Below are positions 1 through 64,000 of a stretch of DNA of 64,000 bases, in pieces. Origin of the DNA: an uncultured Hyphomicrobiales bacterium (GTDB lineage: Bacteria; Pseudomonadota; Alphaproteobacteria; Rhizobiales; Xanthobacteraceae); NCBI GenBank assembly GCA_964479515.1, contig CAYZMR010000001.1, forward strand, positions 6,498 through 70,497. Direction: 5' to 3'. Each line of letters starts with the position of its first letter. Position 1 is the first letter of the stretch. The notes under the pieces were generated by a model. That model was not told where the DNA came from, did no database searches, and saw only the letters and a list, made by a program, of their open reading frames with translations. Both the position numbers and the translations under genes were made by a program.

Positions 1-569
1 TCATCACCACGGCGCTGCGCGACTGGGATGAGGCCGCGGAAGCCGGGTTTCACCTGCACACCGCGGTCAATACCTCGATCGGCGCGCTCGCCAATCTGCA
101 GCTTCCGGCGCTCATCCGCGAGCACCGGCCGAAGAGCGACAAATGGCCGGGCCTGATCCTCGAGATCACCGAGAGCGAAGTCGTCAAGGACGTCGCGCTG
201 ATGCACGAGATCTCGACGCAGCTTCGCATCTACGGCATCACTTTCGCGATCGATGATTTCGGGGAAGGGTTTTCCTCGTTCGCGCGCTTGCGCGAACTGC
301 CGTTCGTCGAGTTGAAGCTCGACGTGAGCTTCGTCAGGGGCTGCGGCACGGACGCCAAGAATGCCGGCATCTGCCAGGCGATCATCAATCTGGCGCATCA
401 CTTCGGCGCCGTCGCGGTGGCGGAGGGATTGGAAAACGCCGCCGACCTGCAGGCCGTCCACCGCATGGGCTGCGACATGGGACAGGGCTTTTTCCTGGCG
501 CGCCCGATGCCGAAGGCCAATTTCCTGGCGTTGCTGCGCCAGCGCGTGCTGCAAAAGCAAGCGTCGTGA
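1..569 (+). CDS. EAL-domain (c-di-GMP phosphodiesterase-like) protein, C-terminal part; 5' end outside window
   Basis: Frame 3 open from base 3. Translation contains LILEITESEVV, FAIDDFGEGFSSF and GCDMGQGFFLARP blocks typical of EAL domains. Stop at 567-569. Confidence 0.85.
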   Translation, partial: ITTALRDWDEAAEAGFHLHTAVNTSIGALANLQLPALIREHRPKSDKWPGLILEITESEVVKDVALMHEISTQLRIYGITFAIDDFGEGFSSFARLRELPFVELKLDVSFVRGCGTDAKNAGICQAIINLAHHFGAVAVAEGLENAADLQAVHRMGCDMGQGFFLARPMPKANFLALLRQRVLQKQAS

Positions 570-2227
570 CGGCCGGCTGCGCGCCGGAAACCGAGACCGG
601 AACGACAGCTCCCATGAACGACCGATCGGCCGAACTGACGATTGATCGGCCGCCGGCCTCCGTGCCGGCCGATCGTCCGGTCCCCGTCGACGCAGAGTTG
701 AAACGCGAGCGCGCGTCGGAAGCCCATCATTCGATCAACCAGCGTATCTTCGATACCTCGCAGGATTTGATCCTCGTCGTCGATCGCCACGGCACTTTCC
801 TCCGCGTGAGCCCGAGTTCCATGGCGATCCTCGGCTACCGGCCCGAGGACATGATCGGCCGCAACGCCAAGGAATTCGTCTACCGCGACGATCTCGAAAA
901 CACGCGCAACGACATGCGGCTCGCGCGCCGCGGCCAATTGCCCCGCAACTTCGAGTGCCGTTACATCCACAACGACGGCCACACCGTGATGCTGGCTTGG
1001 ACCGGCATCTGGTCGGATGCCGATGGCCAATACTTCTTCATCGGCCGCGACATGAGCGAGCGCATCGCGCTGGAAGGCCGGTTGCGCCATTCGCAGAAGA
1101 TGGAGGCGATCGGTCAGCTGACCGGCGGCATCGCCCACGACTTCAACAACATTCTCACCGTGATCATCGGCATGAGCGAGATTCTCGCCGACGCGGCCGC
1201 AGGCGATCCGAAGTTCGCGCCGATCGTCGAAGCGATCGATGAGGCCGCCACGCGCGGCGCCCAGCTCACCAAACGGATGCTCGCCTTTGCGCGCAAGCAG
1301 CCGCTGAGCCCGCGCAATCTCGATCTCAACGACATCGTCGGCCGCATGGTGACGATCCTGCGGCGGACGCTCGGCGAAGACATCGCCGTGAAGGCCGTAT
1401 TCGCCGATGGGCTGTGGCAGGCGCTCGCCGACCCCTCGCAGATCGAGGACGCGATCCTCAACCTCGCGGTCAATGCGCGCGACGCCATGCCGAAGGGCGG
1501 CCAGCTCGTCATCGAGACCGCCAACGTGCATCTCGACGAACACTATGCGGCACTCAACGTCGAGGTTCAGCCCGGCGATTACGTCGCCGTGACGGTGACG
1601 GATTCAGGGATGGGCATGTCGCCCGAGGTGGTGGAGCGCGTGTTCGAGCCGTTCTTCACGACGAAGGAGGTCGGCCGCGGTACCGGCCTCGGCTTGAGCA
1701 TGGTCTACGGCTTCATCAAGCAGTCGCGCGGGCACCTGAAGATCTACAGCGAGGTCGGCCACGGCACGAGCATCAAGCTGTATCTCCCGCGCTCGCTCTC
1801 CGCCGAGGCGGTATCCACGCTGAGCGCGGCGCCGGCGCCCGAGGCCCCGGCGGTTGGACGCGAAACGATCCTCGTCGTCGAGGACAGCGCCGCGGTACGC
1901 AAGGTCGCGGTGAACATCCTCAAGAGCCTGGGATATCGCGTCCTGGAGGCGGATGACGGCAGGTCCGCGCTCGCAATCCTGCGGGAGTTCGAGGGTATCG
2001 ACCTCCTGTTCACCGACCTGATCATGCCCAACGGGATCGATGGCCAGGACCTGCTGGTCATGGCGCGCGAAAAGCGGCCGGACCTGAAGGCCCTGTTCAC
2101 CTCGGGCTATTCGGAGCACTTCCTGAAAGGCCGCGGCGGCACCGACCAGACCGTCCCGCTGATCAGCAAGCCCTATCGCACGCAGCATCTCGCCGAGGCC
2201 GTGCGCAGGGCGCTCGACGCCGCATAG
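566..2227 (+). CDS. PAS sensor hybrid histidine kinase with C-terminal receiver domain
   Basis: 553-aa track ORF with a PAS-like N-terminus, H-box IAHDFNNILTVI, HATPase boxes (DSGMGM, GTGLGLS) and a receiver (ILVVEDS...FTDLIMP...SKP). Start is ambiguous: GTG 566 (GTGA overlap with upstream stop) or ATG 614. Confidence 0.9.
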   Translation: MTAGCAPETETGTTAPMNDRSAELTIDRPPASVPADRPVPVDAELKRERASEAHHSINQRIFDTSQDLILVVDRHGTFLRVSPSSMAILGYRPEDMIGRNAKEFVYRDDLENTRNDMRLARRGQLPRNFECRYIHNDGHTVMLAWTGIWSDADGQYFFIGRDMSERIALEGRLRHSQKMEAIGQLTGGIAHDFNNILTVIIGMSEILADAAAGDPKFAPIVEAIDEAATRGAQLTKRMLAFARKQPLSPRNLDLNDIVGRMVTILRRTLGEDIAVKAVFADGLWQALADPSQIEDAILNLAVNARDAMPKGGQLVIETANVHLDEHYAALNVEVQPGDYVAVTVTDSGMGMSPEVVERVFEPFFTTKEVGRGTGLGLSMVYGFIKQSRGHLKIYSEVGHGTSIKLYLPRSLSAEAVSTLSAAPAPEAPAVGRETILVVEDSAAVRKVAVNILKSLGYRVLEADDGRSALAILREFEGIDLLFTDLIMPNGIDGQDLLVMAREKRPDLKALFTSGYSEHFLKGRGGTDQTVPLISKPYRTQHLAEAVRRALDAA

Positions 2228-2239
2228 GCCAATAGGCTT

Positions 2240-2410
2240 TCAGAGGCTCGGCAGGCCATCCGACGGCTTGCCCGGCAGGTAATCTGGCTCGCTGCCGGGT
2301 TGTTGGCTGACGCCCGGATGGTCGACCGGATACGGCGTGCGGGGACCTTCGGGTTTTTTCTTCTCCGACGCACGGTCCTTGTCGGGCTTGGAAGCTGGAA
2401 CTGTTTTCAC
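2240..2410 (-). CDS. small Pro/Lys-rich hypothetical protein (56 aa)
   Basis: Lies inside track ORF 2240..2509. GTG at 2410 overlaps the TGA of the upstream gene (ATGTGA, 4-nt coupling). No domain recognised. Confidence 0.3.
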   Translation of the reverse strand: MKTVPASKPDKDRASEKKKPEGPRTPYPVDHPGVSQQPGSEPDYLPGKPSDGLPSL

Positions 2411-2880
2411 ATCGCCACCTTGCGATGCTCGCCGAGCTCGGGACGCGTCTTGCTGGCCGCAGCCGCCATCATCTTGATCGACGCGACGACCTTGCCGGGG
2501 CCTTCCCAAAACTCCGCGTCATTGGGCTTCACGGTGAGCAGTCGGATATTCGGATCGTCGGGCGAATCCCACCAGGCCTTCGCCGGAGTCGACCAGAGCT
2601 CTTTTATCTTCGCCTGGTCGCGCGACACCGTCGCATGTCCGGTGAGCGAGACGAAGTTCTGGCCATCCGCGAAGGCGAGGCAGACGTTGGGATTGTCCGC
2701 GATCTCGTCATCCTTGTGGCGGCGCGCGTCGCTCAGGAAATAGACCGCCTCGTCCTCGCGGCGGGCGAACGCGCCCATCGGGCGTGATCTGATCTGCTCG
2801 CCGTCGTGGGTAGTCAGCATGCAGATCGAGATTTTCTCCATCATGTCCCATACGCGCGCGGCGTCGCTTGTCGCAGCCAT
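2407..2880 (-). CDS. pyridoxamine 5'-phosphate oxidase-like / general stress protein 26 family protein
   Basis: 157-aa ORF. The pattern MMEKISICMLTT...YFLSD...NPNVCLAF...AEFWEG is typical of the FMN-binding split-barrel GSP26 family. Confidence 0.8.
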   Translation of the reverse strand: MAATSDAARVWDMMEKISICMLTTHDGEQIRSRPMGAFARREDEAVYFLSDARRHKDDEIADNPNVCLAFADGQNFVSLTGHATVSRDQAKIKELWSTPAKAWWDSPDDPNIRLLTVKPNDAEFWEGPGKVVASIKMMAAAASKTRPELGEHRKVAM

Positions 2881-3032
2881 GTTTCTTCTCCGTCCGACAT
2901 TGGGGTGATTCGCGGAACAACCCGATAACGGCTGGCCGCGACGGGTGTTCCTCGGGAGCCGCCGCGGTCGGCTTCTTGCGAAGAGGGAACCAGCTACCGA
3001 TCTAATCCCTGTTGTCGCGAGGACCTTTTCCC

Positions 3033-4148
3033 ATGCTCTGGTCAGTCAATATCGGCAGGATCGCCGGAACGGCGGTTCGCATCCACGTCACATTTCTGTT
3101 GTTCCTGATCTGGATTTTCGCCGCGAACTGGTATTCCGGCGGCCCAGCGGCTGCGTGGAGCGGCCTCGCCTTCATTCTGCTGCTGTTCCTGTGCGTGCTC
3201 GCGCACGAGTTCGGTCACATTTTCATGGCGCGGCGCTTCGGCGTCGCGACGCCGGACGTGACCCTGCTGCCGATCGGCGGCGTCGCCCGCCTCGAGCGCA
3301 TCCCTGAAAAACCCGGAGAGGAGCTGCTCGTCGCGATCGCCGGGCCCGCCGTCAACGTCGTGATCGCGCTCGTTCTCCTTCTCGCCGGCGCGAGCCTCGA
3401 CCCGCAGAGCCTTGCCGCCGTCGACAGCGCCCACATCTCGATGATCGACCGGCTTGCCGCCGTGAACCTGTTCCTCGCCCTCTTCAACATGATCCCGGCC
3501 TTCCCGATGGACGGCGGGCGCGTATTGCGCGCATTGCTGGCGATCCGCCTCGGCCATGTCCGCGCGACCGAGATCGCGGCGTCGATTGGCCAGTTCGTCG
3601 CGTTCGGTCTTGGATTTCTCGGGCTGTTCGGCAACCCGCTGCTGATCTTCATCGCGATCTTCGTCTATCTCGCGGCTTCCTCCGAGGCGCAGCTCGTCGC
3701 GATGCGCGCGATGTCGCGCGACGTGCCGGTCGCCGCCGCCATGATGACGCAATACGCGACGCTCACGGCGGACGAGCACATCGATGCCGCGGTCGAGACC
3801 TTGTTGCGCACGAGCCAAAGTGAGTTTCCAGTGCTGGACGGCGATCGCCACCTCATCGGCGTGCTCAGCCGCGCCGACATGATCCGCGCGCTCAAGCAGC
3901 TCGGGCCGGACGCGCGCGTCGCCGCAGCGATGACGACCGGCGTGCCGACCATCGGTCACCGCGATTGCCTGGAGGAGGCGATCCGCGTGCTGCAGGAGAA
4001 GCAGGCGCCCGCGGTCGGCGTTCTCGACGCGGACGGCCGCCTCGTCGGGCTCGTGACGTCGGAGACGATCGGCGAGATGCTGATGGTGCGCGACGCACTC
4101 CCCGCCGGCGTCCGGTTCGGCCCCTGGAGCCGACCCGCGGGCGCGTAG
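3033..4148 (+). CDS. site-2 protease family (M50) zinc metalloprotease with C-terminal CBS pair
   Basis: ATG 3033 inside track ORF 3012..4148. HEFGH motif, several hydrophobic helices, two CBS-like repeats (VLDGDRHLIGVLSRADM, VLDADGRLVGLVTSETI). Confidence 0.85.
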   Translation: MLWSVNIGRIAGTAVRIHVTFLLFLIWIFAANWYSGGPAAAWSGLAFILLLFLCVLAHEFGHIFMARRFGVATPDVTLLPIGGVARLERIPEKPGEELLVAIAGPAVNVVIALVLLLAGASLDPQSLAAVDSAHISMIDRLAAVNLFLALFNMIPAFPMDGGRVLRALLAIRLGHVRATEIAASIGQFVAFGLGFLGLFGNPLLIFIAIFVYLAASSEAQLVAMRAMSRDVPVAAAMMTQYATLTADEHIDAAVETLLRTSQSEFPVLDGDRHLIGVLSRADMIRALKQLGPDARVAAAMTTGVPTIGHRDCLEEAIRVLQEKQAPAVGVLDADGRLVGLVTSETIGEMLMVRDALPAGVRFGPWSRPAGA

Positions 4149-4163
4149 CCGCCGCGGAATCCA

Positions 4164-4203
4164 CAGTCATAAAGCCGTTATCCAAGCGTCGGCATCCTGT
4201 CAG
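4164..4203 (+). promoter_or_regulatory. candidate Pho box (11-bp phased 7-nt direct repeats) upstream of phoD
   Basis: CAGTCAT (4164), CCGTTAT (4175), GCGTCGG (4186) and CTGTCAG (4197) are spaced exactly 11 bp apart and resemble the CTGTCAT PhoB half-site. They lie 44-83 nt upstream of the phoD ATG. Confidence 0.4.
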
Positions 4204-4246
4204 GGCGCATCGCCATCCTCGCGGCCATCCAACGACGGAGGCCGCC

Positions 4247-5842
4247 ATGACGGTGCGTATCTGGCCCGCGCCCACCCGCCGCCGGTTGCTCGCGACCGCG
4301 GCCGCCTCAACCGCGCTCACGGGCCTCGGCGGCATCGCTAGACCTTATCTCAGCCGCGCGGCCGACCGGCCGCTTATCACCCACGGCATCCAGTCCGGCG
4401 ACGTCTCGGTTGATTCCGGCGTGGTGTGGGCGCGCGCCGACCGCCCCGCGCGCATGCTGATCGAGGTCGCGACCACCGACAGCTTCAAGGACATCCGCCG
4501 CGCCGTTTACGTGGACGCGCTGCCGGAGAGCGACTTCACCGCCAAGGCGCTGATCGAAGGCCTGCCTGCGGGACAGGACATCTTCTACCGCGTGCGCTTC
4601 CAGGATCATGCGAGCCCGACGATTCTCGGCGAGCCGATGGTCGGACGCTTCCGCACCGCGCCGGCCGACCGCCGTTCGGTCTCGTTCGTGTGGTCGGGAG
4701 ACACCATGGGACAGGGATGGGGCATCGACGAAGCGCGCGGCGGCATGCGCACCTACGCGACGATGCAGCGCAACCGGCCGGACTTCTTCATCCACTCCGG
4801 CGACACGATCTATGCCGACGGTGCGATCCAAGCCGAGCAGAAGATGCCGGACGGCGGCATCTGGAAGAGCATCGTGACCGAGGACAAGTCGAAGCCGGCA
4901 GAGACGCTGGCGGAGTTCCGCGGCAATCACAAATACAATCTGCTCGACAGGAACCTGCTGGCGTTCAACGCCGAGGTTCCGATGTTCGCGCAGTGGGACG
5001 ACCACGAGGTGACCAACAACTGGTGGCCGGGCGAGCCGCTCACCCGCGACGAGCACAAGCGCAAGAAATACGTCGATGGCAACGCGCTGGCGCTCACGGC
5101 GCGCGCGAGCCGCGCGTTCCACGAATACATGCCGATGCGCGAGCAGATCGCCGAGCCGGGCCGCGTCTACCGCAAGATCGCCTACGGGCCGCTGCTCGAC
5201 GTGTTCATGCTCGACATGCGCAGCTATCGCGGCCCGAACGGCGAGGACCTGCAGGAGACCTACGGGCCCGATGCCTACTTCCTCGGCCCGACGCAGGTGG
5301 CCTGGCTCAAGCGGGAGCTGATGGCCTCGACGGCGACCTGGAAAGTCATCGCCGCCGACATGCCGATCAGCCTGATCGTGGTCTACGACGTCGACAAGAA
5401 GTGGGGCTCCGAGGCGATCGCGCAAGGCGACGGGCCTCCGCGCGGGCGCGAGCTCGAAATCGCCGACATCCTCGCCTTCATCAAGCACGCGGGCGTGCGC
5501 AACACCGTTTGGCTGACCGCGGACGTGCACTACACGGCCGCGCATTACTACGATCCGAACAAGGCGCAGTTCCAGGATTTCGAGCCGTTCTGGGAGTTCG
5601 TGTCCGGGCCGATCCACGCCGGCACGTTCGGCCCGAACGATCTCGACAACACCTTCGGCCCGCAGATCCGTTACATGAAGGCGCCGAGCAAGGAGCAGGG
5701 ACAGAACCTGCCGCCGAGCTACGACATGCAGTTCTTCGGTCACGTCGCAATCGACGGCGCGAGCGAGGTGATGACCGTGACGCTCAAGGACTGCAACGAT
5801 ACGGCGCTGTGGTCGACCGCGCTGGAGTCGAAACTCGGCTGA
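4247..5842 (+). CDS. phoD: alkaline phosphatase D family protein (Tat-exported)
   Basis: ATG 4247 inside track ORF 3965..5842. Twin-arginine signal PTRRRLLATAAAS and PhoD-type metallophosphatase blocks (FIHSGDTIYAD, WDDHEVTNNW). Confidence 0.9.
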   Translation: MTVRIWPAPTRRRLLATAAASTALTGLGGIARPYLSRAADRPLITHGIQSGDVSVDSGVVWARADRPARMLIEVATTDSFKDIRRAVYVDALPESDFTAKALIEGLPAGQDIFYRVRFQDHASPTILGEPMVGRFRTAPADRRSVSFVWSGDTMGQGWGIDEARGGMRTYATMQRNRPDFFIHSGDTIYADGAIQAEQKMPDGGIWKSIVTEDKSKPAETLAEFRGNHKYNLLDRNLLAFNAEVPMFAQWDDHEVTNNWWPGEPLTRDEHKRKKYVDGNALALTARASRAFHEYMPMREQIAEPGRVYRKIAYGPLLDVFMLDMRSYRGPNGEDLQETYGPDAYFLGPTQVAWLKRELMASTATWKVIAADMPISLIVVYDVDKKWGSEAIAQGDGPPRGRELEIADILAFIKHAGVRNTVWLTADVHYTAAHYYDPNKAQFQDFEPFWEFVSGPIHAGTFGPNDLDNTFGPQIRYMKAPSKEQGQNLPPSYDMQFFGHVAIDGASEVMTVTLKDCNDTALWSTALESKLG

Positions 5843-5880
5843 CCGCGCCGCGCAACTCCGAGACCCCCGTCGACTTCAAC

Positions 5881-5913
5881 CCGCGAGCCCGCAAGGGCCC
5901 GCGGCTTTTTTTT
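5881..5913 (+). terminator. rho-independent terminator of phoD
   Basis: Stem ccgcgagccc / gggcccgcgg (one mismatch) with loop gcaa, followed by a T8 run. Starts 39 nt after the phoD stop. Confidence 0.6.
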
Positions 5914-5931
5914 GCGTCAGGGACCCGAAGA

Positions 5932-7614
5932 TCAGGCGGCGACTTGCTCGCCCTGTGTCTGCGGGGGCTTCGTGACCGCCATCGGTGCCGTGCGCTTCTT
6001 CGTCGAATAGTAGGACGCGTTCTGATCGCCGCGCAGCGCCTCGCGGGTGAACTGGATCAGGTGATAGCCCATGAACGCGGCCCCGAACATGCCGTCGATC
6101 TGACCATGACGCAGCGCATGCTTCGCCATCCGCCAGAATGGCTTCCGGAAATCCGACAAGAGACAGATGTAGAGCAGCACGCGGAACGCCAGCACGGCGC
6201 CGCCGCGCAGGTTGGGCCAGGTGAGCTTGCCCTTGGCCGGCGTGACCTTGCGATTGACGTAGGTCGCCTCGACCTGATGATGGAACCGCTCGAACAGCTT
6301 CTCGGGATCGTTCGCGTAGGCGATCGAACGGCGCCACATGCCGACGACCTCGTCGTGCGGGCGCAGGAACACGACATTGCTCTCGCGCGAGTCGTCGTCG
6401 AGCAGCCGGCCGTCGCGCTTGAGACGGTCCCACAACGGCGTCTTCGGCAGCGCCTGCAGCAGGTTGATCGTCAGCATCGGGATGTTGGAAAGATCGATGA
6501 AGTCCTTGAGCCGCCTCTCGGTATCCGCCGTCTCGGAATCGAGACCGAGAATGATGCCCGACGTGATCTCCAGACCGTAGCTGTTGAGAACCTTGATCGA
6601 CTCCATCATCGGAACGGCGTTGTTGTGGCCCTTCTTGATGGCGTCAAGCGCGTCGGCCTCCGGCGTTTCGATGCCGACGAACATCCCGACGAAATTCGCC
6701 TCCCGCATCAGCTCGAGGATTTCGGTCTGCTTGGCGATGTTCAGCGTCGCCTCGCAGGCGAACATTGTCGGATAGTGGTTGCGCTTCTGCCATTCGATCA
6801 GATGCGGCAACATCTCCTTGGCGGCCTTGCGATTGCCGATGAAGTTGTCGTCCACGAAGTAAAGCGTGGTCGGCGGATTCGGCTGCGCGAAGATGAAATC
6901 AAGCTCCGCGACGATCTGCTGCGGCGTCTTCATGCGCGGCTGACGGCCGTAGAGCCCGGGGATGTCGCAGAACTCGCAGGTATAGGGGCAGCCGGAGGAA
7001 AACTGCACGGTGCCGAGCAGATAGCGGCCGAACGCAACCTTTTCGTAAGCCGGGATCGGAAAGTCGGTGAGCGGCAGGCGCTGCTTGGTGTTGGCGACGA
7101 TCTGCTCGGGCGGGCGGGCCGTGCTCGCGTCGACCGCCCGGATGATCTGATCCGTGGCGTCGCCCATTTCGCCGATGTGCAGGTAGTCGTAGTCCGGATA
7201 CATCTCGGGCGAGGCCGACACCGACGGGCCGCCCAGCACCGTCACCTTGCCGGCCGCATGCGCGCGGCGCTCGATATCGCGGATCTGCTCAGCCTGGATG
7301 TGCATGCCGGTGACCAGCACCACATCGGCCCATGCGAGGTCGGCCGCGGTCGCGGGCTTGATGTTTTCGTCGATGAAGCGGACGGGCCAACTTTCCGGCA
7401 TGTAGGCGGCGATGAGCAATAGCCCTTGCGGCGGCATGAACGCTTTCACGCCGTACATCAGCTTGTAGGCGTGCTGGAACGTTCCGAACGAGGGCGTGTA
7501 TCGTGGAAAGACGCACAACACGCGCCGCTCATTCTTCACCGCCACCGGACACCGCACCGCGACCTCCGCAATCCGGCCCGCATCGTTTCGCGCTACTGGG
7601 CCACCGAAGATCAT
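5932..7614 (-). CDS. B12-binding-domain radical SAM protein with DUF4070-like C-terminal region
   Basis: In-frame ATG 7614 (alternative GTG 7545/7539) inside track ORF 5932..8409. N-terminal Rossmann-like B12-binding region (VVLVTGMHIQ), CX3CX2C = GCPYTCEFC, long helical C-terminus. Confidence 0.85.
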   Translation of the reverse strand: MIFGGPVARNDAGRIAEVAVRCPVAVKNERRVLCVFPRYTPSFGTFQHAYKLMYGVKAFMPPQGLLLIAAYMPESWPVRFIDENIKPATAADLAWADVVLVTGMHIQAEQIRDIERRAHAAGKVTVLGGPSVSASPEMYPDYDYLHIGEMGDATDQIIRAVDASTARPPEQIVANTKQRLPLTDFPIPAYEKVAFGRYLLGTVQFSSGCPYTCEFCDIPGLYGRQPRMKTPQQIVAELDFIFAQPNPPTTLYFVDDNFIGNRKAAKEMLPHLIEWQKRNHYPTMFACEATLNIAKQTEILELMREANFVGMFVGIETPEADALDAIKKGHNNAVPMMESIKVLNSYGLEITSGIILGLDSETADTERRLKDFIDLSNIPMLTINLLQALPKTPLWDRLKRDGRLLDDDSRESNVVFLRPHDEVVGMWRRSIAYANDPEKLFERFHHQVEATYVNRKVTPAKGKLTWPNLRGGAVLAFRVLLYICLLSDFRKPFWRMAKHALRHGQIDGMFGAAFMGYHLIQFTREALRGDQNASYYSTKKRTAPMAVTKPPQTQGEQVAA

Positions 7615-7704
7615 AGCCCGAAACCATGGCCGGAATTCAACGGGTATTGCGCGGCCTTCGTTGGGCGGCATAGGCTCGCGCCACAACGCGATGCTGGTGC
7701 CGGC

Positions 7705-8427
7705 TTGAACGGGTTCGCCGTCCACGCAACCTTCGACGTCCTCGCTTGGCTCGCGGCGGGCGCGGCCGGGCTGTGGGTGATGCGCTCGGGCCGCGTTGCG
7801 TTCCCGGTCCCGCAGCCGCTGCGATTCGGCTATCTCGCGGCGCTCATTTTTGGCGCCGGCCTCGGCGCCGTGCTGTTCGGCACCGCGAACCTCTGGCTGT
7901 CGGGCATGCCCGGGATCGCGCGTTCGATCGAAGGCGCGGTCGCGGGCGCGATCCTTTCGATCGAGGTCTACAAGCGCGTGGCCGGCATCACGCCGCGCAC
8001 GGGCGCGCGCTTCGCGCTGCCGTTCGCGGTCGGCGTCGCGGTCGGCCGGATCGGCTGCTTCCTCTCCGGGATGGACGACTTCACCTACGGCACGCCCACC
8101 ACGCTGCCCTGGGCGCACGACTTCGGCGACGGCATCCCGCGCCATCCGGTGCAGCTCTACGAAAGCGCCGCGATGGCGGCCTTCGCGGGCGTCTATGTCT
8201 GGCGAGTCTTGAACCGCGACCGGTTCTGGATCGACCAAGGATTCTATATCGCGCTCGCGGTCTATGGGCTGCAGCGCTTCGCCTGGGAATTCCTCAAGCC
8301 GTACGGGACGCTCGTCGGCCCGTTTACGCTGTTTCATCTGCTGTCGGCGGCGGTGTTCGCCTACGCGATCGCCATGATCGCGACCGCCCCCAAGCCAGAG
8401 AGTGTTCATGAACGCGCCTTTGCGTAA
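7705..8427 (+). CDS. prolipoprotein diacylglyceryl transferase (Lgt)-like integral membrane protein
   Basis: Inside track ORF 7426..8427. Multi-TM protein with Lgt-like blocks VGRIGCFLSG and RHPVQLYES (compare E. coli Lgt HPSQLYE). Start is uncertain: TTG 7705 keeps the first TM helix, ATG 7780 is the alternative. Confidence 0.7.
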   Translation: MNGFAVHATFDVLAWLAAGAAGLWVMRSGRVAFPVPQPLRFGYLAALIFGAGLGAVLFGTANLWLSGMPGIARSIEGAVAGAILSIEVYKRVAGITPRTGARFALPFAVGVAVGRIGCFLSGMDDFTYGTPTTLPWAHDFGDGIPRHPVQLYESAAMAAFAGVYVWRVLNRDRFWIDQGFYIALAVYGLQRFAWEFLKPYGTLVGPFTLFHLLSAAVFAYAIAMIATAPKPESVHERAFA

Positions 8428-9826
8428 GTCGCGCCCCTATATCTTCTGGGGCCAGACACAGTCTCTCTGCGAGACCTGCCTCACGCTCGTGCCGGCCAAG
8501 ATCGAAATCCACGGCAACGAGGTCTGGTACGAGAAGCGCTGCCGCCAGCACGGCGTACAGTCGACGCTGGTCTCGACCGACGCGGCCTATTGGCGCATGT
8601 GCAAGGACTACATCAAGCCGGGCGACCGCCCGCTCGCGTTCCAGAACAAGACCGAATATGGCTGCCCTTACGACTGTGGCCTCTGCCCTGACCACGAGCA
8701 GCATTCCTGCCTGGCGCTGATCGAGATCAACGAGCACTGCAATCTCACCTGCCCGGTGTGCTTTGCCGAATCCTCGCCGGCGAAATCGAAGCACCTGTCG
8801 GTCGCGACCGTGTCGCGCATGCTCGACGCGCTGGTCGCGAGCGAAGGCGAACCGGACCTGCTGCAGATTTCCGGCGGCGAGCCGACCTTGCATCCGGACT
8901 TCTTCGACATTCTCGACGCGGCGCGCGCGCGGCCGATCCGCCACGTGATGATCAACACCAACGGCCTGCGCATCGCGCGCGAGCCGGATTTCGTCGCGCA
9001 GCTCGCCGAGCGCAAGCGCGGGCTGGAGATCTATCTGCAATTCGACTCGCTGCAACGCGACGCGCTGATGAACCTGCGCGGCGCCGACCTGCGGCGCGTG
9101 CGCCACGACGCGCTGCAAAACCTAGAACGGCACGGCATCTCGACGACGTTGGTCGTCACCGTAAAGCGCGGCGTCAACGAGGCCGAGATCGGCGCCATCG
9201 TGCGCCATGCGCTGCAGTGGCGTTGCGTGCGCGGCGTGACCTTCCAGCCGGTGCAGGATACCGGCCGCAACGAGAACTTCGATGCGAAACGCGACCGCGT
9301 GCTGCTCTCCGACATCCGCCGCGCCGTGATCGAGGACTCCGACGTGTTCGGCGCCGGCGACATGATCCCGCTCCCGTGCAATCCCGAGCAGATCTCGATC
9401 GCCTACGGCCTGCGCAGCGGCGCGTCGGTGCTGCCGGTCACCTCGATGGTGTCGCGCGAAGAGCTCGTCTCCGTGATGCCGAACACGATCAATTTCGAGA
9501 AGCAGCCGATCCTGCGCGAGAAGTTCATCGAACTGTTCTCGCTCTCGTCCGGCCCGAACAATTCCGCCGAGCGCTTGCATGAATTCCTGTGCTGCCTGCC
9601 GAAGGTGCAGGCGCCGGCGGCGCTCTCCTACGACAACGTGTTCCGCGTCGCGATCGTGCAGTTCATGGACCGCTTCAATTTCTGCGTCGGCGGCGTGAAG
9701 CGCTCCTGCATCCACTTCGTGACGCCGAACGGGCAGATCATTCCGTTCGACACCTTCAACCTGTTCTACCGCGACGGCCGCATCGACAAGATCCGCGCCG
9801 CGATCAAGGCCGAGGCAACCGCATGA
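8402..9826 (+). CDS. radical SAM protein with N-terminal Cys-rich zinc-ribbon/auxiliary-cluster region (MJ0619 / tetraether-synthase-like architecture)
   Basis: 474-aa ORF starting at GTG 8402 or ATG 8408. Motifs: CETC...CRQH, CPYDCGLCPDHEQHSC, canonical CNLTCPVC, ISGGEPTLH, and C-terminal CIHFVTPNGQIIPFDTFN. Overlaps the Lgt-like gene by 20-26 nt. Confidence 0.85.
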   Translation: MFMNAPLRKSRPYIFWGQTQSLCETCLTLVPAKIEIHGNEVWYEKRCRQHGVQSTLVSTDAAYWRMCKDYIKPGDRPLAFQNKTEYGCPYDCGLCPDHEQHSCLALIEINEHCNLTCPVCFAESSPAKSKHLSVATVSRMLDALVASEGEPDLLQISGGEPTLHPDFFDILDAARARPIRHVMINTNGLRIAREPDFVAQLAERKRGLEIYLQFDSLQRDALMNLRGADLRRVRHDALQNLERHGISTTLVVTVKRGVNEAEIGAIVRHALQWRCVRGVTFQPVQDTGRNENFDAKRDRVLLSDIRRAVIEDSDVFGAGDMIPLPCNPEQISIAYGLRSGASVLPVTSMVSREELVSVMPNTINFEKQPILREKFIELFSLSSGPNNSAERLHEFLCCLPKVQAPAALSYDNVFRVAIVQFMDRFNFCVGGVKRSCIHFVTPNGQIIPFDTFNLFYRDGRIDKIRAAIKAEATA

Positions 9827-10089
9827 GCGAGCCGAACAGTCCGACACCGCGTCCGCCGGGCCCTTCGGGCGGTCAGGTTGCGATGATCGTCGTCGGCGTG
9901 ATCCTGCTGCTGCCGGGCCTGTGCTCGCTTCTGCTTCTCATCGGCGCGCTACCGGAGCTCCATGGGAGCACGCTCTCCGATCCGATCTCGCAGATGATCT
10001 TCCTGCTCTGGGGCGTCTGCTTTGCGGTCTCGGCCTTCGGCATCGTGCTGATCGTGATGGCGCGCCGGCGCGCGCAAAGGCCGCCATGA
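9823..10089 (+). CDS. small two-TM membrane protein (88 aa), hypothetical
   Basis: ATG 9823 inside track ORF 9589..10089, with an ATGA overlap on the radical SAM stop. Pro-rich N-terminus, two hydrophobic helices, basic C-terminus. Confidence 0.6.
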   Translation: MSEPNSPTPRPPGPSGGQVAMIVVGVILLLPGLCSLLLLIGALPELHGSTLSDPISQMIFLLWGVCFAVSAFGIVLIVMARRRAQRPP

Positions 10090-10189
10090 GCGTGCCCGGC
10101 AGCCTGATGTTGATACGGCGGCCCGCGCGCCGTTAAGCCAAGCGCCGTAAAACGCCAGCCTACGGATTGCCATCCGGCCGCCGATGACT

Positions 10190-10206
10190 ATATTGCGGTG
10201 CAATAT
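10190..10206. promoter_or_regulatory. perfect 7-3-7 palindrome upstream of typA (operator-like)
   Basis: ATATTGC-GGT-GCAATAT, ending 41 nt upstream of the typA ATG. Confidence 0.3.
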
Positions 10207-10246
10207 CGATCCGCTTTGCGGCGGCCATACACCCCCGGAACCACAC

Positions 10247-12073
10247 ATGAATCTTCGAAACGTGGCGATCATCGCCCACGTCGACCATGGCAAGACCACG
10301 CTGGTCGACCGCTTGCTGCAGCAATCCGGCTCGTTCCGGGAGAACCAGCGCGTCGCGGAGCGCGCGATGGATTCCAACGATTTGGAGCGCGAGCGCGGCA
10401 TCACGATCCTCGCCAAGGCGACCTCGATCCAGTGGGGTGAAACGCGCATCAACATCGTCGACACGCCCGGCCACGCCGATTTCGGCGGCGAAGTGGAGCG
10501 CATCCTCGGCATGGTGGATGGCGCGCTCGTGCTGGTCGATGCCGCCGAGGGACCGCTGCCGCAGACCAAGTTCGTGGTGTCCAAGGCCCTCAAGCTCGGC
10601 CTCAAGCCGATCGTGATCATCAACAAGGTCGACCGCTCGGACGCCCGCCCCAACGAGGTCGCCGGCGAAGTGTTCGACCTGTTCGCCGCGCTCGATGCGA
10701 CCGAGGAACAGCTCGACTTCCCGATTCTCTATGGCTCCGCCAAGCAAGGCTGGATGGCCGACAGCCCGGAGGGCCCGAACGACAAGGGCATGAAGCCGCT
10801 GTTCGACCTGGTGCTGCGCCATGTGCCGGCGCCCAAGGTGGAAGACGGGCCGTTCCGCATGCTCGGCACCATCCTGGAGGCCAATCCCTATCTCGGCCGC
10901 ATCGTCACCGGCCGCATTTTCTCCGGCTCGGTGAAGCCGAACCAGGCCGCCAAGGTGCTCGACCGGAGCGGCAAGCTGGTCGAGCAGGGCCGCGTCTCGA
11001 AGGTGCTGGCATTCCGCGGGTTGGAGCGGCTCGCGCTCGAGGAGGCGTTCGCGGGCGACATCGTGTCGATCGCTGGCTTCCCGGAGGCGACGGTGGCGCA
11101 CACCATCTGCGCGCCCGAGGTCGAGGTCCCGCTGCCGGCGCAGCCGATCGACCCGCCGACGCTCGCGATGACGTTCCGCGTCAACGATTCGCCGCTCGCC
11201 GGCACCGAAGGCACCAAGGTGACGAGCCGCATGATCCGCGACCGCCTGCTGCGCGAGGCCGAAGGCAACGTGGCCTTGCGCGTCTCGGCGTCCGGCGAGA
11301 ACGACGCCATGGAGGTCGCGGGCCGCGGCGAATTGCAGCTCGGCATCCTGATCGAGACGATGCGGCGCGAAGGCTTCGAGCTCTCCGTGTCGCGTCCGAA
11401 GGTGCTGCTGCGCCGCAGCGACGCGGGCGAGCTGGAAGAGCCGATCGAAGAGGTCGTCATCGACGTCGACGAGGAGCATTCGGGTGTCGTCGTGCAGAAG
11501 ATGTCGGAGCGCAAGGCCGAGCTGGTCGAGATGCGCGCCTCCGGCGGCCATCGCACGCGGCTTGTCTTCTTCGCACCGACGCGCGGCCTGATCGGCTACC
11601 AGGGCGAGTTGCTCACCGATACGCGCGGCACCGCGATCATGAACCGCCTGTTCCACGCTTACGCGCCCTACAAGGGCGACATCCAGGGCCGCCGGAACGG
11701 CGTCTTGATCTCCAACGAGCAGGGCGAGGCCGTCGCCTATGCGATGTGGAAGCTCGAAGACCGCGGCCCGATGATGATCGAGCCGGGCTGGAAGGTCTAT
11801 CGCGGCATGATCGTCGGCGAGCACACGCGCGACAACGATCTCGAGATCAATGTCCTCAAGGGCAAGCAGCTCACCAATATCCGCACGACCTCGAAGGACG
11901 AGGCGGTACGCCTGACCCCGCCGATCCGCATGACGTTGGAGAAGGCGCTCGCCTATATCGGCGACGATGAGCTGGTCGAGATCACGCCGAAGTCGATCCG
12001 GCTGCGCAAGCGACTGCTCGATCCGAACGAACGCAAGCGCGCCGAGCGCGTCAAGGAAGCCGAGAGCGTGTGA
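10247..12073 (+). CDS. typA: translational GTPase TypA/BipA
   Basis: ATG 10247 inside track ORF 10184..12073. MNLRNVAIIAHVDHGKTTLVD, DTPGHADFGGEVER and NKVDR G-motifs with full-length BipA architecture. Confidence 0.95.
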   Translation: MNLRNVAIIAHVDHGKTTLVDRLLQQSGSFRENQRVAERAMDSNDLERERGITILAKATSIQWGETRINIVDTPGHADFGGEVERILGMVDGALVLVDAAEGPLPQTKFVVSKALKLGLKPIVIINKVDRSDARPNEVAGEVFDLFAALDATEEQLDFPILYGSAKQGWMADSPEGPNDKGMKPLFDLVLRHVPAPKVEDGPFRMLGTILEANPYLGRIVTGRIFSGSVKPNQAAKVLDRSGKLVEQGRVSKVLAFRGLERLALEEAFAGDIVSIAGFPEATVAHTICAPEVEVPLPAQPIDPPTLAMTFRVNDSPLAGTEGTKVTSRMIRDRLLREAEGNVALRVSASGENDAMEVAGRGELQLGILIETMRREGFELSVSRPKVLLRRSDAGELEEPIEEVVIDVDEEHSGVVVQKMSERKAELVEMRASGGHRTRLVFFAPTRGLIGYQGELLTDTRGTAIMNRLFHAYAPYKGDIQGRRNGVLISNEQGEAVAYAMWKLEDRGPMMIEPGWKVYRGMIVGEHTRDNDLEINVLKGKQLTNIRTTSKDEAVRLTPPIRMTLEKALAYIGDDELVEITPKSIRLRKRLLDPNERKRAERVKEAESV

Positions 12074-12244
12074 ACCCGGTCGGCGGCGCGTCCTGATTCC
12101 CGCTCCGGGCGGACATCCCCGTTGTCAAGAGCCGGAACGCCGCAAGGCAGGCGGTGGTGCATCCGTGCCACGGTCGTCAAATCGTTAACCGTTCGTTAAC
12201 AGGGGGCTTGAATCCGCCCCTGCCCCTTTGCTTCAATTCAAATC

Positions 12245-12754
12245 ATGAGCACCACCCTCATCGAGATTCGCCGCGCCAAGCCAGCCGACGCCGCGGCGGT
12301 CGCGGCTGCCCATGATGCCGCGTGGAAGACCTCGTATCGGGGCATCATCCCGGGCCCGGAACTGGAGAAGCTGATCAACCGGCGCGGCCCGGGCTGGTGG
12401 GAGAACGCCATTGCCAAGGGCAGCCGGGTCGCGCTGCTCGGTTTCGGCGACCGCATCGGGGGCTATGCGAATTACGGCCGCAATCGCGCGCGCAGCCTGG
12501 TCTATGATGGCGAAATCTACGAGCTCTATCTGTGCCCGGAATTCCAGGGGCTCGGCTTCGGCCGCCGGCTGTTCAGCGCCGCACGCCGCGACCTGGCCCA
12601 GAGCGGGCTGAAAAGCCTCGTGATCTGGGCGCTGAGCGACAACGAGCCGGCGGTCGAGTTCTACCGCGCGCTCGGCGGAAAAGCGGTCGCGCGCTCCTCC
12701 GAGCGATTCGGGAGCAAGAGCCTCGACAAGGTCGCGTTCGGCTGGCAGGCCTGA
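12245..12754 (+). CDS. GNAT family N-acetyltransferase
   Basis: 169-aa ORF with acetyl-CoA binding block EFQGLGFGRRLF and a typical GNAT length. Confidence 0.85.
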   Translation: MSTTLIEIRRAKPADAAAVAAAHDAAWKTSYRGIIPGPELEKLINRRGPGWWENAIAKGSRVALLGFGDRIGGYANYGRNRARSLVYDGEIYELYLCPEFQGLGFGRRLFSAARRDLAQSGLKSLVIWALSDNEPAVEFYRALGGKAVARSSERFGSKSLDKVAFGWQA

Positions 12755-12779
12755 GCCGCTCTCCCCTCATTTTTGCTGT

Positions 12780-12881
12780 CGTCATGGTCGGGCTTGTCCC
12801 GGCCATCCTGATTGAGATGGTAGGTGTCCCGGCAATCGGGATCACCGGGACTCGGCGCTGCGCGCCGGCCCGGTGATGACG
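12780..12881. repeat. REP/MITE-like palindromic element, family 1 (~102 bp)
   Basis: Termini cgtcatgg...gtgatgacg. The reverse complement matches the copy at 31147-31252 over about the first 45 nt. The left arm equals the family-2 arm (cgtcatggNcgggcttgtcccggccatc). Confidence 0.75.
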
Positions 12882-12919
12882 AGGGGTTGGAGATTGAATG
12901 CCGCCCGCCAGACCGCTTC

Positions 12920-13804
12920 TTACACCGCCGGCTTTGGCAGTCCCGCGATCGCGCAAGCCGCGCGGACCGTGTTCACCAACAGGCACGCGATCGTCATCGG
13001 CCCGACCCCACCGGGCACCGGCGTGATCGCCCCCGCGACCTCGAGCGCCTCCGCATAGGCGACGTCGCCGACGATCCGGTTCTTGCCGTCCGGACCCGTG
13101 ACCCGGTTGATCCCCACGTCGATCACGGTCGCGCCCGGCCTGATCCAGTCGCCGCGCACCATTTCGGGCCGTCCGATCGCCGCGAACAGGACCTCGGCGC
13201 GGCGGCAGACCTCGGGCAGGTCGCGCGTCTTCGAATGCGTCACCGTGACGGTCGCGTTTTCATTGAGCAGAAGCTGGATCAGCGGCTTGCCGACGATGTT
13301 GGAGCGCCCGATCACGACCGTGTCCATCCCGGCCAGCGAAGAATGCACGCTCTTGGCGAGAAGGATACAGCCGAGCGGCGTGCACGGCACCAGCGCCGGC
13401 AGCCCGGTCGCGAGCCGGCCTGCGTTCATGGGATGGAAGCCGTCGACATCCTTCATCGGGTCGATGGAGTTGAGAACTTTCTGGCTGTCGATCTGGTTCG
13501 GCAGGGGAAGCTGGACCAGGATGCCGTGCACGGCGGGATCCGCGTTGAGCTTGGCGACGAGCGCGAGCAATTCGCCTTCCGTCACGGTGTCCGGCAGGCG
13601 ATGGTCGAACGAGCGCATGCCGGCCTCGACCGTCTGCTTGCCCTTGCTGCGCACATAGACGGCGCTCGCCGGATTCTCTCCGACCAGCACGACCGCGAGC
13701 CCCGGGACCAGGCCGTGCGCCTGTGAAAGCCGCGCCACTTCGGCCGCGACCTTGGCGCGCAGGTCGGCCGCGATCGCCTTGCCGTCGATGATGCGTGCGG
13801 TCAT
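12920..13804 (-). CDS. folD: bifunctional methylenetetrahydrofolate dehydrogenase / methenyltetrahydrofolate cyclohydrolase
   Basis: ATG 13804 inside track ORF 12920..13849. [31 protein letters not shown] and [10 protein letters not shown] FolD signatures. Confidence 0.95.
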
Positions 13805-13835
13805 GTGATGTCCCGTCTTTTCTTGCCGCGCTTCC

Positions 13836-14153
13836 TTAGCTCGCGCCAACGATCTTCTCCAGCGCCGCGCTCAGCGCCGCCACATCGCCCACGATTTTGA
13901 TCCGCTTGATGCGGGACGCGGCCCCACCGACGATTTCGACGCTACGCGGTGGGACGCCGGCGGCCTTGGCGAGGAGCCGGCTGAGCGCCGCATTCGCCTC
14001 GCCGTCGCTCGGCGCTACGCGCACGCGCGCCTTGAGCACGGCATTGCCGTCAGCCAAAACCTCGACGCCGTCGATTGAATCGCGTCCGCCTCTGGGCGTC
14101 AGCCGCACCGTGACGATGACGCCGTCCGCGACGGCGGTCCACGGCCGCGCCAT
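13836..14153 (-). CDS. yggU: DUF167 (YggU) family protein
   Basis: 105-aa ORF. V.V.L.PRGGRD...L...V...P.DGEAN pattern and conserved position between yggT and folD. Confidence 0.8.
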
Positions 14154-14157
14154 CCCG

Positions 14158-14448
14158 TCAGAGCACGTTGGGATAGATGTAGTAGATGATGACGCGCTCG
14201 ATCAGGAAAATGATCAGGATCAGGATCACCGGCGAGATATCGATGCCGCCGAGGTTGGGCATCAGCGAGCGGATCGGCCGCAAGGCGGGCTCGGTGATGC
14301 GGTAGAGGAACTCGCCCACGGTCGCGACGAACTGGTTGCGGGTGTTCACGACGTTAAACGCGATCAGCCAGGACAGCACCGCCGCCGCGATCAGCAGCCA
14401 GACGTAGATCTGCAGGGCGAGGAGAATGACGTCGAGAATCGCGCGCAT
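14158..14448 (-). CDS. yggT: YggT family membrane protein
   Basis: ATG 14448 inside track ORF 14158..14640. 96 aa, two TM helices, YggT-like sequence [18 protein letters not shown]. Confidence 0.8.
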
Positions 14449-14546
14449 GGACGCTTCCGTGTTCGGGCGTGGCGAAGATGTACCCGCAGCGGCGGCCCGG
14501 AACAAGGCGTGCGCGCGAGTGCCGAAAACCATGGGCGTCGCGCGCC

Positions 14547-14575
14547 TTGACACTCCCACCCCCCGGCCGTAAATG
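14547..14575 (+). promoter_or_regulatory. sigma70-like promoter (TTGACA-N17-TAAATG) upstream of tRNA-Ala
   Basis: Consensus -35 at 14547-14552, 17-nt spacer, -10 TAAATG at 14570-14575. About 50 nt upstream of the mature tRNA 5' end. Confidence 0.4.
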
Positions 14576-14632
14576 GCGCCATCGCTGGAGAGCCGCGCAT
14601 TGGCGCCGTTTGCCGCCATTTCGCGTCCTTTA

Positions 14633-14708
14633 GGGGCCATAGCTCAGCTGGGAGAGCGCCTCGTTCGCAATGAGGAGGTCGGCGGTTCGATCCCGCCTGG
14701 CTCCACCA
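14633..14708 (+). tRNA. tRNA-Ala: tRNA-Ala (anticodon CGC), CCA encoded
   Basis: Manual cloverleaf: acceptor GGGGCCA/TGGCTCC with the G3:U70 Ala identity pair, D-arm GCTC/GAGC, anticodon stem CCTCG/TGAGG with loop TTCGCAA, T-arm GGCGG-TTCGATC-CCGCC, 3' CCA. Confidence 0.95.
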
Positions 14709-14766
14709 GCCTTCGCCGCTTCGCGGCACCGGCTGGCAAGCCCGCAAAGACGGGCATGAAGGCTGT

Positions 14767-15984
14767 ATGGACACTCCCGCCTCCGTCCTGCGCCATCCGT
14801 CATTCGTGCTGTTCTGGTTCGCGCGGATCGCCGTCACGGCGGGCTACCAGATGCTCATCGTCGCGGTCGGGTGGCAGCTTTACGCGCTGACCAGCAACCC
14901 GTTCGACCTCGGGCTGATCGGTCTCATCCAGTTCATTCCGGCCATGCTGCTGTTCCTGGTGGTCGGACAGGTGACCGACCGCTATGACCGCCGCCTCGTC
15001 CTGATCGCCTGCCAGGCGATCGAGGCGGTCGCGGCCGCGACCTTGCTCGTCGCGTTCGCGACCGGCGCGATGAGCCGCGACCTGATCCTCGGCGTTGCGT
15101 TCATCCTGGGGGTCGCGCGCGCCTTCGAAGTCACGGTGATGCAGATCATGGTGCCGAGCCTCGTGCCGCTGGCACTCGTGCCGCGCGCGGTGGCGGGCTC
15201 CGCCAGCGCCAACCAGGCCGCGACGATCGCGGGGCCGGCGCTCGGCGGCTTGCTGTATGCGCTCGGTCCGGCCGTCGTCTACGCCACGTGCCTCGCGCTG
15301 TTCGCGGGCGCCGCCTTGCTGACGCTGCTGATCCGGATCGCGCGATCCGCGTCCACGCGCGAGCCCTTGTCATTGAGCACGTTCTTTGCCGGCTTTCGCT
15401 ATATCCGCCACCAGCGCGTCATCCTCGGCGTGATCTCGCTCGACCTGTTCGCGGTGCTGCTCGGCGGCGTCACGGCGCTGCTGCCGGTGTTCGCGCGCGA
15501 CGTCTACGCGGCCGGCCCCTGGGCGCTCGGCTTTCTGCGCGCGGCACCCGGCGTCGGCGCCTTGAGCATGGCGCTAGTGCTGACGCGCTGGCAGTTCGAG
15601 CGCGGCGCCGGCAAGATCATGTTCGCGGCGGTCGCGGCGTTCGGCCTTTCGACGATCGTGTTCGCGCTGTCGCATTCATTGATCGTCGCGCTGGTCGCGC
15701 TCGCGGTGCTCGGCGCCTCCGACATGGTCAGCGTCGTGATCCGCATGACGCTGGTGCAGCTCGGCACGCCCGACGCGGTGCGCGGCCGCGTGACCGCGGT
15801 GAACGGCCTCTTCATCGGCGCGTCGAACCAGCTCGGCGAATTCCGCGCCGGCACCATGGCGTCGTTGATCGGCGCGGTCCCGGCGGTGCTCGTCGGTGGG
15901 ATCGGGACATTGCTGATCGTCACGATCTGGACGCGGCTGTTCCCGGAGCTTGTGCGCATCGAGCGGCTGGAACAACAGGCCTGA
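14767..15984 (+). CDS. MFS transporter
   Basis: 405-aa ORF, hydrophobic throughout (about 12 helices), MFS-type N-terminus FVLFWFARIAVTAGYQM. Confidence 0.85.
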   Translation: MDTPASVLRHPSFVLFWFARIAVTAGYQMLIVAVGWQLYALTSNPFDLGLIGLIQFIPAMLLFLVVGQVTDRYDRRLVLIACQAIEAVAAATLLVAFATGAMSRDLILGVAFILGVARAFEVTVMQIMVPSLVPLALVPRAVAGSASANQAATIAGPALGGLLYALGPAVVYATCLALFAGAALLTLLIRIARSASTREPLSLSTFFAGFRYIRHQRVILGVISLDLFAVLLGGVTALLPVFARDVYAAGPWALGFLRAAPGVGALSMALVLTRWQFERGAGKIMFAAVAAFGLSTIVFALSHSLIVALVALAVLGASDMVSVVIRMTLVQLGTPDAVRGRVTAVNGLFIGASNQLGEFRAGTMASLIGAVPAVLVGGIGTLLIVTIWTRLFPELVRIERLEQQA

Positions 15985-16695
15985 TTATTCGGCCGCCGCG
16001 AGCTGGCGCGGTGCGTTCGCGAGCCAGTGATCGAGGAAATCCGACAGCCAGGCGCGGACCCGATGGTCGTAGACCGGCCGGTCCGCGAAATGCTCCGCGC
16101 GTTTCTTGGCGCCCGGCAGCTCCATGCGCGCCGCGCCGCGCGTGGTCCAGCGGCACATCATCGCGTGGGTCACTTCGGCATGGAACTGGATCGCATACCC
16201 GCTGCCGGCGCGGAACGCCTGGATCGGGAAGATATCGCCCTCCGCCAGCAACTCGGTCCCGCGCGGCAGGTCGAAGCCTTCGCGATGCCACTGATACATG
16301 TGGTCGGGCCAATCGCAGATCGCGCGCCCGGCCGCCGTCGGCTTGATCGGATAGTAGCCGACCTCGGCCTTGCCCTCGGGATGCGGCGCGACGCGCTCGC
16401 CGAGGTGCTTTGCCAGCATCTGCGCGCCGAGGCAGATGCCGAGGAAGGGCTTGCCCTCCTTCAACGGCACGCCGATCCAGTCGGTCTCGGCCTTGATGAA
16501 GTCGTCAGGATCGTTCGCGCTCTGCGGCCCGCCGAAGATCACCGCGCCGGCGTGTTCCGCCATCGTTAACGGCAGCGGATCGCCGAAGCGCGGCCGGCGG
16601 ATGTCGAGCGTGTAGCCGCGATCGCGCAGCACGTAACCGACCCGTCCGGGCGTCGACTGCTCCTGGTGCAGGATGATGAGAACAGCCTTGCTCAT
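15985..16695 (-). CDS. class I glutamine amidotransferase (GMP synthase-like GATase1 domain protein)
   Basis: 236-aa ORF with nucleophile elbow FLGICLGAQ and a downstream H/E pair (IQFHAEV). Confidence 0.85.
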   Translation of the reverse strand: MSKAVLIILHQEQSTPGRVGYVLRDRGYTLDIRRPRFGDPLPLTMAEHAGAVIFGGPQSANDPDDFIKAETDWIGVPLKEGKPFLGICLGAQMLAKHLGERVAPHPEGKAEVGYYPIKPTAAGRAICDWPDHMYQWHREGFDLPRGTELLAEGDIFPIQAFRAGSGYAIQFHAEVTHAMMCRWTTRGAARMELPGAKKRAEHFADRPVYDHRVRAWLSDFLDHWLANAPRQLAAAE

Positions 16696-16753
16696 GACTC
16701 CGCGGCGCGTGGAATATCCGGCTACTCGACTCCTAACCGGTTAGAAGACAATT

Positions 16754-17575
16754 TCAAGTCTTCTCCCTGCGCGGCCAGCCGTCCGGCCGCCGGACACGGC
16801 CACGTTGATAGGACTGCAGCAAGGTCAGCACCGTCGATCGCGGCAAGAACCGCGGCATGAGCGTCGCGATCTTGTTGCCGAAGCCCGGCACGACGAGCCG
16901 ACGGCCGGCCATGAATCCGTCGTAACCGGCCTTGGCGACCTGTTCGGCGGAGCGCCCGAACAGCCATGACGGCTTCTTGCCAGTCACGCCGGCGCGCGCC
17001 TGGAATTCGGTCGGCACGGGCCCCGGACACAATGCAGTGACCCGCACGCCGAGCGGGACCAATTCGCGCGACAGCGCTTCGGTGAAAGACAGCACATAGG
17101 CCTTGGTCGCGTAATAGACCGCCCCGTTCGGCCCCGGCATGAAGCCCGCGACCGAGGCCACGTTGAGGATCCCGCCCTTGTGCCGCGCGATGCCGTCGAT
17201 CCAGCGCAGCGACAGATCGGTGAGCGCACGCACGTTGAGATCGATCATGGCGAGCTGCTCGCCGCGGTCGATCTCCGCCGCCGGACCGTAGAGCCCGAAC
17301 CCGGCGTTATTGACGACGTATTGCGGCTCCAAGCCACGCCCGAGCAATTCATGCGCTATGCGCGCCGGCGCATCGGAGCGCTGCAGGTCGATCGGGATGA
17401 CATGCGGTTTGTAGCGATAGGCCGCCCCAAGCTCGGTCGCCAGCAGGACCATTTCCGGCTCGCGCCGAGCGACCAGCGCGATCTCGTGTCCGTTGGCGGC
17501 GAACACGCGGGCGAGCGCGGCGCCGATCCCAGCGGAGGCGCCGGTGATCACCGTGACGGGCTTGAAAATCGACAT
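16754..17575 (-). CDS. SDR family oxidoreductase
   Basis: 273-aa ORF with TGASAGIG cofactor motif and YATKAY (YxxxK) catalytic motif. Confidence 0.85.
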   Translation of the reverse strand: MSIFKPVTVITGASAGIGAALARVFAANGHEIALVARREPEMVLLATELGAAYRYKPHVIPIDLQRSDAPARIAHELLGRGLEPQYVVNNAGFGLYGPAAEIDRGEQLAMIDLNVRALTDLSLRWIDGIARHKGGILNVASVAGFMPGPNGAVYYATKAYVLSFTEALSRELVPLGVRVTALCPGPVPTEFQARAGVTGKKPSWLFGRSAEQVAKAGYDGFMAGRRLVVPGFGNKIATLMPRFLPRSTVLTLLQSYQRGRVRRPDGWPRREKT

Positions 17576-17593
17576 GGCGCAGCTCCGCGCGCC

Positions 17594-18067
17594 TCAGACG
17601 TCGTCGCTGCCGGCCCGCTCACCACCGACGCGGCGGCGGAGCGCGATGCGTTCGCGCGAAGACACCCCGAGCAGGTCGGCGGCGCGCCACATCAGATTAT
17701 CCTCGAACTCGCTGACGCGCCCGTCCGCAAAGACGATTTCCCACATCATCTCGACAATGCCGCGGCGGCCATCCTCGTCGACCGATCGGTTGATCAGGCT
17801 GGTGAAGTGATAGAGGTCGACCGCGTCGTGCTCGGCGACGGTCGCGACCGTGATCAACTCGTCGGTCGCCGCATCGTCGAGGTTGAAGCGATGTTTCAGC
17901 ACCGCGCGCAGCTTGTCCTCCCCGGCCTCGGTCGCGCTCCCGTCGATGGTCGAGGCATGGATCAACAGGGCGGCGGCGGCGAGCCGATAGTCATTTTCCT
18001 CGAAACGGCCCGGATGCTTGTCGCCGCCGGTCAAATCCGAGATCAAATTCTTCAATGATTCCAGCAT
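17594..18067 (-). CDS. TerB-family (tellurite-resistance TerB-like) protein
   Basis: ATG 18067 inside track ORF 17594..18163. 157 aa, TerB-like helical repeats (AAALLIHASTIDG...EMMWEIVFADGRVSEFEDNLMWRAADLLGV). Confidence 0.7.
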   Translation of the reverse strand: MLESLKNLISDLTGGDKHPGRFEENDYRLAAAALLIHASTIDGSATEAGEDKLRAVLKHRFNLDDAATDELITVATVAEHDAVDLYHFTSLINRSVDEDGRRGIVEMMWEIVFADGRVSEFEDNLMWRAADLLGVSSRERIALRRRVGGERAGSDDV

Positions 18068-18298
18068 AATAAGACTTAGCCCCAATCCCTCCGGGGAAAT
18101 CGCATGGGCGCCCGCAAATGTCCAGTTTCGCCGCGCTGGGTCGCCGGGCCCCGGCGTGTTCAATCAATATGGTGACTGCGGCCCATCACGGCAGACCCGG
18201 CGCGTGCCATTGCCACGGGACAAGCGCGCGCGACCCCGACACAATGGCCGCATGGGCACGCTTTTCCCGCGCGACAATCGCTGACGACAGGGCGCGGC

Positions 18299-18838
18299 AT
18301 GAGCGGGCCTGGCGATCACGACCTCATGGCGCGCGTCGCGCGTGGCGACCGGCAAGCGTTCCGGCTCCTGTCCCAGCGCCATGTCCGGGCCGCGCTCGCG
18401 CTTGCCCGCCGGATCAGCGGGAACGACGCCGGAGCCGAGGAGATCGTCCAGGAGGCGTTCCTGCGCGTCTGGATCCATGCCCCGCGCTGGCGCCCGGAGG
18501 CGGCGTTCCGCACCTGGCTCTATCGCATCGTGATCAATCTCACGCTCAACGAGAGGCGCCGGCCGTCGGGGCTGCCGCTGGCGGCGGCCGGCGATCCGCC
18601 CGATCCCGCACCGGGCCCCGACGTGGCGCTTGCGGCGCGCGAACGCGACCGACTGGTCTCGGCCGCCATCGAGGCACTGCCGCCGCGCCAGCGCGCCGCG
18701 ATCGTGCTGACCTATCACGACGGCTTGAGCAACGCCGAGACCGCGGAGGTGCTCGACACGTCGCTCTCGAGCGTCGAAACTCTCCTGGTCCGAGCCAAGC
18801 GCACCCTGCGCGCCGCCCTGGCCGCCTACAGAACCTAG
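18299..18838 (+). CDS. ECF (sigma-70 family) RNA polymerase sigma factor
   Basis: 179-aa ORF with region 2 (EEIVQEAFLRVW...RTWLYRIVINL) and region 4 HTH (LSNAETAEVLDTSLSSVETLLVRAKRTL). Confidence 0.9.
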   Translation: MSGPGDHDLMARVARGDRQAFRLLSQRHVRAALALARRISGNDAGAEEIVQEAFLRVWIHAPRWRPEAAFRTWLYRIVINLTLNERRRPSGLPLAAAGDPPDPAPGPDVALAARERDRLVSAAIEALPPRQRAAIVLTYHDGLSNAETAEVLDTSLSSVETLLVRAKRTLRAALAAYRT

Positions 18839-18845
18839 GTCGTTC

Positions 18846-18894
18846 GAGCATGATCTTATCCGAAAACCGGTTTCCACCGTTCGGGGCCATGCTC
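18846..18894. repeat. 49-bp palindromic element, family 5
   Basis: gagcatgatcttatccgaaaaccggtttccaccgttcggggccatgctc. Shares a 29-nt identical core with 43110-43158. Sits between the sigma stop and the next ATG. Confidence 0.8.
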
Positions 18895-18906
18895 TAGGAG
18901 GCATCC

Positions 18907-19263
18907 ATGGACAGCGATCGCGAGCTTGAGGAAACACTCGGCCGGGTGATGGCGCCGACGGCGGACGCCGACGGCGCGGCCGCGGGACGCGTGCTCGCGC
19001 GGCTCGAAGCCTCGCTCCTGCCGCCGCAACGACGCCGCCTGTTGGACGCGTGGTGGCCGTCCGTCCTGGTCGACGCGAATTTCGCGCCCGCCTGGCCGCG
19101 CGTGACGGCGCTGGCCTGTGCTACGGCACTAGGCGTGGTGCTCGGTCTTTCGAGCCTCGGCACACGGATCGCCACCGATCTCGACCTCTGGCGCATGGCC
19201 TCCGCGGATGATGCCCGCGCCACCATCTTCGATCCGGATTCGGTGACGGGGCTGCGCCCATGA
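18907..19263 (+). CDS. single-TM membrane protein, putative anti-sigma factor
   Basis: 118-aa ORF directly after the ECF sigma gene, with one hydrophobic helix (VTALACATALGVVLGL). Assigned by position only; no zf-HC2 motif. Confidence 0.5.
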   Translation: MDSDRELEETLGRVMAPTADADGAAAGRVLARLEASLLPPQRRRLLDAWWPSVLVDANFAPAWPRVTALACATALGVVLGLSSLGTRIATDLDLWRMASADDARATIFDPDSVTGLRP

Positions 19264-19748
19264 CCGTCGCCCCCACCACCATCCCGGACCGCGCATCACG
19301 CTGGGTGCTGCTGGCTTCGCTCACGCTCAATCTGTTCTTCGTCGGAACGATCGGCGCGCTGGTCATCCGCCACTATGTGACGCCGCTGCAGTTCACCGCG
19401 CCGGATCGGCCGCGCACCGCGGCCGCGCGCATCGAGCGCCTGGCCGCCGCATTGCCGGCTCCCGATGCCGAAAAGCTCCGCGCCGCGTTCCACGCGCGCG
19501 AGGCTGCGGCCGAAGGCGATCGTGATACGCTCAATCGCGCGGTCGAGCGCATCCAGGCCGCGCTGCGCGCCGAGCCGTTCGACGTGGCGCTGCTGCGCGC
19601 CGCAATGACGGAGGCGCGCGCAGCGCGCCCCCTCTACGAGGAGACGATGCAGGATATTCTGGTCACGGCGGCGGTCGCGATGTCGCAGGAAGGCCGCACG
19701 CGGCTCGCCGATTGGCCGACCGCGCGCACGGCGACGAACGCGCGTTGA
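19260..19748 (+). CDS. membrane-anchored periplasmic sensor (CnrX / Spy-CpxP-like 'periplasmic heavy metal sensor' type)
   Basis: 162-aa ORF with ATGA overlap on the upstream gene. N-terminal TM anchor followed by an Ala/Arg/Glu-rich helical domain. Confidence 0.6.
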   Translation: MTVAPTTIPDRASRWVLLASLTLNLFFVGTIGALVIRHYVTPLQFTAPDRPRTAAARIERLAAALPAPDAEKLRAAFHAREAAAEGDRDTLNRAVERIQAALRAEPFDVALLRAAMTEARAARPLYEETMQDILVTAAVAMSQEGRTRLADWPTARTATNAR

Positions 19749-19781
19749 GGATCGCCATGACGGGAAAGATGCGGTGAAGGC

Positions 19782-21245
19782 GTGAGGCCGATGGATGTAA
19801 AGTGGGGGTGGGGTTCAAGGCGCGCGGTTCATCGCGGCCGGCTCGTGGCGATGTTGGTTCTCGCTCCGCTGCTTTCGGGCTGCCTGGCGACGACCGAGAC
19901 CGCGAACGATCCGGTCACCGACGTACCGCCGGTTTATCGCGCGGCCACCGGCGCGCCGAAAGCGGCGCTGCCGCAACAAGACTGGTGGCGCGGCTTTCGC
20001 TCGCGCGAACTGACCGAGCTCGTGGAGCGCGCGCACCTCGACAACCTCGACATCGCGGCCGCGGTCGCGCGCATCGAGCAGGCCGACGCGCAGACGCGGA
20101 TCGCGGGCGCGGCGCTGCTGCCGTTGGTCACCTTCGACGGCTCCGCGACCCGCTCGGGCGTCGGCAAGGCGCCCGGCACCTCGACGTTCAGCACCGTGCT
20201 CAACGCCAGCTACGAGATCGATCTGTGGGGCAAGAACCGCGCGGCGCTGCGCGCCGCCGAATACACCGCGGTGGCGAGCCGCTTCGATCGCGAGGTGATC
20301 GTTCTCTCGACCGTCGCGACCGTCATCAATACCTATTTCCAGATCCTGGCCGCGCAAGACCGTCTGGCCATCGCGCGGGACAATGTCGCCGCCGCAACCC
20401 GCATCTTGAACGTCTATCAACAGCGCAGTTCGGCCGGGACCGCCAGCGGGCTCGATCTGGCGCAGCAACAATCGCTGCTGGCCCAGCAGCGCGCCATGAT
20501 CCCGCCACTCGATCAGACGTTGCGGCAGAACATCGCGACGCTCGCGGTCCTGATCGGAGAGGCGCCCGCGCGTCTGACGGTGCGCGGCGGCAGCCTGCAG
20601 CGCATCGTGCCGCAGCGCGTCACGCCTGGGCTGCCGTCCGACCTGCTGCTGCAGCGGCCGGACATCCGCGAAGCCGAGGCGCAGCTCGCGGCCGCCGACG
20701 CAAACGTCGACAACGCGCGCGCCGCCCTGTTCCCCAGCATCCAGCTCACCGGGCAAGGCGGATTCGTCAGCGCGGCGCTGCAAACCTTGATCATGCCGCA
20801 ATCGGCGATCTATTCGGCGACCGCAAGCCTCAGCCAGCCGATCTTCGACGGATTCAGGCTCTGGAGCACGCTCGAAGCCCAGAAGGGCCGCCGGACCGAG
20901 TTGCTGCAGGATTACCGCAAGGCGATCCTCTCGGGCTTCGCCGATGTCGAGCGCGCGCTGATCGCGATCCGCGATCTCGCCGAGCAGGAGCGCCTGCAGA
21001 TCGAGGCCGTCGCGACCGCGCGGCGCGCCTACGAGCTTTCGGAAACGCAGCTCACGGCCGGGACCATCGATATCACCACCGTGCTGAACACGCAGAAGAC
21101 CTTATTCCAGGAACAGGACCAGCTCGTCGTCGTGCGTCTGACCCGGATGCAGGCGATCGTGAGCCTGTTCCAGGCGCTCGGTGGTGGCTGGGTTATCCCG
21201 GAAGACCTCGCGAACGCACGCAGCCCGCTGCGTGCGAGCAAATGA
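19782..21245 (+). CDS. efflux transporter outer membrane lipoprotein, NodT family
   Basis: 487-aa ORF with lipobox LLSGC and two OEP repeats. Start could be GTG 19782, ATG 19791 or ATG 19851. Confidence 0.9.
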   Translation: MRPMDVKWGWGSRRAVHRGRLVAMLVLAPLLSGCLATTETANDPVTDVPPVYRAATGAPKAALPQQDWWRGFRSRELTELVERAHLDNLDIAAAVARIEQADAQTRIAGAALLPLVTFDGSATRSGVGKAPGTSTFSTVLNASYEIDLWGKNRAALRAAEYTAVASRFDREVIVLSTVATVINTYFQILAAQDRLAIARDNVAAATRILNVYQQRSSAGTASGLDLAQQQSLLAQQRAMIPPLDQTLRQNIATLAVLIGEAPARLTVRGGSLQRIVPQRVTPGLPSDLLLQRPDIREAEAQLAAADANVDNARAALFPSIQLTGQGGFVSAALQTLIMPQSAIYSATASLSQPIFDGFRLWSTLEAQKGRRTELLQDYRKAILSGFADVERALIAIRDLAEQERLQIEAVATARRAYELSETQLTAGTIDITTVLNTQKTLFQEQDQLVVVRLTRMQAIVSLFQALGGGWVIPEDLANARSPLRASK

Positions 21246-21273
21246 CAGACGCGAACCTGAAAGGCCGCCCTTG

Positions 21274-22590
21274 ATGAATCTTCGCCGCATCCTCCCGATC
21301 GCCGTCGGCGCCGCGGTCGTGATCGCGGTCGGCGCCTATGTGATGTTCGGCGAGCAGGCCAAGCAGGAGCAGAAATCCAGGCGCTCGCGCCAGGCGTCGG
21401 ACCAGGCCGCGCCGGTGCTCGTCGCCAACGCGAAGACCGCCGACGTGCCGGTCTATTTCGACGCGGTCGGGACGATCAAGGCGTTGAACACCGTGACGGT
21501 GACAGCGCAGGTCACCGGCCAGATCGTCAAGATCGGCTTCCGCGAAGGCCAGGACGTGCCGGCCGGTTTCGTGCTGGCCGAGATCGACCCCCGCACCTAT
21601 CAGGCGCAATACGACCAGTCGGTCTCCAAGAAGGCGCAGGACGAGGCGACGCTCGCCAATGCCAGGATCGATCTCGACCGCTACAACAAGCTGGTCATCG
21701 CCAATTCCGGCTCGAAGCAGCAGGCCGACACGCAAAAGGCGCTCGTCGCCCAGCTCGAAGCGCAGGTGAAAGGCGATCAAGCCGCGATCGACAACGCGCA
21801 GACGATGCTGAGCTACACAAAGATCACGGCGCCGATCGAGGGCCGCACCGGCATCCGGCTGATCGACGAAGGCAATGTCGTGCAGACCGGCAATTCCACC
21901 GGCATCGTCGTCATCACGCAGATCAAGCCGATCTCGGTGCTGTTCAACCTGCCGCAGCAGCAGTATCCGCAGGTGAGCAAGGCCTTCGCGCAGGGCGCGG
22001 TTCCGGTCGACGCGGTGAGCGGCGACAACCGCATCGTGCTCGACCACGGCCAGCTCAAGGTCATCGACAATCAGATGGACCAAACGACCGGCACGATCCG
22101 GATGAAGGCGGAATTCCCCAATGCGGATCTGTCGCTCTGGCCAGGCCAGTTCGTGAACATACGCCTGCTCGCCGCCACGTTGAAGCAGGCCATCGTGGTG
22201 CCGACCGCGTCGGTGCAGCGCGGCCCGGGCGGCGCGTTCGTCTTCGTGGTGGGAGAAGACTCGACCGTGGCGGTGCGTCCGGTCACCGTCACGCAGCAGG
22301 ACGATACCACCGCCGTGCTCGCGACCGGCCTGAAGACGGACGAGCGCGTGGTCACGAGCGGCTTCACGCGGCTTGCCGCCGGCACGCGCGTCGCCGTGCA
22401 GACGAGCGACGCCGCGCCGCAGCCGAACGCCGCGCCGAGCGATGCCGCGCAGGACCCCGACGCCGCGAAGCGCGAGCGCCGCCGCAAGCGAGACGCCGAA
22501 AATCCGGACGGCAAGAAACGTGACACCTCGGACAATCCGGACGGCAAGAAGCGCAACCGGCCCGAAAAAGCACCGGACGCCAAGCAATGA
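21274..22590 (+). CDS. mdtA: RND efflux periplasmic adaptor (MdtA-like membrane fusion protein)
   Basis: ATG 21274 inside track ORF 21181..22590. TM anchor, biotinyl-lipoyl/beta-barrel MFP blocks, unusual charged C-terminal tail. Confidence 0.9.
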   Translation: MNLRRILPIAVGAAVVIAVGAYVMFGEQAKQEQKSRRSRQASDQAAPVLVANAKTADVPVYFDAVGTIKALNTVTVTAQVTGQIVKIGFREGQDVPAGFVLAEIDPRTYQAQYDQSVSKKAQDEATLANARIDLDRYNKLVIANSGSKQQADTQKALVAQLEAQVKGDQAAIDNAQTMLSYTKITAPIEGRTGIRLIDEGNVVQTGNSTGIVVITQIKPISVLFNLPQQQYPQVSKAFAQGAVPVDAVSGDNRIVLDHGQLKVIDNQMDQTTGTIRMKAEFPNADLSLWPGQFVNIRLLAATLKQAIVVPTASVQRGPGGAFVFVVGEDSTVAVRPVTVTQQDDTTAVLATGLKTDERVVTSGFTRLAAGTRVAVQTSDAAPQPNAAPSDAAQDPDAAKRERRRKRDAENPDGKKRDTSDNPDGKKRNRPEKAPDAKQ

Positions 22591-25500
22591 ACGTTTCGGC
22601 GCCCTTCATCGGCCGCCCGATCGCGACCTCGCTGCTCGGCGTCGCGGTGCTGCTCGGCGGGGCGCTCGGCTATTGGTGGCTGCCGGTGGCGGCCTTGCCG
22701 CAGGTCGATTTTCCCTCGATCCAGGTGACGACGCAGCTTCCGGGCGCCTCTCCCGACACCATGGTGTCGCTCGTGACCGCGCCGCTGGAGCGCCAGTTCG
22801 GCCAGATCGCGGCGATCTCCACGATGACGTCGTCGAGCTCCTACGGCATCAGCCAGATCACGCTGCAGTTCGACCTGAACCGCGACATCGACGCGGCCGC
22901 GCAGGACGTGCAGGCCGCGATCAACGCCGCCGGCTCCGCGCTGCCGCGCAACCTTCCCTATCCGCCGGTCTATTCCAAGGTGAACCCGGCCGACACGCCG
23001 ATCGTCACGTTGGCGCTCACCTCCAAGACGGTCTCGTTGCGCGCGCTGAGCGATCTCGCCGACACGCTGCTGGCGCAGCGGCTGAGCGAGATCACCGGCG
23101 TCGGCCAGGTCTCGACCCAGGGCGGCATCAAGCCCGCGGTGCGCATCCAGGCGGACCTGCCGCGGCTCGCCGCCTACGGGCTTGGGCTCGAGGACATCCG
23201 CCTCGCGATCACCAATGCCAATGTGGCCGGCGCGAAGGGCGCGTTCGACGGCTCGACCCAGTCCTACACGATCGCCGCCAACGACCAGCTCGTCGCGGCC
23301 GAATCCTATCGCTCGCTCGTGATCGCCTACCGCAACAATGCACCGGTAATGCTGCGCGACATCGCGACCGTGGTCGACGGACTGGAAAACGCCAAGGTCA
23401 GCGGCTGGCACAATGGCGACTCGGCCATCGTCATCGACATCCGCCGCCAGCCCGGCGCCAACGTGGTGCAGACCGTGCGCAACGTGCGCGCGGAGCTGCC
23501 GCGGCTGCGGCGCATCATGCCGGTCGGCGCGAACCTGACCATCGTGCAGGACCGCACCGACACGATCCAGGCCTCGATCCACGACGTCCAGTTCACCCTC
23601 GCGCTCGCGGTCGGCCTCGTCGTGCTGGTCGTGCTGGTCTTCCTGCGCACGATCCGCGCGACCATCATCGCCGGCGTCGCGCTGCCGCTGTCGCTGATCG
23701 CGACGTTCCTGGTGATGTGGTTCTGCGGCTTTTCGCTCGACAATCTGTCGCTGATGGCGCTCACCATCGGGACCGGCTTCGTGGTCGACGACGCGATCGT
23801 GATGATCGAGAACATCGTGCGCCACATGGAGAACGGCGAGTCCGCACTCGACGCCGCGCTGCACGGCGCGCGCGAGATCGGCTTCACGATCATCTCGCTC
23901 ACCGTCTCGCTGATCGCGGTGTTCATCCCGCTCTTGTTCATGACCGGCCTCGTCGGCCGCATGTTCCGCGAATTCGCCCTCACTTTGACCATCGCGGTCG
24001 TCGTCTCGGCGATCGTGTCGCTGACCTTGACGCCGATGATGTGCGCGAAACTGCTGCGCCACGAGACCGGCACGGGAAACCGGGTGACGCGCTGGTTCAA
24101 TGACATCGTCGACCGCACCGTCGCCGGCTATGGCCGCAGCGTCGAATGGGTGCTGCGCCATCAGGGCTTCACGCTGATCGTCACGGCGATCACGCTCGCG
24201 GCGACGATCTGGCTCTACGTGGTCATGCCGAAGGGTTTCCTGCCGCAGCAGGACACCGGCCTGATCACGGCCGTCACGGAGGCCGGCGTCGAAGTGTCGT
24301 TCGCCGAGATGCAGCGGCTGCAACAGGCCGTCGCCGACACGATGCGCAAGGACCCGGACGTGACCGGCGTCGTCTCCGTGGTCGGCGTGAGCCCGCTCAA
24401 CGCCACTCCGAATGCCGGCCGCCTCACCATCACGCTCAAACCCCGCGGCGAACGCAACGCCGTCGTGAGCCAGATCATCCGGCGGCTGCAGCGCCAGATC
24501 GCCGCCATCCCGGGCATGACGGTGTTCTTCCAGCCGGTGCAGGACATCCAGATTTCGACGCGCGTCAGCCGCGCGCAGTATCAATACACGCTGGTCGGCA
24601 CCGATGCGGCCGAAGTCATATCGTGGTCGGAGAAGCTCGCGGCGCAGCTGCGCCGCGACCCTACGCTGCGCGACGTCTCGTCCGAGGCGCAGGAAGGCGG
24701 CCTGCGCGCCTTCATCAATGTCGACCGCGAGCGCGCCGGGCGCCTCGGCATCAACATGCAGGTGATCAACGACACGCTCAACGACGCCTTCGGCCAGCGC
24801 CAGATCTCGACTATCTACGGACAGGCGAACCAATATCGCGTCATCCTGGAAGCCGACCCGCGCTATCAGACCGACCCGACCGCGCTGGCGCAGATCTATA
24901 TCCCGGCGAACGCGCCGACGGCGCCGCTCTCGACCTCGAGCGCGCAGCCCTCGCAGCCGGTCAGCACCGCAGCGCCAGGAAGCGCGACCGCGCAGATCCC
25001 GCTCAGCGCCTTCGCGCAGCTCATCCGCACCACGGCGCCGCTCGCGATCGCCCACCAGGAGCAGTTTCCCTCGGTGACGCTGAGCTTCAATCTCGCGCCC
25101 GGCACCGCGCTCGGCGACGCCGTCGCGGTCATTTCGGCGGCCGAGAAGATGATCGGCATGCCGACCTCCGTGATCGGCAGCTATTCGGGCGACGCGGCGG
25201 AGTTCGCCAAGTCGCTCGCGGGCGAGCCGTGGCTGATCCTCGCCGCCGTGGTGACGATCTACATCGTGCTCGGCGTCCTCTACGAGAGCTTCATCCATCC
25301 GCTGACGATCCTGTCGACGCTGCCGTCGGCCGGCGTCGGCGCTCTGCTCGCGTTGTTGCTGGTCGGACAGGACCTGTCGGTGATCGCGCTGATCGGCATC
25401 GTGCTGCTGATGGGCATCGTGAAGAAGAACGCCATCATGATGATCGACTTCGCGCTCGAAGCGGAGCGTCACGAGGGCCTCTCGCCGCGCGATGCGATCG

Positions 25501-25760
25501 TGAAGGCATCGACGCTGCGCTTCCGGCCGATCATGATGACCACGCTCGCGGCGCTGTTCGGCGCGCTGCCGCTCGCGCTCGAAAGCGGCACTGGCTCGGA
25601 GCTGCGCTTCCCGCTCGGCGTGACCATCATCGGCGGCCTGCTGCTGAGCCAGTTGCTGACGCTCTACACCACCCCGGTGATCTACCTGACGATGGAGCGG
25701 ATCAAGGTGCGCCTCAGCGGGACGAGCTCGGCGGCGGCCTATCCGCAAGGGGCGGAGTGA
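22587..25760 (+). CDS. mdtB: RND multidrug efflux permease (MdtB-like)
   Basis: 1057-aa ORF with ATGA overlap on mdtA. AcrB/HAE1 architecture with VVDDAIVMIENIVRHME. Confidence 0.9.
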   Translation: MNVSAPFIGRPIATSLLGVAVLLGGALGYWWLPVAALPQVDFPSIQVTTQLPGASPDTMVSLVTAPLERQFGQIAAISTMTSSSSYGISQITLQFDLNRDIDAAAQDVQAAINAAGSALPRNLPYPPVYSKVNPADTPIVTLALTSKTVSLRALSDLADTLLAQRLSEITGVGQVSTQGGIKPAVRIQADLPRLAAYGLGLEDIRLAITNANVAGAKGAFDGSTQSYTIAANDQLVAAESYRSLVIAYRNNAPVMLRDIATVVDGLENAKVSGWHNGDSAIVIDIRRQPGANVVQTVRNVRAELPRLRRIMPVGANLTIVQDRTDTIQASIHDVQFTLALAVGLVVLVVLVFLRTIRATIIAGVALPLSLIATFLVMWFCGFSLDNLSLMALTIGTGFVVDDAIVMIENIVRHMENGESALDAALHGAREIGFTIISLTVSLIAVFIPLLFMTGLVGRMFREFALTLTIAVVVSAIVSLTLTPMMCAKLLRHETGTGNRVTRWFNDIVDRTVAGYGRSVEWVLRHQGFTLIVTAITLAATIWLYVVMPKGFLPQQDTGLITAVTEAGVEVSFAEMQRLQQAVADTMRKDPDVTGVVSVVGVSPLNATPNAGRLTITLKPRGERNAVVSQIIRRLQRQIAAIPGMTVFFQPVQDIQISTRVSRAQYQYTLVGTDAAEVISWSEKLAAQLRRDPTLRDVSSEAQEGGLRAFINVDRERAGRLGINMQVINDTLNDAFGQRQISTIYGQANQYRVILEADPRYQTDPTALAQIYIPANAPTAPLSTSSAQPSQPVSTAAPGSATAQIPLSAFAQLIRTTAPLAIAHQEQFPSVTLSFNLAPGTALGDAVAVISAAEKMIGMPTSVIGSYSGDAAEFAKSLAGEPWLILAAVVTIYIVLGVLYESFIHPLTILSTLPSAGVGALLALLLVGQDLSVIALIGIVLLMGIVKKNAIMMIDFALEAERHEGLSPRDAIVKASTLRFRPIMMTTLAALFGALPLALESGTGSELRFPLGVTIIGGLLLSQLLTLYTTPVIYLTMERIKVRLSGTSSAAAYPQGAE

Positions 25761-25772
25761 GGGTATGGCGAG

Positions 25773-28700
25773 ATGAACGTCTCCTACCCGTTCATCGTAC
25801 GACCCGTCGGCAGCACGCTGCTGGCGGTCGGGCTGCTGCTGGTCGGCATCGTGGCCTATCGCTTCCTGCCGGTGTCGAGCATGCCGAATGTCGAGCTGCC
25901 GACCATCCGCGTATCGGCAAGCCGGCCGGGCGCCGATCCCGCCATCATGGCGGCGACGGTCGCGGCGCCGCTGGAGCGCCAGCTCGGCACGATCGCCGGC
26001 GTGACCGAGATCACCTCGAGCTCGTCGCTCGGCTCGACCACGATCACGGTGCAGTTCGACTTGTCGCGCAGCGTCGACGGCGCCGCGCGCGACGTGCAGG
26101 CCGCGCTCAACGCATCGCTCACGGACCTTCCGGCGGACCTTCCGGCGCTGCCGACATTCCGCAAGGTGAATCCAGCCGCCGCGCCGGTGCTGATCATCGC
26201 GCTCACCTCGAAGACCATCCCGCCGAGCGCGATCTACGACGCCGCCGATACGGTGGTGGCGCAGCGCATTTCCCAGGTCGACGGCGTTGCCGACGTGACG
26301 GTGAGCGGCGCCGAGCAGCCGGCGGTGCGCGTGCGCGTCAATCCCGGCGCGATCGCGGCCGCCGGGATCGCGCTGGAGGATGTGCGCAACGCGATCGCGA
26401 GCAGCAACGCGCAGAGCCCGCTCGGCGTCGTGGACGGGGGCAGCCTCGCCGAGACCATCGGGACGAACGACCAGCTCCGCCAGGCGCCCGACTATCGCAC
26501 GCTGGTCGTGAAATCGGCGAATGGCACGATCGTGCGGCTGTCCGATATCGCGACCGTCGAGCAAGGCACCCGCAACACCCGCTCGGCGGCGTGGTTCAAC
26601 CGCCAGCCGGCGGTGCTGCTGATCATCACCAAGCAAGGCGACGCGAACGTCATCGACACCGTCGACCGCATCAATGCGCTCATCCCCGAGATCAAGCGCT
26701 GGATCCCGGCCGACATCGACATCTCGGTGCTGACCGATCGCACCATCACGATCCGCGCAAGCATTGCCGATATGCAGCTCACGCTGACCGGCACGGTCGC
26801 CATGGTGATGCTGGTGGTGTTCCTGTTCCTGCGCCGCACCGCGCCGACGCTCGCGGCCGGCGTCACGGTGCCGCTGTCGCTTGCCGGCACATGCGCGCTG
26901 ATGTGGGCGGTCGGCTTCTCGATCGACAACCTGTCGCTGATGGCGCTGGCGGTCTCGGTCGGCTTCGTGGTCGACGACGCGATCGTGATGATCGAGAACG
27001 TGTTCCGCAACCTGGAGAAGGGGTTGACGCCGTTCCAGGCCACGCTCGAAGGCGCGCGCCAGATCGGCTTCACCGTCATCTCGATCAGCATCTCGCTGAT
27101 CGCCGCGTTCATCCCGCTCCTGTTCATGGGTGGAATCGTCGGCCGCGCCTTCCGCGAATTCTCGGTCACGCTCGCCTTCGCGATCGTGATCTCGACGGTC
27201 GTGTCGCTCACCGTCACGCCGATGATCTGCGCCCACTACATCCGCAGCGTGCCGAGCGCGACGGCGACGCGCTTCGACCGCGTGGTGGAATGGATCCTCA
27301 CGCGGATGACGCGCGCCTATGGGACGAGCTTGAGCGTGCTCCTGGAACACCGCGTGCTGATGCTGGTGGTGATGGCGGCAACGATCGGGCTCACGGCCGA
27401 TCTCTACATCAAGGCGCCGAAGGGCCTGTTTCCGACCGACGACACCGGGCTGATGTTCACCTCGACGCGCGCGTCTCCGGACATCTCCTATAAGGCGATG
27501 GTGGACCTGTCGATGCAGGCGCTCGACATCATCCTCGCCGACCCGGCGGTATCGGGCGTCGGCTCCTCGGTCGGCGGCACCGGCTTCACGGCGTCAGTCA
27601 ACCAGGGCCGCATGTTCGTCAGCCTCAAGCCGCTCGCCGAGCGCGGCGGAATCTCGACGCAGCGCGTCATCGACCGCCTGCGCCCGAAGCTCGCCAACAT
27701 CCCCGGCATCGAAGTCTACATGTTCCCGGCCGCCGACATCCGCGTCGGCGGACGGCAGGGCCGCTCGCAATACCAGTTCACGCTATGGAGCTCCGATCTC
27801 GACGAGCTGTTGAAATGGGTGCCGCGCGCCGTCGATCGCGTGAAGACCGTTCAGGGCATCGTCGACGTCAGCACCGACCGCGAACAGGGCGGCTTCCAGC
27901 TCAACGTGGTCATCGATCGCGATGCGGCCTCGCGTCTCGGCGTGCGCATCATGGACATCGATTCCGCGCTGTCGGACGCGTTCTCGCAGCGCCAAGTGTC
28001 GACGATCTATACCTCGCGCAACCAGTACCGCGTCATCCTGGAGATCGATCCGCAATTCCAGAAGGATCCGACCGACCTCACGCGCGTGTTCGTTCCCGGC
28101 ACCGGCAACGCGCAGGTCCCGCTGTCGAGCCTCGCACACTACGAACGCTCGATCGCGCCGCTCGTCATCAACCATCAGGGTCAGTTTCCGGCCGTGACGA
28201 TCTCGTTCGGGCTACGCGACGGCGTTTCGCTCGACACGGTCTCGTCCGACGTGGAGCAGGCGATCCGCGAGCTGCGCATGCCGGACGTGATCCAGGCCGA
28301 GTTCGCCGGCGACGCGAAGGCGGCCGCCTCGAGCGCGGGCGCGCAGCCGTTGCTGATCGTCGCAGCGCTCGTCGCGGTCTATCTCGTGCTTGGCGTTCTG
28401 TATGAGAGCCTCGCGCACCCGCTGACCATCATCTCCACGCTGCCCTCGGCGGGGCTCGGCGCGCTCGTGGCGCTGCGGCTGTTCGGCACCGAGCTGACCA
28501 TCATCGCCTTCATCGGCATCATCCTGCTGATCGGTATCGTGAAGAAGAACGGCATCATGCTGGTCGACTTCGCGCTCGACGCCGAGCGCAACCGCGGCCT
28601 GCCGCCGGACCGCGCCATCTATGAAGCCTGCATGGAGCGGTTCCGGCCGATCCTGATGACCACGCTCGCGGCGCTGCTCGGCGCCGTGCCGCTGGTGGTC

Positions 28701-28898
28701 GCGAGCGGCCCCGGCTCGGAGCTGCGCCGGCCGCTCGGCATCACGATCATCGGCGGGCTGCTCGTCTCGCAGATCCTCACGCTCTACACGACGCCGGTGA
28801 TCTACCTGCTGCTCGACAAGCTGCATCGCCGCCTCGGCGGCAAGGGGCCGCAGGTGCTGCTGGAGCCGGAGACCCCGCCGCCCGCGCCGGCGGAGTAA
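25773..28898 (+). CDS. mdtC: RND multidrug efflux permease (MdtC-like)
   Basis: 1041-aa ORF, second tandem RND paralogue (VVDDAIVMIENVFRNLE), 12 nt after mdtB. Confidence 0.9.
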   Translation: MNVSYPFIVRPVGSTLLAVGLLLVGIVAYRFLPVSSMPNVELPTIRVSASRPGADPAIMAATVAAPLERQLGTIAGVTEITSSSSLGSTTITVQFDLSRSVDGAARDVQAALNASLTDLPADLPALPTFRKVNPAAAPVLIIALTSKTIPPSAIYDAADTVVAQRISQVDGVADVTVSGAEQPAVRVRVNPGAIAAAGIALEDVRNAIASSNAQSPLGVVDGGSLAETIGTNDQLRQAPDYRTLVVKSANGTIVRLSDIATVEQGTRNTRSAAWFNRQPAVLLIITKQGDANVIDTVDRINALIPEIKRWIPADIDISVLTDRTITIRASIADMQLTLTGTVAMVMLVVFLFLRRTAPTLAAGVTVPLSLAGTCALMWAVGFSIDNLSLMALAVSVGFVVDDAIVMIENVFRNLEKGLTPFQATLEGARQIGFTVISISISLIAAFIPLLFMGGIVGRAFREFSVTLAFAIVISTVVSLTVTPMICAHYIRSVPSATATRFDRVVEWILTRMTRAYGTSLSVLLEHRVLMLVVMAATIGLTADLYIKAPKGLFPTDDTGLMFTSTRASPDISYKAMVDLSMQALDIILADPAVSGVGSSVGGTGFTASVNQGRMFVSLKPLAERGGISTQRVIDRLRPKLANIPGIEVYMFPAADIRVGGRQGRSQYQFTLWSSDLDELLKWVPRAVDRVKTVQGIVDVSTDREQGGFQLNVVIDRDAASRLGVRIMDIDSALSDAFSQRQVSTIYTSRNQYRVILEIDPQFQKDPTDLTRVFVPGTGNAQVPLSSLAHYERSIAPLVINHQGQFPAVTISFGLRDGVSLDTVSSDVEQAIRELRMPDVIQAEFAGDAKAAASSAGAQPLLIVAALVAVYLVLGVLYESLAHPLTIISTLPSAGLGALVALRLFGTELTIIAFIGIILLIGIVKKNGIMLVDFALDAERNRGLPPDRAIYEACMERFRPILMTTLAALLGAVPLVVASGPGSELRRPLGITIIGGLLVSQILTLYTTPVIYLLLDKLHRRLGGKGPQVLLEPETPPPAPAE

Positions 28899-29077
28899 GG
28901 CTCAGCGACACACGCCGCGGGTCATCCCGGACCCACCGTCCCACTCACAAAAATATTTTTTCCGTTGTGAAATGGATCGTGTTTCGGGACAATGGCGTCT
29001 CTTCCAAGAATGCTTTTTCGGCGCGGCTGACATGTCCGAGAGAGTGCGAAACGCGACAGGCTGGGGAGGACGTTCGA

Positions 29078-30079
29078 ATGCAGGTGCCGCAGACCGACTA
29101 CAAATCGCCGTTCCGTTTCAGCCGCGCGAGCCACAGCGTGTTCACGTCGCGCGACCTGAAGAAATCGGAGGAGTTCTACACCGAGGTGCTCGGGCTCGTT
29201 GTCAGCGATTCCGACAAGGACACGCTCTATCTGCGCGGCCTGGAGGAGCGTTCACATCACAGTCTCGTCGTCAAGCGTACCACCGAGGCGCCGATGTACG
29301 AGCGCGCCGGCCTGCGCGTGTTCGATGAGGACGATCTCGAGCTGTGCAAGCATACATTCGAGCGGCATCAGCTTCCCTGCGCGTGGGTCGAGCGGCCGTT
29401 TCAAGGCCGCACGCTGCACGCGATCGATGTCTGCGGCACACCGCTCGAAATCTGCGCCACGATGGACCGCAAGCCGCGCCTCGACATGGATGTGCCCAAG
29501 CACAAGGGCGCGCAGGCGCGCCGCTTCGACCATTACCAGATCACAATTCCCGACATCGAGAAGGCGACGCGGTTCTACGTCTCGCTCGGATGCCGGGTCG
29601 CCGACTACATCACGGCCGGCGGTCACCCGATCGGCGTCTTCCTGCAGATGAAGGACACGCCCTACGATCTCGTGTTCCTCGAGCGTGACGGCCCGGCCTT
29701 CCATCACTTCGGCTACATCATTCCCGACATCCAGGCGATGCTGCGCGCTTGCGACGCGATGGGCGAGCTCGGCTGGGGCAAAAACGTCGAATACGGCCCC
29801 GGCAAGCACGGAGTCGGCCATTCATACTACGTCTACATTCTCGATCCGGACGGACACCGCTGCGAGCTCTTGCTGCCGCCGATCGTCTACATGGACAGCG
29901 ACGACCCGCCGCATGTCTGGGATGTGCTCTCCACTGAACGTGGCACCGAGGCCTGGGGGCTGCCGCCGCGCGAGTCCTGGTTCTCGCAGCGCTCCGCGTT
30001 CCAGGGCGTCACCGTCACGGCGCCGCCCGGCGGCGGAAGCCCGATGACCCTGGAGAAGTATCTGCAGATCGCAGAGTAA
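29078..30079 (+). CDS. two-domain VOC-superfamily extradiol ring-cleavage dioxygenase-like protein
   Basis: ATG 29078 (SD GGGGAGGA upstream) inside track ORF 28967..30079. H...H...E metal triad context (FDHYQI, FHHFGY, HRCELL). Confidence 0.8.
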   Translation: MQVPQTDYKSPFRFSRASHSVFTSRDLKKSEEFYTEVLGLVVSDSDKDTLYLRGLEERSHHSLVVKRTTEAPMYERAGLRVFDEDDLELCKHTFERHQLPCAWVERPFQGRTLHAIDVCGTPLEICATMDRKPRLDMDVPKHKGAQARRFDHYQITIPDIEKATRFYVSLGCRVADYITAGGHPIGVFLQMKDTPYDLVFLERDGPAFHHFGYIIPDIQAMLRACDAMGELGWGKNVEYGPGKHGVGHSYYVYILDPDGHRCELLLPPIVYMDSDDPPHVWDVLSTERGTEAWGLPPRESWFSQRSAFQGVTVTAPPGGGSPMTLEKYLQIAE

Positions 30080-31117
30080 TCAGCCCAGCTCCTTCCGCAC
30101 GATCGCGGCGCCGTCGGCGAGCGCCTTCAGCTTTCCGAACGCGACCGCGCGCGACATGTACTTCATGCCGCAGTCGGGCGCCGGCACCAGGCGGTCGGGC
30201 GAGACGTATTTCAGTCCGGTGCGGATGCGCGCCGCGACCTGCTCGGCCGTCTCGACGATCTGATCGCCGAGATTGATCACGCCGAGCATGATCTTTTTGC
30301 TCGACATGCCCTTGAGCACGCCGAGATCGATCTGCGGCTGCGCCGCCTCGATCGAGATCTGCTGCGCCTTGCTGTCCGCCAGTTCCTCCAGGAAGAAGTA
30401 GCTCGTCGGCTTGTTCTTCACCAAGAATGCATAGCCGAAGCAGAGATGGATCACGGTCGGCACCGTGATGCCCTCGAGCGCGCGGTTGATCGCCTTGATG
30501 GCGAAGCGCTTGGCGGCGTCGGGGTCGTTGCGCAGCCAAGGCTCGTCGAGTTGGATCACATCGGCGCCCGCGGCCTGCAGCGCGCGCGCCTCCTCGTTGA
30601 CCGCGACCGCGAAGTCCATCGCGAGCTCTTCCTGATCCTTGTAGAACTCGTTCTTGGCCTGCTGCGTCATCGTGAACGGGCCGGGCAGCGTGATCTTCGC
30701 CTTGCGCTCGGTGTTGCGGCGCAGGAACTCCATGTCGCGCACCTCGACCGGCCCGCGCCGCGTGACCTTGCCGACGACGCGCGGCACCAGCGTCTCGGTG
30801 CCGGTGCGGTTCTTGATGGTCGCGGGCTTGTCGTTGTCGATGCCCTCGAGCGCGGTCGCGAAGCGGTTGGAGTAGCTCTCGCGCCGCATCTCGCCGTCGG
30901 TGATGATGTCGATGCCGGCGCGCTCCATGTCGCGGATCGCGAGGATCGTCGCGTCGTCCTGCGCCTGTTCGAGGAATTCGTCGGCGATGCGCCACATCTG
31001 CTTGACGCGCACGCGCGGCACGGTGTGCGAGAGCACGCTGCGGTCGACCAGCCAGTCCGGCTGCGGATAGGAGCCGACGACCGTCGTCGGCAACAATTGA
31101 TCGGGCATGGACGTCAC
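30080..31117 (-). CDS. cobalamin-independent methionine synthase II (MetE C-terminal domain-like) family protein
   Basis: 345-aa ORF starting at GTG 31117 or ATG 31108. LPTTVVGSYPQPDWL, zinc-ligand contexts IHLCFGY and APDCGMKY. Confidence 0.85.
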   Translation of the reverse strand: MTSMPDQLLPTTVVGSYPQPDWLVDRSVLSHTVPRVRVKQMWRIADEFLEQAQDDATILAIRDMERAGIDIITDGEMRRESYSNRFATALEGIDNDKPATIKNRTGTETLVPRVVGKVTRRGPVEVRDMEFLRRNTERKAKITLPGPFTMTQQAKNEFYKDQEELAMDFAVAVNEEARALQAAGADVIQLDEPWLRNDPDAAKRFAIKAINRALEGITVPTVIHLCFGYAFLVKNKPTSYFFLEELADSKAQQISIEAAQPQIDLGVLKGMSSKKIMLGVINLGDQIVETAEQVAARIRTGLKYVSPDRLVPAPDCGMKYMSRAVAFGKLKALADGAAIVRKELG

Positions 31118-31146
31118 CTATCTGTTCTCGTTACGCCATCCTTCTA

Positions 31147-31252
31147 CGTCATCACCGGGCCGGCGCGTAGCGCCGAGTCCCAGTGATCCGGATAGAATGG
31201 ATTCGATCCTGCCCACCTTGTCGGGGTCGCCGGGACAAGCCCGGCGACGACG
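31147..31252. repeat. REP/MITE-like palindromic element, family 1 (inverted relative to 12780-12881)
   Basis: The stretch cgtcatcaccgggccggcgcgtagcgccgagtccc is near-identical to the reverse complement of the 12780-12881 copy. Right arm gtcgccgggacaagcccggcgacgacg. Confidence 0.75.
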
Positions 31253-31262
31253 CAGGGCAATC

Positions 31263-32501
31263 TCACAGCTTGGGCGTCTTCCCCTCGTAGTCGATGACGC
31301 TGCCCACCGGCACATAGGCCTCGCCGTTGAACTGGAACAGCTGCATCGCCTCGATCGGGAATTGATCGCCCGGCCCGGTGTTGAGCTTGATCCCGGGATA
31401 GAGCAGCGAGAGCTCCACGTTTTTCATGTTACGCGTCGCGGCGAGAAACGCCTCGCGCGTCGGTTCCTTCATGCTCTGCAGGACCTTCACCACGCCTTCC
31501 GCGATCGTGTAGCCCATCTGGCCGAGCGTATCGTTCTGGTTGAAGCGCGGCTTGAACTTCTCGTAGTCGGCCAAATAGGCCTTCACGCCGGGGTCGTTGG
31601 CGAAGGCCGGCGAGTCGACCGGCTTCACGAACTGCCCGGTGATCACGCCTTTCGAGTTCTCCAGGCCCGCCGCCTTGAGGTTGATGATCGAGGACGCCGC
31701 ATAGGTGACGAACACCAGCGGCTTCCAGCCGCTCTCGGCGGCAAAGCGAATGGCTTGCGCGGCGGGCTTGCCGGCATTCGCGACCAGAACCACGTCGGCG
31801 CCGGCGGCGCGCAGGTTCGTCATCTGCGTGTCGACGGTCGGATCGGTGTTGGCGTTCGCTTGCGTGGCGACAAGCGCGATCTTGGTGCCCTTGATCGCTT
31901 CCTTGAAGCCGTCGACGAAATTCGTGCCGAAGTCGGTGTTGATGAAGAGGATGCCGACCTTTGCCTCGGGCTTGTGCTCCTGCAGGTAGCGCGCGTAGAT
32001 CGCGGCTTCCGTGGTGAACGACGGCACCATGCCGATGCCCCAGGGATTCTTCACCGGATCGCCGAACTCGTAGATGCCCGAATAGATGAAGATGTTCGGG
32101 ATCTTGCGCTCGGCCAGATACGGCCGGATCGCCTGGTTCTGCGGCGTGCCGACGCTGCCGACGAAGGCGAACACCTTGTTCTGCTCGGCCATGCGGCGCG
32201 CATTGGTGACGGTGCGCGGCGGCTCGTTGGCGTCGTCGCCGATGACGAGCTCGATCTTGCGCGTCTTGCCGTCGGCCATCGTCACGCCGCCGGCCGCGTT
32301 GACGGCGTCGAACTTGAGCTTCTGGCCTTCCGCCACCATGCCGATCATCGCGACCACGCCCGACATCGGCGCCTGCGTACCGAGCCGGATCGTGGTGTCG
32401 GTGATGCCGTCATCTTCCGCCATGGCGGGCGACGCGGCGACGGCGAGCAAGGCCGCGAGCAGAAGCGGCCGGATGACGAAACGTCCGTGATGCCTTCTCA
32501 T
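31263..32501 (-). CDS. ABC transporter substrate-binding protein (LivK / branched-chain amino acid type)
   Basis: 412-aa ORF with signal peptide LLLAALLAVAASPAMA and a type-I periplasmic binding fold pattern. Confidence 0.9.
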   Translation of the reverse strand: MRRHHGRFVIRPLLLAALLAVAASPAMAEDDGITDTTIRLGTQAPMSGVVAMIGMVAEGQKLKFDAVNAAGGVTMADGKTRKIELVIGDDANEPPRTVTNARRMAEQNKVFAFVGSVGTPQNQAIRPYLAERKIPNIFIYSGIYEFGDPVKNPWGIGMVPSFTTEAAIYARYLQEHKPEAKVGILFINTDFGTNFVDGFKEAIKGTKIALVATQANANTDPTVDTQMTNLRAAGADVVLVANAGKPAAQAIRFAAESGWKPLVFVTYAASSIINLKAAGLENSKGVITGQFVKPVDSPAFANDPGVKAYLADYEKFKPRFNQNDTLGQMGYTIAEGVVKVLQSMKEPTREAFLAATRNMKNVELSLLYPGIKLNTGPGDQFPIEAMQLFQFNGEAYVPVGSVIDYEGKTPKL

Positions 32502-33538
32502 GAAGTCCTCCCTTGGGTCTTGATGGGTGCGAGGTCCGCGGCACGGACCTGCGAGCTCTTGCGGCTCGTGTTGGTAAACAGTGTGGGGCGCAGACGCGCG
32601 TAGGCGTCACGCGCGAGCCCGACCACGCCGTCGCGGGCGAGCAGCATCATCACCACGAGCGCCGCGCCATAGATCACGCCGGACAGCGCGAGATTGATGT
32701 CGGATGCCCAATCCGGAACGAAGGTGATGAACAGCGCGCCAATCAGCGCGCCCGCGATGCTGGTGATACCGCCGATGATCGAGCCGACCAGGAAGTTGAA
32801 CGACATCGTCATCTGGAAGGAGTCGGGGCTGACGTAGCCGTTGATCAGCGCGAAGCACCAGCCGCCGAAGCCCGCGAAGGCCGCGCTGGTGGCAAATGCC
32901 GCGAGCCGCACCGCGGTCAGGTTGATCCCGAGCGACTCCGCGATCATGGCGTTGTCGCGCACCGCGCGCAGCGTGCGCCCGGTGTCGCCGCCGATGAGCC
33001 GCCGCGCGATCCACACGCAGATCGCCGCGCTCACGAGACACATCTCATAGAGGAACGTGTCCTGATTGCCCGGAAACCATGAGGGGGGCATCGGCTTCGC
33101 GAAGCTGATGCCGGTTGCGCCCTTGGTGATCCAGTCGAGCTTCAGCGCCAGCGGCGGCACCAGGACCGCAAGGCCGAGCGTCACGAAGGCGAGCGGCAGG
33201 CCTTGCATGCGCAAGGCCGGAATGCCGACCAGGAAGCCGATGAGCGCGGACATCGCGACGGCGATCGGCAGCGTCGCGAGTGGTCCGAGCCCGAACCGCG
33301 TCGCAAAGATCGCCGTCGCATAGGCGCCGACCGCGAAGAACACGCCCTGGGCGACCGAAATCTGGCCGTTGAAGCCCATCAGCAGGTTGAGGCCGAGAAT
33401 GGCGATCGCATAGGTGAGCGCGATCGAGAGCTGGTAGACGAGGAAGCTCGGGAAGAGCAGCGGAACGATCGCCAGCACCGTCGCGACCATGACGAGGGCG
33501 GCGGTCAGAAGCGGGCGCTCATGCGTGCTCGCCATCAT
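32498..33538 (-). CDS. branched-chain amino acid ABC transporter permease (LivM type)
   Basis: 346-aa hydrophobic ORF with 4-nt overlaps on both neighbours. Confidence 0.9.
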   Translation of the reverse strand: MMASTHERPLLTAALVMVATVLAIVPLLFPSFLVYQLSIALTYAIAILGLNLLMGFNGQISVAQGVFFAVGAYATAIFATRFGLGPLATLPIAVAMSALIGFLVGIPALRMQGLPLAFVTLGLAVLVPPLALKLDWITKGATGISFAKPMPPSWFPGNQDTFLYEMCLVSAAICVWIARRLIGGDTGRTLRAVRDNAMIAESLGINLTAVRLAAFATSAAFAGFGGWCFALINGYVSPDSFQMTMSFNFLVGSIIGGITSIAGALIGALFITFVPDWASDINLALSGVIYGAALVVMMLLARDGVVGLARDAYARLRPTLFTNTSRKSSQVRAADLAPIKTQGRTS

Positions 33539-34416
33539 GCGCGCATCACCGCGGTCTTTCCGAACAGCCCCTGCGGCCGCAGCACCAGCACGATCGCCAT
33601 GACGATGAACGGAATGGCGATCTTGAGTTCGGAGCCGATGAAGCCGACGAAGGTCGCGCCGAGGCTTTCGGCGACGCCGACGACAAGCCCTCCGATGATC
33701 GCGCCGACCGGCGAGTCCCAGCCGCCGAGCGTCGCCGCCGCGAGCGCGTAGATCACGACCGGCACCATCATGGGCGGGCTCAGGAACAGCTTCGGCGCGA
33801 TCAGGACGGCCGCGATGAAGCCGAACACTGTCGCGAGCCCCCAGCCGAGCATCAGCATCGTCTCGACCCTTATGCCGACCAGCGGGCTCTTCTCGCGCTC
33901 GGCCGCCGAGGCGCGCATGGCGAGCCCGATGCGCGTGAAGCGGAATACGGCGGCAAGTCCCAGCGCCAGCACGCAGAGCACGCCGAGCACGCCGAGGTTA
34001 GCGGCGCTGAAGCGTATTCCGCCGACCGTCCAGGCCGTGTCGGGGAAGATGCGCGGAAACGCGTAGGCGTCCGAGCCCCAGATCCAGAGGCAGATCGCCT
34101 CGAAGCCGACGAACAGTCCGATGCAGATGACCACGATGGTGTGATCCGGCGCAGTCATCACGGGACGGATCGCCAACCGGAAGACCAGCGCGCCGAGCAC
34201 GAAGCTCAGCGGCGCGACGATGATCAGGCTGAGAACGAACGGGACGCCCCATTCGTGCAGTTGCCAGGCGAGATACGCCGTGAACGTCGCCATCTCGCCC
34301 TGCGCGAAATTGACGACGCGGGTCGCCCGATAGACCAGCACCAGCGCGAGCGCGAGCGAGGCATAGATCGCCCCCGACGCGAGCCCTTCGACGATCTGCT
34401 GGAAGAAGAGCTGCAT
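33535..34416 (-). CDS. branched-chain amino acid ABC transporter permease (LivH type)
   Basis: 293-aa ORF, MQLFFQQIVEGLASGAIYASLALALVLVY, a typical LivH N-terminus. Confidence 0.9.
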   Translation of the reverse strand: MQLFFQQIVEGLASGAIYASLALALVLVYRATRVVNFAQGEMATFTAYLAWQLHEWGVPFVLSLIIVAPLSFVLGALVFRLAIRPVMTAPDHTIVVICIGLFVGFEAICLWIWGSDAYAFPRIFPDTAWTVGGIRFSAANLGVLGVLCVLALGLAAVFRFTRIGLAMRASAAEREKSPLVGIRVETMLMLGWGLATVFGFIAAVLIAPKLFLSPPMMVPVVIYALAAATLGGWDSPVGAIIGGLVVGVAESLGATFVGFIGSELKIAIPFIVMAIVLVLRPQGLFGKTAVMRA

Positions 34417-34417
34417 G

Positions 34418-35137
34418 TCAGGTTCCGAGATACGCGCGCTGGATCAGCGCGTTGTCGCGCAGCTCATCCGCGCGGCCTTCGAGCCTGATCTCGCCGCTTT
34501 CCAGCACATAGGCGCGGTGCGCGATCTTGAGCGTCAGCCGCGCGTTCTGCTCGACCAGCAGGATCGCCATGCCGTGCTCGCGGTTGAGCCGTTCGAGCAG
34601 TGCGAACAGCTCTCGGGTGATCGCGGGCGCAAGGCCGAGCGAAGGCTCGTCGCACATCAGGATGCGCGGGCGCGTCATCAGCGCGCGCGCGATCGCCAGC
34701 ATCTGCTGTTCGCCGCCCGAAAGGCTGCCTGCCGGCTGGCTGCGCCGCTCGGCGAGCCACGGGAAGATCCCGTACCAATAGTCGAGCGCGCTGCGGATCG
34801 TGCGCTTGTCGCGGATCGTGTAGGCACCAAGCGCGAGGTTCTCCTCCACCGTGAAGTCGACGAATGTGCCGCGCCCCTGCGGCACATGTGCGATGCCAAG
34901 GCGCGCGCGGTCGGCCGCGCTCGTGCCGCCGACGTCGTGGCCGTCCAGCTCGATGGCCCCGCGTGCCGCGATCATGCCGGACAGCGCCCGCAGCGTCGTG
35001 GTCTTGCCGGCGCCGTTCGCGCCGAGCAGCGCGACGATCGCGCCCTCCTCGACGCAGAAGTCGATGCCGTGCAGCACCCGGATCGAGCCGTAGCCGGCAT
35101 GCAGCCCACGAACCTGCAAGGTGTTTCGGGGCGTCAT
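34418..35137 (-). CDS. ABC transporter ATP-binding protein (LivF type)
   Basis: ATG 35137 inside track ORF 34418..35830. Walker A GANGAGKTT and signature LSGGEQQ. Confidence 0.9.
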   Translation of the reverse strand: MTPRNTLQVRGLHAGYGSIRVLHGIDFCVEEGAIVALLGANGAGKTTTLRALSGMIAARGAIELDGHDVGGTSAADRARLGIAHVPQGRGTFVDFTVEENLALGAYTIRDKRTIRSALDYWYGIFPWLAERRSQPAGSLSGGEQQMLAIARALMTRPRILMCDEPSLGLAPAITRELFALLERLNREHGMAILLVEQNARLTLKIAHRAYVLESGEIRLEGRADELRDNALIQRAYLGT

Positions 35138-35919
35138 GCGGCTTCCCCGAGATAGGCCGCAACCACCGCGGGGTTCACGCTGACCTCCGCCGGCGTGCCT
35201 TCCGCAAGCAGTTGTCCGAGATGCAATACCAGGAGCCGGCCGCACAGGCCCATCACCAGCCCCATCTGGTGCTCGACCAGCAGAACAGTCAGCTTGAACG
35301 CATCGCGGATGCGCGCGACGAGCGCGCCGAACTCGACGCGCTCGCCATGGTTCAAGCCGGCGGCCGGTTCGTCGAGCAGCAAAAGACGCGGCTTCGCCGC
35401 CAGCGCGCGCGCGATCTCGACGCGCTTCAAGGTCCCGAACGGCAGATTGCCGGCGCGTTCGGCCGCGACGCCGTCGAGATCGAGCTCGCGCAGCACCGAG
35501 CCGCACCACTCCACCATCTGCCGCTCGTGCGCGTCCGATATCCACGGTCGCGCGACCGTCTCGAAGAAGCGCCCGCCATGCGAATGGTGCGCACCGAGCA
35601 GCACGTTCTCCAGCACCGTCATGTCGGCATAGATGCCGAGGTTCTGGAATGTGCGCGCGACGCCGAGCGAGATGATGCGCCGCGCCGGCAACGTGTCGAT
35701 GCGATGTCCCTCGAACGCAATGGCGCCGTCGTCGACGGAATAGAGCCGTGTGATGCAGTTGAACAACGTGGTCTTGCCGGCTCCGTTCGGGCCGATCAGG
35801 CCGCAGATTTCGCCGGCATTGACGTGACACGTCACGCCGTCGAGCGCGCGCACGCCTCCGAACCGCACCGAGACGTTCTCGATGCTCAAGATGCGTTCGC
35901 TCTGGCCCGGCGCCGTCAT
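35134..35919 (-). CDS. ABC transporter ATP-binding protein (LivG type)
   Basis: ATG 35919 inside track ORF 35134..35976. Walker A GPNGAGKTT and Walker B LLLLDEPAAG. Confidence 0.9.
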   Translation of the reverse strand: MTAPGQSERILSIENVSVRFGGVRALDGVTCHVNAGEICGLIGPNGAGKTTLFNCITRLYSVDDGAIAFEGHRIDTLPARRIISLGVARTFQNLGIYADMTVLENVLLGAHHSHGGRFFETVARPWISDAHERQMVEWCGSVLRELDLDGVAAERAGNLPFGTLKRVEIARALAAKPRLLLLDEPAAGLNHGERVEFGALVARIRDAFKLTVLLVEHQMGLVMGLCGRLLVLHLGQLLAEGTPAEVSVNPAVVAAYLGEAA

Positions 35920-36079
35920 GGCCTCAAAGCGCGCCCGACGCGAACCGACTTCGCGTCGCGCCGGCGACGCGCGCAAGACGGCCTTCGGGTCGTAACCATG
36001 CGATCCTCCCTGCTCGTTTCTTGTCTCATCCGGCAGGCGGATGACTTGTGACGCCGCACCGCGATCCGAGGCGCGGCAC

Positions 36080-36847
36080 TCAACCGGACCGGTCGGCGGT
36101 CGGGCCGCGCGACGGACCCTGGTTCTGATCTTGGCCTTCGACCAGCTGATTGGCAGTCACCAGATAGTGGCGCTCCAGCGCGGAGGCTGCGGCATCCGCG
36201 TCGCGCGCGACCGCCGCGCGCACGATCTCGGCATGCTCGACCTTGACGTCGCGGCGCAGATCGCTGCGTTCGGTCTCGTAGGCGGCCGCCACCGAACGAT
36301 AGCGGATCGTCTGGTCGAACAGGAGATCGTGGAACCGCATCAGCCATTCGGATCCGCAGGCTGCGATCAGCGTGCGATGGAAGACGCGATGCAGCCGCTG
36401 CCATTCGTCGCGCACATTGGCCGCGCTTTCGCTGTCGCGGATCGGGGTGTTCGCGAGCCGGTGATGCACGGCGAGCACTTCGGCTTCCCAGTCGAGATCG
36501 CCGAGCCGGATGGCTTCGCGCAGCGCGTGGACGTCGATCAGAATGCGCGTGCGCGTGATGTCCATCAGCGCGGCCGGCGACACCGACGCGGTGCGGAATC
36601 CGCGCTGCTCGTTGAACTCGACGAGGCCCTCGGTGATCAGGCGCGACAGCGCTTCGCGCACGGCTCCGGGACTGACGCCGTAGTGCTTGGCCAACGGCAT
36701 GATCGGCAGCTTGGCGCCGGGGAGATACATGCCGGCGACCAGGTCGCGCTGGAGCGCATTGGCGACACTTGCCGTCAGGCTGCGGAAATTTGTCGGTTGG
36801 CCGAGCGGTTGCGCCTTGCCGTCGTCAGCGGTGTCCGACGCGTTCAT
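36080..36847 (-). CDS. GntR family transcriptional regulator (FadR/FCD-type C-terminal domain)
   Basis: ATG 36847 inside track ORF 36080..36904. Winged HTH LAKHYGVSPGAVREALSRLITEGLV and a helical FCD-like C-terminus. Confidence 0.85.
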   Translation of the reverse strand: MNASDTADDGKAQPLGQPTNFRSLTASVANALQRDLVAGMYLPGAKLPIMPLAKHYGVSPGAVREALSRLITEGLVEFNEQRGFRTASVSPAALMDITRTRILIDVHALREAIRLGDLDWEAEVLAVHHRLANTPIRDSESAANVRDEWQRLHRVFHRTLIAACGSEWLMRFHDLLFDQTIRYRSVAAAYETERSDLRRDVKVEHAEIVRAAVARDADAAASALERHYLVTANQLVEGQDQNQGPSRGPTADRSG

Positions 36848-36900
36848 CGTGACGTCCTTTGCCTTCCGAGGCACGGGTCGTTCGCGCCCGGGCTGATTTC

Positions 36901-37680
36901 TCACAGCATCGCCGGGTAGGCGCCACCGTCAAGGTGCACGTTGAGGCCCGTGATGTAGCCGGCAAAGTCGCTGCATAGAAACGCGCAGGTCGCTCCGAAT
37001 TCGCGCGGCTGCCCCAGCCGTCCGGCCGGGATCGAGGCCACCTGACGCGCGCGCGCCTGCTCGTAAGTTATTCCGTGGGCTTTCATTTCGCGCTCGGCCA
37101 TGAAGTGCTGGCGATCGGTGTCGATGCGTTCGGGCAACAGGTTGTTGATCGTGATGTTATACTTGGCGAGGTCGCGCGACAGCCCCTTCATCACGGCGGT
37201 GAGGCCGGCGCGCGCGCCCGACGAGAGCCCCATATGTGGGGCCGGCGTCGACACCATCGCCGAGGTGATGTTGATGATGCGCCCGAACCGGCGCTCCTTC
37301 ATGGCAGGCACGACCGCGCGCGTCAGTGCAAGTGCCGCAACCATATTCGCCTGAAGCGCGTCAGCCCAGTCCTCCGGCTCGATCTCGAGAAAGCCCTTTG
37401 GCGCGGGCCCGGCATTGTTGTTGACGAGGATGTCCGGCTGCGGACATGCGGCCAGCAATTTCGCCCGGCCCTCCGCGGTCGTGACGTCGGCCTCAACGGC
37501 GATCACCGACACGGAGGCTTCCGCCTTCATCTCGTCGGCCGCGCGACGCAATCGATCGGCGTCGCGTCCGTTGATGACGACATCGACGCCCTCCCGGGCG
37601 AGTGCCTGCGCGCAGGCCTTACCAAGACCGCGACTCGACGCGCAGACGATGGCGGTCCGCGCCGCAATGCCGAGATCCAT
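36901..37680 (-). CDS. SDR family oxidoreductase (FabG-like)
   Basis: 259-aa ORF with N-terminal glycine-rich VCASSRGLGKA and classical SDR length and layout. Confidence 0.85.
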   Translation of the reverse strand: MDLGIAARTAIVCASSRGLGKACAQALAREGVDVVINGRDADRLRRAADEMKAEASVSVIAVEADVTTAEGRAKLLAACPQPDILVNNNAGPAPKGFLEIEPEDWADALQANMVAALALTRAVVPAMKERRFGRIINITSAMVSTPAPHMGLSSGARAGLTAVMKGLSRDLAKYNITINNLLPERIDTDRQHFMAEREMKAHGITYEQARARQVASIPAGRLGQPREFGATCAFLCSDFAGYITGLNVHLDGGAYPAML

Positions 37681-37888
37681 GAATCCTCCACGCGCGGTGG
37701 TCGCGCGACGCCTGCCCCAAAGTGTCGACTTTATTTAACAGCACCGCCTCACTGTCAGTCAATTTACGAAATGTTTTGTCCCTGAAAAAATATTTTCGTC
37801 GCTCCGAGTGGTCGAAATCCGACCTGCAGGCGAGCGTGAGACAAGCGCGACGGACGTCGCAACCTGAGCCACCCGCGGCGTTGGTCAA

Positions 37889-39559
37889 TCACCTGAACTC
37901 CCGCTCGAGCTCCACCTCGATCAGGATCGGAGTTCCGCCCTTGAGCCCCTTCCCGATCAGATCGGTCGCGTCATGAACCGTCTTGGCGCGCTCTGCCGCG
38001 ATGCCGAGCGAACGCGCAAGACCGACGAAATCGACCGCCGGGTCGTTCAGCTCCATGCCGACGTAAGTGTCGACCTGGGCGGCGTGGCCGCGTGACGCGA
38101 ACAGGCGTTGCTTCAGGATGCGGTAGGACGTGTTGTTGAAGATGACGAACACGACGCCGACACGATAACGCGCCGCCGTCCAGAGCGCCTGGCAAGTGTA
38201 CATCGCGCTGCCGTCGCCGACGAGGGCGATGACGGGCCGGTCGGGCAACGCGACCTTCACGCCGATCGCGGCGGGCAATCCCCAACCGATCCCCCCGCCG
38301 CGCAGGCCAAAGAAGCTCTGCGGGTCATCGCTCTTCACGAGCTGGCGCAGGCCCCCGCTCGATGACACCGATTCGTCGATCACGACCGCGTCCTTCGGCA
38401 GCATCTCGCCGATCGCGTTGATCAGCGCGAGCGGATGAACCGGGGTCTGCCCGGCGAGCGACCGCGCCTTGGCTTTGAGCTTCTCAAGTTCGGCGAGCGT
38501 CGCTTCGCTCGCGGCCGTGAAACGGGCGCGCGCGTCGCCACGGGCCCCGCTCGACATGCGCTCGCGCACGGCAGCGCTCAGCTCGGGCAGCGTCCCCTTC
38601 GGATCGCCCAACATCGCGACCGCAGCGGGATAGTTCTTACCGAGCTCCCATGGGTCGATGTCGAGATGGATGATCTTCAGGCCGGGCGGAACCGGCGCCA
38701 CGTCGGACGGCAGCGAGAGCGCGAACAGGTCGGCGCCGACCGACAGCATCACGTCGTACTGATCGAGAATCTTGCGGATCGCCGGCTGCATGCGGCCCAT
38801 CGCGCCGCGGAACAGCGGATGCGAGGATGGAAACGACGCCGTGTTGGGGATCAGCTCGGCATAGACCGGCGCGCCGATCAGTTCGGCGAGCTCGACCAGT
38901 TCGGCGTGCGCGCGGCTCTGCGCCACCGCGTCGCCCGCCATGATCAGCGGACGCTTTGCTTCCGCGAGTAGCTGCGCCGCCACTTCGATCGCGGCGCGGT
39001 CGGCGCGCACGCGTGGCGCGACACGCGTCGGCGCCATCAGGTCGAGATCGGCCTCGTTCTTGAGGATGTCACCCGGCAACGACAGGAAAACCGGGCCGGT
39101 CGGCGGCGCCATCGCGGTCTTGCAGGCGCGATGCACCAAGAGAGGCAAATCCTGCAGCCGATGGACTTCATGCGACCACTTCACCAACGGCCGCGCGATC
39201 GGCGGCAGGTCGGCGTAGAGGATGGGCTCGGTCTGGTTGAAGTCCTGATCGTGTTGGCCGGCCGTCACGAGGATCGGCGAACCTGCCTTCTGGGCGTCGT
39301 AGAGCATGCCCATCGCATTGCCGAGACCCGGCGTGACGTGGAGGTTCGCGACCGCGAGCTTGCCGGAGGCCTGGGCGTATCCGTCGGCCATCGCCATCAC
39401 GGCCGCCTCCTGCAGGCCGAGCACGTAGCGCATCTCATTGTCGACGGCGAGCGCGTCCATCAATGGCAGCTCGGTGGTGCCGGGATTGCCGAACATCACC
39501 TCGACGCCTTCCTGCTTGAGGATTTCAAGGAACGCGCGTTTTCCGGATATGACGGGCAA
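37889..39559 (-). CDS. thiamine diphosphate-dependent enzyme (benzoylformate decarboxylase / acetolactate synthase large-subunit-like)
   Basis: 556-aa ORF with N-terminal FGNPGTTELP and ThDP motif GDGSAMY...NN. Confidence 0.9.
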   Translation of the reverse strand: MPVISGKRAFLEILKQEGVEVMFGNPGTTELPLMDALAVDNEMRYVLGLQEAAVMAMADGYAQASGKLAVANLHVTPGLGNAMGMLYDAQKAGSPILVTAGQHDQDFNQTEPILYADLPPIARPLVKWSHEVHRLQDLPLLVHRACKTAMAPPTGPVFLSLPGDILKNEADLDLMAPTRVAPRVRADRAAIEVAAQLLAEAKRPLIMAGDAVAQSRAHAELVELAELIGAPVYAELIPNTASFPSSHPLFRGAMGRMQPAIRKILDQYDVMLSVGADLFALSLPSDVAPVPPGLKIIHLDIDPWELGKNYPAAVAMLGDPKGTLPELSAAVRERMSSGARGDARARFTAASEATLAELEKLKAKARSLAGQTPVHPLALINAIGEMLPKDAVVIDESVSSSGGLRQLVKSDDPQSFFGLRGGGIGWGLPAAIGVKVALPDRPVIALVGDGSAMYTCQALWTAARYRVGVVFVIFNNTSYRILKQRLFASRGHAAQVDTYVGMELNDPAVDFVGLARSLGIAAERAKTVHDATDLIGKGLKGGTPILIEVELEREFR

Positions 39560-39594
39560 GATTTCCTCCAGCGTTTTTGGGATGTGCCGGCGTG

Positions 39595-40062
39595 CTATTT
39601 ACGCAGCAGGTATTTGTGCTCGCCGGTCAGCACCAGCTCGCTCTTCTGGTTATGGATGGTCGCGCCCATCACCACAATGCCAGTCGTGCGCTGCGGGATC
39701 AGGCCCGTGATCGTCAGCGTGGGATAGAGGGTGTCGCCGACATAGACGCCCTTGAGGAATTTCGACGACTGCTCGATGAAGCCGATCAGCCTGTCGCCGA
39801 TCATGTGCGGGAAGCTGCCGGCACCGACCGCCGAGAAGGCGAGGACTTGGAAGCCATGTGCCAGCAGCCCGCGATGGCCGTGGTCGCGGCAGAACTCCAC
39901 GTCGTAGTGGATCGGATGGTTGTCCCCCGAGACGACCTGGAACGCCGCGAAGTGCGCCTCGGTCACGGTGCGGCTTGGATTGCGGTAGACCTCGCCGACC
40001 TTGAGATCGGCGAAGGAGCGCCGCTCGGTGACGTTATGCGCCTTGGGATCGAACTCCGACAC
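39595..40062 (-). CDS. MaoC-like (hot-dog fold) dehydratase
   Basis: GTG 40062 preceded by GGGGAGG, inside track ORF 39595..40140. Contains FAAFQVVSGDNHPIHYD, the MaoC hydratase motif region. Confidence 0.8.
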   Translation of the reverse strand: MSEFDPKAHNVTERRSFADLKVGEVYRNPSRTVTEAHFAAFQVVSGDNHPIHYDVEFCRDHGHRGLLAHGFQVLAFSAVGAGSFPHMIGDRLIGFIEQSSKFLKGVYVGDTLYPTLTITGLIPQRTTGIVVMGATIHNQKSELVLTGEHKYLLRK

Positions 40063-40160
40063 GTCACCTCCCCTTGTCCTTTTCCAACAGTTTATCTTGC
40101 GTGTCCGCGCGCGGCGAGTAGCGTTCGAGCCTTCGGCCATGCGTCAGCGGAGACCTCGCC

Positions 40161-40796
40161 ATGCATCCCGTGCTGCGGCTTTACGAAGACATTCTGTCGG
40201 ATAGCGGCGCGCTGACGCTGGCCGCCGCACCGCGCATGATCTTCGTGGCGCATGGGTCGGTGACCATCGAGGACCGTACCTTTGGCGACAACGAAGCCTG
40301 GTACGGCGAAAGCGCCGTCACCGTCACGCCTGGCAAGACCGGCGTGACCTGCTGGCGTTGGGAGATCGGTGAACGATCGGCGGACATGAGCCCCGGCGCC
40401 TCATCGCAGGAAAAGCTCGCCGCTCTGCTCGATCCACCCGAAGGCGATCTCCTGTGGCGCGGCGACAGCGTTGCATTTCCACCCGGAGGCGTCGCCTATC
40501 TGCACCGTCACCAGGGCCCGGGCATCCGCTGCGTCGCGGAGGGTGCGATCCGGGTCGACACCAAGGGCCACTCCACCTCCTATGGTCCGGGCGGCGCGTG
40601 GTTCGAAGCTGGACCCGATCCGGTCTTCGCGCAGGCGGCCGCCGACCGCGCGACGCGCTTCATCCGCGTGATGATCCTGCCGCGCGCACTGGTCGGCAAA
40701 AGCTCGATCCAGTACGCCAACGAAGACGACAAGACGAAGCCGAAGACGCAGCAGTACAAGGTCTACGTGGACGCGCCGCTGACGCGTTCGTGGTGA
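40161..40796 (+). CDS. cupin-like hypothetical protein
   Basis: 211-aa ORF. The segment GGVAYLHRHQGPGIRCVAEGAIRV resembles cupin motif 1. Divergent from the MaoC gene. Confidence 0.55.
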   Translation: MHPVLRLYEDILSDSGALTLAAAPRMIFVAHGSVTIEDRTFGDNEAWYGESAVTVTPGKTGVTCWRWEIGERSADMSPGASSQEKLAALLDPPEGDLLWRGDSVAFPPGGVAYLHRHQGPGIRCVAEGAIRVDTKGHSTSYGPGGAWFEAGPDPVFAQAAADRATRFIRVMILPRALVGKSSIQYANEDDKTKPKTQQYKVYVDAPLTRSW

Positions 40797-40803
40797 CGAT
40801 CGC

Positions 40804-41754
40804 TCACTTCCCCGGCCGATAGATGATGTCGAACAGGCCGGCGATGTCCTGCGGCGTTTTCGCCGACGGAATGTATTTGTAGTCGAGGGCGTCCTTGAGC
40901 GTGAGATCGAGGCCCTTGATCTCGCCGACCTGCAGCCCGTCCTTCGGATAGAACTCGTCCACCGCCTTCTTGGCGATCGGCAAGGTCAGCTTCATGTTCT
41001 GCGCGAAGATTTCGATCGCATGCGGGTTCTGGTAGGCCCAGTCGATCGCGCGCGCGTAAATGCGCATGAATTTCTCGATCGTGTCGCGCTTGGTCTTCAG
41101 CGCTTCGGTATTGGCGATGTTGACGCGGATCGTCTGGTTGGCGAGCTGAGGCACGTCGCCGGTGCGCGCGATGATCACGGTCTTGCCGTCGATCACGTTT
41201 TGCAAGCCGAACGGCGCGGCCGCCCAGCCGACGTCGATCTGTCCGGTCATCACCTGCGTCAGGGTGGCGGGGGCGCCGCCGGCTGCGAGCGTCTTGGCGT
41301 TGACACCCGCCTGCCGCAAAAGCCCCAGCAGGATCAGGTTCGACGACGAGCCGGGCGAGGAAAATGCAACCGTCTTGCCTTCGGCATCCTTCAAACTCTT
41401 GATGCCGCTCTCGGCGCGCGCATACCAGTAGAGCTCACCCGCGCCGGTCATCTGCGCCGAGATGACGCGCACCGGAGCGCCTTTCACGTAGGCGCCGATC
41501 ACGCCGAGCAGACCGTTCGAGAGACCGACATCGGCGCTGCCCGACAGCACTGTCGTCAGCGTCGCGGCGCCGCCGTCGGTGTAGAAGGCCTCGACCTCCA
41601 GCCCCGCCTCCTTGAAGAAGCCCGCGGCCTCGGCGAACTCCACGAACGAAGAATCCCAGAAGCCGCGCTGAGAGATCGCGACCTTCAGCGACTCGGCTTG
41701 GGCCGCCGTGATCGCGACAATCGTTGCAACGACAGCAATCAGTGCCCTGCGCAT
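40804..41754 (-). CDS. ABC transporter substrate-binding protein (NMT1/THI5-like, nitrate/sulfonate/bicarbonate family)
   Basis: ATG 41754 inside track ORF 40804..42372, with signal peptide MRRALIAVVATIVAITAAQA. No cognate permease or ATPase is adjacent. Confidence 0.8.
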   Translation of the reverse strand: MRRALIAVVATIVAITAAQAESLKVAISQRGFWDSSFVEFAEAAGFFKEAGLEVEAFYTDGGAATLTTVLSGSADVGLSNGLLGVIGAYVKGAPVRVISAQMTGAGELYWYARAESGIKSLKDAEGKTVAFSSPGSSSNLILLGLLRQAGVNAKTLAAGGAPATLTQVMTGQIDVGWAAAPFGLQNVIDGKTVIIARTGDVPQLANQTIRVNIANTEALKTKRDTIEKFMRIYARAIDWAYQNPHAIEIFAQNMKLTLPIAKKAVDEFYPKDGLQVGEIKGLDLTLKDALDYKYIPSAKTPQDIAGLFDIIYRPGK

Positions 41755-41768
41755 TGCTCCCTCCCAAC

Positions 41769-41860
41769 CGTCATGGCCGGGCTTGTCCCGGCCATCCCGC
41801 TTATGCGGGCACCGTTCTTGCGTCCCAATCGAGATGGCCGGGACAAGCCCGACCATGACG
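41769..41860. repeat. REP/MITE-like element, family 2 (92 bp, 28-bp terminal inverted repeats)
   Basis: Left arm cgtcatggccgggcttgtcccggccatc (41769-41796) and right arm gatggccgggacaagcccgaccatgacg (41833-41860). Same architecture as 58137-58224. Confidence 0.8.
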
Positions 41861-41867
41861 AATGGGA

Positions 41868-43085
41868 CTACGCCACCTTTGCGAGCTTGCTTCCCAGCTC
41901 CAGCCCGAACACCCGCGCCGCATTGCCGCCGAGGATGTTCCGCTTGGCGGTCTCGCTCAGGAACGGCAGGTCGTAGATCGTGCTTGGCAGATCGAAGTCC
42001 CAGTGCGGATAGTCGGATGAATAGAGAAGCTGCGTTTCCGCCTTGATCATCCGGAAGGTCGTCTCCAGCGCGCCCATGTCGGTCACCTCCATCGGCTGCG
42101 AGGTGAAATACATGTCGCGGATGTAGTCGCCCGGCAGCTTCTTGAGTGCCGGCGCCTCGGACGAGCGCATCATGTATTCGTTGTCGAGCCGCTGGATCAT
42201 GAAGGGGAGCCAGGCGAGCCCGCTCTCGATCCAGATCACCTTGAGCTTCGGGAAGCGTTCCGGCAGGCCGTTGATGATCCAATTGGTCATGTGGACCATG
42301 TTGTGGAACACGAAGCCGAGCGCGTGGACCGAGATGAAGCGGTTCATCATCGCCATCGACTGCTCGTTCCAATCATAGGCCGCGTGGAACGCGAGCGGCA
42401 GGCCGCGCTCTTCCAACAACGCATAGGTGCGCATGTAGTCGTTGTGATGCACCGGACGGTAACGCGCCGCCGTCACCATGAAGCCGACCACGCCCGGCTT
42501 GCCGGCGAACTCCTGCACCATGCGGAACGAGGCGGCCGGATCGTTGAACGGCAGATAGAGCATCGAGCGGATGCGCGGCTCGGTGCTCAGCACGCGCTCC
42601 ACCAGCCAGCGATTATAGGCGCGCGCGAACGCCACCTCCATCTCGACCTGCGGATGGAGCCCGAGCTGCAGCATCGGCGAAGGAAAGATCACGGCGACGT
42701 CGGTGCCCATCGCATCCATCCAGCGCCGCGTCAGCGTGATGTCGCGGTGCTCGTCGCCGCCGACCTTCTCGAGCTTGCGCACCGAATAACGCAGCACGCG
42801 CCCGCCGATGTCCTGGTAGCCGATGCCGCCGGGCAGCACGCCGGTGCCCTTGGAGCCGCCGCTCTGCGTCGCGCTCATGGCAAGCTGCTGCAGCACCGGG
42901 TCATCCATGTATTCGAGAATCTGGCCGAGCGACTCCAGCTCGTAATGATGCGAGTCGACATCGACGATCGGGAACTTGTCGTAGCCGCGCTCGCGCGCTT
43001 GGCTTGCCGCGTGCGCGAGCAGCTTGGTGGTGTCGAATTCCTCGATCGCCATCTTGCGGAAGTCGCTCAGCGGAATGTCGACCAT
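41868..43085 (-). CDS. amidohydrolase_2 family (metal-dependent hydrolase/decarboxylase) protein
   Basis: 405-aa ORF with N-terminal metal-site context IVDVDSHHYE and TIM-barrel amidohydrolase length. Confidence 0.85.
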   Translation of the reverse strand: MVDIPLSDFRKMAIEEFDTTKLLAHAASQARERGYDKFPIVDVDSHHYELESLGQILEYMDDPVLQQLAMSATQSGGSKGTGVLPGGIGYQDIGGRVLRYSVRKLEKVGGDEHRDITLTRRWMDAMGTDVAVIFPSPMLQLGLHPQVEMEVAFARAYNRWLVERVLSTEPRIRSMLYLPFNDPAASFRMVQEFAGKPGVVGFMVTAARYRPVHHNDYMRTYALLEERGLPLAFHAAYDWNEQSMAMMNRFISVHALGFVFHNMVHMTNWIINGLPERFPKLKVIWIESGLAWLPFMIQRLDNEYMMRSSEAPALKKLPGDYIRDMYFTSQPMEVTDMGALETTFRMIKAETQLLYSSDYPHWDFDLPSTIYDLPFLSETAKRNILGGNAARVFGLELGSKLAKVA

Positions 43086-43109
43086 GGTCTACTGCCTTCG
43101 ATTTTGTTT

Positions 43110-43158
43110 GCGCATGATCTTATCCGAAAACCGGTTTCCACTTTTCGGGATCATGCGC
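43110..43158. repeat. 49-bp palindromic element, family 5
   Basis: gcgcatgatcttatccgaaaaccggtttccacttttcgggatcatgcgc. It has perfect 10-bp terminal inverted repeats and an inner CCGAAAA/TTTTCGG stem. Confidence 0.8.
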
Positions 43159-43381
43159 GGCCCGACCAAGCCTGCCACATGCCGAGCTCGAACAGTTGCA
43201 CATTGACGGCCTTCAGGATCGCGGTGGTCGCGACGACGGCGTCCGTCGCGGTAATTTGCGCACCCTCGGGAAACGCCGCGAGCGGCTCGTCGCGCACTGC
43301 GGCGCGCTCGGCATAGAGCCGCACCGCGCGCGCGAGCAGTGCCTGGATTTCGCCGTCGCTGATCGCGTCAGGCGACGACAT
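43151..43381 (-). CDS. small hypothetical protein (76 aa)
   Basis: ATG 43381 (SD GGGGAGGA) inside track ORF 43151..43396. Overlaps the Rieske gene 3' end by 14 nt. Its stop codon lies inside the family-5 repeat. Confidence 0.45.
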   Translation of the reverse strand: MSSPDAISDGEIQALLARAVRLYAERAAVRDEPLAAFPEGAQITATDAVVATTAILKAVNVQLFELGMWQAWSGRA

Positions 43382-43730
43382 AGATGTCCTCCCCACGCCG
43401 CACCACCTGATAGGCCTTCAGTCGCAGCCGCCGATCGGCGGCGCATTCGCCGGTCTTCAGGTCGTATTCGTAGCCGTGCCATGGGCAGACGAAGTGCACC
43501 TCGTCGGAAAATTTCTGCCCATGCCAGGTTCGGTCGGGACCAAGCACATCCTCGACCTTGTGCATGATGATACCCTCGCAGGCTGGCCCACCCTGATGCA
43601 CGCACAGATTCTGATAGGCGTAGAACGCGCCCTGCCAGCAGAATACGCCGATCTCGAGCCCGTCATGCTCGACGATGCGGCGTTCGCCGTCCGGCAGCTC
43701 GGATAGCTTCGCGACAAAGACTTCCGGCAT
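43368..43730 (-). CDS. Rieske (2Fe-2S) ferredoxin-type protein
   Basis: 120-aa ORF with CVH...CPWH cluster ligands (CVHQGG, CPWHGYEYD). Confidence 0.85.
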   Translation of the reverse strand: MPEVFVAKLSELPDGERRIVEHDGLEIGVFCWQGAFYAYQNLCVHQGGPACEGIIMHKVEDVLGPDRTWHGQKFSDEVHFVCPWHGYEYDLKTGECAADRRLRLKAYQVVRRGEDIYVVA

Positions 43731-43752
43731 TTGTGCTTCCCTGAACCTCAGT

Positions 43753-44802
43753 CTAGCGCAAAACCGCCCGCGGGGGAGGAGGAGGCTGGTTCGATGCTTT
43801 CTCGCGCTTGTCCAGTAGCGTGCCGAGAATGCCCTTGGGCATGTAGATGATGAACAGGATCAAGAGCAGCCCATAAATCAAGGTGTCGAGCGCAAGCGCG
43901 GCCGAGCCGAACAGGGCCTGCAGCATCGGCGAGCCTTGCACCGTCACGCGCAGCACCTCGGACAGGACTTGCGTGAATACCGCGCCGACCGTGGGTCCGA
44001 GCATCACCCACAACCCGCCCGCGATACACGCGAACACGATGTTGAGCGAAACCCCGAGACCCGCAATGGTGTCCGGCACGATATACATCTGATACTGAGC
44101 ATAGATCGCGCCGCCAAGCGCGCACATGGCCGCCGAGATCGCCGTAATCTTCAGCTTCTCGCGCGTCACATTGATGCCGACCGAGGCCGCGGCCTCCTCG
44201 TCCTGGCCCGCGGCATCGAGCGCGTAGCGGTCCATGCTGCGATCGACGCGCCACCAGACATAGAGCCCGACCAGCCAGAGCGCGAGCGCGATGTAATAGG
44301 AGAGCACGCGATCCGGCTCGAACTGCATCGCGTACAGCGAGAGCCCGTCGCCATAGCGCCGCGGCTGCGTGCCGAGCGATCCGCCGGTGTAGTCGCGCAA
44401 GCCCACGATGCACAGCCGGACGAATTCGGTGAGTGCGAGTGTCAGCAGCGCGAAGTAGTGCCCCGTGATGCGCATGTGGAAGCACGGATACCCGACCAGA
44501 AGCGCGACGATGACCGCGATCAGAATCGCTGCCGGAATGCCGAGCCACGGCGTCAGCCCCGCATAGTTCCACAGCAGCACGGTCACATAGGCGCCGATGC
44601 CGGTGAATGCGCCGTGGCCGAGCGAGGTGAGGCCGAAGCGGCCCATCAGCGACCAGCCGGTATAGATGAAGGACCAGATCAGGATCTGGATCAGCAGATG
44701 CAGGTAATATTTCTCCGAGCCGCCGAAGAGCTGATGCACGACGAACGGCAGCGCGATCAGGACCGGTAGACCGATCACGGCCGTACGAGACATTCGCATC
44801 AT
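43753..44802 (-). CDS. branched-chain amino acid ABC transporter permease (LivM type)
   Basis: ATG 44802 (ATGA overlap) inside track ORF 43753..45198. Hydrophobic, 349 aa. Confidence 0.9.
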   Translation of the reverse strand: MMRMSRTAVIGLPVLIALPFVVHQLFGGSEKYYLHLLIQILIWSFIYTGWSLMGRFGLTSLGHGAFTGIGAYVTVLLWNYAGLTPWLGIPAAILIAVIVALLVGYPCFHMRITGHYFALLTLALTEFVRLCIVGLRDYTGGSLGTQPRRYGDGLSLYAMQFEPDRVLSYYIALALWLVGLYVWWRVDRSMDRYALDAAGQDEEAAASVGINVTREKLKITAISAAMCALGGAIYAQYQMYIVPDTIAGLGVSLNIVFACIAGGLWVMLGPTVGAVFTQVLSEVLRVTVQGSPMLQALFGSAALALDTLIYGLLLILFIIYMPKGILGTLLDKREKASNQPPPPPRAVLR

Positions 44803-45668
44803 GATCGGCCCCCGAACAGGCCCTGCGGACGGATGAAGATCACCACCATGAAGAACAGGAAGGCGATGGCGTAACCCCATTCGGTGGCAAAGCACGAGCC
44901 GCCGACCGCGATGAACTCGCTGATGATGAACGCCGCGATAAAACCGCCGATCAGGCTGCCGAGCCCGCCAAGCACGCAGATCATGAAGATCAGGGGACCG
45001 AACTGCAGCCCGATCTGCGGATAGATGTCGTACTGCAGGACCATCAACGCCGCCGCCAGGCCCGCAAGCCCGCCGCCGATCGCCGACGTGATGAGATAGA
45101 TGCGGCGCTGATCGACGCCCATTAGCGGCATGATCTGGCGATCCTGCGCGATCGCGCGGATCGCGATGCCGACGTAGGTGCGCGAGAGAAACAGCCACAG
45201 CACCAGCATCGCGGCGAGCGCGACGCCGAACGTGATGATGCGCGAATAGGAGAACGACATGTCGGCGAATGTGAAGGAGCCGAAGCGGATGCCGAGATTG
45301 CGGAAGTCGATGCCGAACGCCATCGTGGCGGCGGCCTGAAGAACGAAAAGGACACCACCCGTGACGAGGAGCTGGTTGATCGGCGCGGAGTCGAGCACGG
45401 GCCGGATCACGAGCTGATGCAGGATCGCGCCCGCGAGCGCGACCAGCAGGACGCCGAACAGCGCCGCGACGATCAGCGGCGCACCGGCCTTATGGACGTA
45501 GAAGATGCCGTACATGCCGATCATCACAAGCTCGGCGTAGCAGATCCACACGACGTCGATGACGCCGAAGATGAGATTGAGGCCAAGTGCCAGCAGCGCC
45601 AGCAGGCCGGCGAGCAACAGGCCGTTGAGGACCGCCTCGAGGAAGAAGATGTCGAGCTGGCAGTCCAT
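44799..45668 (-). CDS. branched-chain amino acid ABC transporter permease (LivH type)
   Basis: ATG 45668 inside track ORF 44799..45947. MDCQLDIFFLEAVLNGLLLAGLLALLALGLNLIFG. Confidence 0.9.
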   Translation of the reverse strand: MDCQLDIFFLEAVLNGLLLAGLLALLALGLNLIFGVIDVVWICYAELVMIGMYGIFYVHKAGAPLIVAALFGVLLVALAGAILHQLVIRPVLDSAPINQLLVTGGVLFVLQAAATMAFGIDFRNLGIRFGSFTFADMSFSYSRIITFGVALAAMLVLWLFLSRTYVGIAIRAIAQDRQIMPLMGVDQRRIYLITSAIGGGLAGLAAALMVLQYDIYPQIGLQFGPLIFMICVLGGLGSLIGGFIAAFIISEFIAVGGSCFATEWGYAIAFLFFMVVIFIRPQGLFGGRS

Positions 45669-46372
45669 CAAACCCCCATATACGCCTTGCGGATCTCGTC
45701 GCTCGCCGAGAGTTCCGCGGCCGCGCCACTCGCCTTGATGCGTCCGACTTCGAGCAGGTAGGCGCGGTCCGCAATCTTGAGCACCTGGCGCACGTTCTGC
45801 TCCACGATCAGCACCGTGTAGCCCTCGCGGCGGATACGGCGCACGAGATCGAACACCTGCGCGACGATGACAGGCGCGAGCCCCATGGAAGGCTCGTCGA
45901 GCAGGACGAGCTTCGGCCCGCTCATCAGCGCGCGCGCGATCGCGCACATCTGCTGCTCGCCGCCGGACAGCGTCCCGGCAAGCTGCGCATGGCGTTCCTT
46001 CAGCCGGGGAAAGAGCTCGTAGACGAACGCGAGCCGCTCTTCGAACTTCTTGCGCGCCGGCGGGATGAACGCCCCGATCTTGAGATTGCTCTCCACCGAC
46101 AGGCGCGGAAACAGGCGTCTGCCTTCCGGCACATGCGCGATGCCGGTCTCGATGATCTTGTGCGGCGGCGTGTCTCGCAGCGAAACGCCGTCCATCGTCA
46201 TTGCGCCGGCGGAAGCCGGCAGCAGCCCGGAGATGACGCGCAGGAGCGTCGTCTTGCCGGCGCCGTTCGAGCCGATCACGGCGATCACCTCGCCGGCCTT
46301 CACCGACATCGAAATCTTAAACAGCGCCTGGAAGGCGCCATAGCCGGCATCGATGTCGGTCAGTTCCAACAT
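45668..46372 (-). CDS. ABC transporter ATP-binding protein (LivF type)
   Basis: 234-aa ORF with Walker A GSNGAGKTT and signature LSGGEQQ. Confidence 0.9.
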   Translation of the reverse strand: MLELTDIDAGYGAFQALFKISMSVKAGEVIAVIGSNGAGKTTLLRVISGLLPASAGAMTMDGVSLRDTPPHKIIETGIAHVPEGRRLFPRLSVESNLKIGAFIPPARKKFEERLAFVYELFPRLKERHAQLAGTLSGGEQQMCAIARALMSGPKLVLLDEPSMGLAPVIVAQVFDLVRRIRREGYTVLIVEQNVRQVLKIADRAYLLEVGRIKASGAAAELSASDEIRKAYMGV

Positions 46373-47106
46373 CAGGTCACCGCCTCGGTGCCCAGATAGA
46401 CCTCCACCACGCGCGCGTTCGCCTGCGCCGCCTTCGGGACGCCTGCGAAGATCACCTCGCCATGATCGAGCACCACGACGCGATCGACCACGCGCATCAG
46501 CACGCCCATGATGTGTTCGACCCAGACGATCGTGATGCCTTTCTCGCGACGGATGCGGTTGAGCATGTCGGCGGCCTGCTCCATTTCGGCGTGATCAAGG
46601 CCGTTGAGACTCTCGTCCGCGAGCAGCAGGCGCGGCTGCGTCGCGAGTGCGCGGGCAAGTTCCAGTTTCTTAAGCGCCGCCGCGCCGAGCCCGTCGGTGG
46701 TGGTCCGCGCATCGGTCGGCAGGCCCACGAGTGCGAGAGCCTCCTCGGCGAAGCGCCAACAATTGGCGCGCGTCGCGCCGCGGTCCTGGCCGAAATAAGC
46801 CGACAGCGCGACGTTCTCCAGCAGCGTCAAGTTACGGAACGGCCGTGGGATCTGGAAGGTGCGGCCGATGCCCTTGTGGCACACGCTGGTCGCCGGCAGC
46901 CCCGCGATCTCGGCATCCTCGAACAAGACGCTGCCGGCGCTGGGCGCGTAGAGTCCCGCGATGCAGTTGAATGTCGTGCTCTTGCCCGACCCGTTCGGGC
47001 CGATCAGCCCGAGGATTTCACCTTCCTCGACCGCGAAGGAAACATCATTGACGGCCCGCAACGCTCCGAACCGCTTCGACAGGCCGGAGACATTGAGCAG
47101 AGGCAT
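46372..47106 (-). CDS. ABC transporter ATP-binding protein (LivG type)
   Basis: ATG 47106 inside track ORF 46372..47229. Walker A GPNGSGKST. Confidence 0.9.
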   Translation of the reverse strand: MPLLNVSGLSKRFGALRAVNDVSFAVEEGEILGLIGPNGSGKSTTFNCIAGLYAPSAGSVLFEDAEIAGLPATSVCHKGIGRTFQIPRPFRNLTLLENVALSAYFGQDRGATRANCWRFAEEALALVGLPTDARTTTDGLGAAALKKLELARALATQPRLLLADESLNGLDHAEMEQAADMLNRIRREKGITIVWVEHIMGVLMRVVDRVVVLDHGEVIFAGVPKAAQANARVVEVYLGTEAVT

Positions 47107-47133
47107 GGACGCACGCACTCGATCGTTTGCTTC

Positions 47134-47160
47134 ATCCCTCCCCGCTTCGCGGGGAGGGAT
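47134..47160 (-). other. intercistronic GC-rich stem-loop between SBP gene and ATPase gene
   Basis: atccctccccgc-ttc-gcggggagggat, an 11-12 bp perfect stem abutting the SBP stop codon (47160-47162). No U-run follows on the coding strand. Confidence 0.6.
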
Positions 47161-48449
47161 TACTTCGCGTAGGCATGTCCCTTCGGCAGCGGCACAACCG
47201 GATCGGCGGTCTTGATCGCGGTCGGCCACACCACCTTGGTCTCGCCGTTCACGAACTGCATGACCACCGGCGACGAGCGCTCGTTCTGTCCCGCCATCAG
47301 CGTGCCGGGTCCGAAGAATTTCACGCCATAGCCCTGAATGGTACCGCCGATCGGGATATCGGTGTCGAGCGCCGCCTTGCGCAGCGCCTCCGGATCATAG
47401 CCGCCATACTTCTTGATCGCGCGCGGCAGCACGTCGGTGAGGAAGATCCAGTTGTTGTTAAAGCCCATCGACACGTGCGGCGGTACTTCGTTGGCGCCAG
47501 TCTCGGCCTTGTAGCGCTTGACCATCTCGGCGGTGAGATCGCCGAGGCCGGGCTTGAGCGTCTTGGCGTCGAGCAGTTGCGCCGGCACGGGATCGACGTC
47601 GAGCAGATAGTTCACGTCGTCCTTGAAGGTCTCGTACAGCTTGTCGATCTGGCTGTAGCCGGCGCCGTGGCCGATCAGTGCCTGGAATTTCAGGCCCGCT
47701 TCCTTGGCTTGGCGCAGGAACAGCGTGATGTCGGGATTGTACCCCGTGTGCAGGATGACGTCGGGCTGCGCGCGGCGCAGCTTGCTCACCATGGCGGACA
47801 AATCACTCGTGGTCGCCGAATAGGCTTCCTTGTGCACGATCTGCATGCCGAGTTCTTTGCAACGCGTCTCGTTCGCCGTTGCGACGCCCACTCCGTACGG
47901 CCCATCTTCGTGGATGATCGCGACCTTGATGTCCTTCACGTCCTTGCCGAATTTCTTGGCGTTCTCGGCGATGAAGGAGCATGAAGCGTCGCCGTACTGA
48001 TCCGAATGGATTGTCGGGCGGAAGACGTATTGCAGGTTCTTGCCCTTGAGCACGGCAGACGAGACGCAAACCGGCATCCAGAAAAACTTCTTGGCGGCGT
48101 CGACTTTCGCGGCCAACGGCACGCACTGCGCGCTCGAATAGACGCCTGTGATAAGATCGACCTTCTGCTCATTGAGCAGACGTTCGGCCTCGTTGATCGC
48201 CACGTCGATCTTCGACTGCGCATCAGCGCTTATCATCACGATCTTGTGGCCCTCGATGCCTCCGCGCTCGTTGATGATGTCGATCACGATCTTGGTGCCG
48301 ATCGCGGCGGCTTTCGAGCCGCCGGCCGCGAATGGACCGGTCAGGTCGTAGATTGCTCCGATCTTGATATCCTGGGCGGCCGCCACGGCGCTGAACGCGA
48401 GTCCAGCGAACGCACCAAGACTTAATTTCGCGATGACGCGATGCATCAA
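47160..48449 (-). CDS. ABC transporter substrate-binding protein (LivK type)
   Basis: 429-aa ORF with signal peptide LSLGAFAGLAFSAVAAA and a type-I PBP pattern. Confidence 0.9.
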   Translation of the reverse strand: MMHRVIAKLSLGAFAGLAFSAVAAAQDIKIGAIYDLTGPFAAGGSKAAAIGTKIVIDIINERGGIEGHKIVMISADAQSKIDVAINEAERLLNEQKVDLITGVYSSAQCVPLAAKVDAAKKFFWMPVCVSSAVLKGKNLQYVFRPTIHSDQYGDASCSFIAENAKKFGKDVKDIKVAIIHEDGPYGVGVATANETRCKELGMQIVHKEAYSATTSDLSAMVSKLRRAQPDVILHTGYNPDITLFLRQAKEAGLKFQALIGHGAGYSQIDKLYETFKDDVNYLLDVDPVPAQLLDAKTLKPGLGDLTAEMVKRYKAETGANEVPPHVSMGFNNNWIFLTDVLPRAIKKYGGYDPEALRKAALDTDIPIGGTIQGYGVKFFGPGTLMAGQNERSSPVVMQFVNGETKVVWPTAIKTADPVVPLPKGHAYAK

Positions 48450-48587
48450 TTCCTCCCCTGACGCGGCCGTTCGACCGATTTCTTTTTTTCAAGTGTGCGG
48501 AGCGTGGCCCGGACTTGTCAATGGGATGGCTTTGCCGCAGCGTGCCTCGATTTCGTGCAAAGCACGAGGTTGATAAGTGGACGTGGC

Positions 48588-49334
48588 ATGACGACAACCA
48601 TCTTCGCGGCTGGTGGCTATCGCTACATCCCGGCTGGCTTCCAGTATTCGGCTGGCGTCGCGGCGGAGCCGGGCTTCGAGATCCGGCGCGTCCGCTTCCA
48701 CGCACCGATCCCGCTGGCGCAGGGCTTCGCGCGCATCGAAGACATCATCCACGCCGGCGGCCGGCCGCTGACGTCATTTTGCGCCTGCGAGCTGCGCTCG
48801 CCCGCACCGTTCACCGAAGACGGATTCCGCGCCTTCAACGAGATCTATGCCGGGACGTTGCGCCGCTGGGGCCTGTTCGACGGCGGCGTCAACCCTGTCG
48901 CACGCAGCAATGTCTGCCCCGAAATCGATCCGCCGTCCGAGCCTTCCTTCCACGCGTTCTGCTTCACGGTCGCGGCGCAATCGTCCGCCCCGACCTTCGT
49001 GGTCGCGGGCAGCGCCGAAGCCCTTGAGGGCAAGGCGAACTATCGCGAGCACACGGTGCGGCGCGGCGAAACGTCACCCGACGCGATGCGCGAAAAGGCG
49101 ATCTATGTGCTCGGCGAGATGGAGCGGCGGCTGACCCTGCTCGGCTTTGGTTGGGCCGACACCACGGCGACCCAGGTTTACACCGTGCACGACCTGCATC
49201 CATTTCTCGCCGACGAAATCGTGCGCCGCGGCGCGGCGCATGCCGGCCTCGCGTGGCACTTCGCCCGCCCGCCGGTGCGCGACCTCGAATATGAGATGGA
49301 CTGCCGCGGCATCGCGACAGAACGCGTCGTATAA
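48588..49334 (+). CDS. conserved hypothetical protein (248 aa); family not recognised with confidence
   Basis: ATG 48588 inside track ORF 48495..49334. Coding-like composition. N-terminus MTTTIFAAGGYRYIPAGFQYSAGV. No catalytic motif I can name. Confidence 0.6.
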   Translation: MTTTIFAAGGYRYIPAGFQYSAGVAAEPGFEIRRVRFHAPIPLAQGFARIEDIIHAGGRPLTSFCACELRSPAPFTEDGFRAFNEIYAGTLRRWGLFDGGVNPVARSNVCPEIDPPSEPSFHAFCFTVAAQSSAPTFVVAGSAEALEGKANYREHTVRRGETSPDAMREKAIYVLGEMERRLTLLGFGWADTTATQVYTVHDLHPFLADEIVRRGAAHAGLAWHFARPPVRDLEYEMDCRGIATERVV

Positions 49335-49336
49335 CG

Positions 49337-51673
49337 TCAGGCGTGCTTGGCGCCGCCATTCGCCTTTTGGATCGTCTCCCACACGCGGCTCGGTGTCGCC
49401 GGCATGTCGATGCGGTCGATGCCCAGCGGCTTGAGCGCGTCGATGATCGCATTGATGACGACCGGCGGCGCACCGATCGTGCCGGACTCGCCGATCCCCT
49501 TCACGCCGATCGGGTTGGTCAGGCACGGCACCTCTTCGAGCGCGATCTCGAAATGAGGCAGCATGTCGGCGCGCGGCATCGCGTAGTCCATGAAGCTGCC
49601 GGTGACGAGCTGCGCGGACTCGCGGTCGTACACGGCATGCTCGTACAGCGCCTGCCCGATGCCCTGCGCCACGCCGCCATGCTGCTGGCCGTTGACGATC
49701 ATCGGGTTCAGGACCTGGCCGAGATCGTCGACCATCACGTAGCGGTCGACCTTCACCTCGCCGGTCTCCGGATCGATCTCGACCTCGACCGCGTGCGCAC
49801 CGTTCGGATGGCTCGGAGGCTCGGGCGAGTAGCTGCCCGTACCCTCCAGACCGATCCCGAATTTCGTCATCGGACCCATCGGCGCAAAGGACGCCTTGGC
49901 GACTTCGGTCAGCGGAATCGCCTTGTCGGTGCCGGCGACCTTGAAACTCCCGTCCTTGAACTCGATGTCGCCCGCGTCCGCCTCCATCATGGCGGCGGCC
50001 ATCGGCTTCGCCTTCGCGATGATCGCGTCGGCGGCGTATTTGAGCGAGCTGCCGCCCACCACCGCGCTGCGCGCGCCGTACGTGCCGCGGCCGAACTGCA
50101 CCTGCGCGGTGTCGCCCTGAACGTAGCGGATGCTTTCGAACGGCACGCCGAGGAATTCATGCACGAGCTGCGCGAAGACCGTCGCGTGGCCCTGACCGTG
50201 CGAATGCGTGCCGCCGAAGACCGTGACCGTGCCGCCCGGATCGAAGCGGATGTCCATCCGGTCGTTGAAGATGCCGCCGAACTCGATGTAGTAGCAGACC
50301 GAGCGGCCGCGCAGTTTGCCGTTTTTCTCCGACGTCTTGCGGCGTTTTTCGTAGCCCTTCCAGTCGACCATCTCGACGCACTTGTCCAAGAGACGGACGA
50401 ACTCGCCCGAATCGTAGGTGTAGAACGTCGGCGTGTTGTAGGGAAACTTGTCCGGCGCAATGAGATTGACGCGGCGGATCTCCGCCGGGTCCATTCCGAT
50501 CTCATTCGCCGCATGCTCGATCATGCGCTCCGTGAAGTACGCGGCCTCGGGGCGTCCCGCGCCGCGATAGGGTCCGGCCTGCGGCGTGTTGGTGAACATG
50601 CCTTTGCACATGATGTGCATGGTCTGCACGTCGTAGGCCTCGGGAATGAAGCGCAGCGAGAACAGGCCGGATACCATGCCGGGGCCGACGAAATAAGCGC
50701 CGACCTGGAACAGCGACTGCGAACGGATCGCAAGGATCTTTCCCTTCTCGTCGAGCGCGAGCTCGCCATAACTCACGAGATCGCGGCCCGTGTGATCGGT
50801 CATCATGCTTTCGGAGCGCGTCGCGACCCATTTCACCGGCCGATGCAGCTTGCGCGAAGCCCAGAGCACGAGCACATCGTCCGGAAACACGCTGCCTTTG
50901 AGCCCAAACCCACCGCCGACATCCGGCGCGACCACGCGCAACTGGTTCTCGGCGATATGCAGGATGTGCGCGACCTCCATCCGCACGCCGTGCGGATTCT
51001 GCGATGCGGTGTAAAGCGTGTAGCTGTCCTCGGTCGCATTATAGTCGCCAATCGCGGTACGCGGCTCCATCGAGACGGGCGTCAGGCGATTGTTCTCCAT
51101 GCGTAGCTTGGCGACGTGCTTCGCCTTGGCGAACGCCGCGTCGGTCGCCGCCTGGTCACCGAACATCAGCATGAAGGCGACATTGCCGTTCGGATTGTCG
51201 TCCCACACCTTCGGCGCGCCATCCTTGGCGGCGTCCTCGACCAGCGCGACCGCCGGCAGCTCCTCGTAATGGACCTCCACCAGTTCGGCGGCATCGCGCG
51301 CCTGCGCTTCCGTCTCCGCCACGACGAACGCCACGCGATCGCCGACGAAGCGCACCTTGTCGGACTGCAGCACGTGCTGATGGACGCGGTGGCCCTTCGG
51401 CGCACCGAGGTCCTCCGGCATCATGCCGGCCGTAAACGCGCCGAGCTTGTCGTGCGCGGCATCTTTCCCGGTCAACACCGCGAGGACGCCGGGTGCCGCC
51501 TTCGCCTTCGAGACGTCGATCGTCTTGACGCGCGCATGCGCGTGCGGCGAGAGCACGTTCACCCCGTGGCACATGCCGGGCAAGGTTATGTCGTCGACGT
51601 AGCGCCCCGCCCCGGTGAGAAACCGCCGGTCCTCGACGCGCCGCACTGCTTGCCCGATTCCGAACTTGGCCAT
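49337..51673 (-). CDS. xanthine dehydrogenase/CO dehydrogenase family molybdopterin-binding large subunit (form-II CoxL-like)
   Basis: ATG 51673 inside track ORF 49337..51766. N-terminus MAKFGIGQAVRRVEDRRFLTGAGRYVDD and active-site loop GPYRGAGRPEA (compare the AYRGAGR motif of form II CoxL-like proteins). Confidence 0.9.
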   Translation of the reverse strand: MAKFGIGQAVRRVEDRRFLTGAGRYVDDITLPGMCHGVNVLSPHAHARVKTIDVSKAKAAPGVLAVLTGKDAAHDKLGAFTAGMMPEDLGAPKGHRVHQHVLQSDKVRFVGDRVAFVVAETEAQARDAAELVEVHYEELPAVALVEDAAKDGAPKVWDDNPNGNVAFMLMFGDQAATDAAFAKAKHVAKLRMENNRLTPVSMEPRTAIGDYNATEDSYTLYTASQNPHGVRMEVAHILHIAENQLRVVAPDVGGGFGLKGSVFPDDVLVLWASRKLHRPVKWVATRSESMMTDHTGRDLVSYGELALDEKGKILAIRSQSLFQVGAYFVGPGMVSGLFSLRFIPEAYDVQTMHIMCKGMFTNTPQAGPYRGAGRPEAAYFTERMIEHAANEIGMDPAEIRRVNLIAPDKFPYNTPTFYTYDSGEFVRLLDKCVEMVDWKGYEKRRKTSEKNGKLRGRSVCYYIEFGGIFNDRMDIRFDPGGTVTVFGGTHSHGQGHATVFAQLVHEFLGVPFESIRYVQGDTAQVQFGRGTYGARSAVVGGSSLKYAADAIIAKAKPMAAAMMEADAGDIEFKDGSFKVAGTDKAIPLTEVAKASFAPMGPMTKFGIGLEGTGSYSPEPPSHPNGAHAVEVEIDPETGEVKVDRYVMVDDLGQVLNPMIVNGQQHGGVAQGIGQALYEHAVYDRESAQLVTGSFMDYAMPRADMLPHFEIALEEVPCLTNPIGVKGIGESGTIGAPPVVINAIIDALKPLGIDRIDMPATPSRVWETIQKANGGAKHA

Positions 51674-51762
51674 TTTCGGTCCTCTTGGTGGGATCGATGA
51701 TTGACGTCCTGGGCGAGACGATATGTTGGCGATGCGCGCAGAGCAAATGCCGCGGCGTAATG

Positions 51763-53430
51763 TCACTCGGCCGCCTTCACCGGCGTGTAGCCATACAAAT
51801 CCCGTGCCGTTTCATCCGACACCAGCCCATCGGCGAGATCGCGCGCCACGCGCTCGGCGGCGCGTTCCGTCGCGGCGCCGATGCCGCCGCCGCCCGGCGT
51901 CAGCACGACGAGCCGATCGCCGGGGGGCACTTCCTGGAAACCCTTGCCGCGCATCTTCTTGCCCGACTTGAGCCCGATATAGCCCGCGGCGCCGTCCGCC
52001 CCGCCGTCGCGTCCGCGCGCCGGATGCTCGATGCGGTCGAACGCCGCCAAGATGTCCCACGGTCGCCCGACGCCGCTCTCGATCTCGATGACCTGGCCGA
52101 GCCCGCCGCGCGTGCGGCCGGCGCCGCCGCTGCCCGGCCGCAGCTCCTTCTTCCAGAAGATGAGCGGTGTCTGGCTCTCGGCGATCTCGACCGGCGTGCC
52201 GCGCACGCCGCTCGGATAGGCGGTCGCCGAAAGTCCGTCCTTGTCGGGCCGCGCGCCGGTGCCGCCATTGCTGGTCACCGACATCATGAACCCGTAATTG
52301 CCGCCCGCGCCCGATTGCGTTTCGCCGCGTACGTTCAGGTTCCACAGGCACGACGTGCCTTCCGCCGGCACGCGGTCCGGGATGATCTGGCGCAGGCAGC
52401 CGAACACCACGTCGGGCAGCATCTGCCCGATCACATGGCGGATGCAGACCGGTGCCGGCTTCGGCGCGTTGAGGATCGCGCCCTTCGGCGCCGACACGGT
52501 GAGCGGCCCGAGCGATCCGGCATTGTTTGGGATCGCGCTCGCGACCACGCAGCCGAGCCCGAACACCGTATAGGCGGTCGTGTAGGCCATCGGCACGTTG
52601 ATGCCGTAGCGCGATTGCGGCGAGGTGCCGGTGTAGTCGACATGGATGCCGTTACCCGACACCGTGAGCGCGGCCGCAAGCGTCACCGCATGGTCGTAGC
52701 CGTCGACCGTCATCTCGCTATGCCACGTGCCGCGCGGCAGCTTGCCGATCTCGGCCATCACGGCCTCCCGCGAGCGCGCGCAGATGTGCTCGGCGAGCAC
52801 GTCGAGCGTAGAGATGCCGAACTCGTCCATCATCTCAATGAGGCGTTTGACGCCAACATCGTTGCAGGCGGCGAGCGAATAGGTATCGCCCTCGGTGTCG
52901 ATCGGCAGCCGCGTGTTGGCGCGGATCATCGCCATCAGGGTCTCGTTCACCACGCCCTGATCGATCAGCTTGAGCATCGGGATGTAGAGCCCTTCCATGA
53001 ACACGTCGGTCGCGTCCGGCCCGAAGCCGATGCCGCCGATGTCCATGAGATGGCTGGTGCAGGAGAACAGCGCGACGAGCTGGCCGTTCTTGAAGGCGGG
53101 CGTCGTGATGACGAAGTCGTTGAGATGGCCGGTGCCCATCCAGGGATCGTTGGTGATGTAGGCGTCGCCGGGCTTCATCGTGTCGAGCGGGAAATGGCGG
53201 ATGAAGTGCTTCACCGACTCGGCCATCGAATTGACGTGGCCCGGCGTGCCAGTCACCGCCTGCGCCAGCATGCGGCCGTGCCGGTCGAACACGCCGGCCG
53301 AGAGATCGCCACATTCGCGCACGATCGGCGAGAACGCCGTGCGCATCAGCACCTGTGCCTGCTCCTCCACGACCGCGATCAGGCGGTTCCACATGATCTG
53401 CAGGTCGATGAGATGGGTGGCGTGGGTCAT
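51763..53430 (-). CDS. hyuB: hydantoinase B / oxoprolinase family protein
   Basis: ATG 53430 (SD GGGAGA) inside track ORF 51763..53445. The alternative ATG 53445 lies inside the repeat. Typical HyuB N-terminus DLQIMWNRLIAVVEEQA. Confidence 0.9.
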   Translation of the reverse strand: MTHATHLIDLQIMWNRLIAVVEEQAQVLMRTAFSPIVRECGDLSAGVFDRHGRMLAQAVTGTPGHVNSMAESVKHFIRHFPLDTMKPGDAYITNDPWMGTGHLNDFVITTPAFKNGQLVALFSCTSHLMDIGGIGFGPDATDVFMEGLYIPMLKLIDQGVVNETLMAMIRANTRLPIDTEGDTYSLAACNDVGVKRLIEMMDEFGISTLDVLAEHICARSREAVMAEIGKLPRGTWHSEMTVDGYDHAVTLAAALTVSGNGIHVDYTGTSPQSRYGINVPMAYTTAYTVFGLGCVVASAIPNNAGSLGPLTVSAPKGAILNAPKPAPVCIRHVIGQMLPDVVFGCLRQIIPDRVPAEGTSCLWNLNVRGETQSGAGGNYGFMMSVTSNGGTGARPDKDGLSATAYPSGVRGTPVEIAESQTPLIFWKKELRPGSGGAGRTRGGLGQVIEIESGVGRPWDILAAFDRIEHPARGRDGGADGAAGYIGLKSGKKMRGKGFQEVPPGDRLVVLTPGGGGIGAATERAAERVARDLADGLVSDETARDLYGYTPVKAAE

Positions 53431-53443
53431 GACACATTCTCCC

Positions 53444-53549
53444 ATGTCATCCCGGAAGCCGCGAAGCGGCTATCCGGGACCCATGTCTCAACACATTCGG
53501 TCGCCGAAAGATGGATCCCGGCTCTCGCTTCGCTCGGCCGGGATGACAT
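53444..53549. repeat. REP/MITE-like element, family 3 (106 bp, 12-bp perfect terminal inverted repeats)
   Basis: Termini atgtcatcccgg...ccgggatgacat with two internal hairpins (ccggaagccgc/gcggctatccgg; atcccggc.../...gccgggat). Fills the hyuA-hyuB junction. Confidence 0.6.
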
Positions 53550-55636
53550 CATGAGATCGCCCTCCGCTCCATCACGATACACCCGGCCGCGTCGATGCGC
53601 GCATCGAAAGTCGCGGTCACGAAGGTCGAGGTCTCGTCCTCGGCGATGATCGCGGGGCCTACCACGCGCGCGCCGGGCTCCATGCGCTCGCGCCGATAGA
53701 GCGGCACATCGATGCGCGCGTTGGCGCGGCCGTCGAAGAACGCGCGTGTGCCGTCCGCCGAGGGAGGACGGCGGGCGGCCACGGGCGGCGCCGGCTGCGG
53801 CCGCTGCGCCTTGGTCGACACCAGCACCGACCAGCTCAGCGCCTCGATCGCGGCACCCGGGATCGGTCGCCGGAACAGAACCGAGTATTCCCGTTCAAAC
53901 GTCTCGCGTAGCGCCGTCGCGTCATCCGCCGTCAGATCGCGCAGCGGCAGCGGCACCGTGATCTCGTGCCCCTGCCCGACATAGCGCATGTAAGCGAGGC
54001 GGCGCTCCGTCGTCGGCGCACCGCGCGCGCCCGGCTCGACCAGCGCACGCGCGTCGCGCGACATCGCGGCGAGCAGCGCGGACGCGCCCGCGGCGTCGAA
54101 GTTGTCGAGACGCATGTGGCGGCTCTTCACCAGCTCGTAGGAAATCGGCGCGGCCAGGAAGCCGACCGCCGAACCGACCCCCGCATTAGGCGGCACGATC
54201 ACGCGGGAGAGCCCGAGCTTCTCGGCGACGCGCGCGGCGTGCAAAGGCGCTGCGCCGCCGAACGCGATCAACGCATGGTCGCCGACCACTTCGCCGCGCT
54301 CGACCGCGTGCACACGCGCGGCGCTCGCCATGTTCTCGCACACCATCTCGTGAACCGCGTAGGCGGCGGTCTCCGGCCCAAGCCCGAGCGGATCGCCGAC
54401 CGCGGCCACGAGCGCGGCGCGCGCCAGATCCGCGTTGAGCTGGATCGTCCCGCCCGCGAATGCCGCCGGATCGATCATGCCGAGCGCGACGTCGGCGTCG
54501 GTCACGGTCGGCCTTAAGCCGCCGCGCCGGTAGCAGGCCGGGCCCGGCTCGGAGCCCGCGCTCTCCGGACCGACGGTGACGCGCTTCAACGCATCGACGT
54601 GCGCGATCGAGCCGCCGCCCGCCCCGATCTCGACCATCTCGATGACCGGAATGCGCACCGGCAGGCCTGAACCTTTGAGAAAGCGCGCCGCGCGGTCGAC
54701 CTCGTAGACGCGCGCCGAATTCGGCTCGAAATTCTCGATCAGGCAGATTTTCGCCGTGGTACCGCCCATGTCGAAGGACAGCACCTTCCGTTCGTCGGCA
54801 CGCGCCGCGACCTGCGTGGCGAAGATCGCGCCGCCCGCGGGACCGGATTCGACGAGGCGGATCGGAAAGCGCCGCGCCGTATCGATCGAGGTGAGCCCGC
54901 CGCCCGAGGTGACCAGATAGATCGCGCCGCGGAATTGCTCGACGCGTAGCGCCTCGTCCATGCGGGCGAGATAGCCGTCGATCAACGGCTGCACGAAGGC
55001 GTTCGCGACGGCCGTCGAGGTGCGCTCGTATTCGCGGATCTCCGGGCAGACCTCGGAGGAGAGCGTGATGCTCAACCCCGGCAGCGCGTTTTTCAGGATC
55101 GCGGCCGTGCGCTGCTCATGCGCCGGGTTGACGTAGGAATGCATGAAGCAGATCGCGACGCTCTCGATCCCGTTGTCGCGCAGGAACGCGACCTGGCTCG
55201 CAACCGCCGCCTCGTCGAGCGCGAGCCGCACCGCGCCGTGCACGTCGACGCGCTCCGGCACGGTGACGCGCAGCGCGCGCGGAACCAGCGGCCGCGGCTT
55301 CTCGATCGAAAGATCGTACTGGTCGTAGCGGCTCTCGGTCGCGATATCGAGCGTGTCGCGGAAGCCGTCGGTCGCGATCAGCGCCGTGCGCGCGCCGCGC
55401 CGCTCGATGATCGCGTTGGTGGCTAGCGTCGTGCCGTGAATGAACACGTCGATGTCGGAGAAGTGCAGGCCCGCGTCGGCGAGCACGAGGCGCGCGCCTT
55501 CGAGCACGCCCTCCTCCGGCCGCCGCGTGGTGGTCAGCACCTTGCGGGTGAGCCGCGTCTCGCCGCGGTCGAGCACGATGTCCGTGAAGGTGCCGCCGAT
55601 GTCGACCGCCATGCGGACGTCAGGACCCGTGGTCAT
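53549..55636 (-). CDS. hyuA: hydantoinase A / oxoprolinase family protein
   Basis: 695-aa ORF with N-terminus VRMAVDIGGTFTDIV and an ASKHA-type ATPase fold pattern. Confidence 0.9.
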   Translation of the reverse strand: MTTGPDVRMAVDIGGTFTDIVLDRGETRLTRKVLTTTRRPEEGVLEGARLVLADAGLHFSDIDVFIHGTTLATNAIIERRGARTALIATDGFRDTLDIATESRYDQYDLSIEKPRPLVPRALRVTVPERVDVHGAVRLALDEAAVASQVAFLRDNGIESVAICFMHSYVNPAHEQRTAAILKNALPGLSITLSSEVCPEIREYERTSTAVANAFVQPLIDGYLARMDEALRVEQFRGAIYLVTSGGGLTSIDTARRFPIRLVESGPAGGAIFATQVAARADERKVLSFDMGGTTAKICLIENFEPNSARVYEVDRAARFLKGSGLPVRIPVIEMVEIGAGGGSIAHVDALKRVTVGPESAGSEPGPACYRRGGLRPTVTDADVALGMIDPAAFAGGTIQLNADLARAALVAAVGDPLGLGPETAAYAVHEMVCENMASAARVHAVERGEVVGDHALIAFGGAAPLHAARVAEKLGLSRVIVPPNAGVGSAVGFLAAPISYELVKSRHMRLDNFDAAGASALLAAMSRDARALVEPGARGAPTTERRLAYMRYVGQGHEITVPLPLRDLTADDATALRETFEREYSVLFRRPIPGAAIEALSWSVLVSTKAQRPQPAPPVAARRPPSADGTRAFFDGRANARIDVPLYRRERMEPGARVVGPAIIAEDETSTFVTATFDARIDAAGCIVMERRAIS

Positions 55637-56557
55637 TCAGTTGTTCCGCTCCAGCCGCGCGATCAGGAACTCGATCTCGGCGACCGCCTCCTTCGAGAGC
55701 TTGATGCCGGGCTTGCGCTGCGCGTCGCTGGCGATCGCGCCGCGGCGCTTGAGGATGTATTTGCGCACCGCGAGCCCCAGCATCCCCGGCTGCTGCTCAT
55801 AGCGCAGCAGCGGCAGGTGGCGGTCGAACAGGTCATGCGCGGCCGCGCGGTCGCCCGCCTTGATGAGCTTGACCAGTTGCACCAGCATTTCGGGATACGC
55901 GTAGCCGGTGTTTGCACCATCCGCGCCGCGCTCCAGCTCATGCGGCAGGAACACGCCGCCATTGCCGCACAGGATCGCGACTTTGCGCATGCTGGCGTCC
56001 GCCATCATGGTCTTCAGCGCGCTGAGCTTTTCCAGGCCGGGCCATTCCTCGTGCTTGACCATCTTGCACGAGGGATTATCCGCGACGATGCGGGCGATCA
56101 CCGACGGCGCCATGAACACGCCAGATGCGTAAGGATAGTCCTGCAGCACGAACGGCACGTCCGCGCCGATCGCCTCGGCGGCGTTGGCGTAATAGGTCAC
56201 GATCTGGTCGTCGGTCTTGAGCGTGCCCGGCGGCGCGATCATCACGCCGCCGGCGCCGGCGTCCATCACGTCGCGCGCGAGCGCCCGCATCTGCGCGAAG
56301 CCCGGCGCGGAGGCGCCGACCACCACCGGCAGCCCGTTCACGCGCCGCACCACCTGTCGCGTCAAGGCGACGGCTTCGGCGTGGGTCAGCTTCGGCGCCT
56401 CGCCCATGATGCCGAGCACCGTGACGCCCGTAATGCCGCAGCCGACATAGAAGTCCATCAGCCGGTCGAGGCTTACCGTGTCGACCGCGCCGTCATCGGT
56501 GAACGGCGTCGCCGCGATGATGTAGACGCCGCCGGCGCTGGTATCGAGCAAAGGCAT
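55637..56557 (-). CDS. dihydrodipicolinate synthase (DapA/NAL) family lyase
   Basis: 306-aa ORF with the GVTVLGIMGEAPKLT block. Its stop abuts the hyuA start (0-nt spacer). Confidence 0.85.
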   Translation of the reverse strand: MPLLDTSAGGVYIIAATPFTDDGAVDTVSLDRLMDFYVGCGITGVTVLGIMGEAPKLTHAEAVALTRQVVRRVNGLPVVVGASAPGFAQMRALARDVMDAGAGGVMIAPPGTLKTDDQIVTYYANAAEAIGADVPFVLQDYPYASGVFMAPSVIARIVADNPSCKMVKHEEWPGLEKLSALKTMMADASMRKVAILCGNGGVFLPHELERGADGANTGYAYPEMLVQLVKLIKAGDRAAAHDLFDRHLPLLRYEQQPGMLGLAVRKYILKRRGAIASDAQRKPGIKLSKEAVAEIEFLIARLERNN

Positions 56558-56577
56558 GGGGGCACATTAAAGACGTG

Positions 56578-56605
56578 GATGCCCGGGACAAGCCCGGGCA
56601 TGACG
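56578..56605. repeat. solo arm of family-2 REP-like element
   Basis: gatgcccgggacaagcccgggcatgacg, self-complementary (tgcccggg/cccgggca). Lies in the 105-bp divergent intergenic region. Confidence 0.6.
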
Positions 56606-56662
56606 ATTGAGAGAGTCCACACAATCCCGCTATGCGTAGTGCGCAGCCTTTGGAGGCCTCCC

Positions 56663-58126
56663 ATGCAACCCTTCGATCTCGTGATCCGCGGCGGCACGGT
56701 CGCGACCGCGACCGACACGATGAAGGCCGATGTCGGCATCCGTGGCGAGACGATCGCGGCGATCGGCGACGGCCTCGACAAGGGCAGACAAGAGATCGAT
56801 GCGCGCGGCAGACTGGTGCTGCCCGGCGGCGTCGACAGCCACAGCCACATCGAGCAGCTTTCAGCTGCCGGCCTGATGAACGCCGACACGTTCCAGAGCG
56901 CCACCACGGCGGCGGCCTTCGGCGGCACAACCACGGTCATCTCATTCGCGGCGCAGCACGTCGGGATGAGCCTGAAGACCGTGGTCGAGGAGTATCACCA
57001 GTTCGCCAAGCGCGGCGCGGTCGTCGACTATGCGTTTCACATGATCCTTGCCGATCCGCGCGAGGAGGTGCTGGAGCAGGAAGTCCCGCCGCTGGTGAAG
57101 TCCGGTCATGCGTCGCTGAAAGTTTTCATGACCTACGACCGGCTGAAGGTCGACGACGAGCAATTGCTCAACGTGCTGCAGTCGGCGCGCGACAACCACG
57201 CGATGGTGTGCGTGCATGCCGAGAACCACGGCATGATCACCTGGATGGGCAAGCGCCTCGTCAAGCACGGCTATGTGGCGCCGAAATTCCATAGCGTTTC
57301 GCATCCGCGCGTGTGCGAGCCCGAAGCGTTCACCCGGCTGATCGCCTGTGCCGCGCTGGTCGACCAGCCGATCATGATCTTCCATGTCTCGACCGCCGAA
57401 GGCGCAGCCGTGATCCGGGAAGCGCGTGGGCGCGGCCTGAAGGTCTTCGCCGAGACCTGCCCGCAATACCTGTTCATGACCAGGCACGACCTCGACAAGC
57501 CCGGCCTCGAAGGCGGCAAATGGATGTTCTCGCCGCCGGCGCGCGAAGCCTCCGATCAGGAGGCGCTATGGCAGGCGCTCGCGCTCGGCGATCTGCAGGT
57601 GATCTCGTCCGATCACGCGCCTTACGCCTTCGACAAGACCGGCAAGCTGATGGGCGGCAGACAAGCGACCTTCAAGCAGATCCCGAACGGCATGCCGGGG
57701 CTGGAGGCGCGGCTGCCCGTGGTCTTCGACGAGATCGTGTCGAACGGCCGCTTCGACGTGACCAAGTTCGTCGCATGGACCGCGACCAACCCGGCGAAAA
57801 TCTACGGGCTCTATCCGAAGAAGGGCACGCTCGCGATCGGCTCGGATGCCGACATCGCGATCTGGGACCCGAAGAAGCGCGTCACGTTCTCGGACAAAAT
57901 GGTCAAGGACCGCGCCGGCTACACGCCGTGGAAGGGCCGCACCGTGAAGGGCTGGCCCACGACCGTGCTGCTGCGCGGCGAGGTGCTCGTGTCGGACGAG
58001 ACGCTGCGCGCCAAGCCCGGCAGCGGCCAGTTCCTGGCGCGCCAGGCCGGCAAGGCCGCCGAACCGCTCGGCCGCATCGCGCCGGAGTTCGATCCGAAAC
58101 GGAATTTCGGCGCGAGGCTGCGATAA
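56663..58126 (+). CDS. dihydropyrimidinase / D-hydantoinase family cyclic amidohydrolase
   Basis: ATG 56663 (SD TGGAGG) inside track ORF 55436..58126. MQPFDLVIRGGTV...LPGGVDSHSHI metal-binding HxH. Confidence 0.9.
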   Translation: MQPFDLVIRGGTVATATDTMKADVGIRGETIAAIGDGLDKGRQEIDARGRLVLPGGVDSHSHIEQLSAAGLMNADTFQSATTAAAFGGTTTVISFAAQHVGMSLKTVVEEYHQFAKRGAVVDYAFHMILADPREEVLEQEVPPLVKSGHASLKVFMTYDRLKVDDEQLLNVLQSARDNHAMVCVHAENHGMITWMGKRLVKHGYVAPKFHSVSHPRVCEPEAFTRLIACAALVDQPIMIFHVSTAEGAAVIREARGRGLKVFAETCPQYLFMTRHDLDKPGLEGGKWMFSPPAREASDQEALWQALALGDLQVISSDHAPYAFDKTGKLMGGRQATFKQIPNGMPGLEARLPVVFDEIVSNGRFDVTKFVAWTATNPAKIYGLYPKKGTLAIGSDADIAIWDPKKRVTFSDKMVKDRAGYTPWKGRTVKGWPTTVLLRGEVLVSDETLRAKPGSGQFLARQAGKAAEPLGRIAPEFDPKRNFGARLR

Positions 58127-58136
58127 ATCTCTCTTT

Positions 58137-58224
58137 CGTCATGCCCGGGCTGGGCCCGGGCATCCCGCTTGGAGAGCACTGCGCATGCTCTATCGAGATG
58201 GCCGGGACAAGCCAGGCCATGACG
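58137..58224. repeat. REP/MITE-like element, family 2 (88 bp)
   Basis: Left arm cgtcatgcccgggctgggcccgggcatc (58137-58164) and right arm gatggccgggacaagccaggccatgacg (58197-58224). Shares arm sequence and the ccgctt...atcga core edges with 41769-41860. Confidence 0.8.
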
Positions 58225-58277
58225 AGGTCGAGCGGTCTGTGCTATCAACTGAGCGCCGGCGAACGCGGGAGAACCCG

Positions 58278-58985
58278 ATGCACACGATCAAGATCGCGGA
58301 TTGGGCCGTCGAGCAGACGCTGCTCCGGCGCGGCAGGCTGCATGTCCACGAAAACCTCGATCCGCGCAAGACCGCGCTGATCGTGGTCGACATGCAGAAC
58401 GGCTTCTGCCTTGAAGAGGTCGCGGCCGCGTACGTGCCGTATGCCAAGGAGATCGTGCCGACCATCAACAAGCTCGCCACCGCGGTGCGCCGCACCGGCG
58501 GCAAGGTGTTCTGGATCAAGCAGACCGTCGACGCGGAGAGCGCCGTCGCGTGGTCCGAATGGCTCGGCATGATGACCGCCGAGACGCGTCGCCGCCTCGT
58601 CACCAACCTCGCGCCCGGCTCGCGCGGCCATGAGCTGCATGCCGGCCTCGATGTAAAGAGCGAAGACGAGATCGTGCAGAAATATCGCTTCAGCGCGTTC
58701 GTCCAGGGCGCGTCCGACCTGCCGCAGCGGCTACGCGCGCAGGGCTACGACACCGTCCTGATCACCGGCACGGTCACCAATGTGTGTTGTGAATCCTCGG
58801 CGCGCGACGCCATGATGCTCAACTTCAAGACCATCATGGTGAGCGACGCCAACGCGACGCGCACCGACGAGGAGCACAACGCGACGCTCTCGACCTTCTA
58901 CGCGATCTTCGGCGACGTGATGGACACCGACTTCCTGATCGGACGCCTGGACGCCAACGCCGCGCTGCGCGTCGCCGCCGAATAG
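58278..58985 (+). CDS. isochorismatase-family cysteine hydrolase
   Basis: ATG 58278 inside track ORF 58185..58985. Catalytic contexts LIVVDMQNGF and TGTVTNVCCESSARDA. Confidence 0.85.
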   Translation: MHTIKIADWAVEQTLLRRGRLHVHENLDPRKTALIVVDMQNGFCLEEVAAAYVPYAKEIVPTINKLATAVRRTGGKVFWIKQTVDAESAVAWSEWLGMMTAETRRRLVTNLAPGSRGHELHAGLDVKSEDEIVQKYRFSAFVQGASDLPQRLRAQGYDTVLITGTVTNVCCESSARDAMMLNFKTIMVSDANATRTDEEHNATLSTFYAIFGDVMDTDFLIGRLDANAALRVAAE

Positions 58986-59016
58986 GCGTCGGCAGGACCG
59001 AGCCAGCGGGGCGTTC

Positions 59017-59985
59017 GTGAAAATCGCGTTCATCGGCGCCTCGCATTGGCACCTGCCGCTCTATCTGGAGCCGATGCTCGACGTGCCCGGCGTGACCATC
59101 GCGGGCATCAGCGATCCCAATCCTCACGTCGTCGCGGCGCTCTCTGCCAAGCTCCAGTGTGTGGGCGATACCGACTTCCGCGAGCTCTGCCGGCGCGTGA
59201 AGCCGGATTTCGTGATCGCGCTCGGCCGCCATATCGACATGCCGGGGCAGGCGCGCTTTCTCATCGCGGAGAAAATCCCGTTCGCGCTGGAGAAGCCGTG
59301 CGGGTTGAATGAAGGCGAGGTCGCCGCGATTGCCCAGGCGGCGGAAGAGGCAGGGGCCTTCGCCGCGGTGCCGCTGGTGTTCCGTAACGGCGACTTCTTC
59401 GCGCTGCTGCGCGAGGAAGCGCACAACATCCAGTACATGAGCTACCGCTTCATCGCGGGATTCGCGCAGCGCTACCGCGACGCCGGCTGCGACTGGATGC
59501 TCGATCCGGCGCTCTCCGGCGGCGGCTGCACCATCAACCTCGCTCCCCACTTCCTCGATCTGGCGCTCGCCCTGATGGGGCCGGACGTCGAGGTCGCGCA
59601 GGCCATCATGTCCAATGCCGCCTGGCACGAGCGGATCGAGGACTATTCGGCCGTGACGTTGGCGCGCGGCCCGGACCGCTGCGTGATCGAGACCGGATAC
59701 CTGTTTCCCGCCCCGACCAGCACGTTCGACCTGCACTACGCGATCCGCTCACCCGCGCGCTACATCGTGGCGCATGACCCCGACACGATCGAGATCGTCG
59801 AGACGGACGGGCGCCGAAGCACGCGCAAGATGGTAACGACGAACGTGCCGCACTACCGCACGTTCGTGTTCGACGCGGTCGCGCGCGTGCGCGCCGGCAA
59901 GCCGCCGCTCGCAAGCCTCGCCGACATGGTGCCGGTCATGCGCCTGACCGATGCCGCCTACGCGAAGGCCGGCTGGCCGCGTTAG
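59017..59985 (+). CDS. Gfo/Idh/MocA family oxidoreductase
   Basis: 322-aa ORF (GTG start) with N-terminal Rossmann KIAFIGASHWH and the EKP motif (ALEKPCG). Confidence 0.8.
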   Translation: MKIAFIGASHWHLPLYLEPMLDVPGVTIAGISDPNPHVVAALSAKLQCVGDTDFRELCRRVKPDFVIALGRHIDMPGQARFLIAEKIPFALEKPCGLNEGEVAAIAQAAEEAGAFAAVPLVFRNGDFFALLREEAHNIQYMSYRFIAGFAQRYRDAGCDWMLDPALSGGGCTINLAPHFLDLALALMGPDVEVAQAIMSNAAWHERIEDYSAVTLARGPDRCVIETGYLFPAPTSTFDLHYAIRSPARYIVAHDPDTIEIVETDGRRSTRKMVTTNVPHYRTFVFDAVARVRAGKPPLASLADMVPVMRLTDAAYAKAGWPR

Positions 59986-60181
59986 CCGGCAATAGTCTGA
60001 AGTTGAAGCGGCGCAGCGCGCCGGCCGAATTCGCGCGCTGGGGCGTCGTGCCGACGCGTAGCTGTCGCCACACGGCCTTCCTGCATGACGGCATCCTGGG
60101 AAGCGCCGAGACGATCAAGGCTGAGCTCGACGCAACCTGCTTCACCTTCGGCTGGCGCGGCGCGCGGAAGCGCCGCGACTG

Positions 60182-60571
60182 TCACTTAATCAGGAAGTCG
60201 TCCTTGGTCAGCTTCGTGCCTTTCATTTCTTCTCGCATCCACACCGGAAGCATGCCGCGGCCGGACCACTTCAAGCTCGGCTTCTTCTGGCTCTGATATT
60301 TCGGTTTGGCCTTCGCTCGTTTGCCAGCGCGCGGCACTCTGAGAACCGTCCGAACCGCTCCGGCTGCCTTGGCGGAGACGTAGCCCTGCAGCTCGGACAG
60401 ATGGCCTTGCAGTATCTCACGTTGCTGCTGGACCTTCTTCGCAAGCAGAGTTTCGAGGTTGTCGATGTAGTCGCGAAGCTGACCGACATCCATTTTGCCA
60501 ACACCCTTCCCGTTGATTTTCTTGTTTTTGGAGCCAGGGGGGCGGCCGCGACGCTTTGCTTTCTTAGCCAT
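60182..60571 (-). CDS. H-NS family nucleoid-associated protein with basic AT-hook-like N-terminal extension
   Basis: 129-aa ORF. C-terminal WSGRGMLPVWM matches the H-NS DNA-binding loop (W-x-GRG-x-x-P-x-W) and there is a central coiled-coil. ATG 60571 has SD AGAGG; the alternative start is ATG 60493 (MDVGQLRDY). Confidence 0.75.
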   Translation of the reverse strand: MAKKAKRRGRPPGSKNKKINGKGVGKMDVGQLRDYIDNLETLLAKKVQQQREILQGHLSELQGYVSAKAAGAVRTVLRVPRAGKRAKAKPKYQSQKKPSLKWSGRGMLPVWMREEMKGTKLTKDDFLIK

Positions 60572-60917
60572 ATAAGCCTCTGCGATGATTCAGTGCATTT
60601 GCAGATATACCTCGTCGGGAAGACGTTTGAAACCGCCAGGATTCGTGGCTGAAGGCATCGCGTGCGAGGCAGAGAGGACGACCTTCACCATCCTCACGGC
60701 GCGTTCACAGCCGATATCGGCGACGCGTGACGGACCTGCCGCCGTCGGGACGTAGCGTCCGGCTGTTGATGGTTGCGCGCCGCGTTCGCGAAAAGAGTGA
60801 CTCGATGCACGGTTCGCGACTTCCACCGAGATCGGCGGGCGGTGTTTTGATCGCATCCGGTGGACGCGCTCGCTGAACTACCCTATCAGTTCCGGGCAAG
60901 CCGATGGGGAGCGCGCT

Positions 60918-61355
60918 GTGGCCCGCATTCCGAAAGTTCTTCATGAGCATATCAACACGGCGTTTCCCGCCAACGTGACGTTGGTCGGCACTGTGCTGCC
61001 GAGCGGCTTTGCGCAGATTTCTCCGCGCGGCTCAACGATGGTCTACGATGACGAGCACCTCGCTCTGTGGGAGCGCGGCACTGGCTCGACCAACGAGAAT
61101 TTGAAGGACGGCACCAAGGTGACGGTGTTCCTGCGCAAGACGCAGCTCCGCGAGCTCGGCCTGCTTCCGTCCGGAGGCATTGCGCGCTTCTACGGCACCG
61201 CGAGCGTCCACAGATCGGGGCGGGTCTACGACGAGATCTGGAACCGGCTGATCGAGCCGGAGAAGGGCCGCGACCCGGACAAGAAGGGCTTTGGTGTGCT
61301 GATCAAGATCGAGCGCGCAGAGGATTTGAGCGGCAAGCCGCTGACCTTGGAGTGA
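60918..61355 (+). CDS. pyridoxamine 5'-phosphate oxidase-like (FMN-binding split barrel) family protein
   Basis: 145-aa ORF (GTG start). VTLVGTVLPSGFAQISPRGS...VHRSGRVYDEIW pattern. Confidence 0.65.
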   Translation: MARIPKVLHEHINTAFPANVTLVGTVLPSGFAQISPRGSTMVYDDEHLALWERGTGSTNENLKDGTKVTVFLRKTQLRELGLLPSGGIARFYGTASVHRSGRVYDEIWNRLIEPEKGRDPDKKGFGVLIKIERAEDLSGKPLTLE

Positions 61356-61472
61356 CGCGCCAAGTCGGCGGAGATCGGCCGTCGCCAGCAGGCTTGCTGC
61401 GCGCCCGTTTCGTCCTAGAATGTCAGCAAAAGCGTTCCGTTCTTGCGCGAAAACGACGTTCGGAGGACCCCC

Positions 61473-62045
61473 ATGAACATCCACCAACCGCAGACCAAAT
61501 CCAAGCCGCTCGACCGCCTGCCCGAGCGGCTGCATCACTTCGGTTTCGTGGTGAAAGACCAGGAAGTGAACCGCAAATTCTTCGAGGACGTGCTCGGCAT
61601 TCCGCTGGTCGCGACCTGGTGTGAGCGCGCGCACAACGTGATCGTCGGCCGCGAACTGAACTACTGCCACACCTTCTATGCGCTCGCGGATGGCGGCGCG
61701 TTCGCGTTCTTCCAGTTCGAGGATGACGACGCCTACGAGAAGCTGAAGCCGCATCGCCCGGATCTCGGCCATCACTTCGCGATGAAGGTCGAACAGAAGA
61801 CCTATGACGACATCGTGCGCCGGCTGAAGGCCGCCAACATCCAGTATCGCGAGACCGATCACGGCTACTGTCAGTCGATCTACATGGCGAGCCCGGACGG
61901 CCTGAAGGTCGAGTTCACCGTCGATCCGCCGGACGCCGCCGAGATTGCCGCGGCGAAGAAAAAGGATGCGCACAGCGAACTCAAGCGCTGGCTCGCGGGC
62001 GACCGCCGGCCGAACAACACCGACCGGCACGGCGTCACGGCGTAA
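61473..62045 (+). CDS. VOC (glyoxalase/dioxygenase) family protein
   Basis: ATG 61473 inside track ORF 61443..62045. LHHFGFVVKD...HHFAMKV...GLKVEF metal-ligand pattern. Confidence 0.8.
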   Translation: MNIHQPQTKSKPLDRLPERLHHFGFVVKDQEVNRKFFEDVLGIPLVATWCERAHNVIVGRELNYCHTFYALADGGAFAFFQFEDDDAYEKLKPHRPDLGHHFAMKVEQKTYDDIVRRLKAANIQYRETDHGYCQSIYMASPDGLKVEFTVDPPDAAEIAAAKKKDAHSELKRWLAGDRRPNNTDRHGVTA

Positions 62046-62103
62046 GCTTCACCAACGAATAAAGGCCGCCACGCGTACAAAAACGGCGGCAAGGGAGGGG
62101 ACG

Positions 62104-63225
62104 ATGCTCGCAAGGCTGCTTGCGCCGTGTCTCGGCGCGTTCCTGGCCGCGCTACTCGCGGCCGTTCCAGCCCGCGCCCAGCAGGAATTCAAAATTGGTG
62201 TCGTGATGTCGCTGTCCGGTGGTTTCGTCGCCGCCGCGAAGGACACGATGGACGGCGTACAGGCTTGGCTCAAGGCGCGCGGGCTGCCCGGCAAGAAGGT
62301 GACTTTCGAAGTCCTTGACGACGAGACCAATCCGGTGAGCGCCGTGAATGCGTTCCGCCGTCTCGCCGACAATCCCGACATCAAGCTGATCTACCTGTTC
62401 ATCAATTCCTCCTCGGCGCTGGCGGTGAAGTCGCTCGCCTCCGAGTTCAAGGTGCCGATCGTCTCCGGCGGCGCCGCGGACGCGCTCGGCTTTCCGCCCG
62501 ACCCGTACCTGTTCAAGGTCGCGCCCGGCATCCGCGATTTCATGACCGTGCTCGCGCAGTACGCGCAGAAGAAGGGCTACAAGCGAGTCGCGCTGCTCAA
62601 CATGACCGACGCGTTCGGACAGAACGAGGCCAAGTTCTTCAAGGAGCTCGCGCCGCAGTACGGCATCGAGGTGGTGGCGGCCGAAACCATGGGCGTCGAG
62701 GACACGAACTTCAACGCGCAGCTCACCAAGATCCGCGCGTCGCGTCCGGACATGATCTACAACGGCGGCTCGAGCCGCGTCGCGATCCTCTCCTGGAAGC
62801 AGATCAAGCAGCTCGGCATCAACCAGCCGCTGATCGTCACCCAGGCGGCGGTGAGCAAGGCCTTCTTCGATGCCATCGGCGGCGCGAAGGAAGCCGACGG
62901 CCTGATGACCCCGATCCAGCTCGGCTCGTTCGGCGAGGCGGCCGGCGGTGACATGGCGCGGCTCTACAAGGAGCTCAAGGCGGCGATGCCGACGCAGGTC
63001 GTCTATTTCGCGACCTTCGGCTATGACGTCGGCCTGATCACCGAGGCCGCGGTGATGAACTCCGATGGCACCCGCGAGGGCATCCGTAACGCACTCGAGA
63101 AGATCAAGGACCTGCCGGGCGTCAACGGGCCGATCACCTATTCGCCGCAGGACCACACGGGACAGAATTTCCGCTCCATCGGCATCGGCAGGCTGGTCGA
63201 CGGAACGCCGGTGCTGGCGGATTAG
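62104..63225 (+). CDS. ABC transporter substrate-binding protein (LivK type)
   Basis: ATG 62104 inside track ORF 61945..63225, with signal peptide LLAALLAAVPARA. Confidence 0.9.
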   Translation: MLARLLAPCLGAFLAALLAAVPARAQQEFKIGVVMSLSGGFVAAAKDTMDGVQAWLKARGLPGKKVTFEVLDDETNPVSAVNAFRRLADNPDIKLIYLFINSSSALAVKSLASEFKVPIVSGGAADALGFPPDPYLFKVAPGIRDFMTVLAQYAQKKGYKRVALLNMTDAFGQNEAKFFKELAPQYGIEVVAAETMGVEDTNFNAQLTKIRASRPDMIYNGGSSRVAILSWKQIKQLGINQPLIVTQAAVSKAFFDAIGGAKEADGLMTPIQLGSFGEAAGGDMARLYKELKAAMPTQVVYFATFGYDVGLITEAAVMNSDGTREGIRNALEKIKDLPGVNGPITYSPQDHTGQNFRSIGIGRLVDGTPVLAD

Positions 63226-63230
63226 TGTAG

Positions 63231-63331
63231 CCGTCACCCTGAGGTGCGCGCGAAGCGCGCCTCGAAGGGCGACGGCGGTGGCCGTGCATCCTTCGAGGGC
63301 CGTGCTTCGCACGGCCGCCTCAGGATGACGG
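63231..63331. repeat. REP/MITE-like element, family 4 (101 bp)
   Basis: Termini ccgtcaccctgagg...cctcaggatgacgg (one mismatch) with internal hairpins (gcgcgcgaagcgcgc; ccgtgcttcgcacgg). Only one copy in this window. Confidence 0.5.
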
Positions 63332-63353
63332 AATAATGGTCGAGTCGGCGCGC

Positions 63354-64000
63354 ATGGACCTCTTCGTCTTCTTCCAGCTCTTGTTGCCGGGGCTGACGAC
63401 GGGCTGCGTCTATGCACTGGTGGCACTCGGATTCGTGCTCACCGCCAATGTCTCGGGCGTCGTAAACTTTGCCCAGGGCGAGTACGTGATGCTCGGCGGT
63501 ATTCTGTCGGCTTGGCTGCTCGCCGAGCATGTGCCGCTCGCGCTCGCGATCCTCATCGCGACGCTTGCGTGTGCGGCGCTTGGCGCCTTGCAGGAGCGTC
63601 TTACGCTCGCCCCGGTGCGCCATTCGCCGCACTTCATCCGTATCACCATCACGCTCGGCGTCGCCGTGGTGCTGCGCGGCATCGCGCTGATCGCGTTCGG
63701 CAAGGACCCGCTCAGCCTGCCGGGCTTTTCCGGAGACGGCATCTTCGAACTGTTCGGCGCGATCCTTCCGGTGCAGAGCCTGTGGGTCTGGGGCGCGACC
63801 ACGGCGCTGCTCGCCGCCACCTATGGGTTCCTCAAACACACGGACACCGGCCGCGCGGTGCGCGCCTGCTCGATCAATCCGCAGGCCGCTCGGCTGATGG
63901 GCGTCAACATCGAGCGGCTGACGCCTTTGGTGTTCGCGGTCGCGGGCGGGACCGGAGCGCTCGCCGGCATCGTCATCACGCCGATCGTACTCGCCAATTG
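63354..64000 (+). CDS. branched-chain amino acid ABC transporter permease (LivH type), 3' end outside window
   Basis: Open frame to the window end. MDLFVFFQLLLPGLTTGCVYALVALGFVL. An upstream in-frame ATG at 63336 is an alternative start. Confidence 0.85.
   Translation, partial: MDLFVFFQLLLPGLTTGCVYALVALGFVLTANVSGVVNFAQGEYVMLGGILSAWLLAEHVPLALAILIATLACAALGALQERLTLAPVRHSPHFIRITITLGVAVVLRGIALIAFGKDPLSLPGFSGDGIFELFGAILPVQSLWVWGATTALLAATYGFLKHTDTGRAVRACSINPQAARLMGVNIERLTPLVFAVAGGTGALAGIVITPIVLAN

Follow-up and report, generated by a model that had tools for sequence, protein, structure and literature searches.

The locus raises two questions: what does a Lgt-like membrane transferase, encoded in an uncultured Hyphomicrobiales bacterium in overlap with a radical-SAM enzyme related to the archaeal tetraether lipid synthases, actually do, and which of the neighbouring genes belong to it? 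In the window, i.e. the whole stretch of 64,000 nucleotides that was analysed, the features that matter here are:

5932..7614, minus strand: B12-binding radical-SAM/DUF4070 gene, 560 aa, ATG start, assigned by Pfam; by synteny a neighbour of the cassette
7518..10252, no strand: segment of the window that is missing in cassette-less relatives (blastn against L083, L084, L092 and L129)
7615..7704, no strand: 90-bp spacer between the divergent B12 radical-SAM gene and the cassette
7705..8427, plus strand: Lgt-like membrane transferase gene, TTG start, 240 aa, seven predicted TM helices, Pfam LGT
8056..8058, plus strand: Cys118 codon (TGC) of the Lgt-like protein
8408..9826, plus strand: Tes/GDGT-MAS-like radical-SAM gene, ATG start, 472 aa (474 aa from the alternative GTG at 8402)
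9823..10089, plus strand: gene of a small two-TM type-A membrane protein, 88 aa, two hydrophobic segments
9922..9924, plus strand: Cys34 codon (TGC) of the small protein, context LLLPGLC

The layout described in the earlier note, including its coordinates and the divergent spacer of about 90 bp, is confirmed in the sequence: the Lgt-like gene overlaps the radical-SAM gene by 20 nt (ATG 8408) or 26 nt (GTG 8402), and the radical-SAM stop shares ATGA with the small ORF's ATG at 9823. The TTG start at 7705 is supported by homologues of 240-241 aa, and 7671 and 7539 are alternatives to the start of the B12 radical-SAM gene at 7614. A consensus sigma-70 promoter was looked for in the spacer (7615-7704) and was not detected. 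Our data reveal that positions 7705-10089 are a self-contained three-gene membrane cassette, to which the adjacent B12 radical-SAM gene does not belong.

The Lgt-like gene adjoins the radical-SAM gene at 68 of 80 loci, in at least nine phyla, the set comprising loci whose radical-SAM proteins share 49% identity or more with that of the window. Its hosts are found among Alpha-, Beta- and Gammaproteobacteria, Bacillota, Cyanobacteriota, Melainabacteria, Planctomycetota, Acidobacteriota, Gemmatimonadota and Actinomycetota, and include Bradyrhizobium, Sphingomonas, Neobacillus, Paenibacillus and Fischerella. Because this adjacency recurs so widely, the pairing goes far beyond chance. Eight of the twelve loci without a Lgt-like neighbour are contig ends; the other four (L051, L071, L074 and L076) have adequate flanks, yet no Lgt-like gene is nearby. 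The two proteins also occur as natural LGT-Zn_ribbon-Radical_SAM fusions (P0244, 733 aa; P0340, 671 aa). When profiled, the trio of lgt-like, radical-SAM and small ORF, to which the earlier note had drawn attention, proved to keep its synteny across phyla, and all-vs-all clustering of flanking ORFs revealed no further gene conserved across phyla. The earlier note knew of no characterised example, and our literature search likewise found none, nor any paper describing a cassette of this composition.

Over its full length the 472-aa enzyme is related to GDGT-MAS/Tes, the MJ0619 type, as its motifs had already suggested (CETC...CRQH, CPYDCGLCPDHEQHSC, CNLTCPVC, GGEP and CIHF..PNGQIIPFDTFN, all of which were found). 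It matches Pfam Zn_ribbon_HMPTM (59.6 bits) and Radical_SAM (73.3 bits) above the gathering thresholds and GDGT-MAS (PDB 7TOL) with E=3e-61, and in Foldseek GDGT-MAS (TMq 0.67) is followed by a next match 17 orders of magnitude weaker. The four-domain layout of GDGT-MAS/Tes (PDB 7TOL/7TOM; NCBIfam NF045702) is shared throughout: a rubredoxin-like Zn ribbon with CX2C...CX2H (C21, C24, C45, H48), an N-terminal auxiliary cluster motif with the ligands C,C,C,H (C86, C90, C93, H96), the CX3CX2C radical-SAM core (C111, C115, C118), and a C-terminal Cys set with the conserved block ...CIH..P.G..IPF..(Y/F)N. The cysteines at 21, 24, 45, 86, 90, 93, 101, 111, 115, 118, 324, 395, 396 and 434 are invariant in the 80 clade members. 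However, the C-terminal ones among them (324, 395, 396, 434) form a set different from that of GDGT-MAS, Cys101 is additional, and Cys438/Met439 of GDGT-MAS are replaced by Gln418/Phe419. In contrast to archaeal Tes, the cassette enzyme occurs in bacteria with ester lipids, and its obligate linkage or fusion to a Lgt paralogue and its small Cys proteins have not been described for the archaeal enzymes. Among NCBIfam models, Tes gives 265 bits (cut-off 450) and the best score, 305 bits (cut-off 490), comes from TrsS (NF045646), a radical-SAM (seleno)protein of the same superfamily and the same length. A true TrsS (P0385), by comparison, reaches 652 bits and is fused to DUF5714; its neighbours are cbiM/N/Z and a DUF7479 protein, and an LGT gene is lacking there.

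The identity given earlier to the 240-aa protein stands: it has the Lgt fold and is a genuine paralogue of Lgt. It scores 67.4 bits with Pfam LGT, above the gathering threshold, versus 20.7 bits with TIGR00544 (cut-off 118.9); its profile matches E. coli Lgt (PDB 5AZB; PF01790, TIGR00544) with E=4e-12, 'GRiGCflaG' aligning with 'GRLGNFING', and 5AZB is the sole significant PDB fold match (TMq 0.61) of its AF2 model (pLDDT 87.8). Common to both are the seven-TM fold, the HPVQLYE motif, found as quoted, and the equivalents of H196 (in RHPxQLYE), R143, Y235, R239 and E243, as well as a predicted periplasm-facing active site and cytoplasmic C-terminus, a topology deduced by applying the positive-inside rule and by comparison with the homologous E. 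coli Lgt. The strict conservation of the catalytic residues argues for an active enzyme. What sets this paralogue family apart from canonical Lgt is Cys118, invariant in our alignments (A3, A5) at the active-site position occupied by Asn146 in E. coli; both fusion proteins have it too, as do the more remote LGT paralogues at L165, L167 and L168. Given this replacement, the loss of His103 and a periplasmic head domain about half as long as that of Lgt, its chemistry may differ from diacylglyceryl transfer. New invariant residues are H7, E87, K90, D125 and D142. Unlike lgt, the gene of the paralogue is no housekeeping gene; it comes with small membrane proteins dedicated to it, and close relatives lack the cassette.

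The small ORF, treated as incidental in the earlier note, is the most informative part of the cassette. Within 1.2 kb, 52 of the 63 loci with adequate flanks carry one to three same-strand small TM ORFs with [GAS]-x(0,1)-Cys inside a TM segment. In the controls, such ORFs are absent from the opposite strand at all 63 loci and occur in 7 of 48 distant windows. The small genes may follow the two enzyme genes, precede them or lie between them, in one to three copies per locus (six in the distant-branch L167), and by this variable position and copy number they behave like precursor or substrate genes. In type A (alignment A4, 33 sequences, 22% mean identity) the only invariant columns are Met1 and one Cys, Cys34 in the window; in type B (17 sequences, 28% mean identity) one Cys is likewise the sole invariant residue besides Met1. 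This Cys is preceded by a median of 19 uncharged residues and by small residues at -2/-1, with G at -2 in 28 of the 33 type-A sequences and [AGST][AGST]C in 16 of the 17 type-B sequences. Judged from these sequences, it lies at the depth expected of a lipoprotein signal peptide and in a lipobox-like context, although most type-A motifs, being of the form G-L-C, depart from the canonical lipobox. We propose the type-A protein as substrate or obligate partner of the enzymes.

Tentatively, and with a little less than even confidence, we read the cassette as a system dedicated to the lipidation of cysteine, in which radical chemistry tailors the lipid tails. The small two-TM protein would serve as substrate or, failing that, as obligate partner; its Cys34 is predicted near the outer end of an in-to-out TM helix, at the depth of a lipobox cysteine. 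On the periplasmic side, the Lgt paralogue with its phosphate-binding Arg pair and RHPxQLYE segment would transfer a glycerolipid group to the Cys34 thiol, in the simplest case diacylglyceryl from phosphatidylglycerol. The cytoplasmic Tes-like enzyme, probably coupled physically to the Lgt-like protein at the latter's cytoplasmic C-terminus and in some organisms fused to it, would abstract hydrogen from a hydrocarbon tail of the lipid donor or of the attached lipid and form a new bond, either C-C, as in the tail coupling by GDGT-MAS, or C-S. It counts against this reading that the Lgt-like site and the target Cys are predicted to be periplasmic, whereas the radical-SAM enzyme is necessarily cytoplasmic; the departures from the Lgt active site and from canonical lipoboxes and the four loci without a Lgt-like gene nearby count against it as well. 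The earlier interpretation is thus partly supported: it had left the choice between lipid C-C coupling or methylation and a non-canonical lipoprotein modification, and the latter is now the better supported. The cassette, which occurs in at least nine bacterial phyla, suggests an as yet undescribed pathway of protein-lipid modification.

Alternatively, the cassette might be a membrane-lipid synthase, in which the Lgt-like protein binds or presents phosphatidylglycerol or another glycerolipid, the Tes-like enzyme couples the acyl tails to a free macrocyclic or membrane-spanning lipid of brGDGT or diabolic-acid type, and the small protein is a structural subunit or anchor. We consider this rather unlikely, even though the nearest characterised homologue couples lipid tails and also binds E. 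coli phospholipids, and bacterial Tes homologues have repeatedly been put forward as brGDGT synthases. The distant branches (33-34% identity) bear on both sides. They keep the logic of the cassette, with small C-terminal-Cys TM proteins followed by the Tes-like radical-SAM gene, an ICMT/PEMT-family membrane methyltransferase, DUF4395 and LGT; the methyltransferase scores fit protein-Cys and phospholipid methyltransferases alike, and an enzyme of PEMT type could use lipids. L166 and L165 are lipid-like clusters with B12 radical-SAM genes, GT2 glycosyltransferase and methyltransferases, L170 has FabA/KS genes beside its Tes-like gene, and L165, with LGT paralogues and no small ORF called, looks more like a lipid pathway. 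Such a synthase, however, would not account for the small proteins, which come in two unrelated architectures with one invariant Cys each, nor for their genes, which are multi-copy and vary in position; and the GDGT-MAS pair Cys438/Met439, in which the Met is a labile ligand of the C-terminal cluster, has no conserved counterpart. To our knowledge there are no reports of membrane-spanning lipids from Bradyrhizobium, Sphingomonas, Neobacillus, Paenibacillus or Fischerella, which also counts against it. Moreover, in published surveys Tes homologues are missing in most tested producers of diabolic or iso-diabolic acids, with none outside Acidobacteria and 3 of 14 among acidobacterial producers (PMC13159169), a scarcity that fits a cassette product other than bulk lipid. 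Direct, RiPP-like modification of the small protein by the radical-SAM enzyme, for example a thioether or cross-link at the invariant Cys, with the Lgt-like protein as membrane scaffold, recognition subunit or processing enzyme rather than lipid transferase, is distinctly unlikely. It would suit the precursor-like small genes with their tandem copies, and many auxiliary-cluster radical-SAM enzymes form Cys-derived thioethers; but SkfB and sactipeptide synthases are structural neighbours only at the level of the radical-SAM core, and the enzyme is not of SPASM/twitch type and has the entire GDGT-MAS architecture including the lipid-pocket region. The invariant Cys is moreover predicted near the outer leaflet, remote from the cytoplasmic Fe-S enzyme, and the conserved catalytic residues of the Lgt-like protein argue against a mere scaffold.

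The earlier note had taken the divergent radical-SAM pair as a unit, and the B12/DUF4070 enzyme might, in a four-gene module, methylate or cyclise the same lipid. The domains assigned to it are borne out above the gathering thresholds (B12-binding 36.8, Radical_SAM 55.6 and DUF4070 84.8 bits), as are the LGT and Radical_SAM calls in the cassette, and no NCBIfam equivalog is reached (best 70 bits, cut-off 600). Archaeal GDGTs are modified by B12 radical-SAM enzymes, and the gene is adjacent and divergent in the window, in L001 and in 17 metagenomic loci. Nevertheless, it adjoins the cassette at one of the 80 cassette loci, lies 7 kb off in one more and is missing from the other 78, so that we regard a four-gene module as highly unlikely. 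Orthologues of at least 62% identity lie directly beside typA without a cassette at 23 loci and have the cassette in between at 17, from which we conclude that gene and cassette can be separated, each being a unit of its own at a shared chromosomal site; at Bradyrhizobium loci the cassette stands at that site and the B12 gene is lacking. In L083, L084, L092 and L129 about 280 bp lie between the homology blocks of the B12 radical-SAM gene and typA, against 2,736 bp in the window (blastn), and no flanking repeats were found at 7518..10252. In distant branches (L165, L166 and L173) B12 radical-SAM genes, one DUF4070 type among them, again occur near Tes-like genes, but in L165 and L166 the B12 proteins share no more than 22% identity with that of the window; given this loose, recurrent association, an accessory role is conceivable. 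That the radical-SAM enzyme is a 7,8-dihydro-6-hydroxymethylpterin dimethyltransferase of methanopterin synthesis, the name given by JGI to several close homologues and echoed in the Pfam name of its N-terminal domain (HMPTM), is scarcely credible: the pterin assignment of MJ0619 was not reproducible, and structural and enzymatic evidence has put GDGT-MAS in its place (PMC9433317), and pterin chemistry has no place for obligate Lgt-like and membrane-protein partners.

Two further systems invite comparison. Mss from Thermotoga and Clostridia, a radical-SAM enzyme for which coupling of bacterial acyl tails has been proposed, is a functional analogue and only a remote relative of Tes, and it comes from anaerobes (PMC13159169); it is likened to the cassette by description only, and neither a Lgt paralogue nor small Cys proteins are reported with it. 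Eukaryotic CaaX processing (Cys S-prenylation, -aaX cleavage and ICMT carboxyl methylation) offers an analogy only: the cassette has no prenyltransferase, the lipid being supplied, presumably, by the Lgt-type transferase, and in the window there is no methyltransferase and the Cys lies in TM1. The resemblance is seen in the type-B and Zn-ribbon small proteins, whose invariant Cys stands 6-12 apolar residues before the C-terminus, and in the distant branches, with their membrane methyltransferase, in which ICMT and PEMT are indistinguishable by score, and, in L167, an alpha/beta-hydrolase/peptidase-S9-like gene.

Re-reading of the region by ORF listing, translation and script places three genes on the forward strand (window 7705-10089, hereafter the cassette), beside a divergently read gene for a B12-binding radical-SAM protein:

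Up to 5842: flanking PhoD-like phosphatase gene (end)
7614 (ATG) to 5932, minus strand: B12/DUF4070 gene, 560 aa, with B12-binding, Radical_SAM and DUF4070 domains (Pfam)
7705 (TTG) to 8427, plus strand: Lgt-like gene, 240 aa, Pfam LGT; start backed by homologues of 240-241 aa
8408 (ATG; alternative GTG at 8402) to 9826, plus strand: Tes-like radical-SAM gene, 472 aa, with Zn_ribbon_HMPTM and Radical_SAM domains (Pfam)
9823 to 10089, plus strand: small ORF, 88 aa, whose ATG overlaps the radical-SAM stop as ATGA
9922 to 9924, plus strand: codon of Cys34 of the small protein, the sole invariant column besides Met1 in the type-A alignment
From about 10184: flanking typA/bipA

The coordinates and overlaps of the earlier note, its ATGA junction, its divergent spacer of about 90 bp and every motif that it quoted were present on this reading. 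The overlap of the Lgt-like and radical-SAM genes measures 20 nt from the ATG at 8408, or 26 nt from the GTG at 8402. All Pfam domain calls for the three larger genes exceed gathering thresholds, among them the LGT, Radical_SAM, B12-binding and DUF4070 profiles that the same note had named for a check. Scanning 5700-10400 for promoters and terminators turned up nothing of use within the 90-bp spacer. The only tRNA gene of the 64-kb window, tRNA-Ala (anticodon CGC), lies at 14633-14708.

The radical-SAM enzyme is clearly related to GDGT-MAS, the tetraether lipid synthase Tes (MJ0619), a likeness suspected from the sequence at the outset. It matches the sequence of the GDGT-MAS structure 7TOL with E=3e-61, and 7TOL is likewise the top Foldseek match of its AlphaFold model over the whole length (E=1.7e-25, TMq 0.67, 491 columns; runner-up 1e-8). 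Confidence in this model, which had close homologues alone as input, is low (pLDDT 59.5), and it was used solely for the global fold. Three cofactor sites are invariant among 80 clade members: the rubredoxin-like CX2C...CX2H site (C21/C24/C45/H48), the ligands of the N-terminal cluster [4Fe-4S]N (C86/C90/C93/H96) and the CX3CX2C of the radical-SAM cluster (C111/C115/C118), with the ligand identities for GDGT-MAS taken from Lloyd et al. (PMC9433317). Homology, fold and cofactor sites of the supposed likeness therefore stand, whereas a Tes assignment does not: the enzyme reaches 265.4 bits with the NCBIfam Tes model NF045702, below its cut-off of 450, and Cys438/Met439 of GDGT-MAS are replaced by Gln418/Phe419, in a comparison limited to the Met439 region. 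The invariant C-terminal cysteines (324, 395, 396 and 434) also form a different set from that of GDGT-MAS, and one more invariant residue of the bacterial clade, Cys101, follows shortly after the N-terminal cluster motif. Cys101 and the Cys395/396 pair find no Cys counterpart in the HMMER-aligned parts of GDGT-MAS, which suggests that an auxiliary cluster has been rebuilt in the bacterial clade.

The enzyme is not a TrsS either, as both the score with NF045646 (305.1 bits, below the cut-off of 490) and the gene context rule this out; P0385, a genuine TrsS, reaches 652 bits, is fused to DUF5714 and has cobalamin-transport neighbours. Given the scores below both NCBIfam cut-offs, the different C-terminal Cys set and the contrast to the TrsS context, the window enzyme belongs to a third, uncurated branch of the Tes/TrsS superfamily. 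Coupling of the terminal carbons of two lipid tails is a candidate function only. In two loci with a true TrsS (DUF5714 fusion), L171:1408-8789 and L172, the gene stands beside a 64-aa DUF7479 protein, cbiM/cbiN/cbiZ and a periplasmic-binding-protein ABC transporter. Such surroundings point to cobalamin or metals and bear no resemblance to the window cassette. A role in defence was discarded, PADLOC giving only generic viperin-level radical-SAM similarity.

The 240-aa protein has the fold of Lgt without being a housekeeping Lgt. Pfam LGT scores 67.4 bits (threshold 24.9) over profile positions 52-239, and the family profile finds E. coli Lgt (structure 5AZB) with E=4e-12; a single-sequence phmmer search of the PDB gave no match. 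Its AF2 model (pLDDT 87.8) comprises seven long helices, and 5AZB is the sole significant Foldseek match (prob 1.0, TMq 0.61). Among the residues that never vary and have counterparts in 5AZB are R115, R191 and R146-H147-P148...Y152-E153. By profile alignment, the paralogue family keeps invariant equivalents of E. coli Lgt R143, H196 (RHPxQLYE), Y235, R239 and E243, of which Arg143 and Arg239 are the phosphate-binding residues. In contrast, the Lgt equivalogs fall below cut-off (TIGR00544 20.7 bits vs 118.9; NF000775 38 vs 428), and Asn146 of the Lgt signature G-R-x-G-N is replaced by an invariant Cys118 (GRIGCF). His103 of Lgt is not kept, its position being taken by Glu in the window protein and by Val/Leu in others; the periplasmic head domain is considerably reduced in length, and H7, E87, K90, D125 and D142 are newly invariant. 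The Lgt identity proposed beforehand thus holds for the fold, the Arg pair and HPxQLYE, and fails on the equivalog score, Asn146 and His103: the protein is a distinct Lgt paralogue family. Diacylglyceryl transfer from phosphatidylglycerol to a lipobox Cys is a putative activity of this paralogue.

The association of these genes is far from restricted to the window. Scanning one genome for each species, we obtained 80 loci whose enzymes are at least 49% identical to that of the window; their hosts are Alpha-, Beta- and Gammaproteobacteria, Planctomycetota, Acidobacteriota, Gemmatimonadota, Actinomycetota, Bacillota (Neobacillus, Niallia, Paenibacillus, Cohnella, Fictibacillus, Heyndrickxia), Cyanobacteriota (Fischerella) and Melainabacteria. 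Lists of best matches are in general biased to soil metagenomes. The Lgt-like gene adjoins the radical-SAM gene in 68 of the 80 loci, usually overlapping it; eight of the 12 misses are explained by the end of a contig, and the other four, whose flanks are adequate, have no Lgt-like gene nearby. When all flanking ORFs of the 80 loci (mechanical gene calls) were clustered, no other gene was conserved across phyla. In two metagenomic proteins, P0244 (733 aa) and P0340 (671 aa), the partners are naturally fused in the order LGT, Zn-ribbon, radical-SAM, and the Cys-variant GC signature is kept in both. Since E. coli Lgt has a cytoplasmic C-terminus, this order puts the Fe-S enzyme on the inner side of the membrane, where it has to be.

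Further neighbours were seen in individual loci or groups of loci. Both fusion-encoding loci (L162:3-806 and L163:4686-6065) contain a Cys-rich polytopic membrane protein (C-x5-C-x2-C-x7-C; 39% mutual identity, the L163 copy fused to a rhodanese domain) that is absent from the window and all other loci. In seven Betaproteobacteria loci (L075:5078-6973 and six others, ORF cluster 42), a gene for a 632-aa MFS and acyltransferase fusion, which we regard as an LplT/PlsC-like lysophospholipid transporter-acyltransferase, immediately precedes the small ORFs and the Lgt-like gene. The arrangement may be no more than synteny within the lineage, but such a protein would fit the recycling of a lysolipid by-product. 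Upstream of the cassette in Neobacillus soli (L081:7258-7917) are a 219-aa protein that has no Pfam family and a regulator of the MerR type.

Small hydrophobic ORFs accompany the two enzymes in nearly every locus, in one to three copies. They are found directly downstream of the radical-SAM gene in most Alphaproteobacteria (often with an ATGA overlap), upstream of the Lgt-like gene in Betaproteobacteria, and between the two enzyme genes in four loci (L015, L043, L044, L077). Of 63 loci with adequate flanks, 52 have at least one qualifying ORF (45-160 aa, at least two hydrophobic segments, [GAS]-x(0,1)-Cys inside a segment) on the same strand and no more than 1.2 kb away, by a heuristic detector for which several of the 11 misses are positive by eye (visible in L018, L019, L052, L054 and L066), compared with 0/63 on the opposite strand and 7/48 in windows 3 kb away; a version that used the first start codon only gave 33/63, an undercount. 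The trio of Lgt-like gene, radical-SAM gene and small ORF, whose synteny had been put forward as a test, is consequently a recurrent one, linked in the window at 7705-10089 with the invariant Cys in its small protein.

Two architectures of small proteins can be distinguished. Type A, to which the 88-aa protein belongs, has two TM segments (sometimes four), of which TM1 carries G-[L/G/I/A]-C. In type B, from Bacillota, cyanobacteria, an actinobacterium and some Gammaproteobacteria, there are three segments, the last of which carries L-L-N-[AG]-[AGS]-C-[FYW]. Alignment of 33 type-A proteins, which average 22% identity, leaves just two invariant columns, Met1 and Cys34 (numbering of the window protein), and likewise only Met1 and one Cys are invariant among 17 aligned type-B proteins. 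In both types the Cys follows the last charged residue after a median of 19 uncharged ones and has 8-10 apolar residues behind it. The positive-inside rule would place it close to the outward end of a helix that crosses the membrane from inside to outside, and the position predicted from this topology would correspond to that of the lipobox cysteine in the signal peptide of a lipoprotein. On the same side the conserved residues of Lgt type are predicted. A holin identity of the small ORF was rejected (Pfam 17.5 bits vs a cut-off of 28.4).

The divergent B12/DUF4070 gene does not share this conservation. It belongs to no NCBIfam equivalog (HpnJ 68 bits vs 578; PhpK family 70 vs 600), and among the 80 cassette loci it adjoins the cassette only in the closest relative, L001, and lies 7 kb off in L003. 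Bradyrhizobium loci show PhoD, cassette and typA without the B12 gene. A metagenome scan for B12 orthologues of at least 62% identity yielded 17 loci with the cassette between the B12 gene and typA, and 23 with the B12 gene directly beside typA. The gap between the B12 and typA homology blocks is about 280 bp in cassette-less relatives (L083, L084, L092, L129) versus 2,736 bp here, and the cassette (within window 7518-10252) is thus a presence/absence polymorphism in close relatives. Neither direct nor inverted repeats are present around the cassette or at its junctions, and no mobility genes were found. Separable loci and the Bradyrhizobium pattern indicate that cassette and B12 gene are independent occupants of one site, and the divergent pair that the earlier note had regarded as a unit is not a conserved one.

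We also read the contexts of representatives that share just 29-38% identity with the enzyme of the window. In L167 six tandem paralogous small proteins (82-182 aa; L167:2021-4968) precede the distant Tes-like gene, an arrangement that is a precursor array; they combine an N-terminal zinc ribbon (MKxWKCxCG...C..CG) with TM segments, and most end, in the last TM, in a G-[AS]-C motif (LFFGAC-type), one copy being without Cys. The adjoining operon (L167:6364-9086) encodes a Tes-like radical-SAM enzyme, an ICMT/PEMT-family membrane methyltransferase, DUF4395 and an LGT paralogue (RIGCF), to which an alpha/beta-hydrolase/peptidase-S9-like gene is added. The same Tes-like, ICMT/PEMT, DUF4395 and LGT operon is found in L168:6406-8215 and L169:3601-5410, with one small protein ending ...LLFGFCMFMINF, and a zinc-ribbon/TM protein with ...AAFC... 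lies upstream of the fusion P0340. From this recurrence in distant branches it follows that the association of Cys-variant Lgt, Tes-like enzyme and small Cys proteins is old. The gene combination recalls CaaX processing; the methyltransferase has equal ICMT and PEMT scores, which do not discriminate between a protein and a lipid substrate. Other distant branches have more the look of lipid clusters. In L165, where no small ORF was called, two LGT paralogues and two B12 radical-SAM genes occur together with a GT2 glycosyltransferase and a methyltransferase; L166 and L173 have B12 and SPASM radical-SAM genes. The Tes-like gene of L173 (4405-11446), with 33% identity, stands between an ICMT/PEMT gene and a cysteine desulfurase-rhodanese fusion, with SPASM and B12/DUF4070 radical-SAM genes nearby and no LGT gene; this cluster resembles published bacterial tes-gms clusters.

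The reading that our data support best, held tentatively and at slightly under even chances, is that the small membrane proteins would be substrates, that the Lgt paralogue would move a glycerolipid onto their invariant cysteine, and that the Tes-like enzyme would act by radical chemistry on a lipid tail, either the donor's or the product's. We observed that the genes are linked and in places fused, that the folds and catalytic residues are kept, that the small genes behave like precursors, and that one Cys is invariant and lies at a characteristic depth; the modification itself, the identity of the lipid and the bond formed we infer from them. The chief obstacle is one of location: the Cys and the Lgt-type site are predicted in the periplasm, and the radical-SAM enzyme is cytoplasmic. 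If this lipidation takes place, bacterial protein lipidation would gain a new type and Tes-type C(sp3) radical chemistry a new use, and caution would be called for where brGDGT production is inferred from Tes matches. A bolder form of it, a dedicated and categorically new protein-lipidation pathway independent of the Lgt-Lsp-Lnt route, has a substantial chance, though one well below even. In this form, the paralogue with its active-site Cys would attach the glycerolipid to the one invariant cysteine and the Tes-like enzyme would weld tails (C-C or C-S) mutually or to a lipid of the opposite leaflet, leaving a covalently stapled or membrane-spanning protein-lipid conjugate; most of the 'bacterial Tes homologues' used as markers would then not be free-lipid synthases.

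Alternatively, the cassette could encode a synthase of free lipids with the small protein as a subunit, which we regard as unlikely; aerobic bacteria of the soil, among them Bradyrhizobium, Sphingomonas and Neobacillus, would in that case be unsuspected makers of coupled-tail lipids. A RiPP-like direct modification of the small protein has a low probability. A lower one is given to the module of four genes suggested in the earlier note, with the B12/DUF4070 gene as a member: the loose association of B12 and Tes-like genes in the distant branches leaves room for an accessory role, against which stand the separability of B12 gene and cassette at one site and their adjacency in a single one of the 80 loci. 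That the enzyme is a pterin methylase (HMPTM) is scarcely credible, since the pterin role of MJ0619-type enzymes was rejected on published grounds.

The brGDGTs are key palaeoclimate proxies. Both Tes discovery papers (PMC8941075, PMC9433317) report hundreds of bacterial homologues in organisms without tetraethers and leave their function open. Zeng et al. (2022) listed 456 bacterial Tes homologues, proteobacterial ones included, and proposed brGDGT synthesis; Lloyd et al. (2022; PMC9433317) noted homologues in bacteria without biphytanyl chains and called for reaction studies. Sahonero-Canavesi et al. (2022) found no Tes homologue in the screened producers of diabolic or iso-diabolic acid outside Acidobacteria, and among acidobacterial producers in only three of 14. 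Bacterial Tes homologues are still described as untested in later literature, and later environmental studies use them as markers of brGDGT producers. Our study demonstrates that a large cross-phylum branch of these homologues is locked to an Lgt paralogue and single-Cys membrane proteins, a linkage that turns the open function of bacterial Tes homologues into a concretely testable question. A search of the available literature library for the pairing of Lgt-like and radical-SAM genes, or for the small proteins, found no paper, in agreement with the initial remark that no characterised example was known; the combination of the Lgt and Tes families seen here is widely conserved and undescribed. 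Homologues with about 80-90% identity (for example P0009, P0017 and P0026) bear conflicting public annotations, with three names in use: 'tetraether lipid synthase', '7,8-dihydro-6-hydroxymethylpterin dimethyltransferase' and 'uncharacterized radical SAM', of which the first two are over-annotations by curated cut-offs.
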